The notes under the pieces: model-generated
Databases searched by the model: none
Seen by the model: the letters and a program-made list of their open reading frames with translations, nothing else
Told to the model about the DNA's origin: nothing
Program-made: the position numbers and the translations under genes
Shown here: positions 1-64,000 of the stretch, piece by piece
Layout of the letters: the number at the start of each line of letters is the position of its first letter
Numbering within the stretch: position 1 is the first letter of the stretch
NCBI GenBank assembly: GCA_964057225.1
Contig: OZ059896.1
Coordinates: 8,060,001-8,124,000, forward strand
Length of the DNA: 64,000 bases
Source of the DNA: Auanema rhodensis
Lineage: Eukaryota > Animalia > Nematoda
Direction: 5' to 3'

Positions 1-1010
1 CATGGCAAACGGCTAACAAATATGGAGCATCTGTGATATATGGACGATTCCATGTTGATTGTAGAGTTGAAACATCAACAATCCATTCTACTCCCGCTCT
101 AACGATAATTACAACGGTTATGTATATATATATATATTGGAAACCAACCTTTTCGTGTAATTTTCACGTTCGTCAGCTTCAAGAATATTACGAATATCAT
201 GTTTCAAATCATCTCGAACGATTACACAAAAGACCCATGGTTGAGTATTACCAACTGATGGGGCAGATCCTAAAAAAATTTAATAAAAAGGAAATAGAAA
301 AGTTCAAAGAATAGTATATTATTGATAATTTAATTCATCGAATGTCTTTACCTGCGGTTTTTATCAAATTTTGAATAACTTTAAGAGAGACAGGACGACC
401 GCTAAATTCAAAAAGGTTAATCTAGGATCAATCAGATGAATTTTTCAAACCTAAACGTTCTCACACTTCTCCTCATCTTCATTTGTTCATAAAAAAATTG
501 CGATTTCTTTAACGATTCATCATCATCATAGGAATGCATAAAATATGGTATCTTAAATTTTATACAATTGAAAAAAAATTTTAATTTAAAATTTAACATA
601 TTAGAATTTAGATTTTTAATAATTAACAAACCTCTTTTTCATTATATACAAAAGCATGAAGATCGGTTAAAAAACTATCATCTCCTACTCCGCGTTCCGA
701 TATCTCCTGCAAAATTATAATAGGTTAAGGATGAAGCATGAATTTACAAGAAAAAACCTTTTTTAAGTCAACTTTTGCTTCATTTCTTCGTTCATGACGT
801 TTTGTTCTAGTTAATAAACTCATCACTTGATAACTTATAAAAGCAATAACCTTAAAACTACTTCGGTATATGTATTACGGCAGATCGACAAACCAAAATT
901 GATATAGAGATATTCAATATTATTTCTGTGTGTTCAGCATACTTTTCTTGTAAATCCCGCAAAAGACACCGAATATACTTTGGATCGAAAAATCGAGTTT
1001 TATTCACCAT
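1..1010 (-). CDS. sup-18: Iodotyrosine deiodinase (nitroreductase family), multi-exon, 3' end runs off the window
   Basis: Spliced translation gives FYEQMKMRRSVRTF, SAPSVGNTQPWVFCVI, ILEADERENYTKR and STWNRPYITDAPYLL, which match IYD motifs; there is an N-terminal hydrophobic anchor. ATG at 1010 follows an acceptor-like CTTTAAG. Confidence 0.9.
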
Positions 1011-1975
1011 ACCACAGCCTTAAAGTAGCTTTGACTGACAAGTAATTTAAGAAATAAGTAATAATCAGAAAATAATTTAGCAAATTCATCCTACAAAATA
1101 TTTAATATTTATAGTTTATTTCACATTTTTTTCGTATCGAATTATATTTTCAAGATTGCTTGACCTTATTACATACTTCGTAGCTAGGCATGTTAATAAG
1201 TTTCGACTCAGAAGTGTCAGCTGTTCATGATTAGGGTCAGAATATTCTTTCTGAGCTATTAAAAAACAAGAAAAACAGTTTTAAATGAATTTCTTGTGTC
1301 ATATATAGAATATTTTGATCAATTGAAGATTTACTGAGATATGTCAGAAGATCAGTCAAAGGCAAGATAAGTAACAAAGAGATTCCAGATCCAGAATAAA
1401 ATAAATGAGTTTAGCCAGCTTGAATCCTACGCATTTTGAATGATTAGTAACTAATAAAAAAACACTTGACGATCAATAAACATTCAATGAGTAATTGAAA
1501 AGTTTAAAGACAAAAAAAACGACAATTGAGATATAAGCAAGTCTTAAGCCATCTATTAATCAGAGCAAAGGCCGTACGTTGTAAAAGTGGATGAAGAACA
1601 AGTGGAGCAGCGTGCGCTGGAAAGGCACATGGGGGCGGAACAATGAAAACACAATCGACACAACAAGCTGGAAGTGGAAGGAGACAAACGACATCAATGA
1701 AAGGGATAAGGGATAAAGAGAAATAGAACTTGAAAACGTGCAGCAACCATCCGTTGCTCATCACCATGAACCAATGGTGCCCCCTCCCTTTTAACTGATA
1801 ATCTTCGCTCAACAGAGCAATTTTCATATTTTCAATGCTGGAAGAGATAAATATCCAGAGTGAGGATGTACTATTATATTGTTAAGTAAGAAAACAAGAA
1901 AAAAATATAGAGAAGGTTTTCATTTCGTTTTCGAACATACACTACTAGTACCCGTCAAATTTTACGTATAACTTT

Positions 1976-3150
1976 TTAAATCTTGGGTGTTATTTTCGTT
2001 ATTTCCTGCTCGATGATCGGTAAGGAAGGCCACACTTGGTTACCATCCAGTAGGACATTAGGAGGCTTCAAATTATAAAATCAATAACATCAATCTTAGT
2101 ATAAATAACTCACAAGATGAGATATATCTTCGTACTTAGCTTCTCTTAGACTCCATTCTCTAATCATGTGGTCAGCCCCGTTGTCGCCAACTAATCGTGT
2201 GTCACAAACTCTAAAATATTGAAACTATTAAAAACTATTGATCAGTGATGACTACCTGATCAACACTCTATCAACCCGAAGATAGAATCTCATCAAAACA
2301 AAAAAGTATGATGGCATAACACGGATCCGAACTTCCATCTAAAAAAAACAAAACATAAACAATAATTAATAAACATTGAAATAACAAATTTCCTGAGCAT
2401 ACCTTAGCACTGCCATGATCGGCTAACTCATCTTCATATAAGGTGGTGGAACCATAAAATATAATGGGATCTTGGCGTTTCAATCTCTCCATGTCTATAG
2501 TTTCTGTCGTAGGCTCTATCTAGAAGAAACAACTTTAACAATTGTAGATATATATATAATGAAGAACATTGCAGTTTTCAGTTTTTCCGTTAAATTTGGT
2601 TGTAAATGTCCAGTCGTACGGTTCGGCGTGGCCATTCATTTTCATATCTTTGCGAGATTGTTGCCAGACGGCGGAAGGTGCAACTTGAATATCTGGAACT
2701 TTGTCAGGACATACCATAAGAAGAGCATCAAGAGCAGTGAACTGGATGTTCGATCCTAAATATTGTTATTTTATGATTCCTTCAAAGGTTAATACAAAAA
2801 CCTGGGAATTTATCAAAAGATATAGAGAGTATATTATGGGGGAACACCATCTCAGGAAGTTCAGGTAACTTAAGTATAGATGAAAACAAACATTTCTAAA
2901 TACTTTTTTTTTCAATACAATGAAAACAATTTCGAGAGCTTACGGAGCAATCAGAACTTTCACTGGTATGCCTACACATAGACTCCAGGATATGGTCTTC
3001 TGTGATTTTAAACCGATATCCTCCTTGACAAAAGGAATCCTAAGTATTAATTTAACAAAGATAATACAGAATACAAAAAACCGTTTTTCTTGAATTTCTC
3101 CAGGCCTGTTCTAAAACATCAGAGTTCGAACTTTTCACTCGTATGCTCAT
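1976..3150 (-). CDS. TIPRL: TIP41-like protein (TIPRL, PP2A regulator), multi-exon
   Basis: Motifs LPELPEMVFPHN, PYDWTFTT, LYEDELADHG, RVMPSYFFVLMRFYLRVD and RVCDTRL; exons join in frame from ATG 3150 to TAA 1976-1978. Confidence 0.93.
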
Positions 3151-3258
3151 CTGGCTAGATAATTAACAAACACATTAAATAAGAAACAAAATCGGTATAT
3201 TATATTTGAAAGTACATGCTAAAGTAATTACATGGAAAGTTTACACGGCAAATTTATT
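3151..3258 (-). promoter_or_regulatory. Operon-type intercistronic region BAG6 to TIPRL
   Basis: Minus-strand AATAAA at 3258-3253 and acceptor CCAG directly before ATG 3150, about 100 nt apart. Confidence 0.6.
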
Positions 3259-3479
3259 AAACGCTTAAACTAACCGGGAGAACTATAACAAAAACATATG
3301 ACCAACACACTCTACATAATCTTAGCTTAAAATTTAAGATACGAAAGTATGACCAACAACTCTAAGAATGTAAAATACTTAAATTAATAAACACGTAATC
3401 ACAGAAATCGCTGTGAAACAAAGCTGGCGACTATAAGCTTTAACACATGATAAATCGGGCAAAAAGTCAGTTAATTTAA

Positions 3480-6400
3480 TTAATCAGTTTCGTCCATGAA
3501 ATCTAAGGTGGCCGTTTGTGGTGACTGAGGAATGCTTCTTACACTCAGATGATCTAATGTATCCACCATGCCCGTAATAGAAGAAGATCTGGTCATGGAT
3601 CCACCCTGAAATAAAATCAAGGGAGTTTTCAGATTTTCAATTAGGGAGTTATATGCCACATTCACCACTCAAAACAGGGGAGAAAAGGTCTTACAGTTCG
3701 CGCAAAGGAAGGATGTCCCAGCTGATAGCCACGACTAAAGCTCGTATCTACTGTTATTACTCGCTGTCTTTCCATATCCCTCTCCACAATTTCGCGCCAC
3801 CTCTAAAAAGCAAAGCAACCCGATAATAATCCCAGTTTTTCATTTAAAACTCTTACGTTGGGGGGAATAACGTTACGAGGAATGTTGGTGCCACTAGACT
3901 GTGCACCTGTTGAAGGTGTCTGAAAAGTTATTGGTTCGTATTATACAGTTCATTTAAAATTCACCGCTTCCGGCTCAGTTTTTCTCTTTTTTGCCCGAGG
4001 GGAAGTTCCTTGTTCAGGAACTCGAACATTCACAACCTAAACATAACGCTTAAAAACACTGAAAGAATTCAAGAGACACCTCTTCCATTGTAGGTGGAGT
4101 GTCTCGTTCTCCATAAGACGATCCTGCTCGACCCGCAACTCCCAGTGTAGAATCGCTGGCTAAAAAGGAGAAGATTATAATACTAAAGTAGTTACAGCAC
4201 GAAGTTGAATGATTTTTTTAAGAACATATAACAGAATTTTAAAAAAACACACCAGGAGTCGAACTTCGGCCACTAGAAGAGGAGCCCGCATCAGAGGATG
4301 TAGCACTGATAAAAGGACGATGTGGCTCTGTATTCCCAGGTCGAGAATCTCTGATAAGCCTTTCAGTCTGTAAAACAGCATATGAATATTAAAGATAAAA
4401 TGAGATACAACATGTTGCATGTCAGATTGAAGTGCTCTCAAAGCAAACACCTGTCGAGATCTTCCAGCTACTTCTATAAAAAAAAAATTAACATCAAACT
4501 TTACTATACAGCTCACGATCTACTCGTGATACATCATTATCTCTCATCAAGAACAAAATCCAACGAATAGCATGCTGAATAATTCTAAGAAATTCTTCTT
4601 CGCTCTCTGGAGCTATAACATCACCATATTGGTTCATGAAAACCTAAAACAACTTTTATTACCAAGAACTCTATTTTAGTAAACCTGAGGATCGGGAGGA
4701 GGTTGGGAACTTGTAGACGGTCCAGCCGTATTAGATTTTCTTGCTCTGGATTGTGTATTTGATTCTCTTGAGAGCGAACGATTACGCTAAACCAAAATTG
4801 TCAACATCAAAACACAATGAAGAACGAACCGAGGCATTGAGCGAGATAATTTGCTCATAATGGGAACCAGATTCAACAGAATCTGCTCCTAAAGACATTA
4901 ATCTACTATCACAATTCAGGAAAGGGTCTACGGGAACAAGATCTGATGGCTGTAAAAAGAAGAGAGATCGTTTATGTATTGAAACAATATTCTAACAATG
5001 ATGCCAGCTCCATTAAGTCGCTGAGCTTGGATTCCAAATGGCAACATTCTCCTGGGACCGCCAGCAATAACTTGTGGTTGTGTACGTGAAGGCATATTTC
5101 CTTGAAAATATTTGTTAGATAATAAATTAAAATCAATTCCATTTACCGTCAGTAGAGCTCGAGGCCATTGTTGGTAATCTACCATCTCGTGACATTGAAG
5201 ATGATGCAGAAATAGATGTTGCTCCAATAATTGGAATTCCACGACCATTGAGAGTTGTTGATAACATAGGGAAGTTAAAAGAAGCAGTCGTAGCCGACGG
5301 TGCTTCAGAAGGACGAGATGGATCACGACCTGTAGCTGGAGTATCACCAGCCTCTGGCTCAATCTGTAACAAATTACATTAATTTTACGCTATAAATAAA
5401 TGGAAAAAAAACCCTGATTTCCACACCGCTAAGAATCGAATTTGCTCCTTCCAACATAGAAGTTATATCTTGGATAAAGTTAGTAGCTGTGGCCGATGCA
5501 GTGTTCATTCCGTCATCAGGACTACGAGCAACTCGCTAAAAGATTTAAACCTATGATATGCATAAGAACGTTAGCTTACAGTGCGTGCAGCGGATAAGTC
5601 TCTCCTCAGTGCTGCGGGAAGTCTTACATGCTATAGAAAACAGAATTAAATTGGAAAAAAACTAATTATGTACTCTGAAACCAAAGCTGGGTATATGTGG
5701 TAAATATACAGAAGGCTCTGTATTTGCTTGATTCATCATTTGGAGAGCCATTTCCCCACCATAAAATCTGCCAATCGCAGTAATTCCTGATTCCATTAGA
5801 CGTATGTAGAACTGTTCGTAAATGTTCTCGGTGTCTCCATCTTAAATAGAATTCATATACACGTGAAAAAACGTAGAAATAAATGCAAACCACTTGGAGA
5901 AGAAGAATTATTTTGAGCCAGAGCATCTAGGAGACTTCTAACAAGATTTTCATGTTCGTCACGAGAAAGGCTTCGAAACACGTTCAGGGCATCAGTAACA
6001 TCAGCTGCATTAGCAGCACGCGGTGCAGAATTACTTGACGTATCAGCCTTAAGACATCAATAGATATATTATATAAATTGTTGAATACTGTATCTGAGTA
6101 TGTTACAGAGCGCGTAACAAGAGGTGGCCTAACGGCCACAGCAACAGGATAGCTGATTCCAATCGGAACTGCAGTTGTTCTTCGCGTAAAACCTGGAATG
6201 CCATTGTTTTCTTAACGAAACAAAAATATGACAAACCCGTGGGATATAATGAAATCATAGAATTAAACATCGCTTGAGGATCTAAAGAAGTTTATAATAG
6301 GTTATGAAAAAAACAGATACCTTGATTAGGATGACGAAACATATCATTTACGCTTTGTTGACGAGCACGCATTGCTGGTCTAGAGTCAGTTGGGTTTATA

Positions 6401-8010
6401 ATTTCAAATGACAGTTGGCCCTAAACAATGAATTAGTAAAAAAACATATATTCAATTTTATCACTTGGGCAGCATTTGGAAATTGAAACACATCGTTTTG
6501 GGGGTGTAACCGACGTGGCAGAGGATCTTCTAATTTCACAGATACATCACTTAGCAGATGAAGAAGATGGGAATATCGGTGAAGGACTTTCTGCACATGG
6601 TGCGCATATGCACAAAACAAGTTAGCTCTTCCATCAGTTGTTAAATTCTTAATAAAAATAAACAATACATTCTAATAAAAAATCACACCTCATGATTTTC
6701 AATTTCGAACACGTAGTTTGATGATAAAATACGATTATAACGCTCCAAATGAACATGAAACTTATTATATTCTTGATGAGCACTATTGTGTTTATTAACT
6801 AGATCACTCGCCAAAGCATGCCTGAAAAACAAATAAAAAACTGAAAAGCTAAACAACCTTACCTAGCTACATAAGGACTGGAATTGCGATCTTGTCCATT
6901 CTCAGGTAAATGTTGATACCTTCCTTGATATGCAGCACTATTCTGATCATCACAGTCATATTCTGAATCCATCTATATTTTTGTGAATAAAACTCGCTAA
7001 AACCTGGTAGGTTTACAGGTTTCTCCGTGAACCTATCCATTTTGCGAGTAAAATGACGAGTAGCTTTCGTAAGAACATCGTGCGATATATCCTCTCCTTC
7101 TAAAACTCTATCAATAAGAAGAGCTGGACCATCAGATGCCTTAAACACCATATTCATAATTTCAATAAACATTATTGAACAGTCAATACCTCTGCTACTT
7201 TTCGAAAGTGTCGCATATATATTATAGCACGGTCTACTGCAAACATGCGTTCTAGAGCCGGAGAAGGTACATGAGGTCTACTGAAAAGATGTATAGGCAA
7301 CATGTTTAATCAAGTTAATATTCTGACTTAAATGCTGGGAAGTTTACTGTTAAGCTTCCATTAGCAACCTCAACTCGAATTCCTGCACGTATTTCATCAG
7401 GTATATTAGGTAGTTCACTGATTGCTCTTCGAACAATAGCCTGAACATCATGTTTACAAACAAGTAAGCTTCCAATTAAACCTCAAATCGTTCTGGCTCT
7501 GTCAATTCTCCAGATCGTACAACACTAATCATTGATCTAACAGGAGGAATAAGAACTCTGCGAGATGACCAATTGCCACCGGTATTACGTCTTCTAGGCT
7601 CATCGCCTCTCTGTAATCGCTCCTCGTCAGGATAATTTGGTAAATTTGGTCTAAACAGTTTAAATGCACAAGTATGACAATAAAACAAATGAAATACGTA
7701 TTCTCCAACTGCTCAACCACATGAATAACATAACCATCTTCAACACCACATTCCTTTAATGTCTTTGTTTTTTCTCCCAAAAAACGTCCCTAAACAAAAT
7801 GATTTTTTGCGACTATCACAATCTTTTCACCTGAAAGAGCAATCGAATCTTCTGTTCAGGGATAGAAAGACGTTCTGCAACTAAAACCCGAAATTGCTCC
7901 ACAGTTATCTGAAGCATTCAATAAAAATTAGTTATACAATCATAATACACCTGTTCTTCAACATCAAAGCATTCATCCTGACCTGATATAACTTTGGCTC
8001 GAACCCTCAT
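3480..8010 (-). CDS. BAG6: BAG6/Scythe-like large protein with N-terminal ubiquitin-like domain, many exons
   Basis: N-terminal UBL (MRVRAKVISGQ...KIRLLFSGRFLG...TLKECGVEDGYVIHVVE); Ser/Thr/Pro-rich middle; WREIVERDMERQRV...FSRGYQLG resembles the BAG6 C-terminal WVPII..D...Q..LSDAYLSG segment. Not every internal junction was checked. Confidence 0.75.
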
Positions 8011-8677
8011 CTTAACCCTGAAGCATTTCTTTATTAAACGACCAGGATTAGCAAGCGAGCGAATCGATATAAGCAACCAGAGTAAGCTCAATATGAGACG
8101 ACAAATCATACTATTGATAAAAATGATAGTTTTAGAAAACAAATGTGCAGTAAGAGGAAGTCGATATATTTAGAGATCATCGAAAATATTATTGACAAAG
8201 AATATAGAGCATGTATATCCCTGAATCATACTATATTGTCGACGTTGTAAAAGTACTTTCTGGAAGAACCGTCTTAACTACACAAAAAGTGAAACTTGCA
8301 CATGTACAAAGCACTACCATATCGACGCTAGCTTCTATAAGTAATGCGCTCAATATTCAAATCATTTAACTGAGGATAGTTCAGAGCTGATAGATATGGA
8401 TTTCCCAGAATTAAAAACTCAGGCGTTGAAACGAAAATATCGGAAATACGCAATGAGCACTTCGAAGTATGGTGTTTTCTAAATCAAACTGTTCGATATT
8501 ACTACGGAACATTGAAATTTTGCTTCTTCTAATTTTATACGGTATAAAAGATAAGAAGTCTTCACACTGATAGTTATTTTTGGTTATAATCATTATTAGC
8601 ATGTACTCCAAACAAATTTAGAAATATTGACAACAGCTATTCTATTGATTTTGTAAGATACATCATTTATTCAGAAA

Positions 8678-9489
8678 ATGAGCTTGTCTACGTTTCGACA
8701 CCTCGGAAAGAAAATAGTTTGTGTTGGACGAAATTACAAAGACCATGCAATCGAATTAGGAAATCCAATACCGAAAATTCCTATGTTATTTTTAAAGGTT
8801 TTCAGTTTTTATATACAAGAAAAATATATGACTTCAGTCAACTAATGCTTACATCGAAGAAGGACAAAATATTATTATTCCTCCCGGTTGCCAAAATTTA
8901 AATCAGGAAGTTGAATTGGGTGTGATAATAGGAAAAAAAGCCAAGGTTACGATTCAATCGTATTGACTTGCATAATATTGGTTTAGGGAGTTTCAAAATT
9001 AGATGCTATGTCATACGTGGGAGGATACACTGTTGCTCTTGATATGACAGCTCGTGATTTCCAAGTTAGACTTCTTAGTTTTGAGCCTCATGACACGAAC
9101 TTATAGGATGATGCAAAAAAATCTGGTGCTCCATGGTTTCTTGCTAAATCTTTTGATACATCTTGTCCTGTTTCTACCTTCATACCAGCAAAAGACGTAC
9201 TTGTCCATCTCTTTCTTGCTACTGAATTTTAGAAAACTTTCAGATTTTGGATCCTCACGATGTAGAAATATTTTGCCGTATTAATGGTGTTGACAAACAA
9301 CGTTGTAAAACTAACATGATGATTTTTGATATTCCAACTATTATCGAATATGCCACCAAATTTGTTACTCTGGAAGAAGGTGATCTACTTCTGACTGGTA
9401 CACCTGCTGGTGTATGTAAAGTGGTATCAGGAGATAATATAGAATTTGGTATTACTGGCCATCTGTTGTCAAACTTTAAAGTTGAATAG
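8678..9489 (+). CDS. fahd-1: Fumarylacetoacetate hydrolase domain protein 1 (FAHD1), 5 exons
   Basis: [46 protein letters not shown] and [15 protein letters not shown]; introns of 40, 41, 42 and 47 nt all join in frame. Confidence 0.96.
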
Positions 9490-10191
9490 AAAATAAGTTC
9501 TGGATTCTCATTATAGGAAGATGTTTTTGCTCTGCTAAAGTATTATTTTACAAATAAATTTTTAAAGAAAGCCGACTTGGATTTATCGCATTCGTCTTAC
9601 ACATGATTAATTCATGTAAACATTATATGATTTTTTTTCATTTTACTGATTCAGTTCGTTAAGCTTTCCATTCGATTTTGTTATAGCTCAATCCATAGAC
9701 TTCAATCACTAACAGCTGTATTTATTCAAATGAACAAGTAAAAATGTTCCGAGCTTGACCATCTGCCTACTTTTAAAGCCATTCAACCATTTAAGTGGTG
9801 AAACCAGAAATACTTGCATATATTAAACTTGAAAATAAACTTTTAGCCGTACAGTATCCGATATACCCATCTCATTTTATTGTAAAAGCATCGTTTCTCA
9901 TGCTTTTCGGATTTGCAAATTTTTGACAGCTGTACGCACTTTCTCGTCGTACTCCACGATCTTGCGTACTATATTAGTCGGAGTATGGCTGTTGTCTGGT
10001 TCGCGGTGTTCATCTTTTGGCCTCGAACTAGCTTGGATGTCATTTTTTAAATTAATTAATTATTATTATTATTATTTCAACTTTTTTTTAAAAATAAATT
10101 TAATTTTACATTTTTTAAAATTACTCTGTATGATATATGTCGTATTCCTAATTAGAAATATCACATAGTTTGATATTAATTATTTCAGAAA

Positions 10192-10927
<736 letters not shown>

Positions 10928-11456
10928 AGTGAGTTATAATGTCTATTTAGACATTATTTATTTGGAATATTTTGGTTTATACTGTTTAACAATGTGTGCT
11001 CATATGAAATAGATGCGCATAATTAGGATACTTTAAGGTGTCGGCCATATGAGAAATACTTAGTATGTTTTTTTTTGAAAATAAATAGGAATCGAGCGCT
11101 TGCAATACACCATATGTAGAGAGCTTTTCATTTCCTTGTGTATAATTTCCCAGTCTTGTTCATTTCTGTGATTCCTGCTTGTTTATATGCTTGGCATTAC
11201 GATAACTACATATATTAATTGTCAGCCACGACAAGAACAATTTAGTCCTGAATGCTTCACCAATTTAAAGTAACTTGCTTAACCATTATTTTGTACATTC
11301 CTCATTTTTGAACACTATCTCAGTGAACTTAACCAAAAGCTGCTCTTGTTTTTCTGATAACTATTTTTGTTACCGTTGATTGGTGTGATAATTTTTTAAG
11401 GCGCATCTCTATTTTGCTAGACCTTACGTGCCAATTTACATAAGTGATTGCAGAAT

Positions 11457-11554
11457 AATAAATATGTATATAAATTTTTTTAAACTTAATCTGGAGTTTC
11501 TAATTCGCATTTATCGATCATTGACTTTGACGATTTTTATTGTTGTCTTCATAG
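11457..11554 (+). promoter_or_regulatory. Operon-type intercistronic region arf-6 to RAD54B (poly(A) signal plus trans-splice acceptor)
   Basis: AATAAA at 11457-11462, a U-rich spacer, and TTCATAG immediately before ATG 11555; the ~90-nt spacing is typical of SL2 operons. Confidence 0.65.
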
Positions 11555-14500
11555 ATGAGGGTTTACGAGCTTGAAGACAAAAATTCGCCAGGAAGTGAAA
11601 AGGAAAATGGTTAGTAAAGTGCATATGTCAGGAAATATTTCAAGTTCCTCTAGGGGAAGAACTTGCCCGATTTATAGTGCTGTATGCTAAAGCTTCTTCA
11701 AGAAAACATAAAAAATGGGAAGGCGATGGGATCTTAATATGTTATTCGCGAGTAGCTATTCTAAAATCCGAGGATGAACGAGAAGTTATCTCGAGGTACT
11801 ACTAAAAAGTAAGCCGAATTAACTTGATAACACTCAGATCAACTTCAATAAAAAATATTGATCATTTGGATGAAGGAAAAGTTATAATGGTTGGTGGACT
11901 TGAAGTCCAAATTCAAGAGCGTATTAATTCCGTTTCAAAAGTTGTAACTTCAAACCCTAAGCCGTTGTGGTTAGTTCGAAATGTTTTCTATCGTCGCACA
12001 ATAATAAATATTCAAGTACACCTTTGACTAATCCCTTGAAGAGAACTTCATCTATAGATTCTAAGGTAGAATGTGTATACTACTAAGATTATTCTATTTT
12101 TCGTTTAGTTGGGACCTCAGGCCAAGCGTGCTTTGCCATTCTCAAATGCTCCTCGGAAAGGTTTTGTTTGCCCCGTTTTAGGGTGGGATAATGGCCAAGA
12201 AAAAGTTAGATTGATGGCTTAATCGTATGTTTTCAACTTTGAACTTAAGAGTCAAGCATATATACTTAATGAGGACCAAGTATCTGAAGGGGCTACACCT
12301 ATAACTGTGGATCCTCTTATAAGTCGTTTTTTACGTAAACATCAAAAAGAAGGTGTTCAATTTATTTATAACAGATTGAAAGTATCTTGAATATGTTTTA
12401 ACTTTGTTAATGTTTCAATATCAGAAGGAAAACGGTGGCTGCATATTAGCTGATGATATGGGATTAGGAAAAAGCATCCAAACTATAGCTTCTACTTATG
12501 CTATTTTGAAGAACCAGGTATTACTTTATGAGCTTTGAAGACTAAAATTGGACGTGTAGGATAAAAAAAAACTTGGATTTCAAAAATGTGTTATTATTGT
12601 GCCTTCATCTCTTGTGAATAATTGGAAAGCTGAATTCAGAAAGTGGTTTAAAACTTCATGTGTTCCCGTTAGTAATATCTATCAACTTTGTCTACTATAT
12701 TTTTAAGGCCAAAGTTGTTACTAATGTGCATGATATTAATGTGTATTCGGCATCTTTCAAATACAACCCTTATATGATAATCAGCTATGAAATGGCAGCT
12801 AGGTAAATTTTAATGTTGAAACTTTAGTGCAGTTCTGTTGTTCATTAAGATATGTAGAGAAGTTGGAACCTATAAGGTTTGATTTGATGGTTTGCGATGA
12901 AGCTCATCGCTTAAAAAATCTCAAAGGAAAACTTAGGAATGCGGTATTCTTGCTATATGTTAATTAACCCAAGTAGTTCTCTTCAGTTGTTGTCTCTGTG
13001 TGTTACCAGACGGTTGTTGCTCACCGGTACCCCGCTACAGAACGATCTGGAAGAATTTTATTCTATTTTGGATTTTGCATGTCCTTCTAAGTTTGGCACA
13101 CCTAATGAATTCAGAAAAATGTGTAATGGAAATGACGTAAATTGATCCCCAAAGCTTGTACGAAGAATCTTGTAATGTTCTAGCCTCAGCTAACTGAATT
13201 AATTGACGATACTATTCTACGACGTTCTTCTGAAATTAACAAAGATCATTTACCAGATAAATGTGAGCTTTACGTATGTGGAATGCTACAACATCTAATT
13301 TAGACGAATATGTTTTATTCTGTGCTCCGTCGAAAGTGCAGAAGCGTGTGTTTACTACTTTATGCGACCACATGACTGGGGATCCCTTGGTTTTGATGGA
13401 TTTTATGAGGAAATTATCGAATCATCCTGCTTTGTTGTATAAAAAAATAACTGATCAAGACAAGGTTTTCATGAAAGATACTGGAAACATTATGCTGGTT
13501 TTACAGGATATGTCTAAATATTCGTCAGTTGCTTCATCGTTCCCTTCAGAATTCGGGAATCGTCCTGCATCAATTTCTGATTCAGGTATTGTTTTTGATT
13601 GATATGCAATATCTTACTTGGAACTATAGGAAAACTAAGTGTTCTATTAGAGATGCTGGGTAATTTCCGAAAACTAAACGAATGTTGTGTTGTTGTTTCT
13701 AACTATACCAAGGTTTTCACTGAATAGATTTTCTTGTATAGATATATTGAATTTTTGCTTATAGACTCTTGATATGATATCTGGGTTATGCACTTCAATA
13801 GGTTTGAAAGTATTTAGACTTGATGGTTCAGTTGCGATTGCTGAGAGACAAAAGATTGTCAATAGCTTTAATACTGAAAGAGATCCCCAAAATGTATTCC
13901 TATTAAGTTCTAAAGCTGGTATTTCAAAATTTTGATAATATTGAATCAAATTTATTAATTTAAGGTGGTGTTGGGTTAAATCTGATTGCTGCTTCTCGAT
14001 TGGTACTGTTTGATTCTGATTGGAACCCGGCTTGTGATCTTCAAGCTATGGCGCGAATTTGGAGGGATGGCCAAAACAGGACTTGCCATATATATCGTCT
14101 GGCTACTACAGTGAGCATAATAAAAAAGTAATATATTGAATCGTATTCAGGGCACAATTGAAGAAAAAATTTTGCAAAGACAAATAAAAAAAACAGGGTT
14201 GACTGCAGTTTTGGATCTTTCTGAGCAAAGTGGTTCTGGTAAGAATTGAAAAAAAACATATATTCAATGATACTCTTTTCAGGGAATGTAACGTTTAGTG
14301 ATGAAGACTTGTACGATATTTTCAATATAGTTGAAACTAATTGCAACACTCATGATTTACTTGACTGCAATTGCGGTGGAAATGGATTGTTACCAGTTGA
14401 ATTAGATGACGGTATTGATTGGATTTGTATTATTGGTTTTAATTATTACAGTGGATATAAAGAAATCCACAGGATGAATCTTGATTTCATCTTTTTGAAG

Positions 14501-14819
14501 TTCATTAAATCCTTTTAAGATAATGAAATGAATGAGGCGAACGAAAATGAAGAGCCAATTGAATTAGAACATGAAAACGATGATAACCCGAGTAACGATG
14601 ATACGTCAAATCCTGATAAGACTGATGAATCGGTATGAATTATAGTCTGTTCTTTATCAATGTGTACTACAGGAAGCTTCAATGGCTGAATTGTTTCGTT
14701 GGAGGCACTTTTCTCCAGAATCTCATGACACATGGGCGCTCTTTTGCAATCAAGCAGGTTTGCAGTCCTCATCTCTGACTGAAATCACGTACGCGTTCCA
14801 ACTTTCCTCGAACTTTTGA
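11555..14819 (+). CDS. RAD54B: RAD54B/Rdh54-like SNF2-family DNA translocase, many exons
   Basis: N-terminal [10 protein letters not shown] (RAD54B/Rdh54-type), [29 protein letters not shown] and [43 protein letters not shown]. Confidence 0.92.
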
Positions 14820-15131
14820 TCTCTTTTCTGAAAATTCATACAACTTAACATGTCATTGAGTTATTGATTTCTCTATTTTCCAATTGGTCGTGACTGTTAA
14901 ATATATCTTCATGCATGTTTTTCAACTGTTGTAATCGAATTGTGTATAAACTAGACAACCACAATAGACTGGTTTTGTAAATTAATTTAATGATAAAAAA
15001 AATATTTCAAAACTTTGTCTCATTAATTTGTTCAATTATTAACAATTGTCTTGCTCAAGATACTTCAATATAGTAGTCTCAGAAGATATTAGCATCTATG
15101 CTCTATTTGTTTCGGAGAGATGGTTTGTCGC

Positions 15132-15203
15132 GGTTCCATGGTGTAGCGGTTAGCACTCAGGACTTTGAATCCTGCGACCCGAGTTCAAATCTCGGTGGAA
15201 CCT
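15132..15203 (+). tRNA. tRNA-Gln (anticodon TTG)
   Basis: 72-nt cloverleaf GGTTCCATGGTGTAGCGG...CAGGA CTTTGAA TCCTG...GTTCAAATC...GGAACCT, with a T-run terminator downstream. Confidence 0.97.
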
Positions 15204-15986
15204 TCTCTTTTTTGCGTTTTGAATTGTTATCATATTGATGGCTTTGAAGTGTGCGTTATAGCAGAAACAAGATCTAGACATTATTTGTTTTTTGCTTTTT
15301 CCTTTGGTCTCTTGAAAGAAACTATTTGCTCTGGTACTTCGAATTGTTTCACAATTCTTAATGTTATTAGCTATCATTCTAAGCTGTTCTCAATATGGGT
15401 TTCCATCAGATAAAACATTTTAGAAAGTGTTCGATTGAGTATCGATCGTTTGTATTGTAACGTGTTCTCTTGTTTAAAATCCTTTTCATCTAGATTTGTC
15501 GACAACTACATAAGAACATGTACACAGAACAACGAAGAGAAGAATTTGTTAAATAGTGTAGTCAATTTATAGTTGTTTGTGTCTACCTGAAACATTTTGG
15601 ATTTTGTGAACAATTGTATACATATGTATACTATATTACGTTTATGTATTTGCGGAGAAAACTACTTTCTCTTATCAACTTTCTTCGAATGATATAGATT
15701 ATAGAGAGCATACCAACCATGAACTGTCTTTCACCTTTTTTTGTTTTTATCTTAATCAGTTCTCTCAAAATGTGTGGTCAATGTGGCCTATCTAACGAAC
15801 ACTAGTCTTTACGTATGCAATTACTATAGTCCATAGTGGCCTTGACATTTCCACCTTTCCTTATATTTCTTTTGGAGCTGCATCTTACCTTTTCGTATTT
15901 TGTTTACTGATTACATGTTGTATCCTTGTTTTATATCAGAAATTAAAATTTTTTTGCACGACTAATTCATTATTACTTATAGAACT

Positions 15987-17265
15987 ATGTCCGCTCTTGG
16001 ACCTATAGCCGGTGTATTAGGAGGATGTATGGGTTGCATGGTTGTGGTCGAAAATATAGCGAAGTAAAATATTTAATTTATTTCACACTGAAACATTTAT
16101 GATTTTAGACAACAACCTTCCGCTATGAATTTGATGACGTTTTCTACTTTTCTATTTATTGCAGTTCATGGGCTTATTTTCACATCTAACTTTTTTACAA
16201 TTAAAAATAAAATACCTCTAAAGTAAGATCGAGCTCTTTTTAATTTGTAGTAATTATTTTAATTCAGGGGATACATACCAACTGTAATCACATTTTTCAC
16301 TGTGAATGTAATTAACAACCAAGCTCTGAATTTCCATGTCCCTGTACCACTACATATTATTTTCCGATCGGTATATTATATCAGTATTGTTTTCATTTAT
16401 TCCAAATCTACAGGGTTCGCTTTTGGCTAATATGGTACTAGCCTTTGCCTTAGGAAAGCGTTATAGTAACAGAAAATATATATCCGTTCTTGCCATCACT
16501 GTTGGTATTATTATTTGTACATTAGCATCCAACAGCCTGGAGAAAAATTCTAGTCTTTCAATGGAAGAAGCTTCTAAGCATTACCAAGAATGGATGATTG
16601 GTAAAACGTTTTGAAATTTTTTCTGCTTAATTTGTAATTTTCAGGAATTGGGATGCTCTCTTTTGCTTTGATAGCTTCTGCTTATCTTGCTATTGCTCAG
16701 GAACAAATGTATAAAAATTATGGAAAGCATCCTCAAGAAGCTATGTTCATTATTGTAAGTATCATTTAAATTTTTTTATTTCTTTTTCTTAAACTTTAGC
16801 ATGCTGTTTCACTTCCACTTTTTGCCTTAATGGGATCCGATATCATGGCTTCAGCTGAAAAATTCACTGCCTCAGCCCCTTTAAATCTATTAGGAATTGA
16901 ATTTCCTGTATCATCTCTCTGGGCTAATTTAATTTTGAGTTGCTTCTTACAGTAAGTTATTTTCACAAAGTACATTTTACAATATAATTATAGATACTTT
17001 TGCATTCGATTTGTTTATGAATTAAACTCTCGCGTAGACGCATTAACCGTAACTTTAGTCGTAACCTTACGCAAGTTCCTATCATTAATAGTATCTATTT
17101 GGTGGTTCCAGAACCCTTTCACAGGTAGGCACAAGTTATCTTAAACTATTTATAATATGTATTCTAGGGATGCATTGGTGTGGAGCTATCCTTGTGTTCA
17201 TAGGAACATTGGCATTTGCTGATATCTGGGGATCCGGAAAGTCCCAAGAAAAGAAGAAACAATAA
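15987..17265 (+). CDS. SLC35B4: Nucleotide-sugar transporter SLC35B4/YEA4 family (nstp-2-like)
   Basis: GGCMGCMVVVE, NVINNQALNFHVPVPLHIIFRSGSL, QEQMYKNYGKHPQEAMF and LTVTLVVTLRKFLSL; C-terminal KKKQ resembles an ER retrieval signal. Confidence 0.92.
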
Positions 17266-17664
17266 TCATAGAATTAATATAATAAATTTTTACTTAAAAA
17301 TAACACTCGATTTCTTTCATTGACAGATAAAATAACAAAAAAATGCTAATAACACAGTACGAAACTGTTTTGATTCTTTGTTTCAATGTAATTTCGGAAC
17401 GTTTACTCAGAAAAGAATGAGTAATAAATCAATAGATTAATTACTTGTTGGATATCATGGTACTATTGTCTTAAGACTGAAAAACAACAATAACTATGTT
17501 GTCAGATACCAAATGTTTTCAATTTTTTCAAATCGGTTCACATTTTAAAGAATTGCCTATTGTTTGACACAACCTATAAATACAAGTCATTTATGATCAC
17601 TCCTCACAGCTGTATTAATTCATACTGTTTTTTTTAAAGTATAACCATTTATATTTAAGATTTG

Positions 17665-20410
17665 ATGAAAAATAAAGAAATGACTTTGATTTTGTACCTT
17701 TTGTTGTATCCTTTGGCTACTTTTGGAATAACGAATAGAACTTTCATTATTGACTACTCTAATAATCAATTTTTGAAGGATGGAAAACCTTTTAGGTATG
17801 TTTCTCTGACATAATGCTACTTGTCAATGCGTATTGCTTTTAATTGAATTAGTTTAGATATGTTTCGGGCTCTGTACATTACTTCCGAACTCATCCTGAT
17901 CAATGGGAAGACCGGTTAAAAACGGTTAGGGCTGCTGGTTTGAATGCAATCCAGACATATATTCCTTGGAACTTTCATGAAACATTTAAAGGAGAGTATG
18001 TTGCAAATAATGAGAATTTACTCTACACAATTCTTCCAGATATGACTTCTCTGGAGCCAAAAATTTCACGCGATTTTTTGAAATTGCTCAAGCTTATAAT
18101 CTGATGGTCTTAGTTAGACCAGGACCTTATATATGTGCAGAATGGGAAAATGGAGGTTTGCCATATTGGCTTTTGAAATATCCAAATATCAGTTTGAGGA
18201 CTTCCAATCCTGAGTTAATTTCATTAATATTATTAGGTATAATTATATTTATTCTAGCTATTTGAGAGAAGCCCTTGGATGGTGGGATGTCTTGCTACCA
18301 TTACTCAAACCTCAATTATATCATAATGGTGGCCCAATTATTATGACCCAGGTTTAATTCCGTTTGTTTGCCTAAATATTTTTGTTTAGTTGGAAAACGA
18401 ATATGGAAGTTTTGCTTGTGACAAAGTGTATACATCCAAATTATATGAAAAAGCTGTTGAGAAACTTGGATGGGAAGCAGTATTGTATACCAGTTAGTTT
18501 TTAGAATCATAACTATAAACCTATGTTTGTTTTAATCTAAGCTGATGGACCTAGCCTAGTTGAATGTGGTAAAATCGACAACGTTTTTATTACTGTTGAT
18601 TTTGGAGATTGTGATGAACTTGATGGAGACAAGTATTTTGATATTCAACAGAAAGCAAATCATAATGGCAATTCCTGGTTATATTTAATTTATTAGTTTG
18701 TATCTATTAAGGTGGTCCATTGGTAAATTCAGAATATTACCCAGGATGGTTCGTAACCTGGGGAGAGAAAAAGACCCGAACCATTGTTCCGAAGACTACT
18801 GCACAAGACGGTATATGATATATATCTTATAAAAGGAAATAAGAATGTTTTCAGTCAGCAAAATGACAAGCTTCTTTCACTCTAGAAATGCTTCTTTCAA
18901 TTTCTACATGTTTCATGGTGGCACAAACTTTGGGTTCTGGAATGGAGCTGAAAATTCAGGCCCTGTATGCATAATTTTTTTTCTAATACAGGGCTATTAT
19001 TTTTACAGCTGATCACATCTTACGATTATTGGGCACCCATGACAGAAAATGGTGTTCCTAATAGTAAGTTTAAAGCTGTCAGTGAGGTTATTGCATCTTG
19101 GCCAGATTGGAATAATAAACCTGAACCAGTGCCTGCATTAGAGTAAGATGCATATAACAATTTTAGTTAACACCATCATTTCATAGTCCTGCTATTTCGG
19201 CAAAAGGAGTGTCTTTAACAAAATATGGAAATCTTTTTGATTTCATGCCTGTTCTTGTAAATAAAACTCGGTGCGTCGATAGGACAGCAACTTTCGAAGA
19301 AGTTTGTTATATAAGTATGCTTATATTATATTATCATTTATTAGCTTGACCAAATGTTTGGCTTTGTTAAATATTCTTTCAAATCCCAAGGAACAGGAAA
19401 AATTTTAAACGGAACTAACGTCAAAGACTATGGATTTGTATATGTCAATAAGCAGTTCAAGGTGTTTTCTTTGCATTCATGAAAAACTTACCAACTGTAC
19501 TTTCTAGGGCCGCACCTCTGCTCATCTTAAACCTCTAACTGTTGAGACGGTGGAAATGAATGCACAAACAGGAGATCAAATTGATATCTTGATCGAAAAT
19601 CAAGGGAGAATCACTTATTTAACTCAGAATGATTATAAGGTTGTTTTGACTACAGATTCAATTGTATAAATGTTTCATTTAGGGATTGGTTGGAGATCTT
19701 ATTATAGACAATAAAGTTTATCCAGCAGAAAAAATTAATTCTTGTCCAATAGATATTGAAAAATTGCCTTCAAATATTGTGGAATCTTCTGAGGTATTAT
19801 ATTATAATAAGAAATTAAATATAATAATATTTAGATAACATCAACATTTATGCCTGGTGATATATATCATGGCGAATTTTTCACTTCTCGAACTGGTGAC
19901 ACTCATATCGATATGAGATCATGGGGTAAAGGTGTAGTGTTTGTAAACGGAGTTAACATTGGCCGTTATTGGAGTACATTGGGGCCTCAGGTGAGATTTA
20001 GCTTCTCTCTAATCTTAATGGTAACAGATAGACATTTTAAAACATTATGAAATTTCTTGATGGTAAAACATTATGAAATTTCTTGAGATAATAGATTTCC
20101 TAAAGCGATCGTTGTCTTAAAATGGAAGCTATAAATTAAGAAATATTAAAAAAGAACAAAGTTCGACGATTAAAATTGTTTGCAGATCTAAGGGTTTGAC
20201 ATAGTACCGTACATGTTGTTTAAAATGATAGCGTGATTTTTATACTTCTACTCATTTTCTTTTTTTCAGTATTCACTTTACATACCTGCTCCAATTCTTC
20301 AAAAGAATAATAACATAACAATTATTGAAATGGAGAAACTCAGTACATCTTGTGCTCAGTCAACGAAATACTGTACATTTGATCTTCTTGATAGTGCTAT
20401 CCCGTATTAG
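17665..20410 (+). CDS. Beta-galactosidase, glycoside hydrolase family 35, with signal peptide (alternative start 17680)
   Basis: FLKDGKPFRYVSGSVHYFR, RPGPYICAEWENGGLPYWL, GGPIIMTQLENEYGS (acid/base E), GPLVNSEYYPGW (nucleophile E), NFYMFHGGTNFG and WGKGVVFVNGVNIGRYW. Confidence 0.95.
20038..20086. repeat. Exact 23-bp direct repeat with 3-bp spacer in the last beta-galactosidase intron
   Basis: TAAAACATTATGAAATTTCTTGA-TGG-TAAAACATTATGAAATTTCTTGA. Confidence 0.9.
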
Positions 20411-20788
20411 TTTAGCGGAAAAGTGAGAGCGTAGTTTGTATACTTCTGTCATGCAACATTCTGTTTGATTCATTATTTACCAATATTTAATATTGCTGTT
20501 CGATACATGAAATAAAAATACATCAGATAAGAATCATGAACATAAGAACATTTTATTAAAAAAACTGGCTTGAAAAACTTTTAAATGTACACAAAGGCAG
20601 GTTGCACATAATATGCGGACTAGTATATGAGTGACTTATTTAAGTGCATGAGGAGATAAAATTATTAATTTTTAGCAACATGAGCGAAGTTGGAGGAATT
20701 ATGGCAAATGATCAAATAGCTAAATGACATAACGAATGAAGATCTTTAAGAAACTCGTGGTTAGAATATTTAAATTTGCGATAATTAC

Positions 20789-22758
20789 TCAAGTACGACG
20801 TGCACGTTTTCGGACTTTCTTCTCCACAGGTTTAGATTCAATTCTAGATTCTTGAATGGGTTCGTCATCATACTCAGGTGTATGATCTTGAGATATTACT
20901 TCGATCTTTTCAGTATTGTCCTCTTGGAGTTCTTCTACTGTTTCTTTTTCGAGTTCTAGTGCAGGTTCATCTTCCACGTTTTCCTTTTCTTCTTCAGAAT
21001 TATCCTCCAGGGTGGGCATATCATCATCTACTACTTCATCGGATTCCTTCCATTCCATCGCCTGTTTCTTCTTCTTTTCTTTGTCCTTACGACGTCGAGA
21101 TCTTTCTTTTTGTCGAACTCGTTCTTCTTCTTCTGAATCTGCAGAGGATGCTGATGAATTCAATTCAGAGTCGCTAGTCATATCCTCGTCGCTATCATCC
21201 GCTAAATGACGATCTTTTTCCTTTTCATAAGCTTCAGATAGAACCTAATGTGTTTTTATTATTATATAACGATGGTAAGAAAAAAATGTTTACCTTAAAT
21301 TCTTTAAGTGCTTTCTCCAAATCCCCAATATATTGTTCACTTTCAGCGCTTAATACTGGTTTGGCAGGAACAACTTCTTTTTTCTTAGTATCTTTCTTAG
21401 GTGTTACTTGTTCCATTGCTCCCAAATCTAATCCTTGAGCTTGAACTTGTTCAAGCTGCTCTAAAATTTTAGTCATAGCGTCTTCAGTTTGCCTGAGGCG
21501 TTCCTGTAGCCCTCTTAGTTTTTTCTTGCCTATGATTGAAAAACAATATATTCGAGTTTCGGTCACAACACTAACCTAATTTGCCTGAGAACTGTCCACT
21601 ATTCTCTTCCTCAGACTCTGAATCATCACTCTCAGAACCATAACCACGTCTCTTCTTCTTTTTTTTCGACTGAATATTAAATATATATCTATTTTCTGGA
21701 TGCAAGTAATTTGAAAACCTTGAAAAGTGTATATAATAAGAATATAACAACTCCGACAGTATAAATTGGTAACATCCAGGTAAACATGCCACGACCACCA
21801 CCGGTAGCTTGTTGATTGTCATGCTATAACAGTATAATAGTAAGAGGAGAAAAAACTGTAGTTACCTGAGCAGCTGCCATTCTCATTGCTGGATGATCAT
21901 GTCTAGGACCACCTGTACGAGGACCACCCGGTCCCATTCCTGGATGAATGGGAGGCTTATGAGCTCCATTACTTCTTGATTGGTCTTTACCACCTTAATA
22001 TGAGCTAGTTACCTTTGAAATTTGGGCCCAAACAAGCTAACTAACCGAAAAATCCCATAATCATTGGATGAAATACAGTTGGGTAGAGCATAGCAAAGCA
22101 TACAACGATCACTCCTATCACTAAACCTAACTTCCATCCTGTAAGTAGTATTTATTGAATAGAAACTTTTGTTTAAAATATATATAATATAACTATGTTC
22201 CCGATATCAGATTTACAAGTCTCATCATACAACTAGTTTTATAGTAGAATAGAAAGCTTAAGCTTGGTTTACAATCGAATACACTATTTTCGTACTAATT
22301 TATATAATTTTCTAGCTGGGCATAGCTCAAATTTGCAGATAAAAAATCTTTGCATATTATCAATAAAGTATACTTCCTGCTTAGAGAACTGTAAAAATAA
22401 TGGTAGTTTGCCACTTTATCTTACTCCAACGTTTTTTTCTTATTATTCATAAATGCTATCGTAAAGTTTTAATATTGATTTTCACTTTGAAATGTACATG
22501 CAGTTTCAAATGCTGTACTGAATCGTACGTGAACACTCATACTTCTTATTCACGTTTTGAAGATTTATTCATAATACTACTGAATTATTCGGTACCATTG
22601 TTACTTTAACTTCTTTTAGTTGAAGAAATATTATTTGTTCTTTGATTTCACATAATTTTATTTTTTCTAAATATTTTACCTGATATGCCATCGTCTTCAA
22701 AATCATCTGAACGTTTCCGTTTTCGTCGACGATCACGACCTCTTGATCGTTCAGTCAT
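20789..22758 (-). CDS. ric-3: RIC-3 nicotinic acetylcholine receptor chaperone
   Basis: ISGWKLGLVIGVIVVCFAMLYP (TM1), PPIHPGM/HPAMRMA Pro-rich loop, GMFTWMLPIYTVGVVIFLLYTLFK (TM2), coiled coil LQERLRQTEDAMTKIL and an acidic tail. Confidence 0.95.
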
Positions 22759-24725
22759 TGAATCTGAAAAGCTCTACTAATTATATTAGTGAAAATATAA
22801 ATAGAACAGTGACTTGCAACATTTTTTTCAATCGAAAGAGATAAGATTAAATTTCGAAATTCAAGATAAAATAAATTCATGAATTTTATTAGATAATAAA
22901 GAGCAAGTATAGAGTTTTTTAACATCGAAAAAGAAATCTTGTACATTTTAGTTATTATATAAAACGGAATGTAAGATTTGATTGGAATTGAACTAATAAT
23001 ATATATTTATAATTGAATAGTAAGAGCAGTAATGAAAATAAGACGAACTGACGTTATTCGGTGTTCGCATAAGCATTTAGATATCCTCATTGTGATATAT
23101 ACTTCTACTTACCCTCTTTCTCTCCCACTCTCTCTCATTTCATTAGTTATAGACAACTCACTGCACCAATCGGCCTACCCCCAAATCAATAATGGCCAAT
23201 AGCCGCTGAGAGACCTAGAGAAGAGGAGTGTGTAAAGGACGCAAAGAGAAAGAGAGATGGAGTGCCATACATACATTATGTATTTCATGAAAGTCTTTTG
23301 CTCTATATAGTTAACCCGAAAAATATAATTTTATCGAAAGTTCTTCATGCACAAATTTCATTGTAAATCTCTAAAAATCATCACTTCAACAAATACCAAG
23401 TTAGTTAAAGTTGCAGAATTGTCAAACGAAGAAGCATGATGCCTGAACCCTCTCAACTTTCTATACTATTCGTCTCCAACGTCCGTAGAAGAGGCTGGCC
23501 TAGCTACCTCAGGGTACGTCCGCCTCTTCTGAATCATGTTGCTCAAAGAAAAGAATATTTCTTTCCATTGTAGACATGCTATGACAATAAAATTCAAGTT
23601 GCATTTCTCTTACACCTACACAAATTGTTCTTCTCATTTTTTCAAGATCAATCAGTGTCTTCTCTGCTAGTGCACTGCTTTCTAATGTTTCTGTTGAATT
23701 GTTTCTTCATTTTGAAACTCGCACTTCATATCTTGCCGCGCTTTCTTTTTATTAAAATTTTCTCAACAAACTAACGTTCTTAATCCTTGTCGCTTCCCAT
23801 AAAATAATTTACTTTTTTACTTCTTAATCATTTTGTGATAGGTATCTGGAAGACTGATATGAACATAAGTTAAAAACCTGAACGAAAGTTGCACTCGTGA
23901 CCTATATTGATATGATTACAAAGCTAAAGAGAATGTTTGCTTTCTTTAAGATGTGTCATGACAAATTTTTCGAAAATTAAAAGGAAGAACAAGCTTCTTA
24001 GCCTGTTTTATTTTCTACAATTTTTCATAATTCTAGCTGGTTCTTCTTAATGTCTCATCATTCGAAAGTTCTCTCTCTGTTCACCGCAGCAGATGACAAC
24101 TATCGACTGCCAAAATGTTATGGTGGGTACGCGAATTTACGTGAACTTCCAGTGCATTGCATTGCCTTTTTCACCTGCAAGCTGCAATTCTTTTCCCGTC
24201 CAAGTTTTTAAGTCTTTTATATTATGTTTTCTTTTTGTTCATTCTTGCTTACATATATTTCTTAATGGAGCCAAGTGAACGATTGTCACTTTTGGCTAAT
24301 GCTTTTCGTTTTATCCAATTTGCAAAACTTGATTGGGCTCGTTGAGCGCAGAATATCTTTGCATTTCTGTGAACTTCTAGTTTTTACTGCCAGCTTTTCA
24401 TGATGGCAAGCTGTCTGCGTTTGCCACATCGATGAGTATGCTTGATTAGTATCATTATTAATTCTTATGTACCTTATAAAATTTTCTACACTAACCTCAC
24501 CAACATTGATGTATATATACGAAAAATGTTAAGGTTCTTGATTAACATTAAGCAAAATCTCAGCTTCTAAATCCTTTTTCACTCATTTTCCGGGCATCAT
24601 AGTTTAATTGGCAAATGATTTTCAGTCATATATTGCATCTCATTGAAAATGGCTTCCGCAGCCTCTCTTTCATTTATTTTCCTTTTGCCTTTACAATTGA
24701 TCTATGCCTTTATTCTATTTTAGCT

Positions 24726-26746
24726 ATGGGGGAAGAGGATTCAACTGAAGTCCGACAACGTCATGTTGAAAAAGAAAGAAAACCAATGACCGATGACAGT
24801 GATTTGGATGCCATATTACAAGATGAAGATAGGTACGAGATCACTATATGTTCTAATATTGTATTAATCAGAATCAGTTATTTATTTAATATATGTTTAA
24901 CCTGTTTCTTTAGTGATTCTCAAAGAACCGAAACTCTTAAAGAGAATACGTAAGTTAAATGTTGTGTAGCGAGTGTTGTGAAATATAAAAATAATACGTA
25001 TGATGAGAAAAATTGTAATTAGTTGATCTCATTCATTTTCAGGCTCGAGAAATTAACTAAAGTAATACCTCAAGATTCTGGTAGTTTGGGAGCTACACTT
25101 GATACTCTTTTGTCAACTTTGCCTCCAAGGTAAACTATAAATATTTCTTTTGCTAGTTAACATGTTTAGATGGAGAAACTGGGTTGTTCGAGGAGTGTTC
25201 ACAGTTATAATGGTATCTACCTTTATGTTCATTGTAAATCGTGGTTTGCCTTGGCTTATGGGCTTGGTTAGTTAATTTCTTTAATTTTACTAAATTTATT
25301 CATCAACATAATTCTATAATTATTCAACATTATACAACTAATTATTTTTTATACTTTGTTTAGGTATTCATCATTCAAGTGAAATGTTTCCAAGAAATTA
25401 TTAGTATCGGTCTAGCTGTTTATCGGTTGTATGATTTTCCGTGGTTCCGAGCACTTTCCTGGTAAGTTAACTGCTATATTCTCATTTAATTTCTGCTTCA
25501 AAGGTACTTCCTGCTTACTAGTAATTATTTCTTCTTTGGAGAAAGTTTGATTGATTATTGGGCTATTCTTCTTCGGAAAGATGTAAGTGTTTATCTTATA
25601 AATTATTATTTTATTTTATTTTTTTAAGAATTTTCTTCAATTTCTTGTTTCTTACCATAGACTAATCAGCTTTGGTCTCTATTGTGTCGGCTTTGTATCG
25701 TTTGTTTTATCCCTTCGCAAAGGTTATTACATGCGACAATTTTCGTTGGTCAGTCCGTGTTATTTGTATGGTTTTGACGCTTTTATTTAGTTTGCTTGGA
25801 CTCATATTAGTTTACTTATCATTGTGAGCCAATCATTTTTAATCATTAAAAACATCTTCCAAGGCCTTATTTGGTATTCCTTTTTTTCCAGTATTTATAG
25901 TAGTATTATTTATATCAGGTTTTTGGCTCCTGTAGCAATGATCATTTGCTGTGATGTAATGTCTTACATGTTTGGCTTTTTCTGGGGTAAAACTCCTTTG
26001 ATCAAGCTCTCACCTAAAAAGACTTGGGAAGGATTCATCGGAGGAGCATTCAGCACAGTCATTTTTGGAATTTTGGTGATTTTGTTTATATCTGAAATTT
26101 CACATAAATAACGTTAACATTCAGTTATCCTATGCTCTCTGCTCTCGTCCTTTCTTCGTGTGTCCTGTGGAAGATTACTTCATTGATAATACCAATTGTT
26201 CTATTCCTTCATCGTTCCAAGTACAGGTGTTCGATCTACCACGTCCCCTTTCATGGATTTTCAAAGTTCTAAGGTATTGCTGATTTTTAAATACATATAT
26301 CTAAGACATTATATTAGGATGAGCTCACAAGTATCGTTCACTCCATTTGTGATTCATTCGATTGTTATGGCTTTATTCGCTAGTTTGTTGGGACCGTTTG
26401 GAGGATTTTTCGCCAGTGGATTCAAGAGAGCATTCAAAATAAAGGTATTTTTTCATGATAATGATATGTAGGAATATACTTTGCCAGGATTTCGGAGATG
26501 TTATTCCCGGACATGGAGGCTTAATGGATCGTTTCGATTGTCAACTTTTAATGGGAACATTTGTTAATGTATACATTCATTCATTTATAAGGTTACAATC
26601 AATTTTTATTTTATTTTCTTATTTGAATATTTAGAAATCCTGTCCCTGCTAGGCTAGTGAGCCAAATTCTAATGTTGCGCCCGGATGACCAACTGAGCGT
26701 TTACTATACATTAGAAAGTGAGCTTTCTAAAGCTGGATTAATTTAA
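24726..26746 (+). CDS. cdgs-1: Phosphatidate cytidylyltransferase (CDP-DAG synthase)
   Basis: [29 protein letters not shown] and [31 protein letters not shown]. Confidence 0.96.
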
Positions 26747-27157
26747 AAGATCACAGTTTATGTTTTAACATGTTCTCGCATCAATGTACCCAGATCATCA
26801 TTTATAATAATGGTAGCACGCTTAGTTTTACATATGGGGGCTTTAATATGTAGAAAACGAAGAAAGTAACCTTAAGAAACCTTGGCTAAAGTTCCTACTT
26901 GTAGATAAAATCTATTATTTTTCTAATAAGGATGTCCTTCCCCGACGTTTCATGCTTAAAATTTTGTTGAGTTTTTTCCTTTAAATGATTCCACATTATA
27001 ATTTCCGAGTTGTGACAAAACCAGAAGTTGTACATAGATTGTCCTCTTTGCTACATAAAGATTTTAATAAGTTGCCCATAGTGATCATCATGTTTTTGTT
27101 ACATTTTTATTTGATCTAAAATGAGTTTTATAATTTGTCTCATTGCTTTAGATATTA

Positions 27158-28948
27158 ATGAGTTCTGATGATGAACTTCAAATGTATCAGGCGCAGGTTA
27201 ACTCGTGTGTTGAATAAATAACTTAGAAGGGTTGCTTTAGATATCTGCGATAGATGAACAGTTAAAAACTTGCAACCCTGGTAGCCAGAAAGATGAACTA
27301 GAAGAAACCAAGCGGGACCTTTTAGAACTCGTTTCTTTATTACAAGAAGAGTCTGTAGAGCAAATAGGCGAGGGGACGTCTGCTGAGAGCTCATCTACGA
27401 ATGATGATTCGGATATTGACTACGGTATAACTACTGATTTGGTATACTAAGCTGATGAAAACTTGGGGTTTAGATGAATACATCGGTCTTAGAGTTTCGG
27501 CAGCCCCTCATCGATTTCGTTTACCAATATCGCATCATTCAGCAATTGTTCTTGAAGTTTTACCAGCTACTAATATTGATGGATTAATGGTTTTACTGCT
27601 GCAGCATTAACATCTAATCAGGCATATTCAGGCGAAAGTATTATTCAGTGCTCCATTATTATCGGCCATGAAGCCATGTCCTCATTTTCTATCTGGAACC
27701 TGTAAATTTAATGAAAAATGCCGATTTAGCCACGGAGAAAAAGTTTATATGAAAGATTTTGAAGAATATAAAGAACCTGACTACAGGTATTGTAGTTATT
27801 TTCATTTCTTCATTTATAAAAAAATAAAAATTCTTAACAGCCACATATGTATAAAGAAGTAAAAATATTTTCTCTTAATAATCATTTTAGCCAACTGCAA
27901 GATGGTAGTTTAGTATTAGTATCAGTGGACAGTGGATTATGGGATGTTGGTCGCGTAAAGTGTCATGATCATAAGGAATATGCGATTAAACTATTAAAAT
28001 CTGGTAAAGAAATGGCTGCAACAATTGATAAAATTATTCCTTTGGACTCTGATGTAGAAGGTTACAATTTGTCGAGATTTTTTTGCAATCAACTATATTA
28101 GTGCAAGAAGACGAAGAAAAGATTGTAATTCCTAATGATTCGTGGTCAGAACTAAAAAAGGAGACATGTGGTACGGTTAAAGTTGGTGAATTAGGCAACT
28201 GGACAGGTGGTGGATTAGGACTAAAACTTATGCAAAAGATGGGTTATAAACTCGGGGAGGTACATTTTTCAATTCTCTTTATACATTATGTCTTCTCTCA
28301 GGGCTTAGGAAAAAATAGCGATGGCATTGTTCATGCTGTTCAAGCAGTTGTTTATAAAAAAAGTTCTTGTTCGCTTATTAAAATAACCTTAGTGCTATTA
28401 TTTTCAGATAAAGGTCTAGATTCAAAAGATGAATTAGCTAATGTCGAAAGTACTAAAAAACCCAAAAAACGGTTAGCGAGAGCTATGGAACAGAAAAATA
28501 TAGGCTTTGATTGTGATATCTTCCACTTCTTAAATAGAAAATTGGAAACTCGGCAACCAGAAGATGCTGCTCAAATATTAAAACGCGAGAAAAAAGACAT
28601 GGATAAGTGTTCAGAGAGGTGTGAATGATTAAAAACTTCTTTTTTTTTTGTGAACATTTTCATTTTGAAGAGATCTAGGAATTCGTGGTCTTGACTTAGA
28701 GTCAGAGATAAAAGAATTAAGAACGAAGGAAAAAAAACTACGAGAAGTAAGCTAGTCAAACACTATTTTTTTCAATTTATTACCAATATCAGGGTATACG
28801 TCGCAATCAAAATGATAATCGAACAGTTTCCAAGTTGGAATCTAATATCCAACTTGTCCAGAAACAAATATCTGCATTGCAAGGCCGACATTCACGTCTT
28901 CACAGAGAACTCAAAGATAGAAAAGAACGTAAACGAGATATTTTTTAG
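27158..28948 (+). CDS. ZGPAT: ZGPAT-like: CCCH zinc finger, Tudor-like region and G-patch protein
   Basis: KPCPHFLSGTCKFNEKCRFSHG; G-patch GLGLKLMQKMGYKLGEGLGKNSDGIVHAV; DIFHFLNRKL; C-terminal coiled coil ending DIF. Confidence 0.9.
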
Positions 28949-29320
28949 GCATAGAACTGTAACACAGCACTTCACGTATTTTATTAATTTGCAAATATTA
29001 TTTATTTAATTGTGATTTTATAAATAAAAAATTTCCTTAATTCATTGAACTACTTGTTTCAATTATTAAAATACTTTGCTTTTGCTGGAGTGAGCAGTAT
29101 AGCGTAGTCTGACGCTTATCAAATCTGGGACCGCCAGGAAAGTGCAAAGTACACAGGCCGTTTGGACCGATGGAACTTTAATTTGTGCTGTGTTCTTTTC
29201 TACATAAACTTCTTGTTGATTACCAATTTGTTATATTAGTCGTATTTTGTATTAATTATTTTCATTAAATCGACTTTTATTTTCTTTCAGTTTTTTTATG
29301 CTTAAGATTTTTTCAGCATT

Positions 29321-30539
29321 ATGTCTGATGTATTTTTGAATTTTTTGGCTGGTGGGGTCGGAGGATCATGTACAGTTCTTGTTGGTCATCCTTTCGATAC
29401 TGTCAAGGTTTACCTTTAAGCAAAAGCTTAAGCTCTGAAATATAATATGTTAAACAGGTTCGCCTTCAAACAATGCCTCTGCCCAAACCTGGGGAAAAAC
29501 CTCTTTTTACGGGTGCCTTGGACTGTGCTAAGCAAACTATCGCTAAAGAAGGAGTTAGCGCTTTATACAAGGTTTTCTTTTCTATTTTCAGTCACAATTT
29601 TATATTTTTTCAGGGAATGGCAGCTCCACTTTTAGGTGTTGCACCTTTGTTTGCTGTTTTCTTTGGAGGTTGTGCTGTTGGCAAATGGTTGCAGCAGACT
29701 CATCCAGGTTAAATTTATACCATGGACTATTTTATTATTTTGATTTTTTCAGATCAGGAAATGACTTTCATCCAAAATGCTAGAAGTGGTGCTTTGGCTG
29801 GTGTGTTTACTACTGCCGTAATGGTACCTGGCGAGCGTGTAAAGTGTTTACTGCAGGTTCATAATGCTATCCCGGATTCGTAACACAACTTGTAAATAGG
29901 TTCAATCCGCTGGACATGCTCCCTCAGGAGTCCACTACGATGGTCCAATGGATGTTATTAAGAAATTATACAAGCAAGGTGGAATTGCTTCCATCTATCG
30001 TGGTACTGCAGCAACTTTGCTCAGAGGTAGCGTGAAAATGAAAACTATAGCTAATAATACACTCTTCAGATATTCCTGCTTCCGCAGCTTACTTATCCGT
30101 GTACGAATTCCTGAAAAAGAAATTCAGTGGAGAGGGAAAAGAACGTACTCTTTCGCCAGGAGCTACCTTACTAGCTGGTGGTTTAGCTGGTATCGCTAAC
30201 TGGTAACCCTCTCTTACTGTTCGCCTACTTTAATTGAAATTTAGGAGTGTTTGTATTCCAGCAGATGTATTAAAATCTCGTCTTCAAACTGCCCCTGAAG
30301 GAAAGTATCCAGATGGAATGAGAGGAGTTTTGCGAGAGGTGCTTCGTGAGGAAGGACCCAAAGCTCTGTTCAAGGTATTCTTTCGAGTCTTGTCGTTAAA
30401 ACAATGTTGTTTTCAGGGTTTTACCCCCGTAATGCTCAGAGCTTTCCCTGCTAATGCTGCTTGCTTCTTCGGATTAGAACTGACCTTATCACTTTTCCGT
30501 TTCTTAGGATTAGGCGGATCAACCAAGAAAAACGAATGA
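29321..30539 (+). CDS. dif-1: Mitochondrial carnitine/acylcarnitine carrier (SLC25A20 family)
   Basis: [43 protein letters not shown] and [10 protein letters not shown]. Confidence 0.95.
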
Positions 30540-30661
30540 AATTGTCATACATGTACTGTGATTTTATAAGATAATTTATTACATGAGATCTTAAATCTTA
30601 AGTGCTGACAGTTAATATTATTGAATATGCAACTCGTATATGAATGTGATTGGGCTATAAA

Positions 30662-33635
30662 TCATGGAAATTTCTCTTCTAGAGAACACTCTTCAATAAA
30701 TACTACTGTTGGACCATGGGGATTCCTTTTAGGTACTACACGTCCATAACCCGCTCTAATTTTATATCTGTGAGCGATGCTCTGAAAAAAGCAATTACTA
30801 ATTTGAACAAAAAAAAAACGAACTGAAGCTAAAAGAATCAGATCGGAAGCATATTGTTCATATTCTTCTTCGTTGTCAATATGGAAAGCATGAGTGACTT
30901 TATCAGTATCTAAGCATGGTGACTGTTCATACTTCATCTAAATCTGTGTTCAATATATCTTTAAAAAAAAGTAACATACTACTTGCTCTCTTGAGATTCC
31001 AACTAAAAAAGACGAATTAATAGGAAAAAGCATTCGAAGCCCAATGTGGAATCTTGTAGATTTTTTATTTTTTTCTAAATTTAAATTATTACCATAAAAA
31101 AACAATCAATTCTTACTAAGACAATTCGGACAGAAAGCATTTTGCCTTCTTTTCAGTCGTACTTCATTAAAGCACACATTGCAGTTGCCAGTGAATATCA
31201 CACAATTAGAAAGAAACATTCGATCCAGAAATAAAACCGAATTAACTTCCATAAAACTGAAAAAAAAAGAATACATATAAAAGAATAAGATTCTTACTTT
31301 TCCATCATGCAAGAGGAATCTCCCTCCAGGCCTTGAATAATTTGGATTTCTTCGTTCAAGGAAAAATGTGGAGGATTGATCCTTTCGGAAAAAACTTCTT
31401 TCATCATTTCTTTAACGTTTTTATAGAAACTATACACTTCACACTAAATATAAAAATGTGTAAAAATATTAACAGATTTAATTAGAACGATAAGAAAACA
31501 TAAACATACATACCGCTTCATAGAAAGTAGGTGTATATTTTTTTTTTAAAGAACCTGAAATGCAGTTAATTTTGAAAAATATATAAAATAAGGCAATTTT
31601 CCTACTCTCACTACTGCTATCAACTAAGGATATGTGATTTTGAGCGTCATTATTGAAAATGTCAGTATCCAAAGTTTGCGCATTAGGGCTTGTTGCATTG
31701 TGGCTATCCAAATTTTCTTCCCGATCCTGGCTAGAAGAAACTTCGTGAACCATTGTTCTTTCTATGCTTTTGATAGATCTTTTTTTCAATATGGAACATG
31801 GAGTAGTAGTCACATGCAGCCTTAATTCATCAGAGCTGGCCTCCGGCTGACTATTGTTTAAGCTAGTGAGATTTGGAAGTTCGTGATGATCAGAAGCATT
31901 CGATGTTGAGCATTCCGATGTTGTTTTCTTAGGTAACTGATGCATAGGTATAGGTGGAGCCTCATTTTCAATAGGTATCCGAAATTGGACCGATTTGCGT
32001 GGAGCAACAGATGGTGTACCAGACGATAAAATACGATTTTTTTTGTCATTGCTATCATCATGGTTTTTACCCTCATCGGCCTGAAAAAAAAAATATGACA
32101 AGTATCTAGAGTAAAAATTACTTTTCTTTTTCTGCATTCTGGGGTGAACGTTGTACGTAAAACTTGTGCATTATCAGACTGAATGAGTTTTTTTAAAAGC
32201 ACCTATGTTCAAAATATTATCTTACATTTTGAGTAGAAACTTCAGACGAATTACAGGTGTACTGAGTAGATTGACTTTGACTCATCGTGAACAACTCGTC
32301 TACGACGGAACGGCATCGGCTGGAACATAACTATAGTAGAGATTAAATAATTAAATTTAAAGTACTTGGTTAATGTAGTAACTAAAGAACATTCAACATT
32401 GACAGTAGCCACTGTTCGACGAAATATTTCGCCATCATGTAAACATATCATTTTATCACCATGTTGTTTCGCATAAACATGAGCATTGGTGAAAACGGCA
32501 AAATCTCCGAGCTTAATTAGTTTTTATGATAGCAATACTTTAAAAACTGTAGTACTGTCAATTCATTGGCCGATTTAGCATGCTCTCCATAGCAAGCAAC
32601 ATCAAGTAAATATTCATTAGTTCGTTCAGTCACTCCACCTGGCAAGCGTTTCACAGCAATGTGATCACCACCATGATACTTTAAAAGTTTAGAAGATACT
32701 CTGAAAAAAATGAAAAAATGAAAAAAAGAAGAATATAAACTTACGGTGAGATCGTACCATCAAAAACACGTACAAAAGTAGTTTGAGATGTACGATATAT
32801 TTCAGCGACCTAGTAAGCGTAATGTGAATTTTTAAAAATAGTACTAAATCATACAACTGCTATAAAGTTAAAATATTGTTTTCCTTGAAGGTAAGTTTCA
32901 TCTATATTTTCCAAGCAGGTAAGTGTTTTGGTTTGGTTAGCATTAACTGAGGCGAGTGCTTCCCTAATTTCCATCGAACAACTAAAAAGAAAATAAAGAC
33001 TAGGATTACAAAATAATACTTACTTTTCATCTAGTTCAAAAGGAATACAAGCAACTTGAGAAATAATTTTTCGAGTAATTGAAGTTTTTAAACAAGCTTG
33101 GAGCTCATCATTACTTTTAGGTTGACGAAACTTGATTTTTTTCAACTGTTCGACCTAAATATGATATGTACTAAACAGTAAAATGAAACATATGCCCTCA
33201 CCCGTCTCTTATCTTCATGGTTCAATGTGAAAGTCACACTGTCTTTATATTTCGGAACCTCCAAAGATTCGGAATTTGGATCCCATACAACAATCGAATT
33301 CCCAAACCTCCCTAGTGCGTATTCTAGATAATTTGTCGGTATCGCCTAGAGATAAATTTAAATTTTTGAATAAACTGTCAGAGTATACCTTAACTCTATG
33401 CAATCTGACTATGTCGCCGATCTTTAAGTCTTTAATTAGATTTTGAATACGTCCTATAAGAAGTGCTTCCCCGACCTCATCCTTAATATTGAATTCTTGA
33501 ACGTTTAATAATATTGATAAAAACCCTGATTTTCACTCTATCATTCGTTGGATCAATATCTACAGCAATTCCATAAGCATTAACTGTTCCTTGGTATGGA
33601 ATCTGATCTAACTGTACGTACTGGTACCCTGCCAT
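30662..33635 (-). CDS. POT1: POT1-family single-stranded telomere-binding protein (OB1, OB2, low-complexity linker, Cys4-containing C-terminal domain)
   Basis: YQYVQLDQI...VNAYGIA...VKIRDE...GDIVRLHRVK matches POT1 OB1 (YIYTPLNQL..VNVYGVV..GDIVRFHRLK). YFNFIA..VRVFDGT..LDVACYGEHA..GDFAVFTNAH..CLHDG matches OB2. The exons can be joined in one frame to TGA 30662-30664. Confidence 0.85.
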
Positions 33636-33794
33636 AAAGCACTAGAAATGATATAATCTAAAAAAAATTCAAACTAAAGTAAATAATACAAAAAGTAAAT
33701 GCTGTGAAACAAAATCAATATATTAAGTAAACAATATGATAGTGATATGCCAAATAATTTATGAAATGAATGAGCTAAAAATAATAAATTTGAG

Positions 33795-35143
33795 CTATGT
33801 TGTGTAAAATTCTCGAAATAATTTTCTGCGTAATCTACAATAGCGCCGATGGAAAACAGAGAGAATACTTGTAAGAACAATACTTACAACATAGAGAGCC
33901 AAATGATAAAATCGACAAGGTAACCAAAAAACATCAAAATATAGCTCGATAGACCCATTTATGCTCTTACGAAGTTCGATATGTGAAACTCCCGTTTCAA
34001 AAGTACCCATTCTACAAATCACCATATTATTCAAAGCAAAAAAACCATTCTAATATATACCTGTATGAACAGGTTGGAACCTGAATTTCCAACATTCCTG
34101 TATGATTAAGTAGTTTAGTGTAATAGAAACTTTGTAGATAATTTAATCGGGTACTAATTACTCCAGTAGAAGTCAAATTATGCACAATAGCCTACATTAC
34201 TAATATTAAAAAATTTCTATTTTTCAAAACTAACTGAATGATCATGAGCGCTAAGAATAATAGAAGGGTTCATCGCTCTTACCTAAAAATAAGTTTTTTA
34301 CTTTATACAATATTTAAAATTGTTACTTACATTTGGATGGTTATAGAACTGAATAATTGGCACATGGGACAGTAGAATATGAATCGTACAATTATTTTTA
34401 TTTAAGAAATGAGCTGAGTGATCAAAATCGAACATATTAATCTGAAAGAAGACATTGAAAAACAATTTAATGGGGAGAAAATAACTTCACTGAAGCAATA
34501 TCCTAATGAGAAATTTGTGAACTTATTCATAAAAGTTCTACTAAACCTATTTTTGAGATGTGGCAAAACTGGTTCACCTTCTCCTCCTATATCATTATCG
34601 CCAGGAATATATATAACCTTGAAAGAAGTGCATATTGCAGCTCGAAGATATTAAACTAACCGTTTTCTCTTTTAGAGATTGTTCTGTGAAAATATTATAA
34701 AACCTATATAATGTTTTGTCATACTCGTCTTCCGTGGATGAAACCCCTTCGTCAAACAGATCACCAAGGAATATCACATGGTTAGGACTAGCATGGTTTG
34801 AAGCCCATTCAAATCCCTTTGAAACAAACCTAGAAAGCAAAAAAAAACAATACTTAAAGCTATATATCATTATACCTATCTGAATCCCAAAGAGTGAATA
34901 AACCGACGCCAAAAGGTTCGTTTTGATAACCAAGAAGTTGCGGATCAGCAATCAGTAAAATCTTAGTACTGTCTTCATATCGCGGTTTTGGCCACCGCAA
35001 TGAATAATAAAAATATGAAAAAAATTCATTCCAAAGGAGAGCAAAACAGATTGGACCTTGAAAAAAATAGAAATCAGTATTAATATTTCATATCTTGAAG
35101 ACTTACTAATTATTAGCAAAAATTCAACAGAATAGGGTCGCAT
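33795..35143 (-). CDS. Metallophosphoesterase, MPPE1/PGAP5/Cdc1 family
   Basis: ILLIADPQLLG, IFLGDLFDEG, YIPGDNDIGGE, LLSHVP, ILSAHDH and TCSYRMG; N- and C-terminal transmembrane segments. Confidence 0.88.
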
Positions 35144-36367
<1,224 letters not shown>

Positions 36368-37059
36368 ATCCCTGCTTTCAGTCTGCCGCTGGTTTTTGTT
36401 TAATGCTTTTAATTTTTTTTGGCAGATTGCCTTTTGTTTTCACCTCCGTTGTCTTTGCAACTGTTCATTTTCCATTTTTTCATATCAGTCGGCATCTTCT
36501 CCTGTGAATCCCTCTTTTCTTCATTTTACCTTATGCTATAGAAACGTGGTCCGCGTTTTCGAAATATGGTTTGCTTATGCAAACGGACCATTTGAAATAG
36601 TCAATAATAGTCGGTAGTCTCTTTATCATTTACTTTAATAAAAACGGGTCTGAGCCTAATCTTCTAGATTTGTTTTATTGCTGGAAGGCAAATTTGATAG
36701 CGTAAGAGTTAAGATCAGACCCGCAACTTTGTAATTTAAGATCCGCTTCGCTAGATATCGATTCTGTAAGGTATGTACTTAATGCTCCGCTCAGTAATAT
36801 ATTGGCGGCTAATTTTTAATTTCTATTCATGTAGTTACATAATTTCATTTTTATTACATTGTTGTTTTGTACAATAAGTTGCACATTCTCATTTTTTTTA
36901 ATTTGCAACATTTTTATTCGCTGACGTAAATATTATGCGTTTGCTAGAGTCTTTTCAAATATTTTGGTATACGCCTTGGCTCATTTAAATGTAATATATT
37001 TTATTCACCGAAAGGTTATCTGTTTAAATCATTAGCAATTTTATGTATTGTTTAGTATT

Positions 37060-39652
37060 ATGACTCGTAAAAGGAAGAATGTAGAACAGGAAGAAAATCC
37101 ACCTTCTGTTGAAAAGAAAACTTTTCCTCCGAAGAATCGAGGTAGATTTTCTCAAAAGGATTTTAATGAAGATGACTTTGCTCAGGTATGAAAGAGTGGT
37201 AGGAAGGTTTGAAAAAATTCCATTATAGAAATATGGTTATGTTGGTGGGAATGATGCCCCTAGCGAAAATCGTGGAAAAAGTTCAAGTAAATATTCTCAT
37301 GAAAATAGTTACAATAATCATTCCGAATCTCTTGAATGGGCTAGCAAAGAGCCTGAGGTGAAAGAATCACCGTTTCCTACCGAAATTGTTTCTTATCTTA
37401 GAAGCATGTCTGGTCATCTTGAAATTGAAAATGACATAGGTATCGAAAAAATATCAGCAATAGCTGTATTAATCACTTATAGATAATGATTTTTTGGATA
37501 AATGTGTGGAGGAATGTGCAGGTCATGAAGTCACTCTTCTGTCTTTCCGTGATGCCTGTGTAGTTGTTGAAAAAGTTTTCGGATCCCGACCATACGGAGC
37601 TGAGCTGTTTTTAAAAGCAGTTTCCCGTTTGAAACATAAAGTTGTGGTTGACTTGATGTTCGGTGGGTGTAGTGCTCGAACAATTGAAACTTTGTTATAT
37701 GCATGTGCTCCTGTGGAGTCTGAAGAACTTGTTGAAGTAAGATTTTTTCATATTATTCAAAGTATGGTTGTGTTAATACAGATTTTATCCAAATTTGTTG
37801 ATCTTCTGTGTGATAATTGGAATGATGCTATTTGCACTCAACCTTCTAGTTATATATTGAGATGTATAGGAAGAATAACTTGCGGCCTTAAAATGGAGAA
37901 GAAGGTGAAATTTTAACAAATTTTTAAATATTTGTATGATAATTTAGGCACATACTAACAACACTTTCGCTAAGGAGGTTCCTAAATTCTCAAGTCAAGC
38001 AATAAAAGAATCTCTGCAAAGATTGTTTTCTCAATTAATGGATAGAGCGGCTGATGTTAAAGCTACTGGAAGTAAGCGATTCATCTTAGGAAAGTTTTGT
38101 AATACGTAACGACTTTCAGCGCTGTTCGATAACTTGTTCTGCTCACTTGTTTTGCAAAGTTTTCTAACAGCTGATGCAGCTGTGGATGGTAAAAGAGCTG
38201 ATAGGTTTGTCGAAAACGTGATTAATAATCTGAAAGGTTGTCAAGTTAATTGTGATAACATGACAGGTGCTCATTTAGAACCCGAGGTTGTCAAATTACT
38301 GCAAGGAAAGGAAAGTTCCCGAATTTGGGAGTGTGTGTTCGTGGCATGTGAAGACGATACCCTCAAGAAGTTTTGGGATCATATAGTATCCAAGAACGTA
38401 TGCGCGAATGCTATAATTAGAACATTTGTTTGATTATTTAGTTCAAAGATCTGGTATATCATCCTAAGGCGAACTTCCCTTTACAGCGGCTGATAAGTTC
38501 TGTAAAATCGCAAGACTTGGTACTGTAATTATAATTTTCTACAAGCAATATATATCTTATTTCAGGCTACTGTTGTTTCTAGCACGGTAATACCTTTAAT
38601 TTCGACGTTACTGGCAGAAAATCGCGGTGGAATAGTGAACAGTTTGATTAAATGTTGTATTAAGTATCCCGAATTGCAAGAAGGCATATTAAAAGAGCTT
38701 AGAAAACATTTCAACGCCGATAAGGTATTTTTTATATATGAGTATATTTAAGTAATATTGATACCAATTTTCAGTCTGATACTAAACATAATTTCTTATT
38801 TAATATCCTTACATCGAACAAATATGATGGAACAAACGTAAATCTGAACAATTGCCAAATATCAGTATTTGTTTAATTTTTAATTTGTTCTTAATATTTT
38901 TCTCATTTCAGGGAAGTTTGCTACTACAAGATTTATTTTCGTTCACTAAGGTTAAAACTTTATCAGCTTGTATTGAAGCGATCCCTCCCCAGACTCTTTT
39001 TGATATGGTAAGATGTATTTACTATTATGTTCTTGATTTCAAGAGTAATTTTCTCTCTGTTAAATGAAGAAAAACAACCGATTTTGAGCGTTGCAGTTAA
39101 GTAAATAGATATTCCACGTAAAATTCCACACTATTCAAAAACCAAACATTCTTAGATATTAAAGAGAAATTTTTGTTTTATTTTGGTTAGACATATTTAT
39201 TTATCTGGAAAATTGTTTCAGAGTATGCACAAAATGGCAAGCCATGTTATTCAAGCAGTTTTAAAAAGCTCAACTGTTGCTAACGAAGTAAAAGAAAAAA
39301 TTTTAAATTGCTATGAAGTTAGGTTAATTAAAAATTTTTTTTTCTGATTAAAGTTGTTTAGAACAAATGGACTGAATTGATCACAAACAGTTCTGGCAGT
39401 CATGTCTTTGAAGCTGTCTGGGATTGCCCTCTCTTGAAAGTGGCGAAAAAGCAAGACTTGATGAAGTCATTTGTTGCTGTTAGGGTTTGTCACAAAGCGG
39501 AAGTTGACTCATCATTAATGGATATTCTTCAGATAGATCACAGAAATTGGAAGTTTACAATGCTCAGATGTGATATGAACTTATTCCGCAAAGATAGAAA
39601 AGCATGGGTAACCAAGCAAAAAAATTGGAATGGAAATGTTAAACATTGTTAA
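37060..39652 (+). CDS. NOP9: Nucleolar protein 9-like (Pumilio-repeat 18S processing factor)
   Basis: SYLR near the N-terminus, SSYILR, SSRIWE, HPKANFPLQRLI, GSLLLQDL, ASHVIQAVL and GSHVFEAVW repeats are typical of NOP9. Confidence 0.8.
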
Positions 39653-40029
39653 TTACTACTTGTTGGCTTTGTTATTGTTATGTTATTTCTCTTAAGAGAA
39701 TATGTTGTTATAAATGATGTGTTAAAAAAATTCAATTCATAAGCAGTGAAACTATATTATATATGTTTCATATCTTGTTACATAAAAGCCGTACAGTAGG
39801 CTTTAGGAAAAAAAGAAAAAAGAGATGATCACCTAGCTTTTTTCTTTTAATATTGTTACATGGATTGAATTTTAATCATTTTTATAAAAAATGCCCCATG
39901 TTTACCCATAACAATTCACATAATTGTACCACAATTTTATTCCCGCCTCTTTCATTCTAAGCTGCTGATGTTTGCCTATACCACGAGAAGAGAAAGTGAC
40001 GAGAGAAGGTGGGCCTTTATTTCGCTGCC

Positions 40030-43000
40030 ATGCACACGGCCGACAGGTAAGCTTCTCTTTTCTTTCTTAAATTCAGTTTTTGTTACCTTTAAACTGTTAT
40101 TTAGAACTTTCTTTATATTCTCTTGTTAATTTTTAAATTCAATGTTAGAAACATTTTTATATAAATGTGGGGAATCATGTCCTTATGCACTTCAACGGCT
40201 GTGTATTATCTATTACAGATGTGAAGAATATTTGAAACTTGATCTTCCTATTAGTGGCCCTGATGAAGCTAGTCATCAATGCCGAGAACCATACGAGGCT
40301 GCTCAGTTGAAACATCTAGCTTGTATCAAGCTTTTTACAAATAATGAACTGTTACGTAAAGATATGAACGGAGAAACATGCCTACATCATGCTGCCAGGG
40401 CGAGAGCGCACGACATTGCTCAGTAAGTTAAAATTTGTTCATTTCCATAGCTTTCATTGTGATTTCTGAATCCTTATGCAAAGAAATCAGTTTCACGAAA
40501 AATTATCGTTTCCGAAAAAACGACTAAACATATACTATTCTCGCTTTTGAGTCGAAAAACCTGTTTCTTCTTCTGTGGAATCCTAATCCACCAAGCTCCA
40601 AGTTGCCATAATGGCCTTTGGTCAGAAGTTGAACTAAAGCATTTAGCTAATAATTTAATCGGCTTAGTAGTCTTCTATATTTCAAAATATAGGCAAACAA
40701 AGTTATGAAGGACAGGCTGCAGCTTTTCCTGATTGTTTGGCGAAAAAACATGTTTGTGTGGATAGAGAGTGACTAGCGCATCAGCTCTCTTGCTCCTCAC
40801 TCAGGTGTGTCGTCTTCATCAGGGCTCGTCAAGCAAATCCGTGAGCGGTGAATGAAAAATAATAAAAACATTAATTATTTAGTTAACATATTCATTTTGA
40901 ATAAGTTTAATAATGCTACAACTTCGAAGAAAAGTGTGTAAATTGAAAGATAATTTTTAAGGAGAGATTGTAGTTGAGAGAAATATTGAGAAAATATCCG
41001 AACATTACTTATGCATTTATTCACCTCTTCGTTCTTTGATGGATTATAGATTTTTTGAATATTATTTTCACATTTATCATATGAAAACGTTTTTTGTGTA
41101 CATTTAACAAAGTTCGTTTTGAATAGTATTAACTAAACCTGTATTTTTATTTTATTCTTTACAAGGTTACAGAAACTATTTAAAATATGAAAAGAATATT
41201 CATACATATCCACTTTCTCTTTCAACTGTTTAGTTCTATCTGAAGAAGTATAACTGATGCCGATTGATTTCTTATTTAAACTTGTCATAAGATGATTTAT
41301 CTAATATTGAAATTCTAATCAAATAAATGAGAATAACTGGAACATTCAACTGGTGCTGGGTAGACCCATTGCTGATATTTGCTAGTATACAGATAATCTC
41401 GTTGATAAGTGTTGTTCACTTGTTCCACGTAAGCAAAGTGTCTGGAATACGAGTGGAAACTATGAGAGGACTACCGGGGTGACAGCAAGTTTGTGAGCTA
41501 GACGGAAGCGTGTATTAGTTGTGCATGTATACGTATGTGTCATCCTTTTTTTGTCGTTTTCTTTGAACATTCCTCATCCCTCTCTCTCTCGTTCGCTTCA
41601 AATCTCCAGAGCTCTCACCTTTTCTTCAACGGAGGTGCTCAGATCTCTATGATGGCGGGAGGAGAGTGAGTGCTGTGTGAGGTGTATGCGCGTGTGTGTA
41701 TGTGTACGTCAGTCTGTTGAGGCCTGCTCGCACTCTTGTGTGCAAACACGGCATTGTGATGTAGAAAATTCATTGTAAAGTTAACATCTGATACAAAATA
41801 CAAAAGGAACACAACACTTTGAAATGTTTTCTTTAAATTTATGGATACTAGTTGTGAATGTTATTATTAGAAAGTTTATATTTATTAAATGTAGGAAAAT
41901 ATGAAATGCTAGTTGATGTATATTATATGCCTTATATATACCATTATTTACCTAATCTTTATTAGGCAAGGTGCGGCTTATATTGACATCTGTCTGCTTA
42001 AATCTGACATGCTAACTGTAAAATACTTTGGGATTTTCTGAGATTCGTATCCAACATCTAAGTGAAAAATCACAGCTTAAAAGACTAGACCACCCTAACA
42101 GCTTTTAAGAATAAATGCCTGAGAAGCAGCTTCAGCTGAAAGAGCAAGCATACTTGTCTATTAAATTCCTTCCGTTATTTTGAGAGATATTTCATGTAAG
42201 CTTGTTCTTGAACATATGGCACCGGCTCTTGTTAAACTTTTTGGTAAATCTGTTTCATTCCCAGCCGAGTCCTCCATCTTCATTTTTTGACAGAAAGCTG
42301 TCACTTCGAAGAGTGTGGCATTGCGTATCGGAGGTCAAGCCCTCAAGGCATTTGTCAGCCTTGGCAGCGAAATCCATTAACTTTATTTTAAGATTGCTTG
42401 CATCTATAGCTAGGCACTTTATTCTGAATTGAATTGAGGGACCGGCCTGATGTGATATAAAAGAAAATATTGATGTATTTGATGACGGTGTGAAGACGAA
42501 GGAGCTTAAAATGGTCCAGTTTAATGACGGCAGGACAAACGAACTTAAAAGAGATGATCGTCTCCAATTTCACAGCGTCATTCATACAACATAACATTCC
42601 GAGAAGTAGGAACAGTTATAGACATCATGATTCGTAGATGTCGTTCAAAACGTTTTGGACAACATCTTTTCTTCATATCCAGATTTCCGGCTCTTACTTC
42701 ATATCTTTCTCATTTTTTAAAAATTTCTATTCTCTCGTTTATTCTTTTTAAATTTTGAAATAAAAAACAAAACAAGATTGGAGCGATATATCCAGCAAAA
42801 ATTTTTCTTCACTAATTTCAATTGCACCTCCATCCTGTCTCTTAACGTGAGAAGTGAAAGCGATTACCTTTTTTTGCTTAAAAAAAGTTTGCTTGACAGA
42901 ATAGAAAAGAAATCAAGACTCTTTGAAAGCTTGACAATTCCTGGACGAAAGCTCGTATGCCTTGCGATGAACCTGGGTTTATTTGATTCGAAATAGGTAA

Positions 43001-46000
43001 ATACGGAAGAGTCATTTCACGTGATGATGGGGCGAGTTATTCCGCATGGAATTTTCCTAGTGTGTGAGATTCAGTATTTATTAGACTTTGTGAGACAACA
43101 CACTTGACGATTTGGACAAACGAAACACGAAATCTTGTTTGTATGTAATGAGTTTGAGGATGAAATGGAGATGAAGCAAACACATACTATAAAAAGGATT
43201 ATTATTCGTATTTGTAGAAATTGTACTTTTTCAGATTTTTGCTGGAGAAAGTACCGGCTTTAAAAGAAATTCCTTCGCAAAATATCGAAATTCCATGCTT
43301 AATCTCAGCAGCTAATGGCGATCTTAAAATGCTTGAGTTGCTTCTCGCTGGTCCAATGAGACTAGCATTACAGTCAGCTCTACATAGGTACGAGCCTATT
43401 GAAACTTGTATTACTGAAATGTTTCAGAGATTGTAATGGTACATCTGTTCTGATGGCTGCGGTTGCTAGAGGTGATAACACTATGAGCATGTGGTTATTG
43501 AAGAAATTTGGAAGACCTTTAGCTGTTCTTACGAATTATTCCAATATGCTTCCTCTTCATGTTGCAGCAGCACAAGGTATGAATTATAAGAAAAACAAGT
43601 AAAAATCAAACAATTAAGGAAACATTGATTTTATGAAAGCTGTTGTGAAGTACGATAGTCATCTGGTTAATACACGAGATGAATTTGGTAATAACCATTT
43701 TCAGTTCATTTATAATTTTTTGAAACTTTAAAGGATGTACACCTTGTGTTTATGCTGTTCAAGCTGGTTGTCTCACAAGTGTTCGCTTTTTAGTAGAAGG
43801 TGCTAGAAGTGAAATGGGATCAGTTAGTAACCGAGGCTAGTTTTCTTTGTTGTTATTTTTATAAATAAAAGTATACTCAAACACGAAATATTTATCAATT
43901 ATTGGTAAATAGATAGATACCCAGTAAAAGCTAGATATCAAATGATTTCTGAGAAAAAGCTGAATGAACGTTTTTCATATCAAAAATATGTTTTGAAATA
44001 ATTTTTTTTGTGTTTTTATTTCTCCCTTTTTGAGTTCAATTCTATGATATACATATACATACATATATGAACGTATAATATTCCATTCATTCATTTACTT
44101 CTGAAACATCAGAAAATCAATCAAAATTTTTTTATAAACGATTCAACAGCTTTTACAAAGAAAAGATTATTTCATAGGGTCATGATATTAATATTTCTCT
44201 CATCCACATTTATTTAAAACATTTCATTATATATACATACATGGATTCATTATTGAGAACTTTTCAATAATTTTTTGAATTGTGTAAATGCTAAAGACAA
44301 ACTATAACAAATATTACAAACAGTTAAGATTTATATATGTATATATAACTTTGAATCCTTCTTTTTTTCTGTTTTTCTTTCAAAAAACATTCATACCAAG
44401 TATTATATTATTGATTAGATATGAATGTTTAAAGTAGAACCACTCAAACTAAACTTCAATCCTAAAATAACAAAATAATTGTTAAATACGAAAATTTGAA
44501 ACAATAGATTTAGTTTAAATATACTGTGATATCTTTTTCGAATATTTATCCCTGTATTATATATATCTGTTAAATTTTTTGTGAGTACATCTGTTAGAAA
44601 AATATTGAGCGTAAAAAATGCAAAGCAACCTTTAAAATTCAATGAGGCAGTGGAACTACCCATCCACGACGGCATATACGCGAATTTATCATGATGGTCT
44701 CTCAGAGGTTTTTTACAAAAATTTAAAATTATAAAGAAAAAAAATACATGTATATTTATATATTATATACTATAACGTAATAATTAAGAAACATTACAAA
44801 TCAATCATTTGATTAAACTTAAATTACTACTGTAATAAAACTAATTTCAATCAAACAAAACAAGTCATTTAATTGGCTTTAACTTATGTACTCTTGTATA
44901 TACATGTACATTCATCCATAAATCATCCTCAAAGTGACTAATTAATGATTTGTTCTAGATATTTTCTGTTTATCATTATTATAATAAATATTAAAAAAAA
45001 ATATATTTTATAATAGTTTTTTCATATCCCAAGGTATTATCAACACCTTTCAATTCACTTGCAAGATGTCTTTTCTTTTAAATAATCAAATAGAATTTAA
45101 AATATTAATTGATTTAATAGATAATCTATAAAATTAGCAGTTTAGGTCAATCACTTCTACATATTGCATGTTTATGTGGACATGAACACGTTGCTAAATG
45201 GATTCTGAATCGCATGGGCGCAGAAGCAATCCTCTGGAATACAAATGATCAAGCTAATGCTCTTCATTGTGCAGCTTGTAAGTTACACTTCGTTTTATTA
45301 ATTACATGATTTCTAATTTACTTCAGTCTGTGGTTCAACTCCTGTTCTTCAACTTCTTCTAGCTGCATTTAGTTCTCGTAAACGTAGTCAGGTTTTATCT
45401 CTTAGAGACGGACGAGGAAATTCTCCGCTTCATCTTGCTGCTATTAACAATCATATAGATGCTGCACAAATTATGGTTAGTTGATTTAGTTAGACCAACG
45501 TCAAAATCCGATTTTTGAACATTATATTTGAGAATGTATTGTGAACGTTTTGAGCACGTTCGTACGTCACAAAGTATCTAATTTATATCTTTTGTCTCTT
45601 AATATATGAAATATTAAGGCTAGAGAAAAGAAGAAGAAGAAAATGAAGAAACATAATTATTTTAAATTTAATTTTCAAATTATTGAAATGAAAGGCTATG
45701 TGGGACAGATACATAGATTTTGAACTATATTTCAAAAAAAATTGATTTCATTCTATCTGAAGAGTTCTTTGTCTATTTTATCATTCTATCAAAGAAACTT
45801 TAGTTCATTCTATTTCAGCTTAACAATGGTGCAGATGCAAATTTAGTGAATGCTGCTGGTCATTCAGCTTTTGGAATAGCTTCGTTACGTAGTCATAGAG
45901 AAATGATACAAATGCTAAGTCAATATAGCTCGCAGCAACAAGGTAGTTTTTCAAAAATTAATTTCTTAAGAGAAAAAGCAAGTTAAAGTTTAAATGACGA

Positions 46001-48040
46001 TTGTTAATTACTTATACAGTTTTGAAAATGACTGTGTGATTAAGGGATGATGCGGGATGGGATTCCTTATAAATAGATGTAGTCTGGTAATGCAACCAAC
46101 GTTCACCTTACTTATTAATATGCTTATAAACGAGGCATGAAAATGTATATTATACGAATGAATAATATAGCTAAAGAGCTAATTATCAATTTGTGTTAGC
46201 ATTTTTATAGTAAGATCATGTTTAAATAGACATGATTGAATAAAACATTTTGGAAAGATAACAAGAAAATTAATGAGAATGAGGGGAATAAGTGCTGAAT
46301 GATCACTAGGATGAAGCTTTATATTTTGAAAAAGACCAATTTTGGTATAAAAGTTTGGATGCTGTTCAGCTAAAACATAATAGTCTAATATAGACATACA
46401 TTTCACGTTAACATTACGAACTCGTGTTCAAATTTCAATACTGCAATATGACAGCTGTGAATTGGTTAAAAAGAGAGAGGTGGGAGGAGAAATGATCTCA
46501 TGTGAATTGTTTTATTATGTATTATCTTCAGTATTTATGTCAGAGAAATACTCATACTAGTCTACTAAAGTATATTATTTTACTTAGTGAAGTGACATCT
46601 GACATTAAAGCTTGTAATATGTACAAAACAAGTTGTAACTTTTGAATTGAATAGCATTTTTTGATGTTAATATTAAGTATTTGGATATTTATTTATTTCA
46701 TCAAAGCATTTAAGAATAAAAAATGATAATGACAAAGATTTGTTTAAACCCAAAAAAAAATTATTTTGGATATTTGTTTGAGATCCAGAGCTCATTTCAT
46801 AAAATAACTAAGATCATCTGTTAAACATTTGGAAATATGTTTAGAGTAATTTCTTACGTTTTCAGGCAAAAAATCGAAGAAAGTTCAATCTACATCACCA
46901 GGTCGTGATATAACGTTAGACGTGAAGTCACAAACCAAAAAAATTTCACAAGAAAGTCCTGCATCCGGTTACTCTTCAATGCCATCAGGAGATCATTTTC
47001 AACGATCAAATCTTTCACCTCATGCATTAAGCTCTGGCTATTCATCTGCTGGGGAGATGTACCCAGAATCAATGTATTTTTTTTTTTTTGATTTTGTTTT
47101 TATAATATTAATTTGAAGGCATATAGTATTTTTTTTAATTCGATCTCCTATTTTCAGGGGAAGTGGGCCTGGAGTTATAGTTGAACGTCATCGTATGAGA
47201 TTTATTGAAGATGATTCTGACTGTTTAAAAGACTGTGGAGCTCAAACAGAAGCTGATTTGCTCCAGGATCACGTAAAGGTTTCCTTTTTTTCTTCTCTTT
47301 TTTTCCTTTTTTTTTCTGAACTTTCATAATGCTTTGCTATCTGCAGTACAATCTCTTCTTCTTTTTTTTTCAAAAGTATACTTTTTATATGTTCGATATA
47401 TAAAAAGTCTTCAAAAGAAAGAACGAAATTTTCAAAACTTTGTAATCTTTAAATGGGAAGTAATGGGAAACTCAAAAATGGTTGGATGTGAAAAAAATTT
47501 TTGCTTACTAAACTACGATCTAAGCACTTAAGTCCTTTGGAACTCTAAATGACAAAAAAAGTAGTATTGTTGTTAAACCTTCCTTATACCTTGTATATAA
47601 TTTTGAAACGAATTCAAAGAAATGGGCAGTGTCGAGAAGAAGAAGAATTAAAAAGAGCTGACAAACTCGTTTCAATGAAAATCTTACAAGCTTTATTATT
47701 GTACTTTTTATGTACTCTTCTTTTGCCTGATTCACTTCCATATTTTTAAACCTTCTAGCTTTTATTCGCTTTGCTCAAACTTTGAAAGGTTTTGGATAAA
47801 AACAGAACTATAATACTATGCTTAGTTTCTTTCGCGATGACTTTATTATTTCAACTAAACTGACATCTTTTTCAGATTTTAGATGATGCTGCTTGGGCAG
47901 GGCTTGGCTTGTCAGCTGTAGAACACATTGATCGTGTTCTTGATGAGGTTACCATATCAGAACTGAGCCCAATCTCTTCAGAAATTGGTTATACTTCAAA
48001 GAATGCTACAAAGCCAAATACCAGATCAATTGCTGTCTAG
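40030..48040 (+). CDS. Ankyrin-repeat protein, espin/forked-like repeats, with several long introns
   Basis: About 8-9 ankyrin repeats over exons at 40219, 43235, 43428, 43619, 43734, 45146, 45327 and 45819 (e.g. NMLPLHVAAAQGNIDFMK, GCTPCVYAVQAGCLTSVRFLV, GNSPLHLAAINNH). Ser-rich exons at 46866 and 47158; last exon ILDDAAW...RSIAV*. The start MHTADR is inferred from splice phase. Confidence 0.8.
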
Positions 48041-51000
48041 TTCAATGAGCCGAAATATCTTCATAACTACTTCGAATATTTGAATAATATTGATGAAATC
48101 AGTTAAAATATTTGAAGCAAATTAAAAACAAAATTTGAAATTCTGGTTAACAAACTGTAATTCTATATCTTTATCTTTCCTTTTCGTCTTCTTTTAAATA
48201 TATTTAATTAATGTTTTTGTGGATTTAATATACATATGTGATTTTAATTATCGTTTTGTCGTTAATTTTAGTTTCGATCTCTTTTCCATTTTTATTTGTG
48301 ACTTGAGATGTTCGATTCACTGCTCAAAACATGGCCTTCCACCTGTGAAATTTTTATTTTTCAATGAATAGAATAAAAGTCAAATACAAGAGATGATCAA
48401 TATGCTTTATTTCTTCAAAGATAATTTTTTTAAGAATCGTAGTTGATAATGTGAGAAGATTTAAATTATAGATTTTTTAGAAAAAAAAATGACTGAAAAA
48501 TGACTTTATCTTACATAATCTGTGTTTATATAAGGTAGTCCCTTAGGATTTCAAAGATTTAAGATTCATTGAATATTAAAAACGGAAATATATCCATATT
48601 TTCTCATATTTAATTTTTTTTCCGTATATTTTGAAAACATATGTCTTATAATAGTATGAAAACTATTTTGAAAATTACTAAAAGGTAATTCATATACATG
48701 TAGAATATGATAAAACGTATATATGAATCTATATCTATATACATATGTAGATACATATACAACAAATCTTTCTCATTTTCATCCAACACACAATTTTTTT
48801 TATTAAAATTCAAAAAAAAAAGTATATTCAAAGTTAGTTAGTTTTAAAAAATATAAAAAAACAAGTTTATTTTAAAAAAAAGTCAATGAAAATTAAATGT
48901 TTCAGTAAATACCACATTTGTTATGAATACAACAACTATCTAAACACAATTATTTTGATAAACTTTAGCCCTTTTTTAACAATTTTTTTCAATTTAATTC
49001 AATTTTTTTCTTTCCGCTTTTCCTTTGTTTTTTTTCTGCAAAACTATCTAAAAGTTTATTTACCTCGGTCGTTATTCCATTTCGTTTTTCAATCATACAA
49101 GATATTATTAACTTTTTTTTCATTAAAACAAAATAACTTAAAAAAGTTTTATTCAAACTTATAAAGACTAAAAAATCTAAAAAATAAAATAAAAAACAAG
49201 ACATTCTTACATTAAAAACATTTTTTATTATAGTACTTTATAGATTATTTTAAATAAACTATATATTATTTGATTATTATTATTATTATTCATCATTCAT
49301 ATTTTTCAGTTATAAATGCATATACATACATAGATGTATGTGAATTGAATAATAATAAAAAGAAAAAAAACCAATGATTCAATCAGAAAAAAAAATGTTT
49401 TTTTCTACTGTTAATTTGACTAAATTTTTGTAGATGACTCTCTTTTTTTCCCTTTTATTACTTCTATCGTTAGTTACAGAATATTGCTCTCATATATGAT
49501 GTTCATACATATATATACATACATGTACAAGTATATGTATGCATGGTAGAAAAGATGGAAATAGATATGACAACAGATAATAGTAATGACAGTTTAATAT
49601 AAAGAAATTTGAACAATAATCTATATTTTATATATTATATATTTGAAAAGTTTATTATTACATGTAATAAATGAACAAGAATAAAAGAGAAGAGTGAAGA
49701 GAATAATAAAAAGAAAGAGCCTATGTGATGATAGTTATGATGCAATATATTTCTGAAAATTTTAAATGCTGAACGAATTTCTAATTAGATGAGACTACTA
49801 CGGGTAGTAATCTCATGCTGGTAGCGCAACTTCATTCCAGATACACGTGAATATTCTGTAATTCATTTATTCTGAGGAATTTTAAAGAAGATTCAATTTT
49901 GTTCAGCTTTTCTTATTTAAATACTTCTTTTTTATTATTCTAAAACGACATTTGAACTTGACTGAAGTATAAAAAACATTATGTTATAGGTAGGAGAAAT
50001 AACAATTATTCTGGGCAATATCTCAAATTTCTCATATATGAAAGAAAGTCAAAGGGTCAACAGACAGGATATCAAACTGACATTTAAGAACATTTGTTTG
50101 TTACTTAAGTATTAAGCAAGTATATACGTCATTCACATAACTATTACCATGCTATTCAGTTCCTGATTGATTCCTAAAACAGATAGGTTTCCGGTTCTTG
50201 AGCGACTACTTAATTCACTTGAATTTTAGGATCATAAGAACACTGGAAAAGCCCAAAAAAATCTAATTCAGTGAAAAGGAGAGGGGGAGGGCAAAGACAG
50301 CTAGAGATAAACCGCTTTATAGATGGAGATGGAGCATGGTGTTGGTGTTGATGAAACAGGCTCCGCCCCTCTTCCTATGACTACTTTGGTCTCTCATTTT
50401 GTTCCGTCCTACCTCTTTCTATTCCTTCTTTTTTCCCCTTTCTCCCTCGTTTTCTCCTCATCATCCGTTAGAATTTTCTCTCGCTCTTTCTATCTTATCT
50501 TCTTTCTTACCTCGTTTCGTGTGCCTTTGTAGCTGCTCCTCCCCTTTTCTTCCAGTGTCTTTATCTTTTCCTCTTTACCCTATAAGCGTCTTCAAGAACA
50601 AAAATATTAAGAATATTAAGACTTGAAGTCGTTCAACTTGAATTTATTTGGCTTTGTTTGGTGAACTCATACGTTGATCATGGATTCCTTTTTACCTGCC
50701 TTACTTTCTTCGTTATTGTTGTCAGGTTGTTTCCATTTTCTTCCATCTCTTTTTGGTAAAACTTGAACATTAGATAATTGATTGTGTACGTTAAGCTTCG
50801 TTTTCAACCTAATCATCGAAGCAGACTTAACTCATCCACTTGAAACTTTACTATCAATCTATCCACTTCATTCGTTTTCTTCCCCTTTAATACAAAAGTT
50901 TGGGTACACACAAACATGTTAATCTAAAGAAGTTGATTCTTGTTGTTCTTGAAATCCGCTATCCCAATTCGTTGAACACGAATATTCCGCTTTATGACTT

Positions 51001-54000
51001 CTAAATATAAAAGGTTGCACTCTATTTTAGATTCATACATATATCCTGAGTCTATATGCTATGGTTTCGGGCGAATAACCCGTTGAAGTTATATATATAT
51101 AACAACCTAGTTAAGTAACTTTCAATCCGATTTATTTTAATACTTTGAAGAACGAAAGTTTTTTTTCCTTGACACTTGTTCATTTTACCTATCAGTACGG
51201 CATGAACAACTTCTTTGAAGTTCGATGCTGCATAAGATCGAAGAAGAGGAATTCAACTTCCTCGCAAATCTATACCTCAAAACCATGCTGTCTTCATAAT
51301 GATTTTTCACTAGTCTTCTCAAGACAATTATCTTTCTTTTTTTCTTTTTGTTCATATTTAAATTCTCCCACATTATTGAGATCACGTTCACTTTAATAAT
51401 CTTCAAATTTTAATTCCTGAATCTTCAACATTCATATATTCTACGTAATTTATAAAGTATTCTATATGTTTGTTATACATATGTCTGTTACTAGTTGGTC
51501 AGCTCAATCTTTTAAATCCAAAAATAACATATACTTTATCCTCATCATTATCATCATCATCATCATTATTATAATCTATTATACAATTCATTTTCATGTT
51601 TTTTAATATAAAAATGGCCACATGTTCATGAAATCCTTCTTGTTCAGCAGACATGTTTGTTAACTATTCTTTGTTGATACTCCACTTTCTTATGTCCTCT
51701 TTCTATTCGCTCAGTTATCTATACTCTTTTGTCTTACATCCATTCTGTCTTACCTTCGTTCATTTTAATATACTGAAGTTGGAGCTCTGACTTCTGTTTT
51801 GTTGAACTTATTTACAATGTCCTGTTTGTTGATACACAGCTTCCCTCATAATTCCTCCCCGTATAGCTTGAACTATAATGAAACAGGAACCGGTAGACTT
51901 ACATATGTAACTAATATTCAAATAATCTTTGTTTTTTTGCTAAGACCTATGAAAACAAGATTAGTAATGACTATATTGAAAGATCAAAGTTAATATAAGA
52001 ACATCGAAGAGGCGTTTTAGTATAATAATGATCTTAAGTTCATGAAGACCAAGAACAACCAAAATGTAGTATCACATCGTCTTACTCAGTAAAAGACCAA
52101 TAATAATCAATGTGCTTGCTTCAATTCATTTTTCTTTTCTCACTGTCATTTTAACAAAAAAATGCTGTTGTTAGTTGTCTTCTTCCTTCAATTTCAATTT
52201 GTATAATTATGTAAATGAATAGAAATAACGAGGCTTATTAAGCTCAGATTCACGTCGCTATTTTGCAGAAGCCTGACAACCATTGATGACGACAACATTT
52301 AAGTTCATGATTTTCTCCGTTTTTCTCTCATATCTATATATGTCACATTTGGCATCGTGTTCTTCATTTTCTGATCATGACGAGCAAAATTGTCGTTCTT
52401 TTCTGTTTTTTGTCTTTGAGTTTTGTTTATCGCTCACTCAATATCCAAAAATCGTCAGAACTGTTTCAAATTTATATTATTTATAGATTACAAAACGACA
52501 GACATTGCTTAGCCGAGGTATAACGTCGACGTTCCGTCGAACGCTGTATTCTTGAGAAGTCTAGCTGATATTCGCAGTGTGTCGTTTCAACTCACTCAAA
52601 ACGTGAGTGAAGAATAAAAAAACTCCGGGAAAGGTGTTGAAATTATTTTATTCGCCACTACAAATCTCTCTATACTATTCTATCCATAATCTAGAATCTC
52701 CAATATTCAATAAAACATCTAAGAAGCTGAAAAAAAGTATTTAAAACTGCAAAATATATTATTTATCGGATATAAATGGACTACTATCTGGTGGAACATG
52801 TCGTGTATCAGTATCTACTTCCAGCGGTCAGTTTTTTGATTAATTTCATTGCTCATATATCACGCAATATACGTACATGATATTTCCATTTTTTTCCTTG
52901 ATTTTTGAGATCTTTCTGTCGAAATATTATGCATGAAAGTTCTAACACAAAAAGCTCTTGAGATCATAAGTCTGTTGTTATCCTTGTGTTTATTTCTTTT
53001 TTTTTCTTTTGCGACCCATCGATTTACATTATTTTTTTTCGCATCTTTCTTACTCTTTTTCTTGTTTCTCATCCACATTCCAATGGAATATGAAATTTAT
53101 CTATGGAAACAACATATCGTACATTGAACATTTATTTTTCTCCTACAAAAATTTACGTTTATCAAACTAAATCTTCTACAATGTTGCTTCAAAGTTTCAA
53201 AAACAAAAAACAACTTCTCATTTAAATTCTCGTGATAAACGATGAACTCATTTTCAATAGTTTGGATAGCTTAAATCTCATAAGGCCATCTATCTTAGCA
53301 TGTCATCGTGATCAAAACTACGCCTTTGCTCTTAAATTCAGGCTATTATCTATAAAATTATTTCCGGAAATGAAAATTGCTCTGAATGCAATGAAGAACA
53401 AAAAGTATAAATCATGTCTAACTTGATGTGCTTGAAGCAGCACTGTAACAGATTGGCTCACATGAGATCCTAGCTCAATGTTTTTAATGAACAGAAGATG
53501 AATTTTATTTAAATAGAAATTTTACATTGTTAATGTTGAATTTGTTTATTATTTCCTATTTTAATGTGGTCATTAGGAAATTTTAGATATTTTGAATAGG
53601 GATAAACCAATGTTTTATAATTTAAATTGATAAATTCATCTTAGTTCTTCATGTTTCATGCACTTTCCTTATTTTTCTTTTTATTTTAAAATGGAGAGAA
53701 AACGGGAGAGATGGAATATTTTTAAATTTATATCATTGGAAAAGGATATAAATGACAATGGTACATTGAATGTATGTCATTAGAATGAAGAGAAAAGATA
53801 CAAGAATCTAATGACAGAGATGTTAGAGATGAGAGAATTATTCAAGCTTATCCATCTATTCTAACTCATTCACCTTTTTTGTGTTTTTTTTTCTTTTGAT
53901 CGAACCATTTTTTTTTCAAATGGCATGTAGTATTTAGCTTCATTAAGGATCAGATTTTTGATTTCTTAATTTTATTCTCCCCCCTATTTTTTCCTTACTT

Positions 54001-64000: not shown

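Follow-up and report, generated by a model that had tools for sequence, protein, structure and literature searches.

Can a single nematode POT1 chain unite OB1 and OB2 with a zinc-bearing tail? Telomere capping in nematodes is known almost only from Caenorhabditis elegans, in which POT1 is divided among four proteins with one OB domain each, no TPP1 is known, and the OB domain of POT-1 binds TEBP-1/2 (PMC13557083). [quoted passage not shown] Nematodes were left out of the main metazoan shelterin survey (PMC8653790), and our literature search turned up no paper on a nematode POT1 in which OB1 and OB2 are combined with a zinc-bearing tail.

The question is raised by a minus-strand gene of Auanema rhodensis located within the window analysed here, a stretch of 64,000 nucleotides. 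With GT-AG boundaries read from the sequence, the gene model joins 17 exons in a single frame from ATG 33635 to TGA 30662 (Table 1). All 16 introns are GT-AG and range from 41 to 70 nt. The coding region of 2,244 nt comprises 747 codons plus TGA, and the 747-residue product is free of internal stops. We favour, with moderate confidence, the reading that this is a POT1-family protein in which OB1 and OB2 are followed by a linker of ~210 residues and a Cys4 tail that would represent an unsplit zinc OB3 resembling DBD-C of RPA70.

Table 1. Exons and other features of the POT1-like gene (positions within the window; aa, residues of the predicted product)
Feature	Position	Strand	Basis
Whole coding region	30662..33635	-	17 exons; model and spliced contigs of four runs
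Exon 1, aa 1-37, putative OB1 start	33525..33635	-	ATG 33635; in-frame TAG 9 nt upstream; contig to ~33659
Exon 2, aa 38-68, putative OB1 strand with IGDIVRLHRVK	33389..33481	-	Best PDB matches human POT1
Exon 3, aa 69-116	33202..33345	-	Contig joints 33345/33389, 33154/33202
Exon 4, aa 117-160, putative OB1 end and inter-OB region	33024..33154	-	Contig joints
Exon 5, aa 160-202, putative OB2 start (QYFNF)	32855..32981	-	Contig joints
Exon 6, aa 203-224, VRVFDGT motif	32745..32809	-	Contig joints
Exon 7, aa 224-272, putative OB2	32556..32700	-	Sub-threshold Pfam match PF16686 POT1PC
Exon 8, aa 273-321, putative OB2 end	32366..32511	-	Contig joints
Exon 9, aa 321-352, linker start	32226..32319	-	Contig joints 32319/32366, 32178/32226
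Exon 10, aa 353-371, linker	32122..32178	-	Contig joints
Exon 11, aa 372-530, hydrophilic Ser/Asn/Pro/Thr-rich linker	31606..32080	-	Composition; RNA donor 31606
Exon 12, aa 530-543, C-terminal region start	31514..31554	-	Contig joints
Exon 13, aa 544-592	31298..31443	-	Contig joints
Exon 14, aa 592-639, Cys4 motif	31117..31256	-	Contig joints
CNVC-x13-CPNC (Cys617, Cys620, Cys634, Cys637), candidate zinc site	31121..31183	-	Sequence motif
Exon 15, aa 639-670	30980..31074	-	RNA donor 30980
Exon 16, aa 671-708	30824..30937	-	Contig joints
Exon 17, aa 709-747 and TGA	30662..30781	-	Contig joint 30781/30824
Probable acceptor for trans-splicing (TTTTTTTTAG|A), 22 nt before the ATG	33657..33659	-	Contig ends
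AATAAA, 82 nt past the stop codon	30575..30580	-	Sequence

The linker and the Cys4 tail

The two ends of the protein are separated by a hydrophilic stretch (aa 322-530; 32318-31606) with 44% Ser/Thr/Asn/Pro/Gln, 22% hydrophobic residues and a mean hydropathy of -0.99; a word search with the linker ORF returned no relatives. The 217 residues that follow (aa 531-747) are 40% hydrophobic, similar to the OB1 and OB2 regions and unlike the linker. They contain the motif CNVC-x13-CPNC at aa 617-637 (31183-31121), after which 110 residues remain before the protein ends. These properties agree with the first-pass annotation, which had marked a long Ser/Asn/Pro-rich linker and, at about 31120-31185, the same motif within a folded-looking C-terminal region. 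When the protein sequence was shuffled 100,000 times, a pattern of the type C..C-x(8-20)-C..C occurred in 0.4% of cases.

In metazoan POT1, the zinc-binding cysteines of OB3 are always kept (PMC8653790), and either the HJRL domain or a different insert comes between the two cysteine pairs (PMC8653790; PMC5394241). Vertebrate POT1 (PDB 1XJV, 5UN7) resembles the protein described here in its tandem N-terminal OB1 and OB2 and in a C-terminal domain with four cysteines. However, the vertebrate pairs flank the HJRL insert, whereas here they lie 13 residues apart with no insert between them (PMC5394241, PMC8653790). The ~210-residue length of the linker preceding the tail is a further difference from the vertebrate protein.

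The zinc pattern of RPA70 is C-X4-C-X13-C-X2-C. The C4 motif of the tail has the same 13-residue spacer, but its first pair is C-x2-C in place of the C-x4-C of RPA70 DBD-C. The latter is an OB fold with the C4 zinc finger interrupting between strands 1 and 2, and in its archaeal relatives the zinc finger is followed by 100-120 residues, comparable to the ~110 residues after the motif here (PMC8329085). From the pattern of hydrophobic runs, the tail can be read as strand 1, a zinc ribbon, strands 2 and 3, a helix, and strands 4 and 5. Two further features set the protein apart from RPA70: the upstream OB folds appear POT1-like rather than RPA-like, and the C-terminal trimerisation helix seems to be absent, with the protein ending ~10 residues past the last predicted strand. 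POT1 itself has been proposed to descend from an RPA70-like ancestor (PMC8653790). A candidate OB fold in the tail would also match the arrangement of ciliate TEBP-alpha and fission yeast Pot1, each of which has two DNA-binding OB folds and a C-terminal partner-binding OB fold (PMC5394241), although the word 'zinc' is absent from the structure paper of the fission yeast protein.

Remote searches were run with single exons or stop-free stretches, mostly of 20-50 residues. The longest tail query owes its existence to intron length: introns 4/5, 14/15, 15/16 and 16/17 are each exactly 42 nt, and the last three of these are consecutive, so that exons 14-17 share one genomic frame. Stop codons interrupt two of the three 42-nt introns between these exons, and the stop-free 16/17 intron thus gives rise to a spurious ATG-to-stop ORF of 91 codons (30662-30937) in which exon and intron are mixed. 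When these last 91 codons (exon 16, 14 intron codons and exon 17) were compared with 1.84 billion representative sequences, 0 hits were obtained at E <= 0.001, a result that by our estimate rules out only relatives above ~38% identity; the blank search also indicates that the protein itself is absent from this library. For exons 13-17, nothing beyond noise was matched in the PDB, Pfam or Atlas. In the PDB, the 91-codon piece, exon 15 and exon 17 had no match, and exon 14 gave a chance match only. Scanned singly against Pfam, no tail exon matched a related family, and Rep_fac-A_C was matched by no exon. Atlas feature searches with exon 14 and the tail piece gave no usable match, two metagenome locus scans returned no related locus, and no paralogue of the gene was found within the window. 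Single-sequence AlphaFold modelling of the 91-residue tail piece yielded, at low confidence (mean pLDDT 63), one helix and then two strands, while exon 14 alone was modelled as helices, also at low confidence (pLDDT 66), with no zinc ribbon shown.

That sequence searches tie the tail to nothing, and that neither partial AlphaFold model shows an OB fold, speaks for a different origin of this region: a POT1-like OB1-OB2 protein could carry a lineage-specific zinc-ribbon domain, neither OB-folded nor related to POT1 OB3 or RPA70 DBD-C. The OB2-OB3 connection of human POT1 is far shorter than 210 residues, and the long linker seen here would fit a domain added later. Against this stands the layout of the tail, in which the position of the Cys4 motif, the ~110 residues after it and the protein end that soon follows correspond to those of DBD-C (PMC8329085). 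Furthermore, blank searches with exon-sized queries carry little weight, as telomere proteins diverge fast. We regard a non-OB tail as unlikely, if not to be set aside lightly, and retain the unsplit zinc OB3 as the preferred reading.

POT1 likeness of the N-terminal half

Two exons link aa 1-321 to POT1. For exon 2, the three best matches among 177,635 distinct PDB sequences are all human POT1 (1xjv, 3kjo, 8sh0; E 0.44), with IGDIVRLHRVK aligned to NGDIVRFHRLK within residues 62-80 of the human POT1 OB1 chain. For exon 7, the sole match among 24,736 Pfam families is to the OB2 family POT1PC (PF16686), where it covers profile positions 70-93 with E 0.076 and scores 13.3 bits, short of the 27.2 bits required. 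Each match is sub-significant when taken alone, and the two occur in the correct order along the protein. The chance of a Pfam match falling on a POT1 family is estimated at ~1 in 10,000.

The remaining exons contributed little when searched singly. Exons 1-5 and 8 were without Pfam match, including no match to PF02765 (Telo_bind) for exons 1-4, and PF16686 was unmatched by exons 5, 6 and 8. In the PDB, exons 1, 3, 6 and 8 gave noise or nothing; over ten exon-wise searches, all that was returned besides the exon 2/POT1 match was noise (TPR, WD40, onconase, Fur, RpoB, uS15) or a blank. As a further lead, exons 1, 3, 5 and 6 contain what we take to be POT1 landmarks (Y-x-Y-x-x-L, F-x-x-x-x-ED, QYF and V-x-DGT), the VRVFDGT of exon 6 presumably corresponding to VWDGT in the human protein.

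It could be argued that both weak matches are coincidental and that the N-terminal half belongs to another family, or to none, as both lie below threshold and other exon pieces produced equally weak matches to MutH, TRI4_N, TPR and WD40 proteins. The first two of these were the only other sub-threshold Pfam matches over 16 exon pieces. Chance agreement is nevertheless very unlikely, since two independent exons selected the same rare family from 177,635 sequences and 24,736 families, respectively, with both matches at corresponding positions and in the expected order, and we give little credence to an unrelated N-terminal half. The N-terminal half is hence best described as POT1-like, with OB1 and OB2 predicted in one chain, a description that is supported at a level below significance. 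Of the first-pass proposal of tandem OB1 and OB2 motifs, the resemblance to POT1 is supported by the exon 2 PDB and exon 7 Pfam matches, neither of whose E values (0.44 and 0.076) passed the significance threshold.

A single spliced transcript spans all 17 exons

The POT1-like gene is expressed as one spliced transcript. In each of four public runs, all from one study and with an RNA label that is itself a guess, one contig of 3.19-3.26 kb carries all 17 exons with 0 sequence differences. Fifteen exon joints were listed from the contigs; all match the final model and have minus-strand GT..AG ends. Thirteen of these are identical to the model built from sequence only, and the other two place the donor slightly further on, at 31606 rather than 31612 for exon 11 and at 30980 rather than 30983 for exon 15. 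The sixteenth joint (33481/33525) is absent from the list and was inferred from per-bin contig coverage, which amounts to 32.0 of 42.3 in bin 33497-33607 and 35.4 in bin 33386-33496. An in-frame alternative donor for exon 1, located 22 nt downstream, was rejected because it disagrees with the coverage that the contigs give in bins 33386-33607.

When 31-letter words were sampled from 30500-33800, 56% were present in the four runs, compared to 59% expected of the spliced form. This agreement, along with the skipping of 16 introns, indicates that the contigs derive from spliced RNA. The single frame from ATG to TGA and the single transcript claimed by the first-pass annotation are thus confirmed by both model and contigs, with neither a stop nor an unspliced gap between exons 1 and 17; across 32190-32365, where junctions were of particular interest, 32178/32226 and 32319/32366 were found in all four runs.

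In all four runs the contig stops near 33659, where a TTTTTTTTAG acceptor lies 22 nt 5' of the ATG (depth of bin 33608-33718), and we infer that the transcript is probably trans-spliced at this minus-strand acceptor (33657..33659). Given this putative trans-splicing and the in-frame TAG 9 nt before the ATG, the protein would have no further N-terminal domain; in contrast to the general POT1 plan, it has no OB-N. Apart from this, the very long linker and the close spacing of the cysteine pairs, the predicted protein fits that plan.

Upstream on the same strand, exons judged by eye to be metallophosphoesterase-like occur within 33660-34050 and 34405-35087. The last stop-free stretch of this gene extends to 33798, with a stop at 33795-33797, and the gene end is ~137 nt from the probable trans-splice acceptor. 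A second contig of lower depth covers 33719-33800. The POT1-like gene and its upstream neighbour look like an operon arrangement. On the other side, a convergent mitochondrial-carrier-like gene (29446-30539, plus strand) ends ~120 nt away from the stop codon of the POT1-like gene. Both genes are traversed by the same RNA contigs, so their 3' ends overlap.

That these contigs enter the convergent neighbour means that contigs can bridge overlapping transcripts, and contigs from a single study may conceal or drop rare variants, but it is scarcely credible that the full-length form arose as an assembly artefact, or is a minor isoform, through merging of neighbouring genes or of separate OB1-OB2 and tail transcripts, given that exons 1-17 are joined with no unspliced gap or stop, 16 GT-AG introns are removed and one frame runs through all 2,244 nt.

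Relation to the telomere proteins of C. elegans

The C. elegans POT proteins belong to the same phylum and likewise have OB folds derived from POT1. Yet they possess one OB domain each (PMC13557083), whereas here OB1-like and OB2-like exons and a Cys4 tail are combined in one 747-residue ORF, placing the POT1-like gene outside the single-OB definition of those proteins. The solved fragment of C. elegans POT-1 was matched by no exon at E <= 10 in the exon-wise PDB searches.

If the preferred reading of an OB1-OB2 protein with an unsplit zinc OB3 is correct, OB1-OB2 (about aa 1-321) would bind the TTAGGC G-strand overhang and junction, with the linker of roughly 210 residues acting as a flexible connection to the tail. 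In the C-terminal 217 residues, the candidate Cys4 zinc site and the 110 residues beyond it would form a third OB fold of the unsplit, RPA70 DBD-C-like type. By analogy with OB3/TPP1 in vertebrates and DBD-C in RPA, this zinc OB fold may serve as a docking module for a partner protein. A bolder extension, which we put forward only tentatively and consider rather unlikely, is that the protein is an ancestral-type three-OB POT1, its unsplit zinc OB3 docking an unrecognised TPP1-like or other bridging partner, and that the POT1 split and the TEBP-POT-1 bridge of C. elegans are a late, lineage-specific rewiring.

Other animals as a rule have a POT1 with three OB folds, and comparable genes may have gone unnoticed in the genomes of further nematodes. 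If true, an expressed nematode POT1 that joins two OB folds to a zinc-bearing tail would provide a concrete intermediate for POT1 history, and the protein would serve as bait for its partner proteins.

Elsewhere in the window, a long AT-rich tract at 44001-60000 (GC 25-29%, compared to 32-38% elsewhere) contains no obvious conserved ORFs of exon size. Single genes for tRNA-Gln and tRNA-Lys are located at 15132-15203 and 63006-63080, and the minus strand has a tandem array of three tRNA-Cys(GCA) genes at 61125-61580, spaced by 192 nt and identical in their Rfam scores.
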